64,000 nucleotides of DNA from Alphaproteobacteria bacterium. GTDB taxonomy: Bacteria; Pseudomonadota; Alphaproteobacteria; UBA9219. How positions within the stretch are numbered: position 1 is the stretch's first letter; the number at the start of each line of letters is the position of its first letter. The notes below the pieces were generated by a model. The model ran no database searches. It saw only the letters and a program-made list of their open reading frames with translations, and had not been told where the DNA came from. Positions 1 to 64,000 of this stretch are shown in pieces. The DNA lies in assembly GCA_009779745.1 (NCBI GenBank), contig WRDR01000004.1:3713-67712 (forward strand), given 5' to 3'. Made by a program: the position numbers and the translations under genes.

Positions 1-302
1 ATTTTGCCTACAGACTGAGTACCGGTAGTACTTGCGCCCTTTTCAACCTTGGCAGCCCTTTTCAGAAAGTAAGCATTAGGCGGCTGCTTAGTGATGAAAG
101 TAAACGAGCGGTCGGAAAAAGCAGTAATAACAACAGGTATAGGCATACCTTTTTCGAGATTACCGGTTTTAGCATTGAACTGTTTACAGAACTCCATAAT
201 GTTGAGACCCCTCTGACCCAAAGCAGGACCGGTAGGAGGCGAAGCAGTGGCTTGTCCTGCAGGAAGTTGCAGTTTTATATAGCCGACAATTTCTTTTGCC
301 AT
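1..302 (-). CDS. rplK: 50S ribosomal protein L11, N-terminal ~100 aa; the gene continues off the left window edge
   Basis: The reverse complement of 241-302 translates to [47 protein letters not shown]…, matching the L11 N-terminal signature (AKK..YiKLQ..AG.A.P.PPvGPALGQ.GvNIMEFCK.FNAKT). This ORF is absent from the ORF track because it is truncated by the window edge. Confidence 0.85.
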
Positions 303-623
303 ATTTATTCTCCATATTAATAACAAAACACACGCCGGCAATCAGCCGGACAGCACAACACAGTGACAGGAAAGAATCTAAAAGACTATCCCCAAGAACA
401 ATTTATAAAGGACTCTGCCAAAACCACTCAATTAACGAAAACTTAACTTAATTAAAGTGATATTGTTACTAGATTCTATCCGTATAAAAATGTTCCGGCG
501 TGGTAAAAAGGCTTTCAACGGGGGGTTAAGTTTAACCTTGTATGTTGAAGACACCTGCCACACCTAGTTCACAAGTCAGTATCGTATAAACCCTTTTTTT
601 CTCAAAGTCCAGTACTATCAGCC

Positions 624-2390
624 ATGCTCCTTAAAAAACTAAATGAATCTGTCAGCAAAATCTTTATGAATCAAAGGGATACCAGTAGGAATTCGTCCCG
701 GAAAAGTGCTGTGAAAAAGAGCCCTCCAAGACCAATTAAGCCTAATCAAAACATTCTTAAGAAGCCTGCTCAAAAGCAGCCTCCCACAAAACCGGAAGTT
801 GTCTTTATAAAACCGGAAGAAGTTTTGCCCAAAGCTCTTGAAGCCCTGAACGCCAGAAACTTTTCAAAAACCGTTCAGATTCTCTCTCTTTTACCGACAA
901 CGTCCTATAATATACAGCATTTTCTGGCTAAAGGATTCGCGCTTCTGTCTTTGAACGAGAATCAAAAAGCAGCCGCCACTTTCCTCGAAGCAGCAGAGAG
1001 ATTTCCAAATCATGCTACGTTTTGGTTTAACCTAGGACTGGCGCAGGAAAATCTGGGCAATCTGAATGCCGCTATTTCAAGCTATCAAAGAAGCATTTTC
1101 ACAGAACCTAATATGTCTCTGCAAAAGCTGATGGCTCTCGGTAACATAGCCAATATATTTTTGAAGAAGAACGAGCCTCTTAAAGCGCAAACCAACATAG
1201 AGCAGGCATTATCCAGTTACGATGTTCTGTCTTCTATTAAGCCCTTAGAGACACAAGAGCCCAGAGTTAAGGCTCAGTTTCTGAATACATTAAGCCTGTC
1301 TCTTATGCGGCAGGGGCTGTATTCGGCGGCAATAAAGTATTTCTTAGAGGCTCACAAGCTGTATCCTGCGAGCGACCTTACGTTAGTGAACCTTGCAATT
1401 GCGTACTCCGATATTTTCGATTTTAAAAGTGCTCATTACTATTTTGCAAAAGCAATGGCAATTAAGGATACTCCGACAATACAGTACTATGACGGGCTTA
1501 CGTACCTGTTAGAGGGCGATTATAAAAAAGGCTTTCCGTTATTAGATAAAAAATTACAAGAGGCGGCAGCACTAAAAATAAAATCCGATATTCCGGTATG
1601 GAAAGGAGAAGATATTTCCGGCAAAAGCCTTTTGATAGTCTATGAACAGGGATTGGGCGATGTCATACACTTTGCGCGGTATCATGCGTTGCTGCCGAAG
1701 GACTGCGAGTTATTCTGGGTTATACCAAAATCTCTGGCCGGTTTGTTGAAGCCGTATCTCAGAGGCACTATCATAGAAGATGACAAGGTTGTAAGTTTTT
1801 TGCAGAACAAAAAATGCGATTTTTTCATTCCTATGTTTTCAATATGCAGCATAGCCGGATATGAAAAAGTGCCTCCTATAGCAATTAAAGCAAAAGATTT
1901 TCCGGAAAAGAAAAAAGTCTGTACTCTTGAAAATCCAAATATTCTTAAGGTGGGACTGATATGGCAAGGCTCCGGGACGAACAAAAGAGATTTTGAGCGT
2001 TCAATCCCGCTGGGCAAATTTTCCGCTTTGTTTGAAAACAAAAACATAGCGTTTTACGCTCCGTTCAAAGGCTATGATGAAGAAGGATTGAAGGACTATC
2101 CAATAGAATCTTTAAACCATGAGATTTCCGATTTCACAGATGCTATGCGGATATTTGACGAGCTGGACATAATAATAACCGTAGATACGGCAAGCGTTCA
2201 TCTGGCAGGCTCTATGGGTAAGAAAACTTTCCTGCTTTTGCCGAAATGTCCGGACTGGAGATGGGGTATAGACAAAGACACAACGGATTTATATCCGTCC
2301 GTAACAATCCTGCGGCAGGAAGAATTCAACAACTGGGACAGTGTTATAGCTAGGCTGGTGACGTTGGTGGAATGTGTAAAAAGTGTGTAG
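624..2390 (+). CDS. TPR-repeat protein with a C-terminal GT9 (heptosyltransferase-like) glycosyltransferase domain
   Basis: The N-terminal half contains TPR-like helical repeats (FWFNLGLAQENLGNLNAAISSYQRSI…). The C-terminal half has GT9-like motifs: EQGLGDVIHFARY, VGLIWQGSG, VDTASVHLAGSMGKKTFLLLP and DWRW. It is a paralog of the ORF at 31616-33409. Confidence 0.6.
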   Translation: MLLKKLNESVSKIFMNQRDTSRNSSRKSAVKKSPPRPIKPNQNILKKPAQKQPPTKPEVVFIKPEEVLPKALEALNARNFSKTVQILSLLPTTSYNIQHFLAKGFALLSLNENQKAAATFLEAAERFPNHATFWFNLGLAQENLGNLNAAISSYQRSIFTEPNMSLQKLMALGNIANIFLKKNEPLKAQTNIEQALSSYDVLSSIKPLETQEPRVKAQFLNTLSLSLMRQGLYSAAIKYFLEAHKLYPASDLTLVNLAIAYSDIFDFKSAHYYFAKAMAIKDTPTIQYYDGLTYLLEGDYKKGFPLLDKKLQEAAALKIKSDIPVWKGEDISGKSLLIVYEQGLGDVIHFARYHALLPKDCELFWVIPKSLAGLLKPYLRGTIIEDDKVVSFLQNKKCDFFIPMFSICSIAGYEKVPPIAIKAKDFPEKKKVCTLENPNILKVGLIWQGSGTNKRDFERSIPLGKFSALFENKNIAFYAPFKGYDEEGLKDYPIESLNHEISDFTDAMRIFDELDIIITVDTASVHLAGSMGKKTFLLLPKCPDWRWGIDKDTTDLYPSVTILRQEEFNNWDSVIARLVTLVECVKSV

Positions 2391-2417
2391 TGTTGAGAGT
2401 GGAGTTAGTACGTATTC

Positions 2418-5069
2418 CTATTTCTTTTTCTTAGAAGTCTTAGCTGCCGGCTTCTTTCCGGACGCATTCATCTTAGCAGCCTTTGCGTCCAAGAACTCTA
2501 TGGCGTTTTCTAGGGACAGATCTTCCGGATCATAATCCTTAGTAACTGTCGCCATTACTTTGCCCCACTTCACATAAGGACCGAAACGCCCTTTGTTCAA
2601 GGTAATCGGTTTGGAGTCCTTCGGATGCGCGCCCAGCTCTTTTGCAGAAGAACTGGCTCTCCTGCCCTTGGAAGGCTCAGACAACAAAGCAACTGCTCTG
2701 TTGACATCAACAGTCAAAACATCATCTTCCGGAGTCAAACTTCTGTATGCAGAACCCATTTTTACATACTCGCCAAAACGCCCTATATCCGCAGTTATTT
2801 TCTCATTGGTCTCAGGGTGGACTCCAACCTCTCTGGGCAGGGACAAAAGCGAAAGTGCAGTATCAAAGTCAATACTGGTCGGATCCAGTTTTTTCGGCAG
2901 GCTTGTTCTTTTCGGTTTAGGAGCCGCCTCTTTTTTGGTCTTCTTTGCTTTTTTTGGCTTATCTTCTTTCGGCTCTGCAGCAACGGCATCAAGCTGAACA
3001 TAAGCACCGTAAGGACCGACTCTCACGGAAACCATGGCTCCGGTAACAGGGTCAGTCCCAAGCTCTCTTGGAGCCATTTCATCTTTAGAGTCCCCTCCCC
3101 CCTGCACAGCCAAAGGTCTTGTATTCTTGCATTCCGGATAATTGGAACAGCCCAAGAAAGCCCCGAATTTACCCAGCTTCAAACCCATTCTGCCAGTCTT
3201 GCATACCGGACAAAGACGCAAATCTTTTTCCGGCTCACCCTCTTCTTTCGGGAAAAAGTGCTGCTCCAGAACCTTATCCAAAACATCAATAACATCCGAG
3301 ATTTTCAGCTCTTTAGTATCATCAACAGCCTTAGAAAAAGCCTTCCAGAAATCTCTCAATACTTCTTTCCATTTAAGCCGCCCTCCGGAAACATCGTCCA
3401 GCTTTTCTTCGAGGTCAGCAGTAAAATCATACTGTACATACTCTTTGAAAAATTCTTCAAGAAAAACAGTAACTATCCTGCCTCTGTCTTCCGGAACAAA
3501 ACGCTTCTTGTCCAACCGCACATAGTCCCTATCCTGCAGCACTTGCATAATGCTGGCGTAAGTAGAAGGTCTTCCAATGCCAAGCTCTTCCAGTTTCTTC
3601 ACCAGAGATGCTTCCGTGTATCTCGGCGGAGGCTGCGTAAAATGCTGCTCCTGAGTTATTTGCTTAGTCTCTAGCCCGTCCCCTTCCTCCATTTTCGGAA
3701 GTCTGGTATCACCGTACCCGTCATTACCCTTTTGACCGCCTATATCCGCGTCGTCGCTGCCCTCTCTGTAAACCTTGAGCCAGCCGTCAAACACTACGAC
3801 AGAACCTGCTGCCCTAAACATAGCCTTACAGTTTTCCCTGTTCGCACTATTACTGTCTATAATATCCACAGAAACCTGATCGAGAACAACGCTGGTCATC
3901 TGAGACGCAACAGCTTTCTGCCAGATAAGCGTATATAATTCCAACTGTTCCTTATTGAGATACTTTGCTACATATTCAGGCCGCCTGCTTATATCCGTAG
4001 GTCTTATAGCCTCATGCGCTTCTTGAGCATTCTTTGCTTTGTTCTTGTAAATTCTCGGCGAGGACGGCAAATACTGCTGTCCGTAATCTTTTTCTATGAC
4101 TGCCCTGGCACCGGCAATAGCCTCGGAAGACAAATACACTCCGTCCGTTCTCATGTAGGTTATGAGTCCCACAGTATCGCCGCCTATATCCACTCCCTCA
4201 TACAGACCCTGAGCAATCCGCATAGTGCGAGTCGCTCCCAAACCTAATTTCCTCGAAGCCTCTTGCTGTAGTGTAGACGTTGTAAAAGGAGGAGACGGAT
4301 TTCTCTTTGTCTGTTTCCTCTCTATATGAAATACCTTATACGACAATTTGCTGACGCTGTCCAAAGCAGCTTGAGCCTCTTCCTTAGTAGACAGCGTGAA
4401 TTTCTCAAGTTTCTTCCCGTCCAAAATCATAAGATACGAGGGTACTGTTCCTTTTTCCTTAGTAAGAAATTCCCCTTCTATGCTCCAGAACTCTTGAATC
4501 TGAAACTTTTCAATCTCTACTTCTCTATCGCAAATCAGCCGTAAGGCAACAGACTGCACTCTTCCCGCAGATCTGGAGCCCGGAAGTTTCCGCCATAAGA
4601 CTGGCGACAGCGAAAATCCCACCAAATAATCCAACGCTCTTCTTGCCATATACGCATCGACTAAATCGCTGTCTATTTCTCTCGGGTGAGATATGGCTTC
4701 CGTTACTGCCTTTTTCGTAATCTCGTTAAATGATACTCGCTTGATGCTTTTGTTTTTGTCCAAGCCCTTTTCATGCAGAATCTCTTTTATGTGCCATGCT
4801 ATAGCTTCTCCCTCTCTGTCAGGGTCGCTTGCCAGAAAAACAGAAGAAGCAGCTTTGACCGCCTTTGTTATTTCCGATACTGCCTTCTTAGCCTTCTCGT
4901 TGAACTCCCAGTCCATAGCAAAGTCTTCTTCCGGCCGCACAGACCCGTCTTTAGGCAGCAAATCCCGTACATGCCCGTAAGACGACAGAACCGCATAATC
5001 CTTTCCCAGATACTTATTCAGGGTTTTTGCTTTTGCAGGAGATTCAACTATGACAACTTTATCAGACAC
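2418..5069 (-). CDS. topA: DNA topoisomerase I
   Basis: The N-terminus MSDKVVIVESPAKAKTLNKYLGKDYAVLSSYGHVRDL is the TOPRIM signature, at a length of 883 aa. The C-terminus carries a Zn-ribbon (CPVCKTG…CSNYPEC) and a lysine-rich tail. Confidence 0.95.
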   Translation of the reverse strand: MSDKVVIVESPAKAKTLNKYLGKDYAVLSSYGHVRDLLPKDGSVRPEEDFAMDWEFNEKAKKAVSEITKAVKAASSVFLASDPDREGEAIAWHIKEILHEKGLDKNKSIKRVSFNEITKKAVTEAISHPREIDSDLVDAYMARRALDYLVGFSLSPVLWRKLPGSRSAGRVQSVALRLICDREVEIEKFQIQEFWSIEGEFLTKEKGTVPSYLMILDGKKLEKFTLSTKEEAQAALDSVSKLSYKVFHIERKQTKRNPSPPFTTSTLQQEASRKLGLGATRTMRIAQGLYEGVDIGGDTVGLITYMRTDGVYLSSEAIAGARAVIEKDYGQQYLPSSPRIYKNKAKNAQEAHEAIRPTDISRRPEYVAKYLNKEQLELYTLIWQKAVASQMTSVVLDQVSVDIIDSNSANRENCKAMFRAAGSVVVFDGWLKVYREGSDDADIGGQKGNDGYGDTRLPKMEEGDGLETKQITQEQHFTQPPPRYTEASLVKKLEELGIGRPSTYASIMQVLQDRDYVRLDKKRFVPEDRGRIVTVFLEEFFKEYVQYDFTADLEEKLDDVSGGRLKWKEVLRDFWKAFSKAVDDTKELKISDVIDVLDKVLEQHFFPKEEGEPEKDLRLCPVCKTGRMGLKLGKFGAFLGCSNYPECKNTRPLAVQGGGDSKDEMAPRELGTDPVTGAMVSVRVGPYGAYVQLDAVAAEPKEDKPKKAKKTKKEAAPKPKRTSLPKKLDPTSIDFDTALSLLSLPREVGVHPETNEKITADIGRFGEYVKMGSAYRSLTPEDDVLTVDVNRAVALLSEPSKGRRASSSAKELGAHPKDSKPITLNKGRFGPYVKWGKVMATVTKDYDPEDLSLENAIEFLDAKAAKMNASGKKPAAKTSKKKK

Positions 5070-5327
5070 TATTTTTTCCTTTTGTCTTTATGATTTATGC
5101 TATCTTTTATAGGCATACTTACATTAATACAAGAAATCTGTTTGTTTTTGACTTAAATCAAGAATAATCATTTATTGTACAACTAATCTTATTTAATTTT
5201 GGTTAATTAACACTATGCGATTAACATTGGTTTAATGTTTTAGATTAACTTTTAGTTATAATTTGTTGTAATTACTTTCATCTTTTTATGGTACTATATA
5301 ATTATAGATCCTAAAGGGAGAAGTGAT

Positions 5328-6638
5328 ATGACAGCACATAATCCATACATAGTCAGCCTTGTTGCGGATGGTGACGAAAACAAACAGAGTTTCTTAAACT
5401 TAGACATAAGTACTCTGCATATAGATTTTGCCAACCTTAAACCAGAAGAATTTGGATTAAGTCCTGCCGACTTGGACATAAGTCCTTATCTTGTCATATT
5501 CGACAAGAAATATGCGCTTTTGAAACAACTGCCTGATATTGTCAAAACATCAATCGAAGCAAACATTAAGGAGAAGCCAGAATTTGTTCAGGAGATAGAA
5601 TTTGATTCTACTTGCGACACTTTGAATCTAGACGAACTGCAAAAACTGCTCGCATCAGAAAACAGAAAAGACGAGTTACAATCTATACGCGGACTGAAGA
5701 GAATAGATGGAAAAGACAATACTGCCAATATAAAACTGTTCTCATATTTAAGCAGGGAATTGAAAGCAAAAGTATGCGCTGTTGTTGCATTGGAAAAGTA
5801 TTATCCAAACAGTGATGATTATAATAGAGACGATATGATTCACATTCGGGACTATATTGTGCAGAAAGTGGACAATATGGACAAAGCCGAAGTGAGTAGG
5901 CTGAAACCGGATAGCTTTACTAAAGCCGCTACACAAGAAGCAATGTACGAAGAAGCGGAAACTTTTTTTGAGGCTGAGCGAGTTAAAGCAGGTGCTACTC
6001 AAGAGCAACCCGGAGATAAGGAGGAACTAAGCAGTTTCTATTTGAACGGCACGGAATATAAATTTTATAATCTATTGACAGAAAACGCTCTTAAGTACGA
6101 AGGCGATAAAATGAATCATTGTGTTGGTGGGTATTGGTCTAAGGTGGAAACGAAGGAAGTAAGAATTATATCGCTTCGTGATGACAAGAACGAGCCACGC
6201 GCAACATTGGAAATTGATACTAAGACAAATACCATAATCCAGATTCAAGGCAGAAAAAACAAAAACATCGACGAAAAATATCATCAGATGATTCTTGATT
6301 TTGTTTCTGAGCCTAAGTGGGAGATTGAGGTGAATGATAGATTTTTCGAAAAAATCCCAGCGGTTCGTTTGAAAGATGGTAAGATAAAATTGTGGACTGA
6401 TCTCGATATAGAAGATGCACGCAATGGCAACTTCACACGAGATTATGGTAATTCTTCTATGCACACAGAACAACGAAAAAATGTAAACACTATCGTCGCA
6501 TTAGGAACTGACGATGATAAGTGGTTTCTCAACAACACCTTGATCCTAAATAACATAACACAAAAGTGGTTTGAGTTGTTGCCGGGTTCCCAAATAGCTG
6601 CAAAAAAAACACCTTTTAACCATACACATAGACGGTAA
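5328..6638 (+). CDS. PcfJ-like protein (mobile-element associated), probably the 5' part of a frameshifted gene
   Basis: The segment LKYEGDKMNHCVGGYWSKVETKEVRIISLRDDKNEPRATLEIDTKTNTIIQIQGRKNKN matches my recollection of the PcfJ-domain core (L..EG..M.HCV..Y…SLR…TLE…Q.RG..N). The stop codon follows an A8 run at 6602-6609, and frame +1 stays open from 6598 into the next ORF. Confidence 0.5.
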   Translation: MTAHNPYIVSLVADGDENKQSFLNLDISTLHIDFANLKPEEFGLSPADLDISPYLVIFDKKYALLKQLPDIVKTSIEANIKEKPEFVQEIEFDSTCDTLNLDELQKLLASENRKDELQSIRGLKRIDGKDNTANIKLFSYLSRELKAKVCAVVALEKYYPNSDDYNRDDMIHIRDYIVQKVDNMDKAEVSRLKPDSFTKAATQEAMYEEAETFFEAERVKAGATQEQPGDKEELSSFYLNGTEYKFYNLLTENALKYEGDKMNHCVGGYWSKVETKEVRIISLRDDKNEPRATLEIDTKTNTIIQIQGRKNKNIDEKYHQMILDFVSEPKWEIEVNDRFFEKIPAVRLKDGKIKLWTDLDIEDARNGNFTRDYGNSSMHTEQRKNVNTIVALGTDDDKWFLNNTLILNNITQKWFELLPGSQIAAKKTPFNHTHRR

Positions 6639-6738
6639 AACAGATCTTAATAAAGATATTGTTGACGCAATCATATGCAGCAATATAGACGAGCTTATAA
6701 TAAACGGGGATTATAATAATGCACACGACCAAAACAGC

Positions 6739-7317
6739 ATGCCTATAATACATGCAGAGGATACTATAAATACACTCAAGGAATGTGAACGTTTGATCAG
6801 GCAATCAAAAGATCTTGTCCGTGTTACGATAGGCGGTGTCAATAGTGAACAGACATATCATCTTGTGCAAGCGATCGTAGAGAATCCTTCAATAAAAAAT
6901 TTCAAGGCATACAAAATACTGACAGAGGCTGCTATAAATTTAGTTGCTAAAAGTAATAATATAACTACTTTTTCAACTTGCTCAGAAGTCTACAAAGGCC
7001 GTTCCCGCCACTACTCTGAAGAAATAATTAGCGAAAGCATAACGGTCATTCGTACAGCATTGGAAACCGGAGAAAACCATAATTTACATCAAGTGTTTTT
7101 TCAACATAGTCCGATTCCAGAACTGGAACCTCTGCTTGCAGACAACAGACAAAAAGCAACCCGAGTTGTATTTGCAGATGTTTCCGAGACAGAGCATAAA
7201 ATAGAGCCTGAGCAGCCGGATGGAAAGCTTCTGTTACACAATATGGCAATTTGTCCCCTCCAGACGACACGTCCACAAACGACAAATCGTCCCTCGCTAA
7301 CTTGTTATGTTATATAG
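6739..7317 (+). CDS. Hypothetical protein; likely the 3' part of the same PcfJ-like gene, separated by a frameshift
   Basis: The reading frame is open upstream to 6598 (LQKKHLLTIHIDGKTDLNKDIVDAIICSNIDELIINGDYNNAHDQNSMPIIHAED…). A 1-nt contraction of the A8 run at 6602-6609 would fuse it in frame with 5328-6638. Confidence 0.4.
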   Translation: MPIIHAEDTINTLKECERLIRQSKDLVRVTIGGVNSEQTYHLVQAIVENPSIKNFKAYKILTEAAINLVAKSNNITTFSTCSEVYKGRSRHYSEEIISESITVIRTALETGENHNLHQVFFQHSPIPELEPLLADNRQKATRVVFADVSETEHKIEPEQPDGKLLLHNMAICPLQTTRPQTTNRPSLTCYVI

Positions 7318-7398
7318 ATATTTTTGAATTATCTGTGCTGCCGCAGCATTCTGCAACACCACGATATAAAAAACGCAGGGATTTCCGGTGAGAACAAC

Positions 7399-7595
7399 CC
7401 TTGTCATTCCCGCTCCCTCCCTTGTCATTCCCGCGCAGGCGGGAATAGGGCAAACCTGCTGTAATCAAGCAATCTAGTTAGTACTATAACAACATAATAT
7501 TAAAAGAAAAACTCTATTCAAACGCCTCACTAATAAACTTACATTTTGTACCAACCTTGCCCACTCCCGCCTGCGCGGGAGTGACAATAGGGGGC
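7399..7595. repeat. MITE-like element: GC-rich inverted repeats with ATTCCC…GGGAAT stems flanking a ~100-bp AT-rich core
   Basis: The left arm is cccttgtcattcccgc(tccctcccttgtcattccc)gcgcaggcgggaataggg at 7399-7450. The right arm is cccactcccgcctgcgcgggagtgacaatagggg at 7560-7595, in inverted orientation. The left arm contains the perfect palindrome attcccgcgcaggcgggaat. The element sits in an otherwise AT-rich spacer. Confidence 0.6.
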
Positions 7596-7659
7596 TTGGA
7601 AATAACAACCGGAGGGACAGCAACCATCGCACCAACTCCTAACTCCACACTTCACACTC

Positions 7660-8787
7660 CTAACCAATCAACACCACCCTATTGCCCGTAACCCTCTGAG
7701 CTATGCCGGACAGCTCCAGTTCCGTAATCACCATAAACACAACATTTATCGGCAATGCACAGTCTCTGCCCAGTTCGTCAATATCAACCGGCGAGTAACT
7801 CATTTTAGACAATATCACCTCTCTGGCTTTAAGAACCGTATCATCATCAACACTTTCTATAATTGAAGGAATACTATCATCTTCAAAGAAACTCTCATTC
7901 CTCTGAAACAAATCAAAAGGTTTAGACTGAAGCCCTACTATAATATCCTGAACGCCTTCAGTAATATGAGCTCCCTGACGTATCAGCTCATTAGTGCCGC
8001 TGGCACGTGGATCTCGCGGAAACCCAGGCACTGCAAACACTTCTCTTCCCTGTTCCAACGCCTTGTTCGCAGTTATAAGAGAGCCTGATTTCCTGTTAGC
8101 CTCTACAACCGCGACTCCAAGACTTAAGCCTGAGATTATTCTGTTTCTTCTGGGAAAGGAGCTTTTAATAGGCTCTGTTCCCAAAGGTATCTCGGACACA
8201 ACACAGCCCTTAGTCTTCATAACTTCATACAGTTTATTATTAGACGCAGGATACACAACATCTACGCCTCCGGCAAAAACAGCTATAGTTCCGGTCTCTA
8301 TACTCGCCTCATGCACCGCAGTGTCAATACCCATAGCAAAGCCTGAAACCGTAACAAATTTGTGCTTGCCCAAATCGCTTGCCAGCGTCTTTGCCATTCC
8401 GATTCCATTGGTAGACGCATGTCTGGTTCCGACAATCGCCACACATTTTCTATGTAAAAGCTCTTCATTTCCCAGCACATATATAACAGGCGGAGCATCT
8501 TCCGTGTTATACAGCATTTCCGGATAGTCCTCATCGCACAACGGTATGCAGCGTCCGCCAATAGCTTTCAGCTTCTTTAGTTCCTCTATAACAGATTGTT
8601 CAGACGGAATTTTCAGAGGCTTTTGCAAACCGCGCCTTTCGAATGAAGGCAAAGCCTTAAATACAGAATCTGCTGTTTTGAATTTATTAATAAGATTGCA
8701 AAAAGTTATAGGACCTATTCTTTCTGTTCCGGCAAGCCTTATCCAATTTATCAGTTCCGAATCAGTCAGCTTTTGCTTTTGCATCAT
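7660..8787 (-). CDS. dprA: DNA processing protein DprA (Smf)
   Basis: The protein is 375 aa. The Rossmann-like DprA core is present (VAIVGTRHASTNG…VSGFAMGIDTAVHEASIETGTIAVFAGGVDVVYPASN). It lies upstream of topA on the same strand, the classic dprA-topA arrangement. Confidence 0.9.
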   Translation of the reverse strand: MMQKQKLTDSELINWIRLAGTERIGPITFCNLINKFKTADSVFKALPSFERRGLQKPLKIPSEQSVIEELKKLKAIGGRCIPLCDEDYPEMLYNTEDAPPVIYVLGNEELLHRKCVAIVGTRHASTNGIGMAKTLASDLGKHKFVTVSGFAMGIDTAVHEASIETGTIAVFAGGVDVVYPASNNKLYEVMKTKGCVVSEIPLGTEPIKSSFPRRNRIISGLSLGVAVVEANRKSGSLITANKALEQGREVFAVPGFPRDPRASGTNELIRQGAHITEGVQDIIVGLQSKPFDLFQRNESFFEDDSIPSIIESVDDDTVLKAREVILSKMSYSPVDIDELGRDCALPINVVFMVITELELSGIAQRVTGNRVVLIG

Positions 8788-9392
8788 ATTTTGATCCTTG
8801 GCTCAGTACCTTTCAAAAGCCTTCCTATGTTTCCTTTGTGCTTAAAGAAAATCAAAATAATCAACACAATAGATAAAGGTATTACTTCTATCCTGTCAAA
8901 TAACCATAAGCCTATAGGAATTAAAACAGAAACTAAAAGCGTAGCAAGCGAAGAAAGTCTGGTAATATAAGCTATAGGAATCCACAGCACCATAGTAGCA
9001 AGCGCAGTATACGGCGATAAAACCGCAAGCACGCCTATACCGGTCGCAACTCCTTTTCCTCCCTTGAATCCGAGCCACACCGGAAACATATGCCCCAAAA
9101 CAGCCGCAAGAGGCACGACAAATAAAATAAAAACATCACCCCAATCACTTAGCACATCTCCTAAAAGCAAAACAGAAAAACAAACGGCAGCCGCTCCTTT
9201 AAAAGCATCGCACAAAAGAGTTAATACTGCCAACGACTTATTGCCTGTTCTTAAAACATTGGTTGTACCGATATTTCCGGAACCTATCTTTCGAATGTCT
9301 CCATACCCAAACATCTTAGTTAGTATAAGCCCGAAAGGAATGCTGCCCAAAAGATACGCAGCAACAGTAACTATGGCAAAATCCATTCTCAA
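8784..9392 (-). CDS. plsY: Glycerol-3-phosphate acyltransferase PlsY
   Basis: The N-terminus AIVTVAAYLLGSIPFGLILTKMFGYGDIRKIGSGNIGTTNVLR is the PlsY signature. The protein is 202 aa and a membrane protein. Confidence 0.9.
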   Translation of the reverse strand: MRMDFAIVTVAAYLLGSIPFGLILTKMFGYGDIRKIGSGNIGTTNVLRTGNKSLAVLTLLCDAFKGAAAVCFSVLLLGDVLSDWGDVFILFVVPLAAVLGHMFPVWLGFKGGKGVATGIGVLAVLSPYTALATMVLWIPIAYITRLSSLATLLVSVLIPIGLWLFDRIEVIPLSIVLIILIFFKHKGNIGRLLKGTEPRIKI

Positions 9393-10354
9393 TTTTCCAT
9401 TCCTAACAAAGCGTGCAAAACAGCCATTCTCATCGCAACGCCGTTTTCTACCTGCTTGAGAATCATACTGTACTTCTCATCGTCAATAAGACTGCTAGAT
9501 ATTTCAACATCTCTGTTTACCGGTCCCGGGTGCAGAACTATCACGTCCTCTTTTGCAGCCTTAATATTCTCGTGATTCAGCCTGTATTCAAGAACATAAG
9601 AGTTAAGTTTTTGTCCGAAATCAAAGGCATCTGCTTTGTCTGAACGTATAAGCGTTCTTTCATTCTGGACTCTAAGCGTGATGATAACATCAGCCTCTCT
9701 TATGCCCTCTTTGAGGTCGTTGTAAATCTTCACGCCTATCTCTTCATAATAATCCTGAGAGATGAAATAGTCCGGAGCAACTATAGATATATCCGTTCCG
9801 AATTTCTGTAATAGCCGTATATTGGAACGGGCAACTCTGCTTCTGGCAACGTCTCCGCATATGGCGACTTTTAGTCCGGAAAGCGTGCCCTTGCGCTGAA
9901 AAATGGTCATAGCGTCCAAGAGAGCCTGCGTAGGGTGAAAGCTGATACCTGCCCCTGCGCTTATGACGTGAGCTTTCATATTGCCGGCAATAGTAGAAGG
10001 CAGAGCTTCCTCCGTGCATCTTATAACCAGAGCGTCTATGAGCATAGCGTCCAGAGTGGCGGCAGTATCAAGCATAGTCTCTCCTTTAGAGACAGAGCTT
10101 TGAGCAACCGGAATATTGACAACGTCCATTCCGAGTCTTTTGGCAGCTATCTCAAAAGAAGTACGAGTTCTGGTGGAGCTTTCCATGAAGAAATTGACTA
10201 CGGTTTTCCCGCAGTGATTATATATCTTCTTTTCAGACTGACGGTTTTGGACAGAGAAGTTATTAGCGAGCTCAATAAGCTCCGTTATTCCGGACGGAGA
10301 CAAATCAAAAACGTCAAGCAAGTCCTTAGTTTTAAAGATGTTTTGAATGGGCAT
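9389..10354 (-). CDS. pyrB: Aspartate carbamoyltransferase catalytic subunit
   Basis: The STRTRTSFEIAAKRLG carbamoyl-phosphate-binding motif and an HPGPVNRDVEI-like motif are present. The protein is 321 aa. Confidence 0.9.
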   Translation of the reverse strand: MPIQNIFKTKDLLDVFDLSPSGITELIELANNFSVQNRQSEKKIYNHCGKTVVNFFMESSTRTRTSFEIAAKRLGMDVVNIPVAQSSVSKGETMLDTAATLDAMLIDALVIRCTEEALPSTIAGNMKAHVISAGAGISFHPTQALLDAMTIFQRKGTLSGLKVAICGDVARSRVARSNIRLLQKFGTDISIVAPDYFISQDYYEEIGVKIYNDLKEGIREADVIITLRVQNERTLIRSDKADAFDFGQKLNSYVLEYRLNHENIKAAKEDVIVLHPGPVNRDVEISSSLIDDEKYSMILKQVENGVAMRMAVLHALLGMEN

Positions 10355-10441
10355 ATAGAGAGCCTCGTGAAGATTTTGTTGGTGTTTTCGAGCGATATGA
10401 GCTACTACTATAACACAACATAAACCGGTAGCGCACTAAAA

Positions 10442-11395
10442 ATGTCTAAATCAAAAAATTTTTTAATAGAACCTGCTGATGATGATATAAGATTGGATCG
10501 CTGGTTTAAAAGGCATGTTCCGGATCTGACTAACGGGCAGGTACAGAAACTGATACGTACCGGACAAATACGCATTGACGGACAACGAGCTTCCGCATCG
10601 CAGCATATCAAAGCAGGACAAGAACTAAGGCTGCCTCCGCTGGCAGCCGGCATGACGGAGAGTCATAGTGATGAGAACGCTTACAAACCTTCCTTCACGC
10701 ATAAAAAAAACGATATAAGAAAAATGACGATTTTTGAAGATGATTACGTGCTGGTTTTAAATAAGCCTCACGGTCTTGCAGTACAAGGCGGTACCGGAAT
10801 CAAAAAAAGCATAGACGATATGCTGGAGGCACTGACAGACGCAAAACAAGGCAAGCCTAAATTAGTTCATCGTCTGGACAGAGACACCAGCGGAATACTT
10901 GTAATAGCTAAAAACATACAATCCGCAATGAGTCTGACAAAAGCGTTCAGACAGAAAAACACTGAAAAAACATATTGGGGAATAACTATCGGCGTTCCGG
11001 GTATTTCAGAAGGAATCATAGACGCTCCTTTGGCGAAAACAGGAGAAAAATCTATGATTTCCGACTCGGAACCGAACGCTAAAAACGCAGTAACTCAGTA
11101 CAGAATCATTGATAAGGCAAAAAAACTAGCCGCATTTGTTGAAATGCAGCCTTTGACAGGCAGAACTCATCAGCTTCGCGTGCACATGGCGAGTCTTGGC
11201 ACTCCTCTGCTCGGAGACAGGCTGTATGCCCCGCATGAACATGCTTTATCCGCATTAAAAGATTCTATTCCAACAGGTACTCTGCACCTCCATGCACGCA
11301 AAATCATAATCCCCCACCCGCACAAAGGTCTCATAGATGTTACAGCCCCTCTAAGCAGTGATATGGCGAAAACGTTTAAGTGGTTTGGGTTTTAA
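10442..11395 (+). CDS. RluA-family 23S rRNA pseudouridine synthase (RluC/RluD-like)
   Basis: The N-terminus has an S4-like domain (RLDRWFKRHVPDLTNGQVQKLIRTGQIRIDGQ). The catalytic motif HRLDRDTSGILVIAKN is present. Confidence 0.85.
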   Translation: MSKSKNFLIEPADDDIRLDRWFKRHVPDLTNGQVQKLIRTGQIRIDGQRASASQHIKAGQELRLPPLAAGMTESHSDENAYKPSFTHKKNDIRKMTIFEDDYVLVLNKPHGLAVQGGTGIKKSIDDMLEALTDAKQGKPKLVHRLDRDTSGILVIAKNIQSAMSLTKAFRQKNTEKTYWGITIGVPGISEGIIDAPLAKTGEKSMISDSEPNAKNAVTQYRIIDKAKKLAAFVEMQPLTGRTHQLRVHMASLGTPLLGDRLYAPHEHALSALKDSIPTGTLHLHARKIIIPHPHKGLIDVTAPLSSDMAKTFKWFGF

Positions 11396-11469
11396 GTGAG
11401 TGTGAAGTGTGGAATTATCGTTAGTCTTATGCTATGCTGAGTCATATTTGATTCTATGGAGAAACCGCG

Positions 11470-13251
11470 ATGAAAACTGTTTTTAAAATAATCTTCTCTC
11501 TTGCTGCGCTCGTAGTAGTCGCACTCACAGCTCTTCTTATATATCTTCACACCTTAGACGCTAATATTTATAAAGCGCAAGTGTCTAAGCTCGTTGCAGA
11601 GAACACAGACTACTCCGTGTCGCTGAACGGAGACGTATCGTTTTCTTTCGGGCTGTCCGGCATAGAATTAAAACTGGAAGACGCTGTCCTCACAGAGAAA
11701 GCCAGCTCTTCCATGAACACATCAATAAAAAAGATGTATCTGGGCGTAAAGCTGATTCCGCTCTTGTCCAAAAAGCTGGAGATAAAGAATTTTAATCTTG
11801 ATGATACGGTAGTAACGCTGCAGAATAAGAGTGAAAAGCCTACTGTCATAGATATTACTTCCCTTACTCTGACTCCAAAAGGAAAGCATACCGCCATATC
11901 TTTATTGGCGTACTCGAACGGAATGCCTATTAGTCTTGGCATAACCACTGACCTTGAACATTTCATGAATCCGGACAAATTTTCTTTCAGCCTCGCCGGT
12001 ATGGTGTCGGACACAAAAATTACTGCATCCGGCAATGTTAGCCTGCTGTCTAAAAATGCAAAGATAACGGATTACTCTGTTGAAAACAGCCTGATGCCGG
12101 AGAATACTAAAATAGGCGGACATGCTGATATAAACTGGGGAAGTGCTGTTCCCAGCCTCACCGGCTCCATAGAAGGCAAAACAGTAAATCTTGCTAATCT
12201 TTTGTCCGGTCTTAACTCAAAAGCTGCCGCTAATAACAATGCACCTGCTGCGCAAGCACCATTGGCAAACGACAAAAACTACATGTTCAGCGGAGAACCT
12301 CTGCCTTTCGATGCTCTCAAGCAAATCAATTTTGATATTGACATCATCATAGACGAGCTGCAAATCGCCAAAGGAGCTATAAAAAACCTGCAAATGAACG
12401 GACATTTGAAAAATCAGGTTTTAAACATAGTGTCTAAAAAAGCAGAAATTGATGCAAAGCCTGTCTCTTTCAAAATACTGGTAAATGCAGCCAATTATCC
12501 GGCTCATGTGTCTGCGCTGTTCTCGGCAAACGATGTCGCAGTAGGAAGCGTTTTAAACCTCATGAATATGAATGCCTTTATTTCCGGAACAGGAACTGCT
12601 GAGGCTAACATTATGAGTTATGGCAATACTATGCACCAGCTTGCCTCTAACCTTGACGGTACTTTGCTCATCACTGCAATAAACGGTGAAATCTTCACCG
12701 GCAGGCTTGGGCAGGTTTCATCGGCACTAACCTCATTTTTAACTTCGGCAAAAAGCAAAAGCGAGACAAACGCTCTTAACTGTATGGCTGCAAGATTCAT
12801 AGCTAAAAACGGAATAGTCACGGATAATGGGATTCTGCTGGATTCCGCCGGGTTGACTGTATTCGGAAAAGGCAATGCTAATTTATTGACTGAGTCTTTG
12901 GCGTTCAGATTTTTGGCCAGAACAAAACTGGCAGCAGTCGTAGAAAGCATTACTCCGGCTCTGGAAGTAACCGGTTCTCTTAAGGAACCGAATTACTCGC
13001 TGAACGCAAGCCAGCTTGTAGCCTCTGTTGTTGACGGAGTCATAAACGGCCAGCTGCCCACCCAAGCAGGCGTACCTAATATGCTGACTCCGCCAAGAGA
13101 GGCTAATGAGCCTAACGCCTGCGTATATACTCTGGATAATATAGGCAGAGCCATGCCGTTAGCTAAAGACACGGATAGCCCGATAGAGAACGTAAAACAA
13201 ACTATCAAGGATACGGGGAGCAAGCTGCTGAAGGGACTGTTTAAGAAGTAG
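11470..13251 (+). CDS. AsmA-family outer-membrane assembly protein
   Basis: An N-terminal transmembrane anchor (IIFSLAALVVVALTALLIYL) is followed by an AsmA-like β-rich domain. The protein is 593 aa. Confidence 0.7.
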   Translation: MKTVFKIIFSLAALVVVALTALLIYLHTLDANIYKAQVSKLVAENTDYSVSLNGDVSFSFGLSGIELKLEDAVLTEKASSSMNTSIKKMYLGVKLIPLLSKKLEIKNFNLDDTVVTLQNKSEKPTVIDITSLTLTPKGKHTAISLLAYSNGMPISLGITTDLEHFMNPDKFSFSLAGMVSDTKITASGNVSLLSKNAKITDYSVENSLMPENTKIGGHADINWGSAVPSLTGSIEGKTVNLANLLSGLNSKAAANNNAPAAQAPLANDKNYMFSGEPLPFDALKQINFDIDIIIDELQIAKGAIKNLQMNGHLKNQVLNIVSKKAEIDAKPVSFKILVNAANYPAHVSALFSANDVAVGSVLNLMNMNAFISGTGTAEANIMSYGNTMHQLASNLDGTLLITAINGEIFTGRLGQVSSALTSFLTSAKSKSETNALNCMAARFIAKNGIVTDNGILLDSAGLTVFGKGNANLLTESLAFRFLARTKLAAVVESITPALEVTGSLKEPNYSLNASQLVASVVDGVINGQLPTQAGVPNMLTPPREANEPNACVYTLDNIGRAMPLAKDTDSPIENVKQTIKDTGSKLLKGLFKK

Positions 13252-13395
13252 TGTAGAGTGTAGAATTAGGCGTAAAGACAAAAAATGCAGAAATAACAAA
13301 GAATTATCCTTAATTCCACATTTCACATTTCACATTCCACATTCTCTTATTGACTTACAGTCCGTATTCACTTACATACTTCTAGTGTTTTGCAA

Positions 13396-13472
13396 GCGGG
13401 TGTAGCTCAGTTGGTTAGAGCGTCGGCCTGTCACGCCGAAGGTCGCGGGTTCGAGTCCCGTCACTCGCGCCA
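13396..13472 (+). tRNA. tRNA-Asp (GTC)
   Basis: The sequence folds by hand into a cloverleaf: acceptor gcgggtg/cactcgc, anticodon stem tcggc/gccga with loop cTGTCac (anticodon GTC), T-loop ttcgagt, and a 3' GCCA end. The length is 77 nt. Confidence 0.9.
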
Positions 13473-13492
13473 CGCTTGTACAGCGGTACCTC

Positions 13493-13945
13493 ATGTTCTC
13501 CTATAAAGAAAAGAAAACTCTCCCCTACTCTAACACAGAGCTGTTCTCTATAGTCGCGGATATAGAACGCTATCCTGAATTTCTGCCTTGGTGCAAGAGC
13601 GTAGACATTATCCAAAAAGAAAAAGATTCCGTCCTGTCAAAAGTGACCATAGGAAACAGCCTCATAGAGGGCTCTTATGTATGCAGAGTGAAATTCGTAA
13701 AAGGAAAAAGCATATACGTAGAATACGTATCCGGGCTGCTTTCTAATCTCCGAACAGAGTGGCGATTCAAATCAAAATCAAAAAAATCCACCACTGTGGA
13801 AATAGAGATAGAATTCGAATTTAAATCAAAAATACTAAATAAAGCAATGGCTACCGGACTCGACAGAGTTTCAAAAAAAATCATGTCTGCGTTTGAGGAA
13901 AGGGCGAAAAAAAATCCCTGCCCTCACAAGAAGAGCAGGGATTAG
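13493..13945 (+). CDS. SRPBCC-family protein (RatA/COQ10-like START-domain lipid-binding protein)
   Basis: The segment LPYSNTELFSIVADIERYPEFLPWCKSVDI… is typical of the RatA/YfjG/COQ10 family. The protein is 150 aa. Confidence 0.7.
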   Translation: MFSYKEKKTLPYSNTELFSIVADIERYPEFLPWCKSVDIIQKEKDSVLSKVTIGNSLIEGSYVCRVKFVKGKSIYVEYVSGLLSNLRTEWRFKSKSKKSTTVEIEIEFEFKSKILNKAMATGLDRVSKKIMSAFEERAKKNPCPHKKSRD

Positions 13946-13962
13946 GAAAACAGTAAATACTC

Positions 13963-14262
13963 TTATTTACCGATAAGATCTTTCAGTTCCTTAGCAGCGC
14001 GGAAAGCAATCTTCTTCTTAGCTGGGATCTGGATCTCTTCACCGGTAGCAGGATTGCGACCCTTGCGGGCAGCGCGCTTCTTGACCTGAAGAATACCTAA
14101 GCCAGCCATACGGATACGGTTGCCCTTTTTAAGATTCTTGGAAATTACAGTCACCATATCGCCGAACATCTCGTTAGCTTGTTTCTTAGAAATGCCGTAC
14201 TTATCGGCAATATCGGCAGAAATCTGTTTGAGAGTAACTGTAGGTTGTGTAGTTGTTGCCAT
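13963..14262 (-). CDS. HU-family DNA-binding protein
   Basis: This is a 99-aa HU/IHF fold (…GDMVTVISKNLKKGNRIRMAGLGILQVKKRAARKGRNPATGEEIQIPAKKKIAFRAAKELKD). It has an N-terminal MATTTQPT extension. Confidence 0.85.
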   Translation of the reverse strand: MATTTQPTVTLKQISADIADKYGISKKQANEMFGDMVTVISKNLKKGNRIRMAGLGILQVKKRAARKGRNPATGEEIQIPAKKKIAFRAAKELKDLIGK

Positions 14263-14532
14263 GTTTAGGCTCCATAATTAGAGGTTAAAAATAATGAATA
14301 AACATATCACAAAAAGCACTATTAGCAAGCAAAAGAAGCAAACTAATTACGGCTTTCTTCATATAAATGCACTAAATTTGATATTTTGCAATCATTCTTT
14401 GCAAACAATAAACAAAATAATTATCTGCACCGCAGTAAAATCACCGAAATTCAGACAAAGAAATGTTATCCTTGCAAAAAGAAGTAAGATGTAACATAAT
14501 GTGGTTTTACTGGAAGTTGCAGGGATTTTTTC

Positions 14533-14838
14533 ATGTCGATTGTAAGCGCATTTTTCTTATCTATACTCCAGCTTTTACTCCTTATCCTAGATCTTTACGT
14601 ATGGGTCATAATCGTGGGAGTTATCCTAAGCTGGCTGATACAATTTGGGGTTGTGAACGCTTATAATCGTGTAGTATCAGCCGTTATCTTGGCAATTTCA
14701 CGAATCACCGAGCCGGTTTTACAGCCGATTCGCAGGGTTCTGCCTAATACCGGCACTATAGATTTCTCACCTTTGGTACTCATATTCATAATATATTTTA
14801 TAAAACTATTCCTAGGCAACTTATTCGTAAGGTTATAA
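14533..14838 (+). CDS. YggT-family membrane protein
   Basis: The protein is 101 aa with a YggT pattern (YVWVIIVGVILSW…ISRITEPVLQPIRRVLPNTGTIDFSPLV). Confidence 0.75.
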   Translation: MSIVSAFFLSILQLLLLILDLYVWVIIVGVILSWLIQFGVVNAYNRVVSAVILAISRITEPVLQPIRRVLPNTGTIDFSPLVLIFIIYFIKLFLGNLFVRL

Positions 14839-14839
14839 C

Positions 14840-15691
14840 ATGACACATATCATAGACGGCAAAGAGATTTCGAAAGTGTTCAAGCAAGAGATGGCTGCTA
14901 AAATCAAGCAGAATAATTTATCTCCCGGTCTCGCAGTTATTCTCGTAGGACAAGATCCTGCAAGCGAGGTTTACGTGAGGAATAAAATCAATTCCGCAAA
15001 AGAAATAGGCATCAATTCCACAACTATAAAAATGCCGGAAGAAACGAGTCAGCAAGAACTACTAAGCAAGATTAAAGAACTCAATGAAGACAATAACGTT
15101 CACGGAATACTGGTGCAGCTGCCTTTGCCGAAACACATAAACGTACAAGATGTTATAATGGCAATTTCTCCTGAAAAAGACGTAGACGGTTTTCACCCTG
15201 TAAATGTAGGCAACCTGTATGCCGGCATTGAAGGCTTTGTTCCCTGCACTCCTAAGGCTTGTATGATTCTTCTGTCTAATGTGATGAATGATTTGACGGG
15301 CAAAAAGGCTTTGGTTATCGGCCGCTCCAATATAGTAGGCAAACCAGTTGCTCAATTATTGCTGCAAGCAAACTGCACTGTAACGTTAGCTCACTCAAAA
15401 ACAGTTGATTTGGTGCGCGAATGTGAAACGGCTGATATTATCATAGCAGCCGTTGGAATCCCGCATTTCGTAAAAGGACACTGGATAAAAGAAGGTGCTG
15501 TTGTAATTGACGTAGGCATTAATAGAATTCCAAATCCTGAAGATGCTGCGAAAACAAAACTCGTGGGAGACGTGGATTTTGAAGAGGCGAAGAAAAGAGC
15601 ATCTGCTATTACTCCGGTTCCCAGAGGCGTAGGACCTATGACAATAGCATGTCTTTTAGCTAATACTATAGACAGTGCTATACGTTCTTAA
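14840..15691 (+). CDS. folD: Bifunctional methylenetetrahydrofolate dehydrogenase/cyclohydrolase
   Basis: The N-terminus IIDGKEISKVFKQEMAAKI…LAVILVGQDPASEVYVRNKINSAKEIGI is the FolD signature. The protein is 283 aa. Confidence 0.9.
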   Translation: MTHIIDGKEISKVFKQEMAAKIKQNNLSPGLAVILVGQDPASEVYVRNKINSAKEIGINSTTIKMPEETSQQELLSKIKELNEDNNVHGILVQLPLPKHINVQDVIMAISPEKDVDGFHPVNVGNLYAGIEGFVPCTPKACMILLSNVMNDLTGKKALVIGRSNIVGKPVAQLLLQANCTVTLAHSKTVDLVRECETADIIIAAVGIPHFVKGHWIKEGAVVIDVGINRIPNPEDAAKTKLVGDVDFEEAKKRASAITPVPRGVGPMTIACLLANTIDSAIRS

Positions 15692-16406
15692 ATTGATTAA
15701 AATAGAATTTAACAAACGCCTTATACACATCTCTCATGTTAGGGCTAAGAGCCGTGAGGTTTTTATCAATAGTATCCTTATCATTTCGGACTAAGGGACC
15801 GGTCAGACTGTTTTTAGGATCTTTGCAAAAGTTCTCAAGCGTTTTTTGCAGATACAAAAAAGCAGCCTCCTGAGGAATGTTCAGGCTTTTAAAAACATTC
15901 AAACAGCTATTCCATAGTATGTTAGGAAAATTGCCGCTCATGACGCACAACGCATGATATAAAGGCTTGTTGTCATTATGCAGCTCGAATGCTGGATTAG
16001 GCAAAAAAGGAAAATGTTTTTTGAAGTTTGACTTAGAAGAAACTGCGAAAAAGATTTTTTTATAAAAATCGCTGTCATACAGCTCATGACCAAAAGTCAT
16101 CAAAGGATGCGCCGAAAGGACGTTTTTGATTACAGAGGCTCCTGAAAAATGATAAGCGGTATAGTTGAATCTGCTTATATGTTTGTCAAAAAATTCCTGT
16201 ATGGCAGAATCTTTAATAGGCAATAAAACTATCGGAGACGCAGCCTCTTTCATAGCCTCAAGCATAGATAACAATTGAGACTCAGAATTCTCTCTGCGAT
16301 TCCAAGATAAAAAAGGAACTTTCATCAAGTCAAAATAGGAATGCAAGTGTTTTGCGACTCTGCCGTTGCCTATTATAAGATAACTGGGTGTTTTATCCGT
16401 CTTCAT
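15678..16406 (-). CDS. Rossmann-like / DUF2520-domain protein (predicted oxidoreductase)
   Basis: The N-terminus has a Rossmann dinucleotide-binding pattern (YLIIGNGRVAKHL). The C-terminus has the DUF2520-like ALTGPlvRnDkdTI motif (LTGPLVRNDKDTIDKNL). Confidence 0.5.
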   Translation of the reverse strand: MKTDKTPSYLIIGNGRVAKHLHSYFDLMKVPFLSWNRRENSESQLLSMLEAMKEAASPIVLLPIKDSAIQEFFDKHISRFNYTAYHFSGASVIKNVLSAHPLMTFGHELYDSDFYKKIFFAVSSKSNFKKHFPFLPNPAFELHNDNKPLYHALCVMSGNFPNILWNSCLNVFKSLNIPQEAAFLYLQKTLENFCKDPKNSLTGPLVRNDKDTIDKNLTALSPNMRDVYKAFVKFYFNQFKNV

Positions 16407-17743
16407 ACCAATTTACCTTTCACGTTATTTAAAACAGCCTCATTAATAACAACCTCCCTCTCCTGCCCCAAAAGATTTTCTCTGATATTGCCCGTCAGTT
16501 CTATGAATGCCGGCTGCATATAGGGAGTCCTTCCGAATATTTTATCCCCATGTTTTCCGTTATCGTCAAACAAAATTTTAGTTTTCTTGCCTATCATGTT
16601 TCTGTTAAAAGCAAGCTGCTGAGAACGCAGCAGGTCTTGCAGTCTGTAAAGCCGCTCTTCTTTTATCTCTTCCGGAATCTGATTAGGCATATCTGCCGCA
16701 GGAGTGCCGGGACGGCTGCTGTACTTGAATGAAAACGCCTGAGCAAACCCTATTTCTTTTACTAAAGACAGCATATCTTCAAAATCTTTGTCTGTTTCTC
16801 CGGGAAATCCTGCTATAAAATCGGAAGACATAGCAATATCCGGTCTTTTTTTGCGTATGCGTTCTATGAGTCTTTTATAATAATCAGCATCATGTTTTCT
16901 GTTCATAGCCTTTAGAATTTTATCAGAGCCATGCTGAACCGGCAGATGAAAAAACGGCATCAATTTGGGCACATTTGCAAAACAATCTATGAGTTCTTCA
17001 GTAATATCCATCGGGTGAGAAGTCATAATACGAAGGCGTGTAAGCTCTTTTATATCAGCGATTTTATGAATGAGTCCGGATAGCGAATTAGTCTTTCCGT
17101 CTTTGCCGATACCATGATAGGCACTGACATTTTGACCCAGCAGAGTAATCTCTTTAACGCCTTGTTGAAGCAGGATATCAGCCTCTTTCATAATTGATTC
17201 TATAGGGCGGGAATACTCGGCACCTCTTGTATAGGGAACTACGCAATAGTGGCAGAATTTATCGCAGCCTTCCTGTACTGCAAGAAAAGCACTGACAGCA
17301 TTAGTTTTGTTTTCGGGAAGAAAATCAAACTTACTCTCCGGAGGAAACTCTGTGTCCACAACTTGAGAGTTTTGTTTAAGAACTACCTCTAACGCATTAG
17401 AAAACCTATGGTATGCTTGAGTTCCCAAGACTATGTCAACAAAAGGAACTCTTGATTTTATCTCGTCTCCGAGAGCCTGAGCAACACAGCCCGCAACAGC
17501 AATAACCATGCGCTGCCCTTTGGCTTTTTTTGCGTTTTTATAAGGGGTTAGCTTGCCAATTTCAGAAAATAGTTTAGCAGAGGCTTTTTCTCTGATATAA
17601 CACGTATTGAATATGACCAAATCAGCATCATCGGGTTTTTCCGTATCCTCATATTCCAACAGGCGCAGAATATCCTTCATGCGCTCTGCATCGTATACAT
17701 TCATCTGACAACCTATTGTACGGACGTGTACTTTTTTGATCAT
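16403..17743 (-). CDS. miaB: tRNA-2-methylthio-N6-dimethylallyladenosine synthase
   Basis: The N-terminal MTTase domain (VHVRTIGCQMNVYDAERM) and the radical-SAM CxxxCxxC motif (GCDKFCHYCVVPYTRG) are both present. The protein is 446 aa. Confidence 0.9.
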   Translation of the reverse strand: MIKKVHVRTIGCQMNVYDAERMKDILRLLEYEDTEKPDDADLVIFNTCYIREKASAKLFSEIGKLTPYKNAKKAKGQRMVIAVAGCVAQALGDEIKSRVPFVDIVLGTQAYHRFSNALEVVLKQNSQVVDTEFPPESKFDFLPENKTNAVSAFLAVQEGCDKFCHYCVVPYTRGAEYSRPIESIMKEADILLQQGVKEITLLGQNVSAYHGIGKDGKTNSLSGLIHKIADIKELTRLRIMTSHPMDITEELIDCFANVPKLMPFFHLPVQHGSDKILKAMNRKHDADYYKRLIERIRKKRPDIAMSSDFIAGFPGETDKDFEDMLSLVKEIGFAQAFSFKYSSRPGTPAADMPNQIPEEIKEERLYRLQDLLRSQQLAFNRNMIGKKTKILFDDNGKHGDKIFGRTPYMQPAFIELTGNIRENLLGQEREVVINEAVLNNVKGKLV

Positions 17744-17882
17744 AACAACTTTCCCAGATACTGTGTTCTGCTTCCTTATACTAAATTAAAAAAATCTTTG
17801 CAATTTTTTACTCAATTTCCGCCCTGCAACAAAATATATAACCAATAATAACTAATAAAAAAACAGGCGTTCAGCAGTCAAT

Positions 17883-17931
17883 TTTTTGTGCACCGTAGCA
17901 TCGATTTTGTGCACGCCAGCATCGATTTTTC
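17883..17931. promoter_or_regulatory. Tandem direct repeat (2 × ~24 bp: ttgtgcacNNNagcatcgatttt) in the miaB / ORF18031 intergenic region; candidate operator
   Basis: The region reads tttgtgcaccgtagcatcgattttgtgcacgccagcatcgatttt. Each unit contains the palindromes gtgcac and atcgat. Confidence 0.3.
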
Positions 17932-18030
17932 TAATTAGATTCATATTTTTAGTGTATACCGCATACACAGAATAAAGTTGTCAAAACAATCTGATTTCTT
18001 CGAACCAACACTTCAGCAAAGGAGGCTGCT

Positions 18031-18336
18031 ATGCCTAAAATGAGCAAGACGGAAAGACTCTTAAACCTGTATGAATTACAGTGCATAATGAGAGAGGAGA
18101 CCAAAACTAACGGGAATGCCGAAATCCATAACAATGGAAATGCGGCTGAGATTCCAATTGCTATGCAGTTTGCCCAATCTTTCTTAGAGACGCAAAGCTA
18201 TAAGAAATCGTATCAAGGCCTGATGAATATACCTGCTCAGCCTCTTCACCGGAGTATGACGGAGGCGCAGCGGAAGTCCACAAAGACCTCTTACAAAAGT
18301 AATTTTACCTTGCTAACGCCTTACCAAGGAGCATGA
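18031..18336 (+). CDS. Hypothetical small protein (101 aa)
   Basis: There is a GGAGG RBS 8 nt upstream of the ATG. A clean intrinsic terminator lies 75 nt downstream at 18411-18443. No recognisable domain was found. Confidence 0.45.
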   Translation: MPKMSKTERLLNLYELQCIMREETKTNGNAEIHNNGNAAEIPIAMQFAQSFLETQSYKKSYQGLMNIPAQPLHRSMTEAQRKSTKTSYKSNFTLLTPYQGA

Positions 18337-18410
18337 TGACGGAAGATATTGAAGCTCTCTCAATCAAATTCAGCTAATGAATAACAGCAGTTTATAACAA
18401 TCAATAAAGG

Positions 18411-18443
18411 ACGCAGCCGTTAAGCGGCTGCGTTTGTTTTTTA
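18411..18443 (+). terminator. Rho-independent terminator
   Basis: The hairpin acgcagccg-ttaa-gcggctgcgt is followed by ttgtttttt. Confidence 0.7.
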
Positions 18444-18512
18444 TTGCCCCAATTTAAAAATTATAGAATTATTCACTATTATTGTGAGATATTCCTAATT
18501 CCTAACTCCTAA

Positions 18513-19733
18513 TTGGGTGCAGCCATGAATAAAATGAATAAAGATCCTTTGTTCTTAACCTTAAGCCAAATTCCTCTTAAAGACAAAACAGTGCTGTTAC
18601 GAGCTGATTTGAATGTTCCGGTTGCGGACGGCAAGGTCTCGGACACTACGAGGCTGCAGAGGATTCTCCCTACGCTGCGGGAGCTGGCTAATTCCAGCGC
18701 AAAGACAGTCATCTTATCTCATTTCGGGAGACCGGAGGGACGCAGAGACGATAAATACAGTCTTCGCCCTGTGGCAAAAGAGCTGGAGAAAATATGGGGA
18801 GCACCCATAGGCTTCGTAGACGACTGCATAGGAAATACTGCAAGCAAAGCAGTAAAAGCCCTAAAGCCCGGAGAGATTCTAGTGCTGGAAAACACTCGCT
18901 TCCATGAAGCAGAAACTAAGAATTCGTCCGAGTTCGCTTCCGAGATAGCAAAACTGGGAGACGTGTATATAAATGACGCATTTTCAGTATCTCACAGAGC
19001 GCACGCTTCTACGGAAGCACTGGCACGGCTTATGCCAAGAGCTGCGGGAAGATTAATGGAAGAAGAAATTAATGCTCTTGAAAGCGCATTAACGAATCCG
19101 GCAAGACCATTGGCAGCTATAGTCGGAGGTTCTAAGATTTCCACTAAACTGGAGCTGCTGGAAAACCTGGTCGCCAAAGTTGATTATTTAGTCTTGGGCG
19201 GAGGAATGGCTAACACATTTTTAGCAGCGCAAGGACTGAACGTAGCTAAGTCGCTTATTGAAAAAAACATGATAGAAACAGCAAAAAGGATTGAAGACAA
19301 TGCTAAAAAGCATAACTGCGAGATAGTCCTGCCTTGCGATGCTGTTGTTTCAACGAAAATGGAACACGGAGCGCACACCGATACAGTCTCTGTTGATAAA
19401 GTACCTGCCGGGCATATGATACTGGATATCGGACCCGATACTGTGAACAAAATAGACGATGTGCTTTCTTTGTGTAAGACTATAGTTTGGAACGGACCCT
19501 TGGGAGCGTTTGAGTTCAAGCCGTTTGATTCCGGCACGAACGCCATAGCTCACATAGTAGGTGATTTAACTAAAGAAAACAATGTTATGTCCATAGCAGG
19601 AGGAGGAGATACCGTAGGAGCACTGATAAATTCCGGAGTGATTGATGAACTAAGCTACGTTTCCGTTTCCGGAGGAGCGTTTCTTGAGTGGCTGGAAGGA
19701 AAAACTCTTCCGGGAATCGAAGCACTAAAATAA
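18513..19733 (+). CDS. pgk: Phosphoglycerate kinase
   Basis: The PGK N-domain (KTVLLRADLNVPVADGKVSDTTRLQRILPTLREL) and C-domain (GGGMANTFLAAQG…IAGGGDT) are both present. The protein is 406 aa, and the true start may be a few codons downstream. Confidence 0.9.
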   Translation: MGAAMNKMNKDPLFLTLSQIPLKDKTVLLRADLNVPVADGKVSDTTRLQRILPTLRELANSSAKTVILSHFGRPEGRRDDKYSLRPVAKELEKIWGAPIGFVDDCIGNTASKAVKALKPGEILVLENTRFHEAETKNSSEFASEIAKLGDVYINDAFSVSHRAHASTEALARLMPRAAGRLMEEEINALESALTNPARPLAAIVGGSKISTKLELLENLVAKVDYLVLGGGMANTFLAAQGLNVAKSLIEKNMIETAKRIEDNAKKHNCEIVLPCDAVVSTKMEHGAHTDTVSVDKVPAGHMILDIGPDTVNKIDDVLSLCKTIVWNGPLGAFEFKPFDSGTNAIAHIVGDLTKENNVMSIAGGGDTVGALINSGVIDELSYVSVSGGAFLEWLEGKTLPGIEALK

Positions 19734-19954
19734 TGTGAAATTTGAAATGTGAAATGTGGAATTAGGGCTGCTGTAATAGAATCTTCCAATAAACAGAAAT
19801 AAGAGTGTGTTACGCATGATACTTAATGCTAAACTTTAATCACAATTATTTCTAACATTCAGAGTCTTGTTTATTTTAAATTTACTTTTGTTTAGCATCA
19901 TGTGAAGCTATACTGTTTTGTGATTCTATGAATTCTAATAACTATTAAGATTGT

Positions 19955-21988
19955 TTGCAGCTCATGTCCTTGTCTCACGCCAAAAAACATCTGTGTTTCG
20001 TCTCTCTTGCAGCTATTATGGTTACTGCCATGCCGGCCCCTGCTCAGAGCAGTATTCTGCAAACAAACCAAGACGATTCATTAACACCGCACGGATTCGT
20101 CAGCGGTGTTCCTCTGAAAGCCGGAGACTTGACTCTGGAAGATGTGATAAAAGCTAACACAAAAAATACTTCAAAACTTCCCAGAGCTCCTCAGATAAGC
20201 GGTGCCATGATATCCGAAGGTATGCAAACTATTATGCAGAGATATAAGATTGATAAGGCTGCATCTCAGGCCGGACCTATAATTCCCGTATCATCGACTC
20301 CTCCTGCGACTGATGCTGCCGTTGCTCAAGCTGACTCCTCTGTACCTGCCGGCACTGAAGCTATCCAATATGAACCCGGCACAGCCCCTAAAACTCTGGA
20401 TTCTTACACTCCCGCATCTGGTGCTGAAAGGGTAGTCCCTATATCTTCGCCGTCTGACTCGCCGGCACAGACTACCGAAACCAGCAAAGAGTGTTTTAAA
20501 AACGTAAAACGCTGGATTAAATCATGCGCTGATGCCGGGTATCCGGGTACTTTTGCAGGCAGAGTTGTCGGCGAGACTCGCGAGGTGTGCGATACAGGAG
20601 AGCTGAAAGATTTTTGGGTAGAAAATACTTGCAAGCCGGAAGGCGCAGCTCCTGTTAAAAATGAAACTATAGCTGTCTCTTCTGAAGAAAAAATCCAAAA
20701 GACAAACACTGTTGCTGAAGAGACTGAAAAAACCGAAGAGATAGCTCCTGTTAAATACAAGAAATCCGGAGGGTTTTTCTCGTTCATAACCGACTTTTTC
20801 GGAAGCGGAGACAGTGAAAGCGTGAAGCCTCAACCCGCCGAAGTACAAGCAGCACCAAGAGAAGAAGTCAAGACAGAGACTGTTTCAGTTCCTGCTGTCA
20901 GGCAGACTTCCTCGGTGCCGGATTTCTGCGGAGAGGCTTCCGAGATGCTGGCTTATGAAGCTCCTGTCAGGAATCTTTGCAGATTAGGAACAGCCTCGGA
21001 AGTAAGCGGACAAGGACCTTGGCATTGGACATGTACTAAAGACGGAGTCGCTTCCGAGTGCAAGACATTGTCTTTAGGCGGAATGCCGGCTCCTGTTGCG
21101 GAAAAAACTGCTGCGGCATCTCCGGCAGCCAGTGTCTTGTATGTAGGAGACAAAGAAAATACTGCTGATACAGCAGCAGCTGTTGAGAAGCCAGCAGAAA
21201 AACCAACAGCAGAGAAGCCTGTTTGCGGTTCTGTTGAAGCGTCTTTGAAGGCTCCCGGCGAAGGGCTTTGCGCTGTTGGAACTCCTACGAAAGTAAGCAC
21301 TAAAGGAAGCAACTGGACTTGGTCTTGCAGCAGCGGTACAAAAGTTTCCTGTAAGGCTCCTAAGATTATAAATGCTGCTTGCGGCAAGGCGGACAGCACG
21401 CTGGTATCTGCTGCGCCAAAAAACAACTTGTGTGCTTCCGGAACAGCAGGAGCCGTATCTAAGCACGAAAATCAATGGTCTTGGACTTGCAAGGGCGCAA
21501 ATACCGGCGCGGATGCCGAGTGTTTTGCGTTAGAAAAAGTAGAGGAAAAGAAGCCTGAGCCGGTAAGCACTCCTGCTCCTGTCAGCACCCCTGCCCCTGT
21601 TTCCGAGCCTATGAAAGCACCGGAAGCATCTCCGCAAGCAGCCGCTGAAACGAACTTGAATAAAGAAGACAGGGAACTTCTTGTTAACGGCGCTGTTATT
21701 TCTTTCTCTGAAGGCGACAAAGAATTAAAGCGCGCAGGCAAAAAGACTCTGGACCGTGCTGCGGTCCTGATGTCTTCTTCTAAGAATATAAAGCTGTCTC
21801 TTATGGGCTATGCCGGAGGTCTCAATATAACTGCCCGCGATGCAAAGAGGCTGTCGCTTGCAAGGACATTAGTCATACGTGATTACCTTGTATCAAAAGG
21901 CATTGAAGAAAGCCGCATAACAGTATTCGCTTGGGGGCTTTCTCCTGATGAAGATACAGAGCGCGTTGATTTAAAGTTCTCTGAATAA
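19955..21988 (+). CDS. OmpA-family outer-membrane / peptidoglycan-associated protein with three tandem Cys-rich modules
   Basis: An N-terminal signal peptide is followed by three ~45-aa modules of pattern C-G-x6-8-LC-x-GT-x4-S-x3-4-W-x-W-x-C-x6-8-C. Their anchors are CGEASEML…WHWTC…ECKT, CGSVEASL…WTWSC…SCKA and CGKADSTL…WSWTC…ECFA. A Pro-rich linker (PEPVSTPAPVSTPAPVSEP) follows. The C-terminus has an OmpA-like domain (…RLSLARTLVIRDYLVSKGIEESRITVFAWG). Confidence 0.65.
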   Translation: MQLMSLSHAKKHLCFVSLAAIMVTAMPAPAQSSILQTNQDDSLTPHGFVSGVPLKAGDLTLEDVIKANTKNTSKLPRAPQISGAMISEGMQTIMQRYKIDKAASQAGPIIPVSSTPPATDAAVAQADSSVPAGTEAIQYEPGTAPKTLDSYTPASGAERVVPISSPSDSPAQTTETSKECFKNVKRWIKSCADAGYPGTFAGRVVGETREVCDTGELKDFWVENTCKPEGAAPVKNETIAVSSEEKIQKTNTVAEETEKTEEIAPVKYKKSGGFFSFITDFFGSGDSESVKPQPAEVQAAPREEVKTETVSVPAVRQTSSVPDFCGEASEMLAYEAPVRNLCRLGTASEVSGQGPWHWTCTKDGVASECKTLSLGGMPAPVAEKTAAASPAASVLYVGDKENTADTAAAVEKPAEKPTAEKPVCGSVEASLKAPGEGLCAVGTPTKVSTKGSNWTWSCSSGTKVSCKAPKIINAACGKADSTLVSAAPKNNLCASGTAGAVSKHENQWSWTCKGANTGADAECFALEKVEEKKPEPVSTPAPVSTPAPVSEPMKAPEASPQAAAETNLNKEDRELLVNGAVISFSEGDKELKRAGKKTLDRAAVLMSSSKNIKLSLMGYAGGLNITARDAKRLSLARTLVIRDYLVSKGIEESRITVFAWGLSPDEDTERVDLKFSE

Positions 21989-21989
21989 A

Positions 21990-22166
21990 ATGAAACACAT
22001 CATACGACTGGCAACAGAATCCGATAGCGAAGCTATATTAAATATCTATGCGCCTTATGTGAGAGACACTGCTTTTTCTTTCGAGTACGAAGTTCCAACT
22101 GTTGCTGAATTTTCTCGTCGAATAAAAGAAATTTCTAAACAATATCCGTACGACACTTCACATTAA
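21990..22166 (+). pseudogene. Truncated GNAT (phosphinothricin-acetyltransferase-like) N-terminal fragment, 58 codons
   Basis: The ORF translates to MKHIIRLATESDSEAILNIYAPYVRDTAFSFEYEVPTVAEFSRRIKEISKQYPYDTSH*, the first ~1/3 of a PAT-type GNAT. It ends inside the dispersed repeat motif cacttcacatt. Confidence 0.5.
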
Positions 22167-22718
22167 ATGTTCAAGTAGTATCTTGAAACCTATCAATATC
22201 AGTATGATTCCGCCTGCAAGTTCTGCTTTTGATTTGAATTTCATGCCGAAAATACTGCCGATTTTTACACCGATCATAGATAAAACAAACGTAATAATAC
22301 CGATGGAAAGAGCAGCAGGCACAATATTAACTTGAAGAAAAGCAAACGACACTCCAACAGCTAACGCATCAATACTGGTCGCAATAGCCAGAGGAAACAT
22401 CGTTTTAAAATCTAACGGTTTTTCGGCGCTTTCAGAACAATTTTCTTTTTCGAAACTCTCCGCTATCATTTTTCCGCCGATAAAACATAGCAGGGCAAAT
22501 GCAATCCAATGGTCAAAAGCTGTAATCTTATCCGCAAACTGTGCTGCAAACACATAACCGATAATCGGCATAGCAGCCTGAAAAACACCGAAATACATAC
22601 CAATAATCAGTGATTTCTTGATAGTCACTCTCGCCATAGTCAAGCCAAAGCAAGTTGCTACGGCGAAAGCGTCCATTGAAAGCCCGACAGCGATTAAGAA
22701 TAGTAGTAATAAGCTCAT
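22158..22718 (-). CDS. mntP: Manganese efflux pump MntP
   Basis: The N-terminus MSLLLLFLIAVGLSMDAFAVAT and the internal duplicated DUF204 half (…LAIATSIDALAVGVSF) are both present. The protein is 186 aa. Confidence 0.85.
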   Translation of the reverse strand: MSLLLLFLIAVGLSMDAFAVATCFGLTMARVTIKKSLIIGMYFGVFQAAMPIIGYVFAAQFADKITAFDHWIAFALLCFIGGKMIAESFEKENCSESAEKPLDFKTMFPLAIATSIDALAVGVSFAFLQVNIVPAALSIGIITFVLSMIGVKIGSIFGMKFKSKAELAGGIILILIGFKILLEHLM

Positions 22719-22726
22719 TATATTTT

Positions 22727-22933
22727 CTATGCAATAATATCCGGAAGCAGCTTGCTTTCCGCTTTGACTATCTCGTCTCTCACTGTCAGCTTTCTCTTTT
22801 TAAGACGCTGAATCTGTATCATGTCCGGCACCGATAATCCGGAAAGCGCCTGTATGGCATCATCTAAATCACGATGCTCCCCCCGCAAAATAGTAAGCGT
22901 TTCTTTCAGCTTTTCTTGTTCAATCTTGTTCAT
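22727..22933 (-). CDS. DUF465 (YdcH-like) small protein
   Basis: The protein reads MNKIEQEKLKETLTILRGEHRDLDDAIQALS…DMIQIQRLKKRKLTVRDEIVKAESKL. The ORF-track start at 22996 adds a Cys-rich, low-complexity N-terminus that is probably not translated. Confidence 0.6.
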   Translation of the reverse strand: MNKIEQEKLKETLTILRGEHRDLDDAIQALSGLSVPDMIQIQRLKKRKLTVRDEIVKAESKLLPDIIA

Positions 22934-23032
22934 ACCGGACAATATACCACTTATCTTACACTGCACGCAACAACAAAGAAAAAGGCGATAGAGCATTCTA
23001 TCGCCTTTTTCACACTCATCTCACAAAAACTG

Positions 23033-23410
23033 TTACTTAAGTTCGACAGTAGCTCCGGCCGCTTCAAGAGCCTTCTTGAACTTCTCAGCATCAGCCTTGC
23101 TTACACCTTCCTTAACAGGCTTCGGCGCACCTTCGACCAAGTCCTTTGCTTCCTTCAGACCAAGTCCGGTAATGCCGCGAACTTCCTTAATGACTTCAAT
23201 CTTCTTGTCGCCTACGCCGGCAAGAACAACAGTAAACTCTGTCTTCTCTTCAGCCGCAGCAGCTTCACCGCCGCCGCCTCCGGCAACTGCTACAGCAACA
23301 GGAGCTGCAGCACTCACTCCCCACTTTTCCTCTAAAGCCTTGGACAGCTCCGCAGCCTCGAGTACGGTAAGAGTAGACAATTCTTCAACTAACTTTTCAA
23401 TCTTCGACAT
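23033..23410 (-). CDS. rplL: 50S ribosomal protein L7/L12
   Basis: The protein reads [32 protein letters not shown]…[40 protein letters not shown]. Confidence 0.95.
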
Positions 23411-23475
23411 AATTTTCTCCTTTTTTGTTAAACTATATTATAAAAACCTCTTGCTATTCAAAAACAGCAAAACCC

Positions 23476-24003
23476 TTAAGCTCCCTGCTTGCTTCTTGCC
23501 GACATAACCCTTGCCAGCTGACCCGCAGGAGCCTGAAGAACACCGGCAATCTTAGTCGCAGGTGCCTGAACCAAACCAATAATCTTTGCTCTAAGCTGAT
23601 CCAGAGAAGGCAGCGAAGCCAGCATTTTAACCTGCTGCGCCTCCATTAGCTCTCCGTTCATAACAGCTCCAACAACCTTGAAGCTCTCGTTTTTCTTAGA
23701 GAACTCTGCCGATACCTTAGCCGCAGCTACAGGATCCTTAGAAAAAGCAAGTACAGTCGGACCCTGCAAAAATTTCTCCAGCGCAGAGAACGGTCCCTTT
23801 TCAATCACCCGCTTTATCAGAGTATTTTTTGCTATCTTAAGCCCTACGCCTTCCGCCCGCATAGCAACTCTGAGAGATCTTGTTTGATCGGCATTAAGGC
23901 CCATCTGTTGATTTACAACGATGATAGAAGCATCTTTTATCTCATCACCAATTTCTTTGACTAGCTTTTCTTTTTCCAGCCTGTTTTCACTTAACTCGGA
24001 CAT
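23476..24003 (-). CDS. rplJ: 50S ribosomal protein L10
   Basis: The protein is 175 aa with the L10 fold. It lies directly upstream of rplL, separated by a 65-nt spacer. Confidence 0.9.
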   Translation of the reverse strand: MSELSENRLEKEKLVKEIGDEIKDASIIVVNQQMGLNADQTRSLRVAMRAEGVGLKIAKNTLIKRVIEKGPFSALEKFLQGPTVLAFSKDPVAAAKVSAEFSKKNESFKVVGAVMNGELMEAQQVKMLASLPSLDQLRAKIIGLVQAPATKIAGVLQAPAGQLARVMSARSKQGA

Positions 24004-24274
24004 ATTTTTCTCCTCAGTCCCTTTAATTAGGATTGTGATATTTCATATCGAGGAAAAACGGAGAATAGAAAGAAGGTACAAAAATATGCTCAGCCGCACC
24101 GGCTGCTATGATTTTTTATACTTACACTATCTATGCTGGTTATTAAGAGTTAAAACTCACCCGCAGTCTTCGATATGTCAATAACTTGAAAGAGGTGTTA
24201 CACGATACTTATGCAAAAAGCAAGCATTTTTTTAAATAATAAATAAGAATGCAGAAATATTTCTGCATTCTTCA

Positions 24275-24625
24275 TTAACCAATTTTCGGCATATCTTTCC
24301 CAGCCAAAACATGCACATGATAGTGCATTACTCTTTGTCCAGCATCATGTCCCGAATTAGTCAGCAGCTTAAACCCCTCTGTTATGCCGGCAGCTATAAC
24401 AGCCTTGTGTATGCCCTTATAGAAGCCGATAATCTCAGAATCATCTGCAACCTTTATAAAATCTACATAATCTCTGTACGGTCCCTTGGGAATCACTAAA
24501 AAATGTATGGCTGCTGCAGGCTCTATGTTATTAAAAGCAAGCACAAAATCGTCCTCATACACCACAGTGCACGGTGCTTCTTTCCTTAGAATCTTAGCAA
24601 ATATATTCTCGGAATCATAATTCAT
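24275..24625 (-). CDS. HIT-family (HinT-like) nucleotide hydrolase
   Basis: The histidine-triad motif HYHVHVLAG is present. The protein is 116 aa. Confidence 0.85.
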   Translation of the reverse strand: MNYDSENIFAKILRKEAPCTVVYEDDFVLAFNNIEPAAAIHFLVIPKGPYRDYVDFIKVADDSEIIGFYKGIHKAVIAAGITEGFKLLTNSGHDAGQRVMHYHVHVLAGKDMPKIG

Positions 24626-24908
24626 CTTAGTACCTTTCTTAATAAATACCCTTACAGAGGGTACTAAATATTTCTTATTTCTGCAAATAAAAAGGCGAGG
24701 AATTGATTTCCCCGCCTTAACTCATTATTTTTAGAGCATATTTCGGTTAGATATTACAGTAATACCGAGCAAAAATGAGATGAATGCTAGGAGCAAGTCC
24801 GCAGGAATATCGAATATATTTCTAGGGCTTGCGACAACGCAGTCGCTCATTTTTGCGAAGAGCCGACTTGTCCTCCGTAGCCTGAAGGGCGTAGGAGGAA
24901 GGCGTGTA

Positions 24909-25523
24909 TTATCTGGAATAGAACTCGATGACCAGATTCGGCTCCATAAGCACCGGATAAGGAACATCGCTCAATGCAGGAGTTCTCACAAAAACTCCCT
25001 TCATTTCCTTATGGTCTACAGTTATGTAGTCAGGCACATCACGTTCAGCCAACTCAACAGACACAAGAACCGCAGTCATCTGTTTCGCCTTAGAACGCAG
25101 TTCTATGGTGTCTCCGTCTCTCACCTGATAGGAAGGAATATTCACTCTTTTTCCGTTCACAAGCACATGCCCGTGATTAACAACCTGTCTGGCTGCGAAC
25201 ACTGTAGGCGCAAACTTCATGCGGTACACTACGGCATCAAGCCTGCGCTCCAGCAGTTGAATTAAAATCTCGCCGGTATTGCCGCGGCGGCGAGTGGCTT
25301 CCTGATAGTAACGTCTGAATTGACGCTCACCAATGTTGCCGTAATAGCCGCGCAGCTTTTGTTTAGCCCTTAACTGCACGCCGTAGTCAGAGAGCTTGCC
25401 GCGCGCCTGACCGTGCTGACCGGGACCGTAGTCTCTTTTATTTATAGGGCTTTTAGGTCTTCCCCAGATATTGGCTCCGAGTCTTCTGTCAATCTTGTAT
25501 TTCGCATTAATTCTTTTAGTCAT
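24909..25523 (-). CDS. rpsD: 30S ribosomal protein S4
   Basis: The N-terminus [39 protein letters not shown] is the S4 signature. The protein is 204 aa. Confidence 0.95.
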
Positions 25524-25706
25524 TACTTTATCTCTTACTTTAGATATTTGTCCCGATAGTCTTCCTGCCCGAATAATAATCCGCCAAGAAACGTGATGAA
25601 TTGCACCTATGCAACCACCCTCATTTTCGGAAATTGGCTTTCTTATAGGCGAAATTACGGCGAAAAGTCAATAGAAATGTGGAATTATTAGAAATTATAG
25701 TCAATT

Positions 25707-26450
25707 CTAAATTTTACATTCTAAATTACACAAAGGGCACTCTTCTTTTCCGGAAAAACTGCACTTATTCATGATGCCCTTATCGCAAAACTCGCATAAT
25801 GCCCTAGTACTAGGCATGATTACAGATCCTTTAGTCACAATAAATCCCTTATCTTTAAAGGTTTGCAGCGTCCTTGATAAAGTCTCCGGCTTTATGCCCA
25901 AGTACGAGGCTATATAAGACTTATCAAACGGCAGAACTATGTCTTGTCCGTTAGGATCTGTCATAAATCTTAGTTTCAATAAAAAGCGTCCTACTCTTTG
26001 AGTCGCAGTTTTCAGCGTCAGTCCTTCTATGTGATACCGCAGCTCTCTGCACCTCTCAGAGCACATATTAAGCATATTGGACGCAAAAATAATAGAATTC
26101 TTCTGAGCAGCGTTAACAGCCCCAACCGGTATAGATAAAACACTAACCTGCGTCAGAGCCTGAACGCTCACAGTAGATATTTCAAAATGTTCTCTGTTTA
26201 TAAAAGGTTCTGTAATAAATTCCCCTTGCCTGAACAATTGCAAAACAGTCTCTTGCCCTTCTTCATTGCCTCCGCACACTCCGCACCAGCCTTCCAATAC
26301 AACATAGTACTTAGAAATCTGATCGTCCTGAGACAGCAAAAAAGCCCCCTTAGAAAACTGCATCTTGCTAGATCCAGACAGCATCTCCTGCATTATATTC
26401 AATTCTACGTTTTTGAATATAGACAAAAAAGAATATCCTAAAAAATCCAT
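25707..26450 (-). CDS. Crp/Fnr-family transcriptional regulator with a C-terminal Cys-rich extension
   Basis: It has a cNMP-binding-like N-terminal domain and an HTH (SYIASYLGIKPETLSRTLQTFKDKGFI). After the HTH there is an unusual tail with seven Cys residues (CEFCDKGIMNKCSFSGKEECPLCNLEC). Confidence 0.65.
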   Translation of the reverse strand: MDFLGYSFLSIFKNVELNIMQEMLSGSSKMQFSKGAFLLSQDDQISKYYVVLEGWCGVCGGNEEGQETVLQLFRQGEFITEPFINREHFEISTVSVQALTQVSVLSIPVGAVNAAQKNSIIFASNMLNMCSERCRELRYHIEGLTLKTATQRVGRFLLKLRFMTDPNGQDIVLPFDKSYIASYLGIKPETLSRTLQTFKDKGFIVTKGSVIMPSTRALCEFCDKGIMNKCSFSGKEECPLCNLECKI

Positions 26451-26862
26451 AGCTTTTACCGCCTTTTTAAGGTAATACCTTAACTTGTTTTTCTTAATGT
26501 TCTACATTAGATTGTTTGGGCAATCATTTGTATGATATACATAATTTATATAGTAATACCAAATCCTCAGATAATGGATTTGATAATTCTCAACTCCGCA
26601 TGATCTATATCGCTATCACTTAGAGTATTGTCATTAACGCTTTTTTAAATAAATCTCAAGCCTTTTTTACAAACTCCCTATTCTATGCGTTTTTTAAAAA
26701 TCCCTGCTTGCAAAAATACAACACCCCCCAGATATACAATGGACGAATCAGCTATTTACTTGTTATATTTTCTTCTTAACTAGACAAATAACTATTATGT
26801 ATGTAACCTGTGGTGGTTGATTCTGTCTCCTTAATAATCGGATAAATCTGGGGTCCTGTACG

Positions 26863-28188
26863 ATGCTCTCTTACAAAAAATTAACTAAACATGGATATCT
26901 CGCTGCTGTATCCGCTCTCCTTCTTTCCGCAGCCGCCTATCCTTCTTTTGCTCTCGGTGCTGCTAAAAATCCCGAAAGCGGCTCCGTGACTCAGATTCTC
27001 AGCGAATCTTCCTTCCCCGCAGCCGATAATTCTTTCGCAGCCTCCTTGTTCAGCGGTACTGACCCCCTTGCAGGTCTCGACAAATCCTCCGGCACTCTCG
27101 TAGGCGACCGTACTTTGCTCCTGCGTGACGATGCCATAAAGCTCCGTAATTCCGTCAATCTCCACTCTAACGAATTTGCCATAATGCGCGCCGGCGGCGT
27201 TTCTGAAGCTGTTCAATACCACAGCACTGTCGCCGCTATCATAGCAAGATTGCAAAACGGCACTACCCGCGGAAACCCTATTCTGCTCCGCCAGTGGGAA
27301 GACGCTGACGCAGCCCTCAATGAGGTCATGTACTCCCTGAACAGACTCAACACCCTAGAACTGGCTACTAACAGTGATGCCTCCACTGCTTCCTATCTTA
27401 GGGATTCAGTCAATGCCACTTTTGATTTAGCCGGTGCTATTGACGAAGATCATGATGCTCTGCGCGCCGTAAAAGATGAAGTCGCCCGCATATCTATTCA
27501 TTTGGACTCTCTAAGGGAACAGATTAATAACGATATTCAAAGACAGTCTGCCTTTTTGTTGAATGAAAGATCTAATCTGCAATCTCTTGCTCTTTCTATC
27601 AGCCGCGGCGAGCTTATCACCAAACCGGATGTCACCCCTAAGCCGGCTCCTGCCAAGGCTCCGGAGGCTAGGATTTTAGAGACTAAGATTTCAGAGCCTG
27701 TGCTTCAAAATGCAGAGGTAACCCCTGTTGAACAGCGTCCTTTGTTCGCTACTGATAATGATTCTTTCAGGATTTCCGAGCCTACTGACCTTCCTATTTC
27801 TTCTTCGCCTGCGTACTCTTTGGATCCCGTGTCTGCGTCTGCTGCCAATGCCGGCGCAAAGAAGGAACAAATCAACTTGGGGCATTTGCTGGTAAGAATA
27901 CGCTTTGACCAGCCTAATGTCATATACGGACCTCAGCTTAATGAGGCTGTTGAGAATGCCTTGCAAAAAATGCCGGACAGTGATTTCTTTGTGCTGTCTA
28001 TGTACCCTTCGCTGGGAGACGCTGATTTGGTTGCTGAAAATCAACGCACTGCAAAGATGTATGCGGACGAAGTGCGGCGTGCTTTGATTCAGTCGGGTTT
28101 GAATCCGGCCAGAATTAATTTGATTAGCACAGGTTCCGGGACAATCTCGGTGCCGGAGGTTTTGGTTTATATCAAATCTGCCCAATAG
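26863..28188 (+). CDS. Exported hypothetical protein with a coiled-coil middle region and a possible OmpA-like C-terminal domain
   Basis: A signal peptide (LAAVSALLLSAAAYPSFALGAAKN) is present. The C-terminal segment …NQRTAKMYADEVRRALIQSGLNPARINLISTGSGT loosely resembles an OmpA/MotB peptidoglycan-binding motif. Confidence 0.35.
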   Translation: MLSYKKLTKHGYLAAVSALLLSAAAYPSFALGAAKNPESGSVTQILSESSFPAADNSFAASLFSGTDPLAGLDKSSGTLVGDRTLLLRDDAIKLRNSVNLHSNEFAIMRAGGVSEAVQYHSTVAAIIARLQNGTTRGNPILLRQWEDADAALNEVMYSLNRLNTLELATNSDASTASYLRDSVNATFDLAGAIDEDHDALRAVKDEVARISIHLDSLREQINNDIQRQSAFLLNERSNLQSLALSISRGELITKPDVTPKPAPAKAPEARILETKISEPVLQNAEVTPVEQRPLFATDNDSFRISEPTDLPISSSPAYSLDPVSASAANAGAKKEQINLGHLLVRIRFDQPNVIYGPQLNEAVENALQKMPDSDFFVLSMYPSLGDADLVAENQRTAKMYADEVRRALIQSGLNPARINLISTGSGTISVPEVLVYIKSAQ

Positions 28189-28190
28189 TT

Positions 28191-28619
28191 TTATCTGTAA
28201 GGATTTAATGGGGTCGGAAAAGAAAACATATCCGCTCTGGGCGTGATGGGAGTCTGGTAGCTTATCTGTATATTAGGCAGGGAAGCAATGTTCTGATATG
28301 GAGTAACAGGTGCGGGAATCGTATACATGGACGGTTCGGAAACCATGTCCAACTTAGGATATAATATAGGCGGCTCTCTGAACATGTCTGCTTCAACAAT
28401 CTTAGGAATCGGCAAAGTCATGGCATTGAGGTTAGGATCTATGGGCTGGGCAATCCAAAGATTCTGGGGCTCGTTGTCAATAGGCTCCGGAAAGTCGAAT
28501 CTGGATTCTATGAACATGCTGTCAGCAAGAGCAGCAGTCGCAAAAAAGAAACTCATCAAAAAACATAAAACAGGCATTTCTATATCCGTAAAATAGGTGT
28601 ATAATAGGGCATGATACAC
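28191..28619 (-). CDS. Hypothetical Pro-rich exported protein
   Basis: A hydrophobic N-terminus is followed by proline-rich repeats (PIPKIV…PAPVTPY…PITP). No domain was recognised. Confidence 0.3.
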   Translation of the reverse strand: MYHALLYTYFTDIEMPVLCFLMSFFFATAALADSMFIESRFDFPEPIDNEPQNLWIAQPIDPNLNAMTLPIPKIVEADMFREPPILYPKLDMVSEPSMYTIPAPVTPYQNIASLPNIQISYQTPITPRADMFSFPTPLNPYR

Positions 28620-28639
28620 AAAAAGAAATACTTTCGGAT

Positions 28640-29236
28640 ATGAAAAAACGCAGCTATTTGAAAATAATATTATTAACAGCCCTAATTATAGGGCTGATTT
28701 ACGCTGCGGACGGGCAGCTTATTAAAAGAGTTATACACTCTTTTGTGCCTGAAAATACGCATATAACAGATGCGCCGGCACATACGGAGATAGCGTTTTC
28801 GCCGAAGCAAGGAGCGCAGGAATTAACAATAAAAGTTGTGAACTCATCGAAAGAGAGCATAAAAATAGCAGCTTATTCGTTTACATCAAGACCTCTGGCA
28901 GAAAGCATAATAGCAGCGAATAAAAGAGGAGTGCAAGTTCAGGTAGTAGTTGATAAAAGTCAAGTTAAGAAAAACAGCAAATCAATAGTGGATCAGCTAT
29001 TGGAAGAGAAAATACCTATAAGAGTAGATTATAAGCACGCTATTCAGCATAATAAGTATATAATAGCAGACGGAAAAACCGTACAAACAGGGTCATTCAA
29101 CTATTCGGCGGCAGCGCAGAACAGAAACGCTGAAAACGTGATAGTATTGTGGAATATTCCGAAAATAGCGAAAATTTATGATGCAAATTGGGAAAATTTG
29201 TGGAATATATCTGAGCCAGTATATAGACTGCATTAA
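28640..29236 (+). CDS. Phospholipase-D-family endonuclease (Nuc-like)
   Basis: An N-terminal signal/TM segment is present, together with a single HKD motif (HNKYIIADGKTVQTGSFNYSAAA) and an earlier GVQVQVVVD strand, as in plasmid Nuc (pKM101) type nucleases. The protein is 198 aa. Confidence 0.7.
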   Translation: MKKRSYLKIILLTALIIGLIYAADGQLIKRVIHSFVPENTHITDAPAHTEIAFSPKQGAQELTIKVVNSSKESIKIAAYSFTSRPLAESIIAANKRGVQVQVVVDKSQVKKNSKSIVDQLLEEKIPIRVDYKHAIQHNKYIIADGKTVQTGSFNYSAAAQNRNAENVIVLWNIPKIAKIYDANWENLWNISEPVYRLH

Positions 29237-29244
29237 GGCATTAT

Positions 29245-29321
29245 GGCCCCGTAGCTCAGTTGGATAGAGCAACAGCCTTCTAAGCTGTGGGTCAGACGTT
29301 CGAATCGTCTCGGGGTCGCCA
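29245..29321 (+). tRNA. tRNA-Arg (TCT)
   Basis: The sequence folds by hand into a cloverleaf: acceptor ggccccg/cggggtc, anticodon stem acagc/gctgt with loop cTTCTaa (anticodon TCT), T-loop ttcgaat, and a 3' GCCA end. The length is 77 nt. Confidence 0.9.
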
Positions 29322-29327
29322 TTTTTT

Positions 29328-29362
29328 AAAATGGAAAATAGAAAATTGAAAATGGAAAATGA
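29328..29362 (+). repeat. GGAAAAT-type heptamer tandem array (5 units), left flank of clpS
   Basis: The array reads aaaatggaaaatagaaaattgaaaatggaaaatgaaaa. Confidence 0.8.
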
Positions 29363-29681
29363 AAACACCACCGGACATGCACCCACTCCCGACAACACCG
29401 CCTTAAAAGAACAAAAGGTTAAGCTCAAACGCCCTCCGTTGTATAAAGTTATTCTGCTGAATGATGATTATACTCCTATGGATTTTGTTGTAAGTATCAT
29501 TGTTTCTATTTTCAATAAGCCCGTTGATGCTGCAAAAGCCCTGATGCTCGAGATTCATAAAAATGGTAAGGCGGTCTGCGGAGTCTACCCCTTTGAGGTA
29601 GCCGAAACAAAAATGCTCCAAGTTCTTTCTATTGCCAAAGGCGAAGAGCACCCTCTCCAGTGCGTTATTGAGAAAGAGTGA
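29331..29681 (+). CDS. clpS: ATP-dependent Clp protease adaptor ClpS
   Basis: The segment YKVILLNDDYTPMDFVVSIIVSIFNKPVDAAKALMLEIHKNGKAVCGVYPFEVAETK is the ClpS signature. The first ~10 codons (MENRKLKMEN) are encoded by the GGAAAAT repeat array, so the true start may be at 29352. Confidence 0.85.
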   Translation: MENRKLKMENENTTGHAPTPDNTALKEQKVKLKRPPLYKVILLNDDYTPMDFVVSIIVSIFNKPVDAAKALMLEIHKNGKAVCGVYPFEVAETKMLQVLSIAKGEEHPLQCVIEKE

Positions 29682-29699
29682 TAGGAATGTAGAACTATC

Positions 29700-29724
29700 A
29701 ATTTTCCATTTTCCATTTTCAATT
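29700..29724 (-). repeat. Heptamer array in inverted orientation, right flank of clpS
   Basis: The array reads attttccattttccattttcaattt. Confidence 0.8.
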
Positions 29725-29745
29725 TATAGTGCTACCCTCTTCCCC

Positions 29746-30519
29746 ATGTATACTTACAACATAGAATCATTTCTCGCAGGGCATACCTTTGCTTTTTTAC
29801 TCCTGCTTTGCCGCATCGGTGCCTTTCTTATGGTAGTTCCCGGGTTCGGCGAGAAATTCGTTCCGGTGCGCATAAGAATGGTTTTCGCTTGCCTAATATG
29901 CTTGCTAATAGTCCCTCCTTTTGCTTCCTTAATGCCTCCTATTCCTCAGTCTACTGCGCTTCTCGCAGTTATCATCTTCAAAGAAATGCTAATAGGCGTT
30001 TTTTTCGGAATCCTAGTGCGTATGCTGCTCCTTACTCTCGATGCTGCAGGTGCTGTTATCGGTATGCATTCCGGACTCTCTAATGCCAACACTATGAACC
30101 CTGCTTTGATGTCTCAGAGCCAGCTCCCCAGTACTTTTCTCACTATGTCCGGCATTGTCATGATTTTTGTAATCGGGCTTGATCACTATCTAATCAAGAC
30201 TCTCATTGCTTTGTATAACTCCTTTCCTGTATCGGACGCTCCTTTGATGCTCGGCGATATGTCTAAAACCGTGATGACTACTGCAAGCAGAACTTTTAGT
30301 TTCGGCGCAAGCCTAGCTGCTCCTTTCTTCGTCATAGGGCTTTTAATCTATGCTACTACAGGCATTATTCAAAGACTCCTGCCCTCTATTCAGCTCTTCT
30401 TCCTTATGCTTCCTATTCAGATTTGGGGCGGTTTGGCTCTTATGCTTCTCACCGTTTCCGTAATTCTTTCCTTGTGGGTTCAGTTTTTTGAGAACTCTGT
30501 TTCTACTTTTTTTCTATAG
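29746..30519 (+). CDS. fliR: Flagellar biosynthetic protein FliR
   Basis: The protein reads MYTYNIESFLAGHTFAFLLLLCRIGAFLMVVPGFGEKFVPVRIRMVFACLI… and is a polytopic membrane protein of FliR length (257 aa). The ORF-track start at 29632 overlaps clpS and is rejected. Confidence 0.8.
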   Translation: MYTYNIESFLAGHTFAFLLLLCRIGAFLMVVPGFGEKFVPVRIRMVFACLICLLIVPPFASLMPPIPQSTALLAVIIFKEMLIGVFFGILVRMLLLTLDAAGAVIGMHSGLSNANTMNPALMSQSQLPSTFLTMSGIVMIFVIGLDHYLIKTLIALYNSFPVSDAPLMLGDMSKTVMTTASRTFSFGASLAAPFFVIGLLIYATTGIIQRLLPSIQLFFLMLPIQIWGGLALMLLTVSVILSLWVQFFENSVSTFFL

Positions 30520-30532
30520 TTAGAATTTCCAA

Positions 30533-31606
30533 ATGGCAGAGCAAAATCAAGACCAAGATCAAGACCAAAAAACAGAAGAAGCCTCTGACAAAAAACTCGA
30601 AGAGGCTCGGCAAAAGGGGCAAATTCCGGTAAGCAGAGAAGTCGCCTCTTGGGTCTCGCTTTTGGGCGTTCTGGTCATGGTCGCCTTTGTCTCACCTCAC
30701 GCAAGCGCATCGCTCGGCAAGTATTTAGGCTCTTTTTTAGAGTACTCTTATACAATTTCTCTCACGCAAACTAACTTTCAGGCTCTCTTTTTCAGCGTCA
30801 TAGGCAATCTGATTCTCATACTGGGCATAGCTTTCTGCGTTATGATAGTTTTCGTCATACTGGGTTATATGATTCAGACCGGGTTTTTTATGTCTTTGGA
30901 CTTACTGGAGCCTAATTTCTCTAAGCTGTCTCCGATAAACGGACTGAAAAAAATGTTTTCCATGCAGTCTGTTGTAGAACTTTTCAAATCCCTCCTTAAG
31001 CTTCTGCTTCTTGGAAGCGTTGCTTACTTGGTTCTCATGTCTCTGGCCAGAGAGTCAATGCACTTCTCAGGAGGCTCTTTGTCTCAAGTTATGCCGTTTT
31101 TATATGACAATCTGACTTTTCTGATAAAGATGCTGCTTTTAGTCTTTCTGGTCATAGCTGCGTTTGATTTGTTTTGGACTAGGTTTCAGTATTTCAGAAA
31201 ACTGCGCATGACAAAGACTGAAGTCAAGGAAGAGTACAAGCAGTCTGAAGGAGATCCTATGATTAAATCCAGACTCCGGCAGATACGAATGGAAAAATCC
31301 AGAAAGCGCATGATGGCTGAGGTACCTAAGGCGGATGTAGTCATTACTAACCCGACTCACTATGCCGTAGCCCTCAAGTATAATGCGCTCAAAATGAGAG
31401 CTCCCGTAGTTGTGGCAAAGGGCATTAATTTAATAGCCTTACGCATCAGGGAAGCAGCGGAAGAGCACAAAGTACCGATAGTAAGCAATCCGCCTCTTGC
31501 AAGAACACTGCATTCCAGCGTAGATATAGACGAAGAGATTCACATAGAGCATTACAAGGCTGTGGCAGAGATAATTTCTTATGTTTACAAGACGCGAAAA
31601 AAATAG
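30533..31606 (+). CDS. flhB: Flagellar biosynthetic protein FlhB
   Basis: The N-terminus has …EEASDKKLEEARQKGQIPVSREV. The conserved NPTH autocleavage site (VVITNPTHYAVAL) is present. The protein is 357 aa. Confidence 0.9.
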   Translation: MAEQNQDQDQDQKTEEASDKKLEEARQKGQIPVSREVASWVSLLGVLVMVAFVSPHASASLGKYLGSFLEYSYTISLTQTNFQALFFSVIGNLILILGIAFCVMIVFVILGYMIQTGFFMSLDLLEPNFSKLSPINGLKKMFSMQSVVELFKSLLKLLLLGSVAYLVLMSLARESMHFSGGSLSQVMPFLYDNLTFLIKMLLLVFLVIAAFDLFWTRFQYFRKLRMTKTEVKEEYKQSEGDPMIKSRLRQIRMEKSRKRMMAEVPKADVVITNPTHYAVALKYNALKMRAPVVVAKGINLIALRIREAAEEHKVPIVSNPPLARTLHSSVDIDEEIHIEHYKAVAEIISYVYKTRKK

Positions 31607-31615
31607 GAGTAAGTC

Positions 31616-33409
31616 ATGAATTTATTGCAATCAGCTATAGAAATTCAGTTAAAAGGAGACTTGTTAGAAGCAGAGAGTCTCTATCGGCAGGCTATCGGGC
31701 AAAACCCGAAGGATGCCGATGCCTATTCTCTTTTGGGAACAAACCTTGCAACGCAAAAACGGCACGAAGAAGCCATAGAGTGCATTAATGAGGCTCTTTC
31801 TTTGGATAATACCTCCGGACTTTTCTATTCCCACAAGGGAAATGTTCTTATGGCTGCAAATAGAATTGAGGAGTCTATCGAGGCGTTCAGAAAGGCTATA
31901 GAGCTTACGCCTGATGTAGATTTGTTTCATTTCAATCTGGGCAATGCCTTACGGGTGAATAAGGACTATAAGGGTGCAATCAAAGAGTATGAAAAGAGCC
32001 TGGAGCTGAACCCAAAACATATATTAGCGATGAATAACTTAGTGCTGTCCTTAGTGGAAGAAAAAAAGCTGAAAGAAGCATTATCTTATGCGTATAAAAT
32101 TGTATTTTTAGTTCCTAATTACGCAGAAGGCTGGGCAACGGTATCAAATGTTGAAGAGAAGCTGAAGAATTACAAAAAGGCTGAAGAAGCGGCTGAAAAA
32201 GCACTGGAGCTGGATCCGAAAAACTTAACGGCACTGTTCGGATATGGGATAATTATGCACAGGCTCAATCGGCCTGAAGAAGCTGTCCGGGCATATCAAA
32301 AAGCATTATCGATTGACAATACAAAAGCTGATTTTTGGCATAATTTATCAATGTCCTACCGCGCTCTCAACAAGCTGGAAGATGCAGAGACCGCAGCGCG
32401 AAAGGTAGTAGAAACGGCCGGAGAAGCACTGGACAATGACGATGATATTATGACTATAGATGAGACTAAGATAGGAGAAAGGCACTTCTCTCTTGCATTA
32501 GCGGAGCTGCTGCAAGGCAAGTATGAGAAAGGCTTTGCGAGATACAGGGCTAGGTTCAAAGCTATTGAAACATTGACTAGGCGTGAAATGCCGGCTCCTT
32601 TGTGGCAAGGCGAATCTTTAAAAGGAAAAGAGATTTTAATCTGCCACGAACAAGGTTACGGAGATACTATAATGATGGCCCGCTTTTTTCCTATTGTGAA
32701 AGAGATGGGAGCCAGAATAATTTTTAAAACCGAAAGACCCTTGCTGCGGCTCATGCAGACGATGGATTCCATAGACGAAGTCATAGCCTCCGACATGCCG
32801 GACCCTAAGACGGATTTTTACTGTCATACTTTTGATTTGCCTTATATTTTGAAGACTAATCTAGAGACGCTACCCAAGCATGCTCCGTATATAAACATAG
32901 ACTCTATACCTGATAACGTTGCTATTGAGTTTCCGGAAAAGCTCAAAGTAGGTATTGTATGGGGCGGAAGCCATAAACATAAAAATGATACCAACAGATC
33001 CATTTCACTGGAAGTTTTCAGCAAGCTCTTGGACGCAAAAGGAGCAACTTTCTACTCGCTTACCAAGGATCTTAAAAGCGGAGATTCGCATTTATTCGCA
33101 GAGCTTTTGAAGTCCGGTAAAATTAAACATCATATAGGCCCTCATTTAAAAGATTTTGTATATTCCGGAAAAATTATAAACAGACTTGATTTAGTTATCT
33201 CGTGCGACACTGCAACAGCTCATCTTGCCGGAGCCCTTGGAAAGCCGGTATGGATTTTACTGCCTTTTGATGCAGACTGGAGATGGCTTGCGGACAGAGA
33301 GGATTCCGTATGGTACCCGACAGCGCGGCTCTTCCGTCAGCCGTCTCCGGGAGACTGGGACAGTGCTATTGCTAAGGCGAAAGAGGCTTTAGAAATGTGG
33401 AATGAGTAG
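31616..33409 (+). CDS. TPR-repeat protein with a C-terminal GT9-like glycosyltransferase domain (candidate FlmG-like flagellin glycosyltransferase)
   Basis: There are ≥8 TPR motifs (AYSLLGTNLATQKRHEEAIECINEALSLDN…). The C-terminal domain has GT9-like motifs: HEQGYGDTIMMARFFP, VGIVWGGSHKH, CDTATAHLAGALGKPVWILLP and DWRW. It starts 10 nt after the flhB stop codon. Confidence 0.6.
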   Translation: MNLLQSAIEIQLKGDLLEAESLYRQAIGQNPKDADAYSLLGTNLATQKRHEEAIECINEALSLDNTSGLFYSHKGNVLMAANRIEESIEAFRKAIELTPDVDLFHFNLGNALRVNKDYKGAIKEYEKSLELNPKHILAMNNLVLSLVEEKKLKEALSYAYKIVFLVPNYAEGWATVSNVEEKLKNYKKAEEAAEKALELDPKNLTALFGYGIIMHRLNRPEEAVRAYQKALSIDNTKADFWHNLSMSYRALNKLEDAETAARKVVETAGEALDNDDDIMTIDETKIGERHFSLALAELLQGKYEKGFARYRARFKAIETLTRREMPAPLWQGESLKGKEILICHEQGYGDTIMMARFFPIVKEMGARIIFKTERPLLRLMQTMDSIDEVIASDMPDPKTDFYCHTFDLPYILKTNLETLPKHAPYINIDSIPDNVAIEFPEKLKVGIVWGGSHKHKNDTNRSISLEVFSKLLDAKGATFYSLTKDLKSGDSHLFAELLKSGKIKHHIGPHLKDFVYSGKIINRLDLVISCDTATAHLAGALGKPVWILLPFDADWRWLADREDSVWYPTARLFRQPSPGDWDSAIAKAKEALEMWNE

Positions 33410-38763
<5,354 letters not shown>

Positions 38764-38785
38764 TCAAATTTCCACTTTCAACTTT

Positions 38786-41700
38786 TCACATTTCGCTTTT
38801 TTCTTCGGCTTCTATCATCTGCGGCTTTTTCTGGCTCATTTCTACGTTCAAGCCCAAGGAACGAAGCTCCTTCACAAGCACGTTGAAAGATTCCGGAATG
38901 CCGGCTTCGAAATTATCCTCGCCTCTTATGATAGACTCATAAACCTTAGTGCGTCCTGAAACGTCATCGGATTTCACCGTGAGTATTTCCTGAAGCGTGT
39001 AAGCAGCACCGTATGCCTCAAGTGCCCACACTTCCATTTCTCCGAAGCGCTGTCCTCCGAACTGAGCCTTACCGCCCAGAGGCTGCTGAGTAACTAAAGA
39101 ATATGGTCCGATAGATCTTGCGTGAATCTTGTCATCAACCAAATGGTGCAGTTTCAGCATGTATATGTAGCCGACCGTAACGGGTCTATCGAATTTTTCT
39201 CCTGTTCTTCCGTCAATAAGATAGGTCTGACCTGTCTTATCAAGCCCTGCCTGTTCCAGCATGACCTCAATATCGGAACCTTTGGCTCCGTCAAATACCG
39301 GAGTTGCAAAAGGAATACCGGTCCTCAAATTAGCTGCAAGTTCCAATACCTGAACATCATTAAGCTTAGAAACGTCCTTGTTGTACATCTCGGCTCCGTA
39401 CACTTCTTTGAGTTTGCTTTTTACGTCATTCAAAGATATTAAAGCCTTTTCATTGCTCGCTTTCTGTCTTACCTGCTGTTCACAGTACCCGTCATAAACA
39501 GCAGCAACCTGCTTTCCGAGTCCGGCAGAAGCCCAGCCGAGATGAGTCTCTAAAATCTGACCTATGTTCATACGGGAAGGCACGCCCAAAGGATTAAGTA
39601 TAATATCCATAGGAGTTCCGTCTTCCATATAAGGCATATCTTCTATCGGAAGAATTCTGGAAACAACACCCTTGTTTCCGTGACGGCCTGCCATTTTGTC
39701 TCCGGGCTGCAGCTTGCGCTTCACAGCCACAAAAACCTTGACCATTTTCATCACTCCCGGAGGCAGCTCATCGCCGCGCTGTAATTTGGAAACCTTATCC
39801 TCAAATCTCTTTTTGAGAGCGTTAATCTGCTCGTCAAAAACAGCGGACAGCTTCTCAACCTGCTCCATAGTCTTGGCGTTCTTTACAGTAATCTGTCTCC
39901 ACAGAGAAGGAGCAAAAGAAGACAACGTCTCTTCGGTAATAGTGCTGTCCACAGGGAATTCCTTAGGACCTTTGTCCGCCTTCTTGCCTAAAATCAGCTC
40001 TTTCAAGTGGGCATAAAAACCGCGCTCTATGATATGACGCTCGTCATCTCTATCCTTTGCAAGACGCTCTATTTCCTGACGCTCAATAGCTATAGCGCGC
40101 TGGTCTTTTTCTACGCCTCTGCGGGAAAATACTCTCACCTCAACAATAGTTCCGTTCACTCCCGGAGGCAGCCTCAAACTGGTATCGCGCACATCGGCAG
40201 CCTTTTCTCCGAAAATAGCTCGGAGCAGCTTCTCTTCCGGAGTCATCGGACTTTCACCCTTGGGAGTAACTTTACCTACAAGAATATCTCCCGGATTGAC
40301 TTCCGCACCAATGTATACAATACCGGTTTCGTCTAAATTACGGAGAGCTTCCTCACCTACGTTGGGAATGTCTCTGGTGATTTCTTCCTGACCCAGTTTA
40401 GTATCGCGCGCCATCACCTCAAATTCCTCAATGTGAATAGAGGTGAACACATCGTCTTTCACAATACGCTCGGATATAAGTATAGAATCCTCATAGTTGT
40501 ACCCGTTCCAAGGCATGAATGCGCAAAGCACGTTGCGCCCCAGTGCCAATTCTCCGAGTTCGGTAGCAGGACCGTCAGCAATAATATCGTCTTTGCTAAT
40601 CCTGTCGCCAACTTTGACTATAGGCTTCTGAGTTATACAAGTGCTCTGATTTGAACGCTGGAATTTCAGAAGATTGTAAATGTCAACGGAAGGAGCGGAA
40701 GCATCTTGTACCTGATCGGCACGAATGACTATGCGGGTGGCATCAACCTGATCAACAACACCGGAACGCTTGGCTACAATAGTGACTCCGGAATCTCTTG
40801 CAACAACAGACTCCATGCCCGTGCCTACAAGAGGAGCATCGTTATGCAGCAAAGGCACAGCCTGACGCTGCATGTTGGAGCCCATCAAAGCTCTGTTGGC
40901 GTCATCGTTCTCTAAGAAAGGAACAAGAGCCGCCGCAACGGATACTATCTGTTTAGGAGAAACATCTATCAAATCCACATTCTCAACAGGCACAACCATA
41001 ATATCGCCGTCCGTACGGACTATGACGGTCTCGTCAACAATCTTGTTGTTCTTGTCCAGCTCAACATTAGCCTGAGCAATATTGTGCTTGCCCTCTTCCA
41101 TAGCGGACAAATACACTATTTCATCAGTAACCTTGCCGTTCTTGACCTTGCGGTACGGACTCTCGATAAAGCCGTACTGATTGACTCTGGCGTAGGTTGC
41201 CAAAGAGCTGATAAGACCGATGTTCGGACCTTCGGGAGTTTCAATAGGACATATGCGCCCATAGTGTGTCGGGTGCACGTCACGGACTTCAAAGCCTGCG
41301 CGTTCTCTGGTAAGACCGCCGGGTCCTAATGCAGAGACTCTGCGCTTATGAGTAATCTCGGACAAAGGATTAGTCTGATCCATAAACTGAGAAAGCTGAG
41401 ACGAACCAAAGAATTCTCTCACCGCAGCAGCCGCAGGTTTCGCATTTATTAAATCATGCGGCATCATAGTGTCAATCTCAATAGAACTCATGCGTTCACG
41501 TATGGCGCGTTCCATACGCACAAGACCTATGCGATACTGATTCTCCATAAGCTCGCCCACAGAGCGTACGCGCCTGCTGCCCAAGTGGTCAATATCGTCC
41601 ACCTCGCCGTGCCCGTCTTTAAGCCCGCACATAATCTTGAGAATTTTGATAATATCCTCTTTCCTTAGAGTCCTTATCTGATCATCGGTATCAAACCCAA

Positions 41701-43057
41701 GCCTAGAATTCATCTTGACTCTTCCGACCGAAGACAAATCATATCTCTCTAAGCTAAAGAACAAAGAGTGGAACAGATTATCAGCAGACTCCAGCGTAGG
41801 AGGCTCACCCGGACGCATGACTCTGTAAATGTCCAGCAATGCCTCTTCTCTTGTAGTGTTCTTGTCCGCAGCCAGAGTATCGCGCATGTAAGATCCGACG
41901 TTCACATTGTCGATACCAAGCACGGAAATCTCTTTGCCGCCCATTTTTTCGAAAATGTCCAGCTTTTCCTTTGTAATCTCGTCTCCGGCTTCGAACAGAA
42001 TCTCTCCGTTATTCTCGTCTACTATGTCAACGGAAACAAACTTCCCGATGAGTTCGTCTTCTTGTATTAATATCTCTTTAAGCCCGTTGTCCGTGAGCTT
42101 AGTCAGCAGTCTCGGCGTAACCTTAGTTCCGGCCTCTACAACAGCCTTGCCGGTCTTAGCGTTGACTAAATCATTTAAGAGCTTCAGCCCCTTATAGCTG
42201 TCTGCAACGAACGGAGTAGACCAGCCGCTCTTAGCCTTCTTATAAAGAACAGCCTCATAAAAGCCTGCTAAAATTTCTTCCTTGGACATTCCCTGCACTT
42301 CGTGGAGTTCCAAGGGTCTGCCTTCTTTCTTACGCTTTGCGCGCAGCTTTTCCGTACTCGCGGAATCCAGCGCATACAAAATAGTAGTGGCAGGCAGCTT
42401 TCTTCTTCTGTCAATACGGGCGTATGCCAAATCCTTGGCATCGAACTCGAAATCCAACCAAGAGCCGCGGTACGGAATGATTCTGGCAGAGAACAAATAC
42501 TTTCCGGACGAATGAGACTTTCCGCCGTCATGATCAAAGAAAACGCCCGGGCTGCGGTGCATTTGGCTTACGATAACGCGTTCGGTTCCGTTAATGATGA
42601 AGGTTCCGTTTGCAGTCATAAGAGGCATATCGCCCATATAAACATCTTGTTCTTTGATGTCTCTGATAGACTTCATGCCTGTATTTTCCTCGACATCGAA
42701 TACGGTCAGACGCAAAGTAACTTTAAGCGAGGCGGAGAATGTTACTCCGCGCTGCTGGCACTCTTCCACGTCATATTTAGGCTGCTCCAGCTCGTAAGCC
42801 AGAAAATCCAAAACCGCCCGCCCTGAGAAATCCGCTATAGGAAAAGCAGATGCCAGAACATCTTGCAGACCTTTTCTTTCTCTTTTGTTCGCAGGAATAT
42901 CCATTTGAAGAAACTCGTCATAGGAGCGTCTTTGAACATCGATAAGGTTTGGCATCTCTGCTATTTCAGAGATACGTCCGAAACTTTTACGAATCCTTTT
43001 TCTTCCTGTGAATGAGTTGCTTGGGTTGATGCTGAGTAGTGCGCCGTTAGTCGCCAT
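38786..43057 (-). CDS. rpoB: DNA-directed RNA polymerase subunit beta
   Basis: The protein is 1423 aa. The N-terminus …[35 protein letters not shown] is alpha-type. A 480-bp AT-rich upstream region is not preceded by rplL. Confidence 0.97.
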
Positions 43058-43536
43058 GCTTTGCCCCTCAAAACTGCTGCGTCCGGGTCTTTTAGCTAAA
43101 AATACAAGCGGACATTATCTTAAAAGCAAGACACGCACGCAAAAAAGCCGGAACGTTGTTATGTTTATATCTTTTGCTTAAAAAACGAACAAAAGACCGC
43201 TTCCCAATGATAGGATAAAATTGTATATCATTGAGCGGTAGCGCCTTTCTAGCAAATTGTCCCACAGAATATGAACTGAACTTAACAATATTGCAAGCAC
43301 AAAGTTTTGTTGTATTTCAGTGGGTTATGCTTTTTACCTTATTTCTTTACATAAAAACAGGCAAATTTTCATCTTTTTTTAATCAATTATTTTAGAGCGT
43401 TTATTATGCAGATTCTATATATGAAAGTAAAAACAGAGGCTGAATATTAACCAATATCGTGTCATAATACAACAATAAATAAAAGCACTAATATATTTAT
43501 AAATTATATCAAACATACATTTAAGAAGATAAATCA

Positions 43537-44493
43537 ATGTCTCAGATTAATGATTTAAAAAACATCATAGATAATAATAAGGACTTGCACCTTTTGCAAG
43601 AAAAGATAGCTGAAGCCAAAAAAGCCGGAAAGCCCGTTTTGGTGATAGTAGGAGAGGATCATACTATCCCTGTTTCCGCCAACTTGGAAATTTGTATTGC
43701 CAAAATTGCCAAAGACTCGGGCTTTAAGTCAGCTGCTATTGAGTTGAACAAAGAACAACTAAAAATAGCGGAAGAACAGCCCGCTAGTAGGAGAGTGGAA
43801 GTAGGCGCACATTACACTATTCCTGTCCTGAAGGGCATTGGAATAAAATGCACTCCTATGGATTCGTCCTTAAATAGAGATACGGCGAATAGAGAAAACC
43901 ATATGAGCAACGTAATATCGAACATTAATGAAGATGCAATATGTATCACTGGTATGTTGCATGTACCTTATTTAGCCGAGAAACTGAAAGAAAAATTCAC
44001 TGTTGTGTCTGTTTTGCTTCCGTCTCCAAAACTTGAGATGAATATGTCAGGAGAAGATACTGAGAGGAAAAATTGGCTATTAGATAAAAGAAATGATTTA
44101 TTGCGCTTTAGTCCAGCCCCCCCCCCCCTCAATATACCGAAGTATGGTGCTATTGCACAGGCAATTTTTGATGAACAATCTCTCTCCAAAATCGCAGAGG
44201 CACTTAATTTTGAAGAGCATATAAGGAACTTGCCCGACAGAGCAAAATTAGATAAACTCGACAAGCATATACAAGAGAGTTACTTCAAAATCATTCAAAG
44301 TGTGGTTGGAGGAACAGCTCCTGATACACAAGAGCCTACGAGAATGGTTTCGCCATTAACAGGCTTTCGAAGTGCGGGAAGAAATTTGGTGTCCATAAAT
44401 TTGGATAAACCAAAACATCCTGATGAAAGCAAAAAATTAGATAAGGAAATGTATGAGCAAATGCTGAAGCTTTGCGATACCTTGAAGAAGTAA
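43537..44493 (+). CDS. Hypothetical protein with an in-frame poly-C(12) tract; weak Tiki/TraB/ChaN-like GxxH…GxxH pattern
   Basis: The protein is 318 aa. A C12 homopolymer at 44117-44128 encodes SPAPPPLN. The possible paired motifs are VLVIVGEDHT and ITGMLHVPYL. No confident homology was found. Confidence 0.45.
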   Translation: MSQINDLKNIIDNNKDLHLLQEKIAEAKKAGKPVLVIVGEDHTIPVSANLEICIAKIAKDSGFKSAAIELNKEQLKIAEEQPASRRVEVGAHYTIPVLKGIGIKCTPMDSSLNRDTANRENHMSNVISNINEDAICITGMLHVPYLAEKLKEKFTVVSVLLPSPKLEMNMSGEDTERKNWLLDKRNDLLRFSPAPPPLNIPKYGAIAQAIFDEQSLSKIAEALNFEEHIRNLPDRAKLDKLDKHIQESYFKIIQSVVGGTAPDTQEPTRMVSPLTGFRSAGRNLVSINLDKPKHPDESKKLDKEMYEQMLKLCDTLKK

Positions 44494-44548
44494 GCACAAT
44501 AGTAATGTTTTTAAAATGATAGGGTTGTGACCATTGACCACTGCCCCG

Positions 44549-44594
44549 TCAGTCGCTTCGCGACTGCCACCCCTTCGCCAGCGAAGGGGAATAT
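44549..44594. repeat. Compound hairpin element (cagtcgcttcgcgactg + palindrome ccccttcgccagcgaagggg, with ATTCCCC…GGGGAAT ends) between the convergent 43537 gene and uvrD
   Basis: This is a near-perfect palindrome. A second copy, tattccccttcgccagcgaaggggaata, lies at 55658-55685. Confidence 0.7.
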
Positions 44595-46567
44595 GCACTC
44601 ACTCCTAAACTCCTCACTTCTTGATTGTACTCATCTCCATTTCCAATTTTCCATTTTACATTTTCCATTTTCTCAATGTGCTCCTCCGGCAGTTCGTCTA
44701 TAAACCTAGACGGAACAGGTCTTATCCAGTGCCCATACAAAAATCTGTTTGCTGCGCATGATATGTATGCCTTCTTTTTTGCTCTGGTTATTCCCACATA
44801 TGCAAGCCTTCTTTCTTCTTCCAGCCCTGCTATTCCGTGCTCATCTATGGCTCTTTTGCTGGGAAACAAATCTTCTTCCCACCCGGGCAGAAACACTATT
44901 TCAAATTCCAGCCCCTTGGCTCCGTGCAGCGTCATGATGCTGACCTGATCTCCGAACGTGTTTTCAGCCGCCTCCATAACAAGGCTCACATGCTCAAGAA
45001 ACGCATTTATGTTTTCGAACTCCGATATAGCATGTATAAGCTCTTTCAGGTTTTCTATCCTGGATTCGGACTCCGGCGACTTATCCGCAACAAGAGCCGC
45101 CATATATCCGGACTCATCAAGCACCATTTCTGCCACTTCCGAATGAGGCAGCGAAGAAAGAAGCCCCCTCCACCTCTGAAAGCCTTTCACAAAGTCTGAT
45201 AAAGAGTGTTTTAATTTCGGCTTAAGAGTATCGGTTTCAATCAACTGTCCTGCCGCAGCCATCAAAGAAATATTATACTCTCTCGCAGTACTTTGTATAA
45301 TCTTCAATGACGCTTCGCCTATTCCTCTTTTGGGCGTATTGATTATTCTCTCAAATCCCAAATCATTATCGGAAGACACTAATAACCGCAGATACGCTAT
45401 AGCGTCCCGTATCTCTGCCCTCTCGTAAAATCTGGCTCCTACCAGCACTCTGTACGGCAGTCCGATTTGAATAAAACGCTCTTCAATAACTCTGGTCTGA
45501 AACCCTGCCCTGACCATAACCGCTATTTCGTTAAGCCTAGTTCCTCTGTTATTCAAAAGCTCTGTCTCATCGGATATGTATCTGGTTTCCTCTCTGTCAT
45601 CAAAAAAACTCTGCACAGAAACTTTTTCGCCGTCCTCTGCCGCTGTCCACAGAGTCTTTCCCAGCCGCATATTGTTATTAGAAATCAAACCGGACGCCGC
45701 ACCCAGTATATGTCCTCCGGATCTATAATTCTGTTCAAGCCTTATGACTTTTGCATTAGGGAAATCCTCTTCAAACCTAAGAATATTTCCAACTTCTGCG
45801 CCCCTCCACCCGTATATAGACTGATCCTCATCTCCCACACAGCAAATGTTCTTATGCGATTGCGCCAAAAGCCTCAGCCATAAATACTGTACGGTATTCG
45901 TATCCTGATACTCGTCTACCATAATGTACTTAAACCTGCGCTGCACAGAAGCCAGAATATCCGGATTCTCTCTAAGCACAGTCAAATGATGCAAAAGCAA
46001 ATCTCCGAAATCGCACGCATTTAAAGTCTTCAGCCTTTCCTGATACGTGTCATACACCGCTCCCATTTTGCCGTCTGCAAACGAACCCTTTTCATTCATA
46101 ACGTCCTTAGGCAGCCTAAACTTATCCTTCCACCTGTTGATTATCGCGGCTGCAATCTTCGGCTGATATTTTTTCTCGTCTATGTCCAACGCCAAGAATA
46201 TCTGTTTAACCAGCCGTATCTGGTCGTCCTCGTTCAGAATAGTAAAATTATCTCTCAAGCCCACAAGCCCTGCATGAGGTCTGAGCAGCCTCAACGCCAA
46301 AGAGTGAAACGTACCGATAAACCAGCCGTCTACAGACATAGACAGGAGCTCGGAAACTCTGTTCTTTATCTCGTTCGCAGATTTGTTGGTAAATGTGACT
46401 CCCAGTATCTGAGACGGGAAAACATTTTCGGTTTTCAGCAGATGCACGAACCTAACAGTAAGAACTTTAGTCTTTCCTGTCCCTGCTCCGGCCAAAACAA
46501 GCACCGGACCTTCCGTGGCTTTAACTGCCTCTTGCTGAGCAGGATTTAGGGAGTCTAGGTATTTCAT
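44549..46567 (-). CDS. uvrD: UvrD/Rep-family ATP-dependent DNA helicase
   Basis: The Walker A motif (VLAGAGTGKTKVLTVR), DEYQDTN and helicase motifs III-VI are present. The protein is 672 aa. The C-terminal codons (…KWKIGNGDEY…) are encoded by the GGAAAAT repeat array, so the true stop may be assigned with less certainty. Confidence 0.9.
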   Translation of the reverse strand: MKYLDSLNPAQQEAVKATEGPVLVLAGAGTGKTKVLTVRFVHLLKTENVFPSQILGVTFTNKSANEIKNRVSELLSMSVDGWFIGTFHSLALRLLRPHAGLVGLRDNFTILNEDDQIRLVKQIFLALDIDEKKYQPKIAAAIINRWKDKFRLPKDVMNEKGSFADGKMGAVYDTYQERLKTLNACDFGDLLLHHLTVLRENPDILASVQRRFKYIMVDEYQDTNTVQYLWLRLLAQSHKNICCVGDEDQSIYGWRGAEVGNILRFEEDFPNAKVIRLEQNYRSGGHILGAASGLISNNNMRLGKTLWTAAEDGEKVSVQSFFDDREETRYISDETELLNNRGTRLNEIAVMVRAGFQTRVIEERFIQIGLPYRVLVGARFYERAEIRDAIAYLRLLVSSDNDLGFERIINTPKRGIGEASLKIIQSTAREYNISLMAAAGQLIETDTLKPKLKHSLSDFVKGFQRWRGLLSSLPHSEVAEMVLDESGYMAALVADKSPESESRIENLKELIHAISEFENINAFLEHVSLVMEAAENTFGDQVSIMTLHGAKGLEFEIVFLPGWEEDLFPSKRAIDEHGIAGLEEERRLAYVGITRAKKKAYISCAANRFLYGHWIRPVPSRFIDELPEEHIEKMENVKWKIGNGDEYNQEVRSLGVSAYSPSLAKGWQSRSD
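44636..44672 (-). repeat. Heptamer array (inverted orientation) within / after the uvrD 3' end
   Basis: The array reads ctccatttccaattttccattttacattttccattttc. Confidence 0.8.
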
Positions 46568-46588
46568 GTCATCAGAATTAAAGGTTAG

Positions 46589-46613
46589 GAATGGAAAATT
46601 GAAAATGGAAAAT
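46589..46613 (+). repeat. Heptamer array, left flank of the four-helix-bundle gene
   Basis: The array reads ggaatggaaaattgaaaatggaaaatt. Confidence 0.8.
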
Positions 46614-46993
46614 TATTTTATATTTTTAGCGGTTTTATTGACTATTGCCGTGAGCAATTTCTCCAGTTCAACACAATCATTATAAATTGACTCTTTCATT
46701 TTAGAGTCAATATAATCAGTTGCAGCAAGTAATTTAATCCAATATTTTGTTTCGCTGCATTCTTTAAGTGAAATATTCATTTTCATCAAAAAGTCTTTTT
46801 TGCTTTGCCCTTGCTGAACCTCTGAAACGTTCGCTCCAATACTTGTACCACTTCTTAAAATCTGTTTCGACAAAACATATTCTTTCTTGTTATTAGCCAA
46901 ATATTGATATAATTTGACAATCCTAACAGCAAAAGCAAAACTTTTATCACTAACAATATTTTCTTTTTTTAATTTTCCATTTTCCATTTTCAA
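46613..46993 (-). CDS. Four-helix-bundle protein (23S rRNA intervening-sequence protein family, TIGR02436-like)
   Basis: The segment KSFAFAVRIVKLYQYL…QILRSGTSIGANVSEVQQGQSKKDF…ISLKECSETKYWIKLL is the signature of this family. The gene is bracketed by inverted GGAAAAT arrays. Confidence 0.7.
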   Translation of the reverse strand: MKMENGKLKKENIVSDKSFAFAVRIVKLYQYLANNKKEYVLSKQILRSGTSIGANVSEVQQGQSKKDFLMKMNISLKECSETKYWIKLLAATDYIDSKMKESIYNDCVELEKLLTAIVNKTAKNIK

Positions 46994-47004
46994 TTTTCCA
47001 TTTT
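46971..47004 (-). repeat. Heptamer array (inverted), right flank of the four-helix-bundle gene
   Basis: The array reads taattttccattttccattttcaattttccatttttt. Confidence 0.8.
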
Positions 47005-48051
47005 TTCAACAGCACAAACAGCCCTGTTCCTGCCGAGCTGTTTTGCCTTATACAATGCCGTGTCCGCCCGCGCAATGAAAGACAGGACATCTTCCTGCTT
47101 TGAGAGTTCCGCAACACCCAGCGAAATTGTAACGGTTCCAAGAACAACATTAGCTCCGCGCTTAGTAATCTTCTTAGTCGCAAGACTTGTCCTTAGAACC
47201 TCTGCAACGCGCTCTGCCGAATGCAGCGGCGTGTCCGGCAGTATGATAACGAACTCTTCTCCGCCATATCTGGCAATCACGTCTTTTCCCTTTAGGTTTT
47301 CAACCAGCGTCCTTGCAACCAAACGCAGCACTTGGTCTCCTACTATGTGTCCGTGAGTGTCGTTGAATTTTTTGAAATGGTCTATGTCTATCATGAGCAA
47401 AGAAAGAGGCATCTGAGACTGCCTGCTCTCATCAACCAAACGAACGCTTTCCTGATCAAAATAGCTCCTGTTCCATAACTCGGTCAAACCGTCTACCTGA
47501 GCTTTGCGGTGAGCCTTATTAAAATCGCTGCGGGCAACAGCAAGCTGTTCCGAAGCACTGTCAAGCTCTTGCTGAAGCTGTTTGTTTTGAACCATAATCT
47601 TACGGGTGTCTTCCGCTATACTGGCAACAGCCTCTCTTAAAAATTCTATAGAATTGCTTCCTTTCAGCTTTCCGGAAAAATCACTTAATCTGTCTCCGAA
47701 TTTATCGTTCTCTTCCGCGTTTGCAGCCAGCATATTCAGCATTTTCGAGATTTCTTTATTGAGCACTTCGTCTACATTTTTAATAATCTCTATTTCATTA
47801 TTTACAAATATATACTTGTTGCACAAAAGGACGCACATAGGCTGAGTCATGCCGCCCTCTGCGGCTATTTTATCGAATTCCCTGTTAAGCTCCGGATTAT
47901 TGCCGAGAATCCGCTCGTAATACACGGCATAGACCTGAGGAGTAGGCTCCAGCCCGTCCTTTGCTATGGCTTCCAAGGCATATCTTGAAACCACTTTGCA
48001 AGTAGTAACATTTACCTCTATGTTGTCGTGATTTTTGTCTAAAATATCCAA
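46990..48051 (-). CDS. GGDEF-domain diguanylate cyclase with an N-terminal domain of unknown type
   Basis: The GGEEF active-site motif (RYGGEEFVIIL) and RxxD-like context are present. The protein is 353 aa with a coiled-coil linker. Confidence 0.8.
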   Translation of the reverse strand: MDILDKNHDNIEVNVTTCKVVSRYALEAIAKDGLEPTPQVYAVYYERILGNNPELNREFDKIAAEGGMTQPMCVLLCNKYIFVNNEIEIIKNVDEVLNKEISKMLNMLAANAEENDKFGDRLSDFSGKLKGSNSIEFLREAVASIAEDTRKIMVQNKQLQQELDSASEQLAVARSDFNKAHRKAQVDGLTELWNRSYFDQESVRLVDESRQSQMPLSLLMIDIDHFKKFNDTHGHIVGDQVLRLVARTLVENLKGKDVIARYGGEEFVIILPDTPLHSAERVAEVLRTSLATKKITKRGANVVLGTVTISLGVAELSKQEDVLSFIARADTALYKAKQLGRNRAVCAVEKMEN

Positions 48052-48149
48052 AATTCATCTCCGTTTTTCGAACGCCTAAGAATCACTATAACACATTAAT
48101 GCGGAATGTGAAATTAGGAATGAGGAAATAGAAATTAAAAAATTATAGC

Positions 48150-48392
48150 ATTTACCGAAAATCTGGTTTATAGCTATCAACGTGGCAGACTTGTATAGTA
48201 CTGACGACTGCCATGAGGACTGAAACCCTCACCTCAGTTACTCCGTATGGTAGCGGAGCCGTAAAATACCCTCCAACTTCGGTTGGAGGGTCGCAAAATA
48301 AGGCGGCTCGTCCGCCGAATATGCACACTATCCTGAGGATAGGTTTCAGCCTCCAACCGCTTATCGTCAGGGCGGAATCACTCGGAGGAAGC
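48150..48392 (+). other. Highly structured ~240-nt leader / candidate RNA element upstream of the XRE pseudogene
   Basis: A perfect 9-bp hairpin with a UUCG tetraloop (ccctccaac-ttcg-gttggaggg) and the hairpin ggcgg-ctcgt-ccgcc are present. A long-range stem forms between gaggactgaaaccctcacctcag and cctgaggataggtttcagcctc. The element ends in the SD GGAGG 6 nt before the ATG at 48393. Confidence 0.35.
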
Positions 48393-48715
48393 ATGGACAA
48401 AAAACTGGAAGAACGAAAGCTTAATATTACATTTGGCAAAGCCATGAAAGTTGCCAGACTTGCAAAAGGCTTGTCTCAAGAAGATGTAGCGGAAAAACGC
48501 ATATCAGGGATATCCTTAAAGGAGAAACAGATAACGATAAAATCGTTGATATCATTTACGATGTAATATGTGCTGTTGACGGCTTGGTGCCAGCGTTTAT
48601 TATTAATCCTTATTCCGGTTGCTTTATCCTATATTCAGGACCGGATCAAAAGTTCTCGGAAGCAGAAATGTTGAAGGATTTTATTGGTACAAAAGTATAC
48701 AACCCTAAATTATAG
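48393..48715 (+). pseudogene. XRE-family HTH regulator, frameshifted
   Basis: The protein reads MDKKLEERKLNITFGKAMKVARLAKGLSQEDVAEK, then a +1 shift at the A5 run (48493-48497) leads into HIRDILKGETDNDKIVDIIYDVICAV…KL*. Restoring one A gives a contiguous HTH (…GLSQEDVAEKTHIRDILKGE…). Confidence 0.55.
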
Positions 48716-48784
48716 AAATTCGACAGATTAAGAAGCAACAGCTCCAGAGCCAAAAAACAGGCAAAAGAAAAAACGCCTCCGGCA

Positions 48785-51644
<2,860 letters not shown>

Positions 51645-51651
51645 TTAAAAC

Positions 51652-52431
51652 ATGCACATAGAAAAAGTCTGGGAACAAATAAAAATATCTGCGAAGCGTA
51701 TGGCGGAAGAGTCTCCTATACTGGCTAAGCTGGCTGAATCTGTTGTGCTTAACAGCCCTGATTTTAAAACTGCTCTCGGAAGAGTTCTATCCAGATACAA
51801 CAATGATACAACTGTTACTGCCGGCCAGTTGTTTGATTTGTTTGAATCTGTGTACTCTAAAGCTCCGGATATCATAGAGGCTGCTGCGTACGATATTCTG
51901 GCGGTACTGGACAGAGACCCGGCAGCGACCGATATAGCATATCCCTTTTTTCACTTCAAAGGCTTTCACGCCTTGCAAACATACCGCATATCTAATTTTC
52001 TGTGGAAGCAGGGACAGAAAGATACTGCCGTATTCCTGCAAAACAGAAGCAGCATGTTATATTCCGTAGACATTCACCCGGCTGCGAAAATAGGCAAAGG
52101 GATTTTGCTGGATCATGCGCACAGCGTAGTCATAGGAGAAACTGCGGTTATAGAGGATAATGTGTCTATGCTGCATGAAACAACGCTGGGCGGCAACGGC
52201 AAGGACAGAGGCGACAGGCACCCGAAGGTTCGGCAGGGCGTAGTCATAGGCGCAGGAGCAAAAATACTGGGCAACGTCACAATAGGCAAGAATTCCAGCA
52301 TAGCCTCCGGCAGTGTCGTGCTGGAAAATGTTGAGGAAAACACCACTGTGGCAGGAGTACCTGCAAAACTGGTAGGAAAAGCAAAACACGCTATGCCTTC
52401 CATGGAAATGGATCATACTTTGCCGTTATAA
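51652..52431 (+). CDS. cysE: Serine O-acetyltransferase
   Basis: The SATase N-terminal domain plus a hexapeptide-repeat C-terminus (GETAVIEDNVSMLHETTLGG…RHPKVRQGVVIGAGAKILGNVTIGKNSSIASGSVV) are present. The protein is 259 aa. Confidence 0.85.
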   Translation: MHIEKVWEQIKISAKRMAEESPILAKLAESVVLNSPDFKTALGRVLSRYNNDTTVTAGQLFDLFESVYSKAPDIIEAAAYDILAVLDRDPAATDIAYPFFHFKGFHALQTYRISNFLWKQGQKDTAVFLQNRSSMLYSVDIHPAAKIGKGILLDHAHSVVIGETAVIEDNVSMLHETTLGGNGKDRGDRHPKVRQGVVIGAGAKILGNVTIGKNSSIASGSVVLENVEENTTVAGVPAKLVGKAKHAMPSMEMDHTLPL

Positions 52432-52432
52432 A

Positions 52433-52466
52433 GGAAAGGAAAATGAAAAATTGAAAATGGAAAATA
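52433..52466 (+). repeat. Heptamer array downstream of cysE
   Basis: The array reads ggaaaggaaaatgaaaaattgaaaatggaaaat. Confidence 0.8.
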
Positions 52467-52520
52467 TGTAAAAATTACAAATTGTTAACAGACTATTCCT
52501 AATTCCTAATTTCACTTTTA

Positions 52521-52554
52521 ATTTTCCATTTTCTATTTTCCATTTTCCATTTTA
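52521..52554 (-). repeat. Heptamer array (inverted) upstream of the Hsp70-like gene
   Basis: The array reads ttaattttccattttctattttccattttccatttta. It forms an inverted pair with 52433-52466 around a 55-bp spacer. Confidence 0.8.
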
Positions 52555-52603
52555 TATAATTATGCTATAAAGCTATGTTTATAATAAATAAATGGAAATA
52601 TAA

Positions 52604-55174
52604 ATGTACATAGGAATCGACTTAGGCACCTCAAACAGCTCTATAGCAGGCATTATTGACGGTAAACCCAGAGTTTTCCGCCCGGCAGACGGAGGCGAAG
52701 TTCTGCCCTCTATGATATATTTCGATAAAAGAAACCACAGATTGTTCGGACGCAGAGCATATGACAAAGCGTTAATATCTCCTGAAAATGTGATTTCCGG
52801 GTTTAAAAGGCTTATGGGTTCGGCAACTAAACTGGAAGTCAAATCGCTGAAACAGGAACTGTCGCCCGAAGAATGTGCCGCAGAAATCATAAGACAGCTT
52901 CTGGCTCAAGCCCAAACTGAAACAGGCAATGAGAAAATAGACGGAGCAGTCATTACTATTCCGGCATCTTTCAATCAGACGCAATCTCAGGCAACATTAA
53001 AAGCAGCGCAAATGGCCGGGCTCGAAAGAGTGGACCTTTTGCAGGAACCAATAGCAGCCGCTATAGCCTCTATGCAGGGCGCAAAGAGATCCGGAAAGTT
53101 TATAATATACGACCTCGGCGGAGGAACTTTCGACATAGCTCTGGCACAAGCAATGAACGGAGACGTGACTATACTGGCGCATCAAGGCATCAACATGCTG
53201 GGCGGGCGTGATTTTGACAGAATGATAGTGAAGAATATCGTAAGACCTTGGCTTGAGAAAATGTTCTCATTGCCTAAGGGTTTTGCTGCGAAAAAAGAGT
53301 ATGTAAAAGTGCTCAGAATAGCGCAGCTCGCAGCGGAAAAAGCAAAGATAGATTTATCTTCAATGGACAGCACCAGCATCATAGCCTCTGATGAAGAAAT
53401 AGGAGTGCAGGACCAGAACGGCTTGGAAATGTATCTGGACATACCGCTTTCTAAGGAACAGTTTAACGAGATAATCCGCCCTTACGTACTGAAGACCATA
53501 GATGTTATACGCAATATGTGCGAAGAAGCGGAGGTAAAGACTACGGACATAGACCGCATAGTCTTCATAGGAGGCTCCAGCAAAATACCTCTGATACGGG
53601 ATATAGTCGCCGCAGAACTGGATATTGCCGCAGATATGAAAACAGATCCCATGACTACTGTCGCAATAGGAGCTGCTTATTACTGCGAGAGCAGAGAGTG
53701 GTCTGTTGATAATAAAAGCTCTTCCGGTGCCGCTAAGAAAGCAACAGTATCGCAAGATGCGAAAGATAAGAAGTTTGAAATATCATATGCGTTCACTGCA
53801 AGAACTCCTAATGATAAATCTGAAATAACAGTGATATTGTCTAAGGAAAAGCCCGCAGATTTTAAGATAAAAATAAAGAATCAAGAGTGGGATTCCGGAA
53901 GCCTGCCTCTTATGGACGAACTCACAATACAGATTCCTCTGAATAATATAGGCGATAATGTTTTTGAAGCTCTAATTTTTGACAAGAACGGAAATGAACA
54001 GTCCGAGTATACTCAGAACATAACTATCAAAAGGCTTATAGCTACTGCCTCACAGATTCCCGCAGGGCATACCATAGCGATAAAAGTACGCAATCCGGAA
54101 ATTCAAACTGAAAATAAGCTGGTGAATATAATTACTAAGGGCGAGCTGCTCCCTACGCAAGGCGAGTGTTTTTTCGAGAGCACTAGGACTCTTAATCCGG
54201 GCAGGACCGGAAGCATAAGTTTCGAGCTGTTTCAGGTAGAGTATCAGGAAAACATAAATCTCAACTTGTGCATAGGAGCGTTTAGAATAGAAGCCTCCGA
54301 CTTGCCACCTAATACAAAAATAGAAAAAGGAACTCCGCTGATTTTTACGTGGGACATGAGCGAGAGCGGGATTCTGGAAGCGACAGTAACAATAAAAGCA
54401 TCGGACAGTAAAATAATAGAGCTGAAAACTCCTAAATTTTATGCGCCTCAGGCAGGACAGGTTTCTTTTGCAGGAGAAAGCGGCGTTACCTTTTCCAGAG
54501 AATTGATGAAGCGCGCATCTGAAGATTTAGGCGACCTCATAGCGGCAACAGGTCCTGATGCAGGAGCGGAAGTGAACATTTTAAAGATAAAACTGCAGGA
54601 ACAGGAAGAGCTGATTAATGACAATCCCAGTGATCCGGAAATCATATGCAAGATATGTGAAGAGATACGCTTCATACGTCAGGATATAGCAAAAATCGGC
54701 AAGATGTATTTCAAGGCTATGATGATACGAAGGCTTGGAAAACTGGAGGCGGTATTCAACAGAGTCGCAGGAGAGTTTGCCAGTGAAAAAGAGAAACAGT
54801 CTTTTAATACTTACAAAGATAAAATACACGATATACTCGATGAAATACATATAAAAGCAGATATTGACGGCAATTCGGCTATGGTATTAAAAGTGAAGAA
54901 GTATAAGGCGAAGATGAAGAGCCTGTTCTTCTCGATAGCATGGCGCAACGATGAATACATCAAGACTTGGTTTGAAAAGCTGGTTGAAGAAAAGTATATG
55001 TTTACGGATAAAACAGCTTATGAAGAGCTTCTCCGTCTTGGAAATGAGAGCATAGAAAAAGGCAATTTTGATAATCTGAGAGACATAGTGAAAAAATTGC
55101 TGGACGAGAGGATTTCTCTGAACGTGAGCGAAACCGCCGATGAGCTTGCGAATATAATCGCGAAGGCGGAGTAA
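52604..55174 (+). CDS. Atypical Hsp70-family protein: a canonical N-terminal actin-like ATPase domain fused to a ~480-aa non-canonical C-terminal region
   Basis: The Hsp70 NBD motifs are present: IGIDLGTSNS, IIYDLGGGTFDIAL and VFIGGSSKIPLIRD. No recognisable DnaK substrate-binding or lid sequence follows residue ~375. Instead there is a β-rich segment followed by a K/E-rich helical C-terminus. The total length is 856 aa, against ~640 for DnaK. Confidence 0.75.
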   Translation: MYIGIDLGTSNSSIAGIIDGKPRVFRPADGGEVLPSMIYFDKRNHRLFGRRAYDKALISPENVISGFKRLMGSATKLEVKSLKQELSPEECAAEIIRQLLAQAQTETGNEKIDGAVITIPASFNQTQSQATLKAAQMAGLERVDLLQEPIAAAIASMQGAKRSGKFIIYDLGGGTFDIALAQAMNGDVTILAHQGINMLGGRDFDRMIVKNIVRPWLEKMFSLPKGFAAKKEYVKVLRIAQLAAEKAKIDLSSMDSTSIIASDEEIGVQDQNGLEMYLDIPLSKEQFNEIIRPYVLKTIDVIRNMCEEAEVKTTDIDRIVFIGGSSKIPLIRDIVAAELDIAADMKTDPMTTVAIGAAYYCESREWSVDNKSSSGAAKKATVSQDAKDKKFEISYAFTARTPNDKSEITVILSKEKPADFKIKIKNQEWDSGSLPLMDELTIQIPLNNIGDNVFEALIFDKNGNEQSEYTQNITIKRLIATASQIPAGHTIAIKVRNPEIQTENKLVNIITKGELLPTQGECFFESTRTLNPGRTGSISFELFQVEYQENINLNLCIGAFRIEASDLPPNTKIEKGTPLIFTWDMSESGILEATVTIKASDSKIIELKTPKFYAPQAGQVSFAGESGVTFSRELMKRASEDLGDLIAATGPDAGAEVNILKIKLQEQEELINDNPSDPEIICKICEEIRFIRQDIAKIGKMYFKAMMIRRLGKLEAVFNRVAGEFASEKEKQSFNTYKDKIHDILDEIHIKADIDGNSAMVLKVKKYKAKMKSLFFSIAWRNDEYIKTWFEKLVEEKYMFTDKTAYEELLRLGNESIEKGNFDNLRDIVKKLLDERISLNVSETADELANIIAKAE

Positions 55175-55234
55175 TTCCACACTTCACATTAAAAAGAAAC
55201 ATTGACTTGTTGGATGTTTAATCATACCCTCCTA

Positions 55235-55501
55235 TTCGAATGCGGGGTACCCCCGTATTCTGAGTGCCTTAATTGGTGCAAGAGAGCATTAAACAGCTCA
55301 TACTAAACGCGGTACAGGAGCTACCGTTAAGTTAAGGAATACCCGCGCCTGGCGGTAGTGTCCTTTTGCCTGTGCTCCTCGGTCCTTTGTGGTCGGGGAG
55401 CCTGTGGTGTATGTTCAGAGGCTTGCCTTAAAGACCACGGGGTCATTCGTTTAGTATGATTGTTTAACTCTCCGGCCACCCTTTTAGGGTGGCTTTGTTT
55501 T
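55235..55501 (+). ncRNA. Candidate structured RNA (riboswitch-like leader or sRNA) ending in an intrinsic terminator
   Basis: A long-range 10-bp pairing forms between catactaaac (55300) and gtttagtatg (55451). Internal hairpins include cggta-caggagc-taccg and cgcc-tgg-cgg. The terminator hairpin gccaccc-tttta-gggtggc plus tttgtttt lies at 55475-55501, directly before the SD and ATG of a 35-aa peptide ORF. Confidence 0.35.
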
Positions 55502-55526
55502 ACGTGTAAACATGAAGGAGAATAAA

Positions 55527-55634
55527 ATGAAAACAGCACAATCTAAATTTCCGAGCAAAACCTTTTTAGCAACTCTTGCCCTTGTATTTTTCGTTGCTTA
55601 TGTTGTTTATTTTATTAAGTATTTGCTAAGCTAG
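55527..55634 (+). CDS. Small hydrophobic peptide (35 aa), putative single-pass membrane peptide
   Basis: A strong SD (aaggag) lies 7 nt before the ATG. The peptide reads MKTAQSKFPSKTFLATLALVFFVAYVVYFIKYLLS. It is below the ORF-track size cutoff. Confidence 0.35.
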   Translation: MKTAQSKFPSKTFLATLALVFFVAYVVYFIKYLLS

Positions 55635-55657
55635 ATTGAAAGGGTGAGCTGTCGACG

Positions 55658-55685
55658 TATTCCCCTTCGCCAGCGAAGGGGAATA
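55658..55685. repeat. Palindromic hairpin tattccccttcgccagcgaaggggaata (second copy of the element at 44570-44589)
   Basis: Over 24 nt it is near-identical to the 44.5-kb copy. It lies between convergent genes (peptide ORF + / dapB −). Confidence 0.7.
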
Positions 55686-55729
55686 TTCTCTCACAGCAAC
55701 CACCAATTCCTAATTCCATATTTCAAATT

Positions 55730-56461
55730 TCACATTACCTCTTCCAGCCCGTACAGCAGCGTTTTCTTCCCAACTATATTCTTAGCTGCCAGCCTTATGC
55801 CTGCACTGAAAGAAGACCTGTCCGAAGAATCATGCTCTATCGACAACGTTTGCCCTGTGTCTCCAAAAATCACTTTTTCTTGGGCTATTACTCCTGTTCT
55901 TCTTATCGAGTGAATCCTTACTCCTCTTACTTCTCCTCCACGGAATTCATTAATCTCGCCAAGCTCCCCGGGCACCTGCATAGCCGCCTCTGCCCTGCCC
56001 TCTGCTATCAGCTCCGCAGTCCTTACCGCAGTTCCGGACGGCGCATCCAGCTTTTTCTCATGATGAGATTCTATAATCTCTACGTAAGGCATGTACTTCG
56101 CAGCTTCCTTTGCAAACTTCATTAACAGCACCGCACCTATCGCAAAATTAGGAACGATAATTCCTCCGATTTTTTTTTCATCACATACTTTTCTTAAAGA
56201 CGCAACCTGCTCTCCGGTAAAACCGCTAGTCCCGATTACCGGCTGCGCTCCGGCATTGATAATCTTCAAAAAATTCTCATGCCCCAGCCCTGCAAATGTA
56301 AAGTCTATCACAACCTGCGGTTTATAAGCCTTTATTGCTTCTTCCAGATTATCCTCTTTATCAGTCTGCCCAACCAGCGCAAAATCAGAGTCAGAAGAAA
56401 TAGCTCCGGCAGCCAAAGTCCCCATACGCCCCTTAGCTCCATTTATCAAAACAGAAATCAT
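55730..56461 (-). CDS. dapB: 4-hydroxy-tetrahydrodipicolinate reductase
   Basis: The N-terminus MISVLINGAKGRMGTLAAGAI (NAD(P)-binding) and the C-terminal DapB domain (EIIESHHEKKLDAPSGTA) are present. The protein is 243 aa. Confidence 0.9.
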   Translation of the reverse strand: MISVLINGAKGRMGTLAAGAISSDSDFALVGQTDKEDNLEEAIKAYKPQVVIDFTFAGLGHENFLKIINAGAQPVIGTSGFTGEQVASLRKVCDEKKIGGIIVPNFAIGAVLLMKFAKEAAKYMPYVEIIESHHEKKLDAPSGTAVRTAELIAEGRAEAAMQVPGELGEINEFRGGEVRGVRIHSIRRTGVIAQEKVIFGDTGQTLSIEHDSSDRSSFSAGIRLAAKNIVGKKTLLYGLEEVM

Positions 56462-56473
56462 GATATACCTCTT

Positions 56474-56758
56474 TTAATGATTAGTCCGATACCGGTTGTT
56501 TTCTTGTATCAAAGACAGCACATTATCATACCTATCCCAATAAGACAACTCAGATACTGTATGCTCATTTATCCCTTCGAACACCTCCAGAGTTCTTAAA
56601 ACCGCCACTGCGTCCATAAATCCAAGCCCATGCACCAACCCCTCAAAATCTGTCAGCTTAGACTCTTCTTCATCAAAAAAATACAACGGTTCTTCAACAG
56701 CCATGTCTTTAAAAACCAAGCTGTCTTCAACTTTAAACTTCTTATTACTATTTTTCAT
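56474..56758 (-). CDS. Hypothetical acidic protein (94 aa)
   Basis: No motif was recognised. It lies between dapB and a divergent GNAT gene. Confidence 0.3.
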   Translation of the reverse strand: MKNSNKKFKVEDSLVFKDMAVEEPLYFFDEEESKLTDFEGLVHGLGFMDAVAVLRTLEVFEGINEHTVSELSYWDRYDNVLSLIQENNRYRTNH

Positions 56759-56898
56759 AAATAAATCTCACTATTTTTCGAATCGAAACATGCAAATCGA
56801 TGCAGTAACAGTATGAATCCCTCTGCATAAAAATCAACAAGCCTCTTTTACATTATCCACAATTTTGTGGTAGAGTGTATTGGAAGGGAGAATTACTC

Positions 56899-57198
56899 AT
56901 GACGGATAAAATAGAATATAAATTAGACGAAGCCGACAACAGCGTTGGCGCATATCTGGACAACAAAAAAATCGGTGAGCTTAATTTCACAACAGAATAT
57001 CCCTCGATTCTGGCAATCACTCGAACTTGGACAGATGATGAATTCCGGGGACGCGGCATAGGAGCCGAATTAGTACGCTATATAGCAGAGTATGCGCGTA
57101 AAAATGAAAAAAAGATAATATCGAAGTGCAGCTTTGCGGTAACGTTCTTCAAAAACAACCCTGCATTTCAAGACTTAGAGTATAAAGAGTCTACTTAG
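56899..57198 (+). CDS. Small GNAT-family N-acetyltransferase
   Basis: The acetyl-CoA-binding pattern DDEFRGRGIGAELVRYIAEYAR is present. The protein is 99 aa from the ATG with a GGAAGGGAG SD; the ORF-track start at 56875 is upstream of the SD. Confidence 0.7.
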   Translation: MTDKIEYKLDEADNSVGAYLDNKKIGELNFTTEYPSILAITRTWTDDEFRGRGIGAELVRYIAEYARKNEKKIISKCSFAVTFFKNNPAFQDLEYKEST

Positions 57199-57517
57199 TA
57201 ACCCACTCGCCTTTGGCATTCTGGTATTTAGACCCAGCAGGCAGTTTGGCTATTATCTCTTCAGCAGCCAGCTTTGCGACTATGTCAACAGGCTGACCGT
57301 TTTCTTTGGATATTTTCGCATATGCAGCCTGTCTTTGAGCGTTTACGCCGGCGACAAAACTTGCTACTTCAGCGTCCTTAGATATAGCCGTAACAAATCC
57401 GTTTAGATTCTCACCCACAAGACCGCTTTTGCGCGCTTGCTGTAAATCCATAGCCTGCGCCGCTGTTGCACACATAAAAAACAGCATTGCCGCTGCCAGA
57501 AACATTTTGAACTTCAT
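57191..57517 (-). CDS. ydbL: YdbL-family (DUF1318) periplasmic protein
   Basis: A signal peptide plus LQQARKSGLVGENLNGFV…GVNAQRQAAYAKIS…YQNAKGEWV are present. It is the third gene of a ydbH-ynbE-ydbL-type operon. Confidence 0.7.
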   Translation of the reverse strand: MKFKMFLAAAMLFFMCATAAQAMDLQQARKSGLVGENLNGFVTAISKDAEVASFVAGVNAQRQAAYAKISKENGQPVDIVAKLAAEEIIAKLPAGSKYQNAKGEWVTK

Positions 57518-57538
57518 TTATTTTCTCCTTCTCAAAAA

Positions 57539-57727
57539 CTAGAATATATTAGGATTATCAGCAATCGCTTTTCTTACGTCCTGCTGTATTTCTACTTTAA
57601 CGTGCTGCTCTATTTTCACGTTCAGGTTAATCTCTATGGGCTTATCCGGAGCCTCTACTTTTACCGTAGGAGAACACGCAGCCATTCCTAAGACCATGAC
57701 AGTTATAGCCAATAAATTAATATTCAT
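57539..57727 (-). CDS. ynbE: YnbE-family lipoprotein
   Basis: The protein is 62 aa with a lipobox (LGMAAC) and repeats VKVEAPDKPIEINLNVKIEQHVKVEIQ, typical of YnbE. Confidence 0.7.
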   Translation of the reverse strand: MNINLLAITVMVLGMAACSPTVKVEAPDKPIEINLNVKIEQHVKVEIQQDVRKAIADNPNIF

Positions 57728-57728
57728 A

Positions 57729-59180
57729 TCAAATTCCCATTTCTTTTGTTTGCTGCAACAATTTTTGAGGCTTTGTTAACAGCATAAAATTTTGTTGAAT
57801 CAGGTTTATCATATCGCCTTGAAGGTTAACATTTAATTTAACAGGTCTGCCGTTTTCTACAACAGGATTATTGCCCTCTATCTTCATTTTTATGACCATT
57901 TCGCCGGAAGGCAGAGTATCCAGCTCCAAGACCAGAGCAGAAAAATGAAAATTCTGAACTATGTTTCTTACCAGCTCCACAGCTACGTTGTCTCCCGGGA
58001 TATACTCAGGCGGCAAGGTTAGGGTTCCGGGCTCTATAGCCTTTAAAATTCCGTTATGAACCAGTATGTTATTATCCTCTGTAAATGTGATAGGTAATTT
58101 CCCGGATATTTTGCCGGTTATGGATATTTTGTCCTCCAGCATTGTTTTTAACAGCTCCTCCGCTGAAACAGCCTCAACGTTCAGCGTAAACTTTATGCTT
58201 TTATTCTTGCCCGAATCACCCATAGGTATAGAAATCTTACTCGCAGAAAAAAAGCCTCCTCCGAAAGCATAGTTTATCTTGTCTATGTTCAATATCTGTT
58301 TGTTCGGCTCATGAATTAAATCAAAATTCACGCTGAATGCGTTGTTTTCTCCTAATAATTTCCCTTTATATTTCGCATATATTCCCGAATCTTTTTTCTG
58401 TTCAACACTAAGCGTGCCGTCTCCTGAAAACAGCGGAATATCTATGTCTCCTGCCTCTACCTTAGCTTCCGATATTTTCAAGTTCCCGGACCAGCCGAAT
58501 TTCTCTATATCAGCAAAATTTCTAACAGTACTCTTTCCTTCTCCTGTCAAACTCTTAATCGTACCTTTTAATTCATCAAATTTAAAAGATGCGCTATTTA
58601 CTTCAAAAGTATCAAACATCTCACCTATGGCAATACTCGGCACCTCCAGTTCAAAATTCTCAGACTTCGCCTGTACTCCTGAAATATTTATTCCTTTCAG
58701 AATGATGTCTTCTAATTTTAATCCGTTATGCTCAAAATATGATTCAACCTTTTCAATTGCCGTATCAATTTCAGCCGCATTCACAAAAATATTTGTTATT
58801 TCTGCTTTTGAAAAATCAAAAGGAGCCGTGATACGGGCTGCCCCTGCTGTTACAGCTTCAGACAAAAAGAACAATTCTGACAAGCTAATCGTCTCTTCTA
58901 TGAGATTCGGATACACTCTGCCGACTGAAAACCTGTTCCCGTCCAGTTTCAACTCTATGCCGTCAACTTCCAACTCAAATAAATTAAACTTGGAAACTTT
59001 GAAGCTTACGTCCTCGTGCCCCATGCCTTCAAGCGTTTGTTTTAACGGCTTTTCTATTAAAGTATCCAAAAACACTGCCGAATACCCCAGAACCCACACA
59101 AACACGACAAATGCAGCAACCGTAAACAGTTCTCCGAATATTCTTGCTTTTAAAAAGAATTTTGCTCCTTTATCCCACAC
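57729..59180 (-). CDS. ydbH: YdbH-like (AsmA-like / dicarboxylate-transport domain) membrane-anchored protein
   Basis: An N-terminal TM anchor is followed by a β-rich domain. Its position directly upstream of ynbE-ydbL mirrors E. coli ydbH-ynbE-ydbL. The protein is 483 aa, shorter than E. coli YdbH. Confidence 0.55.
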   Translation of the reverse strand: MWDKGAKFFLKARIFGELFTVAAFVVFVWVLGYSAVFLDTLIEKPLKQTLEGMGHEDVSFKVSKFNLFELEVDGIELKLDGNRFSVGRVYPNLIEETISLSELFFLSEAVTAGAARITAPFDFSKAEITNIFVNAAEIDTAIEKVESYFEHNGLKLEDIILKGINISGVQAKSENFELEVPSIAIGEMFDTFEVNSASFKFDELKGTIKSLTGEGKSTVRNFADIEKFGWSGNLKISEAKVEAGDIDIPLFSGDGTLSVEQKKDSGIYAKYKGKLLGENNAFSVNFDLIHEPNKQILNIDKINYAFGGGFFSASKISIPMGDSGKNKSIKFTLNVEAVSAEELLKTMLEDKISITGKISGKLPITFTEDNNILVHNGILKAIEPGTLTLPPEYIPGDNVAVELVRNIVQNFHFSALVLELDTLPSGEMVIKMKIEGNNPVVENGRPVKLNVNLQGDMINLIQQNFMLLTKPQKLLQQTKEMGI

Positions 59181-60600
59181 GCGACACCCTCTCTGTTACT
59201 TCTCGTTGTCCCAGTATTTCCGCAGCCTTAAAAATAGGAGGCGAGACAGTGCTTCCGCTCAAAGCCACTCTGAACGGCTGTGCCACGGCTCCCAATTTGA
59301 CTCCTTTGGTATCTGCGTATTCTCTGAATATGTTTTCTATATTCTCTGATGTAAAGTCTTTCATGTTCTTCAAAGACTCCAAAATATCTTTCAAATACGG
59401 TTTTCCTTCATTCAATACTTTCAAAGATTTCTCATCAAACTCAAAAGCTCCGGAGTGAAACAAAAACTCTGCGGACTTTGCCAATTCTACTAATGTTTGC
59501 GCTCTTATTTTCAAATCAGGCATTGCCTTTAGAAGCATCTCTTTTTCACATTGAGACAGCTCTTTATCGATAAGAGAAACTAAATCCGCATCATCTTTTA
59601 CTTTAATATAATGAGCGTTCAGATTGTTCAGCTTGGCAAAATCAAATCTCGCAGGAGATTTTCCTACGGATTCAAGATTAAACCATTCCAGTGCCTGCGC
59701 ATCAGAAATTATCTCATCATCTCCATGCGACCAGCACAGCCTTAAAAGATAGTTCCTCAGCGTTTCAGGCAAATAGCCTTTTTCTTTATAGTCGCCTACG
59801 GCAGGAGCTCCGTGTCTCTTAGACAATTTTGCACCGTCCGGTCCCAGTATCATCGGCAAATGAGCAAATACCGGTGCTTCCCAGCCCATAGCATTATATA
59901 TGTGCACCTGACGGAAAGTATTAGTCATGTGATCATCGCCGCGGATAACATGAGTAATACCCATGTCGTAATCATCAACAACAACCGCCAGCATGTATGT
60001 AGGCGTGCCGTCCGACCTTACCAGTATCATGTCATCAAGCTGTGCGTTTTCTACGGTAATTTTTCCCATAACAGCATCTTCTACGACTGTTGCTCCTGTC
60101 AGAGGCGTTTTGAGTCTTATGACTGGTTTTACTCCTTTTGGAGCTTCTTTAGGGTCTCTGTCTCTCCATCTTCCGTCATATTTCTGAGGCAGACCTTTTT
60201 CTTTTTGTTCCGCCCTCATAATTTCCAGCTCTTCAGGCGAGGCATAACAATAATAAGCCGCTCCGCGTTCTATCATTTTCAAGGCAGCCTGTCTGTGGCG
60301 TTCTCTTTGGTCGTACTGAGAATAGTATTCTCTTTTATTGCCCTTATCGTCCGTATAGTCCTTGTTATCCCAATCCAGCCCCAGCCACTGCATACCCTCT
60401 ATGATAGTCGCAATGGATTCGGGCGTAGATCTTGCTCTGTCAGTATCTTCCACGCGCAGAAGGAACTTCCCATTATTATGCCGCGCATAGAGCCAAGCAA
60501 ACAACGCAGTTCTGGCTCCTCCTATGTGCAAGAACCCGGTAGGAGACGGCGCAAATCTTGTTACAACTGTTTTTTTATTAGACACTTTATCACTTCCCAA
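59170..60600 (-). CDS. gltX: Glutamate--tRNA ligase
   Basis: The HIGH motif (TRFAPSPTGFLHIGGARTALFAWLYAR) and KMSKS (KLSKRHG) are present. The protein is 476 aa. Confidence 0.95.
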   Translation of the reverse strand: MGSDKVSNKKTVVTRFAPSPTGFLHIGGARTALFAWLYARHNNGKFLLRVEDTDRARSTPESIATIIEGMQWLGLDWDNKDYTDDKGNKREYYSQYDQRERHRQAALKMIERGAAYYCYASPEELEIMRAEQKEKGLPQKYDGRWRDRDPKEAPKGVKPVIRLKTPLTGATVVEDAVMGKITVENAQLDDMILVRSDGTPTYMLAVVVDDYDMGITHVIRGDDHMTNTFRQVHIYNAMGWEAPVFAHLPMILGPDGAKLSKRHGAPAVGDYKEKGYLPETLRNYLLRLCWSHGDDEIISDAQALEWFNLESVGKSPARFDFAKLNNLNAHYIKVKDDADLVSLIDKELSQCEKEMLLKAMPDLKIRAQTLVELAKSAEFLFHSGAFEFDEKSLKVLNEGKPYLKDILESLKNMKDFTSENIENIFREYADTKGVKLGAVAQPFRVALSGSTVSPPIFKAAEILGQREVTERVSRVG

Positions 60601-60637
60601 TTACTATTGTATTCTTTTCATATGAACCGATTTCACA

Positions 60638-62779
60638 ATGTACAAGACTTATCGCTCATTTTCAACGGTTCTTTCACGCCTCTATGAACAGGAAAAGCAC
60701 TCTTTCAGACATTTTCTGTCCGTAGTATTCATCGCAGGGATTATATGCTATTTTTACCTGCCGTTCGAGCCATCTCTGTGGATTTTTGCCGCAACTGCCT
60801 TTTTGACAGCCCTATACTTTTTGCTTAACCATATAAACTCGCACCGCAATTTTGTATATCCTGTTTCTGTAGTTGTATTAGTCCTCTGCTTGTTTCTTAC
60901 AGGCATTTCCGCTTCCAAGATTGAAAACATGCTGGATAGTGCTCAAATCTTGGAAACAGATGTTGAGAATAAAAAGATTTCCGGAACTGTCGATAGAGTC
61001 GATGTTCTGCCGGACGGAATCAAAGTCACGTTATTAAATCCCAAAATCGAAAGCATACCTATCGATAAAACTCCGAAAAAGATTAGAGTCCGCTTCAAAG
61101 AATTATCTCTTTCAGAAACTCCGAAAGCCGGCTCTGTTATAGGATTTACCGGCTCTTTGAAAGCTGTAAGCGAAAAAGCTGCTCCAATGACTAATGATTT
61201 CAGGCGACAATATTACTATGATCAACTGGGCGCAAGCGGCTGGAGCGACAGCAATATCAAAATCATAAGTGACGCTAAACCTGCTGATACCGGGATTCTT
61301 GACAGTTTCAATTTCACTCTTGAGAACGCCAGAAAAATAATAGCCAAAAGAGTTTACGAACGTTTATCCGGAGATGTTGCCGCTGTTACTGCCGCCAAAA
61401 TGACAGGCGAACAGTCAATGATTTCCGAAGAAACTAATGAGGCTATGCGGGTCTCAGGGCTAATCCACCTGCTTGCTACGTCAGGTGCTAACGTTACTAT
61501 TATGGGACTGCTTATCTATTTCCCTATACGCTTACTCCTAGCTCTTTTCCCGCCTATAGCCTTACGTTACAACATCAAGAAAATAGCGGCTTTCGGTGCT
61601 ATTCTTTCTGCTGCGGGATTCACTTTTCTTGTCGGAGCCAATGCCGCAACTGTCCGCTCTCTTGTCATGGTCATCATTGCTATGATTGCTGTTTTCATAG
61701 ACAGGCACACTACTTCTTTGCAAATCGTCATCTCTTCCGCAGTTATCGGATTACTTCTGGTTCCTTCTGCTGCAATCGGTGCCAGCTTTCAAATGTCTTT
61801 TGCGGCAGTGTTTTGTCTCATTGCTCTTTCCTATTCCGAATCTCAAAAACGTTATGCTCTGGAAGAAAAGCCTTTTCTTATACTTTTATCTTTGTTAATT
61901 CCGGTCTGGATTATTATTCGTACTTCTATTATTTCTACTGTGTCTATTGCTCCCTTTTCTATTTTTCATTTTAATGCTTTTTCTCTTTACGGCATTCTCG
62001 CAAACATAGTTGCCGTGCCAATCACCAGCTTCTGTATCATGCCTTGGACTATTTTTGCTTATTTATCTATTCCTTTTGGTCTCGAAGGCTTTTTCATAGA
62101 TATGGCTGCTGTGGGCAATGCCTTTACCATTGCTATTGCTCACGCTGTTGCCGGTTTAGAGCATTCTACGTTTTATGCCTCTTACATGCCGCCTTTCTCT
62201 TTAGTTCTTATTTCTCTAGGCGGCTTTGCTTTCTGCATCTTTAAAAGCAATATCAAGTTTATTTTTCTTATCCCTGTTGTATTAGGTTTTCTCTATCCAT
62301 TATATACTCCTTTGCCGGATATTCTTGTTTCTCCTTCAAGAACTATGGTTGGCGTTTTTACAAATTCTCAATTAATCATCTTCGGCAAAAGAGAAAAATT
62401 CATTCTGTCTCAGTGGCAGCAAATCCTAGCTAATCCCGATACTATCAACTCTTCAGCTATTCCAGACGTGTCAGCCGAGACTCATGATAAGGGCTGCTCT
62501 AAGGATTTTTGTTTTATAACTGTTAATGATTATACTGTTTTTGCGCCTGTTTCTGAAAAATCTATTTCTCATTTGTGCAGGAGCTTTGACCCGGACAAGC
62601 ACATAATTTTAAACACTTTGGATACTCCGTCTTGTCTTGACGGCATAAAATCTCAGAACATAATCCAGACTCAAAAACTGGATTCTTCCAGAGGAGCAGC
62701 CGTTTTCTTTCTGAATAAAGATGGTATACGAGCGGAGTTTTCTGATGAGCGTGCTTACGAAAGACCTTGGAGTCCTTAG
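60638..62779 (+). CDS. comEC: ComEC/Rec2-family DNA internalisation channel protein
   Basis: It is polytopic with a competence-domain motif (VSGLIHLLATSGANVTIMGLLIY). The protein is 713 aa. Confidence 0.75.
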   Translation: MYKTYRSFSTVLSRLYEQEKHSFRHFLSVVFIAGIICYFYLPFEPSLWIFAATAFLTALYFLLNHINSHRNFVYPVSVVVLVLCLFLTGISASKIENMLDSAQILETDVENKKISGTVDRVDVLPDGIKVTLLNPKIESIPIDKTPKKIRVRFKELSLSETPKAGSVIGFTGSLKAVSEKAAPMTNDFRRQYYYDQLGASGWSDSNIKIISDAKPADTGILDSFNFTLENARKIIAKRVYERLSGDVAAVTAAKMTGEQSMISEETNEAMRVSGLIHLLATSGANVTIMGLLIYFPIRLLLALFPPIALRYNIKKIAAFGAILSAAGFTFLVGANAATVRSLVMVIIAMIAVFIDRHTTSLQIVISSAVIGLLLVPSAAIGASFQMSFAAVFCLIALSYSESQKRYALEEKPFLILLSLLIPVWIIIRTSIISTVSIAPFSIFHFNAFSLYGILANIVAVPITSFCIMPWTIFAYLSIPFGLEGFFIDMAAVGNAFTIAIAHAVAGLEHSTFYASYMPPFSLVLISLGGFAFCIFKSNIKFIFLIPVVLGFLYPLYTPLPDILVSPSRTMVGVFTNSQLIIFGKREKFILSQWQQILANPDTINSSAIPDVSAETHDKGCSKDFCFITVNDYTVFAPVSEKSISHLCRSFDPDKHIILNTLDTPSCLDGIKSQNIIQTQKLDSSRGAAVFFLNKDGIRAEFSDERAYERPWSP

Positions 62780-62836
62780 AGAAAGTGTGGAATTGGTGTA
62801 AATATTCTTAACTCCACTCTCAACACTCCACACTTT

Positions 62837-63448
62837 TCATTCCGCTTTCTTCTTCCTAAGAGCTCTTTTCGGCTTCTCAGGTTTCTTCTCAGAATCTTCA
62901 GAAGCTGCTTCAACAACTACCTCTTCAGAAACCTCTTCTTCGGCCTTAGCCGCCTTTTTACTTACGCTCTTCTCTTTCTTAGCCTGAACTTCCGCTTCTT
63001 CCGCAGAACGCGCCACGTTCACAACAATTGTAACCGTAACCTCAGGGTGCAGCTTTATTCTCACGTCGAAAAGCCCCAGCGTCTTAATAGGCGTGTCTAT
63101 CAGCACTTGCAGTCTGGACAGCTTGTATCCTTTTTCTTCCGCAATCTCCACGACATCCTTTGCTGTCACAGAGCCGAACAACTGCCCCATTTCACTGGCC
63201 TGACGCACAACAACCAGAGTCATACCCTGTATTTGTTTGCCTAATTCTTCGGCTAAAACACGCAGCTCTGCATTGCTTGCTTCAATATCGGCTCTCTGCT
63301 TCTCAAAAAACGCTAAGTTTTCTTTAGTAGCTCTCAGCGCCTTTTTCTTCGGCAGCAAATAGTTGCGCGCAAATCCGGGACGAACTTTAACAGTCTGACC
63401 CAATACTCCGAGTCTTTCGATTTTTTCTAATAAAATAACTTCTATCAT
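62837..63448 (-). CDS. rplI: 50S ribosomal protein L9, with a long K/E-rich C-terminal tail
   Basis: The N-terminus MIEVILLEKIERLGVLGQTVKVRPGFARNYLLPKKKALRATKENL is the L9 signature. A ~50-aa charged C-terminal extension is present. Confidence 0.9.
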   Translation of the reverse strand: MIEVILLEKIERLGVLGQTVKVRPGFARNYLLPKKKALRATKENLAFFEKQRADIEASNAELRVLAEELGKQIQGMTLVVVRQASEMGQLFGSVTAKDVVEIAEEKGYKLSRLQVLIDTPIKTLGLFDVRIKLHPEVTVTIVVNVARSAEEAEVQAKKEKSVSKKAAKAEEEVSEEVVVEAASEDSEKKPEKPKRALRKKKAE

Positions 63449-63483
63449 GACTACTTATCTCCTTTAACGGAAAAATGCTAAGA

Positions 63484-63780
63484 TTAGTTAGCGTTTCCTC
63501 TTCTGTCTAAATACGGTAAAAGCGCAATAAACCTAGCGCGCTTGATAGCCTGCGCCAGTTCACGCTGTTTCTTTGCAGATACTGATGTTATATGGCTCGG
63601 CATTATCTTGCCGCGCTCGGATATAAACCTTTTCAGCATATTCACATCTTTATAATCAATCTTGATTGCATCTTTACCGGAAAAAGGACACGTTTTGCGG
63701 GAACGCTTAAAACCTCCGAAATTATTGGAAGTCAAAAGATTCCTGTCCTTGTAACTCTTGTCATTACCTTGCGTTCTCAT
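63484..63780 (-). CDS. rpsR: 30S ribosomal protein S18
   Basis: The motif …[40 protein letters not shown] is the S18 signature. Confidence 0.9.
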
Positions 63781-63783
63781 AGG

Positions 63784-64000
63784 TTACTCTCCTTTACTAT
63801 CAACAGAAACATCGGCCGTTTTCACAGCACGGGTTCTTCCGCTTGTACTTCTGTCAGGTTTTTCACCGGATAAAAAATTATCCGTGCGTTCTTCTTTTCT
63901 TAGAATCACGGAAGGAGCCGTCTCAAGCTCTTCTACGCGTATAGTCATAAAACGCAGCACGTCTTCACTGAGTCTCATGTTGCGTTCCATTTCCGTTATA
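63784..64000 (-). CDS. rpsF: 30S ribosomal protein S6, C-terminal part; the N-terminus lies beyond the window end
   Basis: The segment …LRFMTIRVEELETAP… resembles the S6 core RFNDAVIRSMVMR region. It is followed by an acidic/basic tail in the rpsF-rpsR-rplI order. Confidence 0.7.
   Translation of the reverse strand, partial: ITEMERNMRLSEDVLRFMTIRVEELETAPSVILRKEERTDNFLSGEKPDRSTSGRTRAVKTADVSVDSKGE

What the first reader, a model, noticed from the sequence alone, without database searches (positions are those of the whole stretch)
55200..55640. ~270-nt highly structured RNA region ending in an intrinsic terminator directly upstream of a 35-aa hydrophobic peptide ORF
Between the Hsp70-like gene and dapB there is a GC-enriched segment with strong secondary structure. 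There is a perfect 10-bp long-range pairing (catactaaac…gtttagtatg) enclosing several local hairpins (cggta-caggagc-taccg; cgcc-tgg-cgg). A canonical terminator (gccaccc-tttta-gggtggc + tttgtttt, 55475-55501) ends 10 nt before a strong SD (aaggag) and an ATG. The ORF encodes MKTAQSKFPSKTFLATLALVFFVAYVVYFIKYLLS. Terminator-then-SD geometry is what a transcription-attenuating riboswitch or leader looks like. Alternatively the structured segment is an independent sRNA. I could not match it to TPP, cobalamin, ZTP, c-di-GMP, fluoride, glycine or SAM consensus motifs by eye.
Basis: seen in the sequence. Interest (0 to 1): 0.55.

Follow-up and report, generated by a model that had tools for sequence, protein, structure and literature searches.

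The report
Mobile-element leader RNA switch, sRNA-Xcc1-like
The structured stretch is real and is a divergent member of a little-studied RNA family (relatives of sRNA-Xcc1) found on plasmids and phage-like elements. It looks built to decide, through alternative folds and a terminator, whether the gene behind it is transcribed.

Summary
Window 55237-55501 (+) folds far better than shuffles (z -5.5). It has a 25-bp long-range helix, an intrinsic terminator (55474-55501) and, 13 nt later, AAGGAG plus the ATG of a 35-aa hydrophobic ORF.

It is not an orphan. Positions 55391-55477 are the three-way-junction core of a family carried by at least 128 alphaproteobacterial plasmids and by phage-like contigs. 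This family is a divergent branch of Rfam sRNA-Xcc1. The window scores 23.9 bits, below the 53-bit threshold, but a bridging member and reciprocal hits link the two.

In 24 distinct members 96% of cells pair and 17 of 26 pairs show compensatory changes.

That helix, and a second upstream strand (A0) complementary to helix A, exclude the junction fold. In 8 AT-rich members the junction's closing helix shares 4 nt with the terminator stem. An ORF follows 35-85 nt downstream but encodes unrelated proteins.

Best reading: a default-off, terminator-based leader switch with an unknown trigger. A stand-alone sRNA is the main rival. The 35-aa ORF itself is not conserved.

The parts
55202..55230 (+). 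Possible sigma-70 promoter: TTGACT (55202-07), 17-nt spacer, TACCCT (55225-30). It would start the RNA near 55237.
   Evidence: Read from the sequence. It is below the scanner's -10 criterion. A similar TTGCAA-17-TATCCT lies upstream of the first hairpin in relative L128. Inferred, not shown.
55238..55260 (+). 5' hairpin: 10-bp stem GAAUGCGGGG/CCCCGUAUUC, loop UAC.
   Evidence: Pair probabilities 0.97-1.0.
55264..55279 (+). Second small hairpin, GUGCC/GGUGC.
   Evidence: Pair probabilities 0.91-0.98.
55282..55309 (+). 5' strand of the long-range helix P1. It contains the small alternative hairpin S2 (GAGC/GCUC, 55284-55299), followed by the strand complementary to hairpin C.
   Evidence: P1 segments: 55282-86 with 55468-72, 55289-96 with 55460-67, and 55298-309 with 55448-59. 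S2 appears in folds of truncated transcripts. The equivalent upstream strand is complementary to hairpin C plus linker in all 18 members tested.
55311..55376 (+). Variable hairpin S3. The robust inner stem is 55320-29 with 55350-59.
   Evidence: Probability 0.8-0.9 for the inner stem and about 0.3 for the outer stem. A variable hairpin sits at the same place in relatives.
55375..55384 (+). Strand A0 (CUCCUCGGUC), complementary to the 5' strand of helix A. The local hairpin A0:A excludes the junction fold.
   Evidence: -13.9 kcal/mol in the window. An equivalent hairpin is present in all 23 family members examined, but not in the E. coli RF02221 member L140. A full-length fold with A0:A enforced is only 3 kcal/mol above the MFE.
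55391..55477 (+). Three-way-junction core, sRNA-Xcc1-like.
- Helix A: 55391-400 with 55468-477.
- Helix B: 55401-08 with 55434-41.
- Helix B2: 55418-21 with 55426-29.
- Hairpin C: 55442-46 with 55456-60.
- Conserved unpaired GUAUG and UUAAAG; linker 55461-67.
   Evidence: Folds this way on its own at -34.0 kcal/mol. Scores 81.8 bits to model R1, of which it is a training member. RF02221 gives 23.9 bits over 55391-55485. Covariation.
55448..55472 (+). 3' strand of P1. It overlaps the loop and 3' stem of hairpin C, the linker and the first 5 nt of helix A's 3' strand, so P1 and the junction fold are mutually exclusive here.
55474..55501 (+). Intrinsic terminator: GGCCACCCU/AGGGUGGCU plus UUGUUUU. 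Its first 4 nt (GGCC, 55474-77) are also the last 4 nt of helix A.
   Evidence: Full stem -15.4 kcal/mol against -4.5 without the 4 shared pairs. The same overlap occurs in 7 other AT-rich members.
55515..55634 (+). SD AAGGAG (55515-20) and a 35-aa ORF (ATG 55527, stop at 55632-34) with one hydrophobic helix. There is no room for a promoter of its own after the terminator.
   Evidence: No Pfam, NCBIfam or PADLOC family. The exact 40-aa form is found only in contigs of the same strain.
55658..55685 (.). Perfect 13-bp hairpin between the small ORF and the convergent dapB. Probably a two-way terminator that would end a read-through transcript.
   Evidence: I2. A 94%-identical copy lies at 44570-44602.

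Best explanation
Positions 55237-55501 most likely encode one RNA of about 265 nt. It belongs to a family of leader RNAs carried by mobile elements (alphaproteobacterial plasmids, and phage- or ICE-like contigs). The core of the family is a divergent form of sRNA-Xcc1.

The RNA can adopt two mutually exclusive folds.
- Fold 1, the calculated ground state: an upstream strand pairs with hairpin C, the linker and the start of A' (helix P1). Strand A0 pairs with the 5' strand of helix A. The 3' strand A' is left free and completes a 9-bp intrinsic terminator. Transcription stops, and the 35-aa membrane peptide behind it is not made.
- Fold 2: the conserved three-way junction (helices A, B and C) forms. 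Helix A takes 4 nt from the terminator stem, which weakens it from -15 to about -5 kcal/mol, and RNA polymerase reads through into the ORF.

Shown here: the family, the junction, P1 and the A0 complementarity, the overlap with the terminator, and the constant presence of a downstream ORF.

Inferred: that the folds act as a switch, that the default state is 'off', and that some factor stabilises the junction. That factor could be a small molecule, a protein or an RNA; I cannot name it.
For: Family:
- blastn finds the core in 128 plasmid records, nearly all alphaproteobacterial and 99 of them conjugative, always with no annotated feature under the match.
- It is also found in IMG/VR contigs.

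Junction:
- 24 distinct sequences, 96.1% of cells paired, 17 of 26 pairs with changes on both sides. 0 of 500 shuffles reach this, and slid controls give at most 50%.
- The sense strand scores 72-102 bits for most members, against at most 22 bits antisense.

Link to sRNA-Xcc1:
- Window 23.9 bits, with the same architecture.
- L125 scores 37.1 bits to RF02221 and 39.8 bits to R1 at the same place.
- An authentic RF02221 member (68.2 bits) is found by R1 at 20.3 bits, E 0.0017.

P1:
- Each member has its own upstream strand complementary to its own hairpin C plus linker, with 18 different sequences.
- Cognate duplexes average -21.9 kcal/mol against -15.7 for non-cognate ones, with 0 of 10,000 permutations as good.

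A0:A hairpin: present in all 23 family members examined.

Terminator:
- It shares GACC/GGCC with helix A in 8 distinct AT-rich members.
- The SD follows at once in the window, L128 and the second copy in L129.

Downstream ORF: it starts 35-85 nt after the core in nearly all members, and 57-68 nt after it in the GC-rich ones.

Energetics in the window: MFE -119.5 kcal/mol with P1. The junction becomes the best fold (-81.3) only when the P1 5' strand, A0 and the terminator's 3' half are all unavailable.
Against: - No transcript data exist for this organism, so the 5' end, termination and read-through are all unobserved.
- The junction fold is about 38 kcal/mol less stable than the ground state in the window. 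A switch would have to be kinetic or need a very strong effector. This copy may be locked off or decaying.
- The downstream genes are unrelated: XRE regulators, DUF2285, a GGDEF protein, an OMP, VasI-like and SLOG proteins, BRO-N and small peptides. That is unlike classical metabolite riboswitches.
- sRNA-Xcc1 accumulates as a discrete 88-nt RNA in Xanthomonas and was published as trans-acting (PMC2996969; the title of Chen et al. 2011 as cited in PMC12189769).
- Helix A is nearly invariant in my set, partly because my search patterns fixed it, so the A0-versus-A' competition rests on complementarity rather than covariation.
- The window's context is housekeeping genes, not an evident mobile element.
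Confidence: 0.5

Rival explanations
1. A stand-alone trans-acting sRNA. The RNA (265 nt, or a processed core of about 90-110 nt) is the product, the terminator is simply its 3' end, and the small ORF is expressed only by leakage or not at all.
For: - sRNA-Xcc1 is a discrete 88-nt RNA by Northern and RACE in Xanthomonas (PMC2996969). Homologues are abundant transcripts in Xylella (PMC12189769).
- The terminator is strong.
- The 25-bp P1 could be an RNase III site that releases the core (inference).
Against: - In nearly all members an ORF with an SD starts 35-85 nt after the core, at an almost fixed 57-68 nt in the GC-rich ones.
- In the window, L128 and the second copy in L129 there is no space for a promoter between the terminator and the SD.
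- GC-rich members have no U-tract terminator after the core.
- Conserved alternative pairings (A0, P1) are unnecessary for a simple sRNA.
Confidence: 0.27
2. A relic. The element arrived with a mobile-element fragment at a rearrangement junction and no longer functions. The extra-long P1 locks it shut, and the 35-aa ORF is a leftover or a chance ORF.
For: - Synteny breaks exactly here. The closest DapB relative (89% aa, L087) has other genes next to dapB and no RNA. Relatives of the Hsp70-like gene have other neighbours.
- The peptide has no homologue.
- A second, more degenerate copy lies at 48182-48360, in front of a 57-aa ORF with only a partial HTH match.
Against: - All invariant core positions and all helices are intact in the window copy (81.8 bits).
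- The terminator, the 4-nt overlap, A0 and a strong SD are all preserved.
- The sequence is identical in five contigs from different samples, although this says little because they are one strain.
Confidence: 0.12
3. A type I toxin-antitoxin-like module, in which the hydrophobic 35-aa peptide is a membrane toxin and the structured RNA restrains it.
For: - The peptide resembles type I toxins in size and hydrophobicity (read from the sequence).
- In Xanthomonas integron cassettes sRNA-Xcc1 lies directly upstream of the toxin gene symE (bioRxiv 10.1101/2025.06.18.660453).
Against: - No antisense or extended complementarity exists between the RNA and the ORF region. The best match is 13 nt at 77%.
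- Most family members precede non-toxin genes.
- No PADLOC, Pfam or NCBIfam match.
Confidence: 0.06
4. A DNA-level element: a MITE or palindromic repeat, an integron attC-like site, or a single-strand promoter of conjugative DNA.
For: - Inverted repeats of 25-28 nt flank 138 nt.
- The family is enriched on conjugative plasmids.
Against: - There is no other copy of the repeat in 64 kb, and no target-site duplication.
- The pairings include many G-U pairs; G14-U is the commonest form of that helix A pair.
- The model scores 72-102 bits on the sense strand for most members, against at most 22 bits antisense, so the structure belongs to the transcribed strand.
- Homologues are seen as RNA (PMC2996969).
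Confidence: 0.03

Closest known systems
sRNA-Xcc1 (Rfam RF02221), an 88-nt sRNA of Xanthomonas campestris found on integron cassettes, transposons, plasmids and prophages
   Same: - Same three-way junction: a G-rich outer helix followed by two hairpins.
- Shared sequence blocks: GGUCGGG at the 5' end, and CGGUUU.GA.C.CCCG.CCACCC at the 3' end.
- Location directly upstream of a gene on mobile DNA: symE, ORF6N and BRO-N genes.
- Reciprocal sub-threshold hits and a bridging member.
   Different: - The window scores 23.9 bits against a 53-bit threshold, and the plasmid member tested (L091) was not found at E<10.
- The alphaproteobacterial branch has conserved GUAUG and CUAAAG motifs.
- It also has about 150 nt of conserved upstream structure: the S1/S2 hairpins, the P1 strand and A0. 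RF02221 does not model these, and I could not show them for RF02221 members. There is one anecdotal 6-nt match in L140.
- No function is established for either.
Transcription-terminating ON riboswitches (for example the pbuE adenine riboswitch) and classical 1:2 / 2:3 / 3:4 attenuators (trp leader)
   Same: - A structured junction closed by a helix whose 3' strand is also needed by an intrinsic terminator.
- An upstream strand that competes for the other side of that helix.
- The regulated ORF follows immediately after the terminator.
   Different: - No ligand, leader peptide or tRNA partner is identified.
- The downstream genes share no pathway.
- The overlap with the terminator is only 4 nt.
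- The calculated gap between the two folds in the window is very large.
- This comparison rests on general knowledge, not on a test made here.
SymE/SymR and other type I toxin systems
   Same: A small hydrophobic ORF lies behind a structured RNA, and sRNA-Xcc1 precedes symE in Xanthomonas cassettes.
   Different: There is no antisense complementarity, the peptide is unrelated to any known toxin family, and most family members precede non-toxin genes.

Membership tests
sRNA-Xcc1 (Rfam RF02221) | Score at or above the curated gathering threshold (53 bits) | tested here: not met
   23.9 bits, E 0.1, over 55391-55485. No hit at gathering.
sRNA-Xcc1 (Rfam RF02221) | Outer helix enclosing two hairpins (three-way junction) over the full model length | tested here: met
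   Model positions 1-87 align. The core alone folds this way at -34.0 kcal/mol. Helices are supported by covariation in relatives.
sRNA-Xcc1 (Rfam RF02221) | Homology shown by intermediates or reciprocal detection | tested here: met
   L125 scores 37.1 bits to RF02221 and 39.8 bits to R1 at the same site. E. coli prophage member L140 scores 68.2 bits to RF02221 and 20.3 bits, E 0.0017, to R1.
sRNA-Xcc1 (Rfam RF02221) | Carried on mobile DNA, directly upstream of a gene | tested here: inconclusive
   An ORF follows. The flanks are cysE, an Hsp70-like gene and dapB, with no mobile-element genes seen. The site is a synteny breakpoint.
sRNA-Xcc1 (Rfam RF02221) | Accumulates as a discrete RNA of about 88-100 nt | not testable with these tools
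   Known for Xanthomonas only (PMC2996969).
Terminator-based riboswitch / attenuator | Conserved structured sensor domain with covariation and conserved unpaired nucleotides | tested here: met
   The invariant unpaired positions lie within GUAUG, AAAG and AACUC.
Terminator-based riboswitch / attenuator | Intrinsic terminator that shares nucleotides with a sensor helix | tested here: met
   GGCC at 55474-77 belongs both to helix A and to the terminator stem. The same holds in L094, L128, L133, L117, L125, the second copy in L129, and L105.
Terminator-based riboswitch / attenuator | Mutually exclusive alternative pairings that are conserved | tested here: met
   A0:A is found in all 23 family members examined. 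P1 against hairpin C, linker and A' is shown.
Terminator-based riboswitch / attenuator | Identified effector and a functionally coherent set of regulated genes | tested here: not met
   The downstream proteins are unrelated to each other. No effector can be inferred.
Type I toxin-antitoxin | RNA with antisense or extended complementarity to the toxin mRNA | tested here: not met
   The best inverted match between the RNA and the ORF region is 13 nt at 77%.
Type I toxin-antitoxin | Small hydrophobic peptide belonging to a recognisable toxin family | tested here: not met
   Hydrophobic 35-aa ORF, but no Pfam, NCBIfam or PADLOC family. No tblastn match in the loci fetched up to that point, apart from same-strain contigs.
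Housekeeping RNAs (6S, tmRNA, RNase P, SRP) and all other Rfam 15 families | Covariance-model match | tested here: not met
   Nothing at gathering. Nothing relevant at E<10. ARAGORN finds no tmRNA.
MITE / palindromic repeat | Several copies in the genome, with terminal inverted repeats and a target duplication | tested here: not met
   No second copy in 64 kb and no duplication at the ends. The inverted repeat corresponds to an RNA helix whose sequence differs between relatives while staying complementary.

The most novel reading that the evidence does not exclude
The about 250-nt RNA, of which sRNA-Xcc1 is only the core, is a previously unrecognised class of riboswitch-like switch. It would be used by plasmids, ICEs and phages of Proteobacteria to gate the expression of whatever cargo gene is placed behind it. 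It would do so by sensing one common cellular or element-borne signal through a pseudoknotted three-way junction.
Probability: 0.3. Interest if true: 0.85.

Novelty: new variant of a known kind. Interest (0 to 1): 0.62.

Why it matters
sRNA-Xcc1 has been in Rfam since 2012 as a short sRNA gene of unknown mechanism. It is routinely annotated in prophages, integrons and genomic islands.

The window led to a large alphaproteobacterial branch in which the same core is embedded in a longer leader. That leader has two conserved, incompatible folds and, in AT-rich hosts, a terminator interlocked with the core. If the switch is real, it would be a general regulatory cassette of mobile elements sitting in front of regulators, toxins, membrane proteins and signalling enzymes.

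Its trigger could be found experimentally, because copies exist on plasmids of Agrobacterium, Rhizobium, Sinorhizobium and Paracoccus. It would also change how sRNA-Xcc1 hits are interpreted, from a trans-acting sRNA to a cis-acting leader.

For this window alone the practical result is modest: one more member, possibly a locked or decaying one, in front of an unconserved 35-aa ORF.

Tried and rejected
1. Known RNA families. Rfam at gathering found only two tRNAs in the window. ARAGORN found no tmRNA. I rejected 6S, tmRNA, RNase P, SRP and the known riboswitches.

2. Synteny-based comparison failed.
- The Hsp70-like protein found no close relative in genome contigs with a single-protein query.
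- With an alignment, 80 loci at 34-63% identity were fetched. None has the RNA by blastn or nhmmer or by the covariance model, and none has dapB or cysE nearby.
- DapB relatives at 89%, 81% and 63% identity (L087-L089) have other neighbours or end at the gene.
- The metagenome scan gave one contig, which ends inside the Hsp70-like gene.

3. A protein search with the C-terminal 199 aa returned nothing, not even the protein itself.

4. Repeat or MITE: no other copy in the window.

5. Defence system: no PADLOC match for the Hsp70-like protein, the peptide or the neighbouring 94-aa ORF.

6. Integron attC: the RYYYAAC/GTTRRRY boxes do not fit the ends of the inverted repeat (read from the sequence).

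7. Retron: the architecture is superficially similar, but no reverse transcriptase is nearby.

8. A viral-contig scan with the RF02221 consensus pattern gave three loci that are not RF02221 members.

9. My hand-built structure evaluations (last three blocks) and the enforced-pair folds (second and fourth blocks) gave implausible energies, and I disregard them. The masked folds are used instead.

Full report
**1. The observation**

The region lies between an 856-aa protein with an Hsp70 N-terminal domain (52604-55174, +) and DapB (55730-56461, -).

- A 12-bp perfect long-range pairing, 55298-55309 with 55448-55459. Together with two further segments it forms a 25-bp helix, P1, with pair probabilities near 1.
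- An intrinsic terminator, 55474-55494 plus UUGUUUU.
- AAGGAG at 55515-20 and an ATG at 55527 that opens a 35-aa ORF with one hydrophobic helix.

The + strand folds at -122.5 kcal/mol against -92.5 +/- 5.5 for shuffles (z -5.5). The - strand gives z -3.8. G+C is 50-52% against 37-44% around it. A coarse scan shows that a few other places in the window fold about as well, so energy alone would not carry the case.

**2. First attempts to place it**

Rfam at its curated thresholds finds only two tRNAs in the window. With relaxed thresholds the only notable match was sRNA-Xcc1 (RF02221) at 23.9 bits, E 0.1, over 55391-55485.

The source is an uncultured alphaproteobacterium. Identical contigs come from several metagenomes, and a public copy of the Hsp70-like protein is named as from an Alphaproteobacteria MAG. 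From memory, these are termite-gut samples.

Comparison by synteny failed.
- Relatives of the Hsp70-like gene (34-63% identity, 80 loci) and of dapB (63-89%) carry those genes in other contexts.
- They show no similar DNA.
- The intergenic region therefore sits at a rearrangement junction.

**3. The lead**

A sensitive blastn of the region against plasmids gave 41, and then 128, records. Nearly all are alphaproteobacterial: Rhizobium, Agrobacterium, Sinorhizobium, Ketogulonicigenium, Paracoccus, Bradyrhizobium and others. Of the 128, 99 are conjugative. They match window 55375-55442 with no annotated feature under the match. Two unannotated 'Bacteriophage sp.' contigs also matched.

Reading these loci showed a shared block: GGUCGGGGAGCC...GUAUG...CUAAAG...hairpin...UUYSRAACUCYCCGRYC. 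A pattern scan of IMG/VR added more members. These include an AT-rich group (L128, L133, L117, L125 and the second copy in L129) that, with L094, is closest to the window in composition and layout.

**4. The core is a real RNA structure**

An alignment of 19 sequences gives a three-way junction: helix A (10 bp), helix B (8 bp) with an apical B2 (4 bp), and hairpin C (4-5 bp).

- In that alignment 96.2% of cells pair and 13 of 26 pairs change on both sides.
- After adding the AT-rich members there are 24 distinct sequences. Then 96.1% of cells pair and 17 of 26 pairs are compensatory, covering 78 cells. 0 of 500 shuffles reach this, and slid controls give at most 50%.
- That second alignment was fitted to the model, so it leans towards the structure. 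The first, MAFFT-only count gives the same picture.
- Helix A hardly varies, partly because my search patterns fixed it.
- The model scores 72-102 bits on the sense strand for most members and at most 22 bits on the antisense strand. G-U is the commonest form of one helix A pair. The structure therefore belongs to the transcript, not to double-stranded or template-strand DNA.
- The window sequence fits throughout (81.8 bits, as a training member). Cut out on its own, it folds into exactly this junction at -34.0 kcal/mol.

**5. Relation to sRNA-Xcc1**

The Rfam model has the same layout, an outer helix and two hairpins, and shares the blocks GGYCGGGG and ACGGUUUUGAGCCCCCGGCCACCC with the new set.

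- L125 is hit by both models at the same place: 37.1 bits to RF02221 and 39.8 bits to my model.
- A bona fide RF02221 member in an E. coli prophage (68.2 bits, upstream of a BRO-N gene) is found by my model at 20.3 bits, E 0.0017.
- I therefore regard the alphaproteobacterial set as a divergent branch of the same superfamily.
- The window fails Rfam's membership threshold, and the plasmid member I tested (L091) is not seen by RF02221 at E<10.

From the literature:
- sRNA-Xcc1 is an 88-nt RNA mapped in Xanthomonas (PMC2996969).
- It lies upstream of symE in the most widespread Xanthomonas integron cassette (bioRxiv 10.1101/2025.06.18.660453).
- It lies upstream of an ORF6N gene in APSE phages (bioRxiv 10.1101/2020.03.17.996009).
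- It occurs in a tandem array in a Xylella genomic island (PMC12189769).
- I found no mechanism in the papers held.

**6.

In every member, the segment just 3' of a small hairpin (S2) is complementary to that member's own hairpin C. The sequence differs from member to member: UACAAG/CUUGUA, UACGAG/CUCGUA, UGACUAG/CUAGUCA, CAUUUCGCA/UGCGAAAUG, UCCUUAUG/CAUAAGGA, and in the window UCAUACUAAACG/CGUUUAGUAUGA. There are 18 different pairs.

The S2 loop also changes together with the linker after hairpin C: CGAAAC with GUUUCG, GGAAAC with GUUUCC, and AGUAAC with GUUACU (read). The two complementarities together form one helix of about 17-25 bp.

Cognate duplexes average -21.9 kcal/mol and non-cognate ones -15.7 kcal/mol. 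None of 10,000 permutations does as well. This helix is P1 of the window.

In the window P1 uses 55448-55472. That span covers the loop and 3' stem of hairpin C, the linker and the first 5 nt of helix A's 3' strand. P1 and the junction therefore cannot coexist there. In some relatives (for example L128) the pairing lies inside the loop of hairpin C and might coexist with it as a pseudoknot.

**7. A second competitor and the terminator**

Immediately upstream of helix A, every member has a strand (A0) complementary to helix A's 5' strand. It is CUCCUCGGUC in the window, CUCCUUGACC on plasmids and CCCCGAC in AT-rich members. It forms a local hairpin of -9 to -21 kcal/mol in all 23 family members examined.

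In the window and seven other AT-rich members, helix A's 3' strand ends in GACC or GGCC. Those 4 nt are also the first 4 nt of an intrinsic terminator stem. In the window the stem is worth -15.4 kcal/mol with them and -4.5 without them. The layout is therefore A0 / A / A' / terminator-3', the logic of a 1:2, 2:3, 3:4 attenuator.

The calculated ground state of the 265-nt RNA has P1 and the complete terminator (-119.5 kcal/mol). A fold that adds the A0:A hairpin lies within 3 kcal/mol of it. The junction becomes the best fold (-81.3) only if the P1 5' strand, A0 and the terminator's 3' half are all unavailable. The default is therefore termination. Read-through would need the junction to be captured during transcription.

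**8. What lies downstream**

In nearly all members an ORF with an SD starts 35-85 nt after the core, and at 57-68 nt in the GC-rich ones. In the window, L128 and the second copy in L129 the SD follows the terminator directly, which leaves no room for another promoter.

The proteins are unrelated to each other:
- XRE-type regulators
- DUF2285 proteins
- a PAS-GGDEF protein
- an outer-membrane beta-barrel protein
- a VasI-like protein
- a YpsA/SLOG protein
- secreted or membrane proteins
- BRO-N
- in the window, a 35-aa peptide without homologues

What is conserved is the cassette 'leader plus any gene', not the gene.

**9. Interpretation**

Identity is well supported. The mechanism is inferred. 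I favour a cis-acting, default-off leader switch (0.5) over a plain trans-acting sRNA (0.27), a relic (0.12), a toxin-antitoxin pair (0.06) or a DNA-level element (0.03).

The main weaknesses are these:
- There are no transcript data.
- The effector is unknown.
- The downstream genes are heterogeneous.
- The calculated gap between the two folds in the window copy is very large. That copy may be locked shut.

A possible promoter (TTGACT, 17 nt, TACCCT at 55202-55230) would put the 5' hairpin at the start of the RNA. It is weak by consensus.

**10. Novelty**

The core belongs to a known, functionally uncharacterised family. I did not find the following described in Rfam 15 or in the papers I could search, though that search is limited:
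- the alphaproteobacterial branch;
- its conserved upstream half;
- the two competing pairings;
- the interlocked terminator.

I therefore rate it as a new variant of a known kind.

Noticed in passing
window 48182-48360 (+), ORF 48393-48566: A second, much more divergent copy of the same layout:
- S1 hairpin 48184-48212.
- S2 GAGG/CCUC 48215-30.
- CCUCAG (48232-37) complementary to CUGAGG (48333-38) in a hairpin-C equivalent.
- A0 CCCUCCAAC, then UUCG, then A GUUGGAGGG (48269-90).
- A' CCUCCAACC (48350-58).
- SD GGAGGA, followed by a 57-aa ORF with a partial HTH_3 match (E 0.018).

Helix A differs on both sides from the main family. Model R1 gives only 12.1 bits; fold z is -4.6.
   Followed up: partly
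L140 2330-2590 (E. coli RMDEC465 prophage): A true RF02221 member (68.2 bits).
- A consensus promoter TTGACA-17-TATATT lies about 90 nt upstream of the core.
- In between is a UACCAG that is complementary to the loop of its hairpin C (CUGGUA).
- A BRO-N gene starts 43 nt after the model R1 match.

This suggests that the Rfam model covers only the core of a longer leader in Gammaproteobacteria too.
   Followed up: partly
window 52604-55174: An 856-aa protein with an Hsp70/actin-like ATPase domain only in residues 3-362 and about 490 residues without any family. Full-length homologues (35-56% identity, about 840 aa) are widespread in Alphaproteobacteria and occur in some Gammaproteobacteria and Acidobacteriota. 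There is no PADLOC match.
   Followed up: partly
window 55175-55729 versus L087, L089, L090, L006: Gene order breaks on both sides of the RNA. The closest DapB relative (89% aa) has an unrelated 253-aa gene 8 nt after dapB. The 69%-identical relative of the Hsp70-like gene has a different upstream neighbour.
   Followed up: partly
window 55658-55685 and 44570-44602: The perfect 13-bp hairpin after the small ORF has a 94%-identical 33-nt copy downstream of another gene. It may be a recurrent terminator sequence in this genome.
   Followed up: no
window 24751-24950 (+), 40501-40700 (+), 34501-34700 (-): Other 200-nt windows with very negative folding z-scores in a coarse scan (10 shuffles each), not examined further.
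   Followed up: no
L106 7489-7590 and 10406-10509 (- strand): One IMG/VR contig carries two full copies of the leader 3 kb apart. One is in front of an outer-membrane beta-barrel-like protein and the other in front of a protein that starts with a hydrophobic, signal-peptide-like stretch.
   Followed up: no
L006 6600-6830: In a relative's genome, the 300 nt after the Hsp70-like gene are also GC-rich and full of hairpins, with no Rfam match and no similarity to the window RNA.
   Followed up: no
GC-rich members, 40-60 nt after the core (L098, L099, L102, L106): The SD of the downstream gene is often GGGGAG, identical to the inner part of helix A's 5' strand. A free A' (CUCCCC) could therefore mask it. 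This may be a translational version of the same switch (read; not tested).
   Followed up: no
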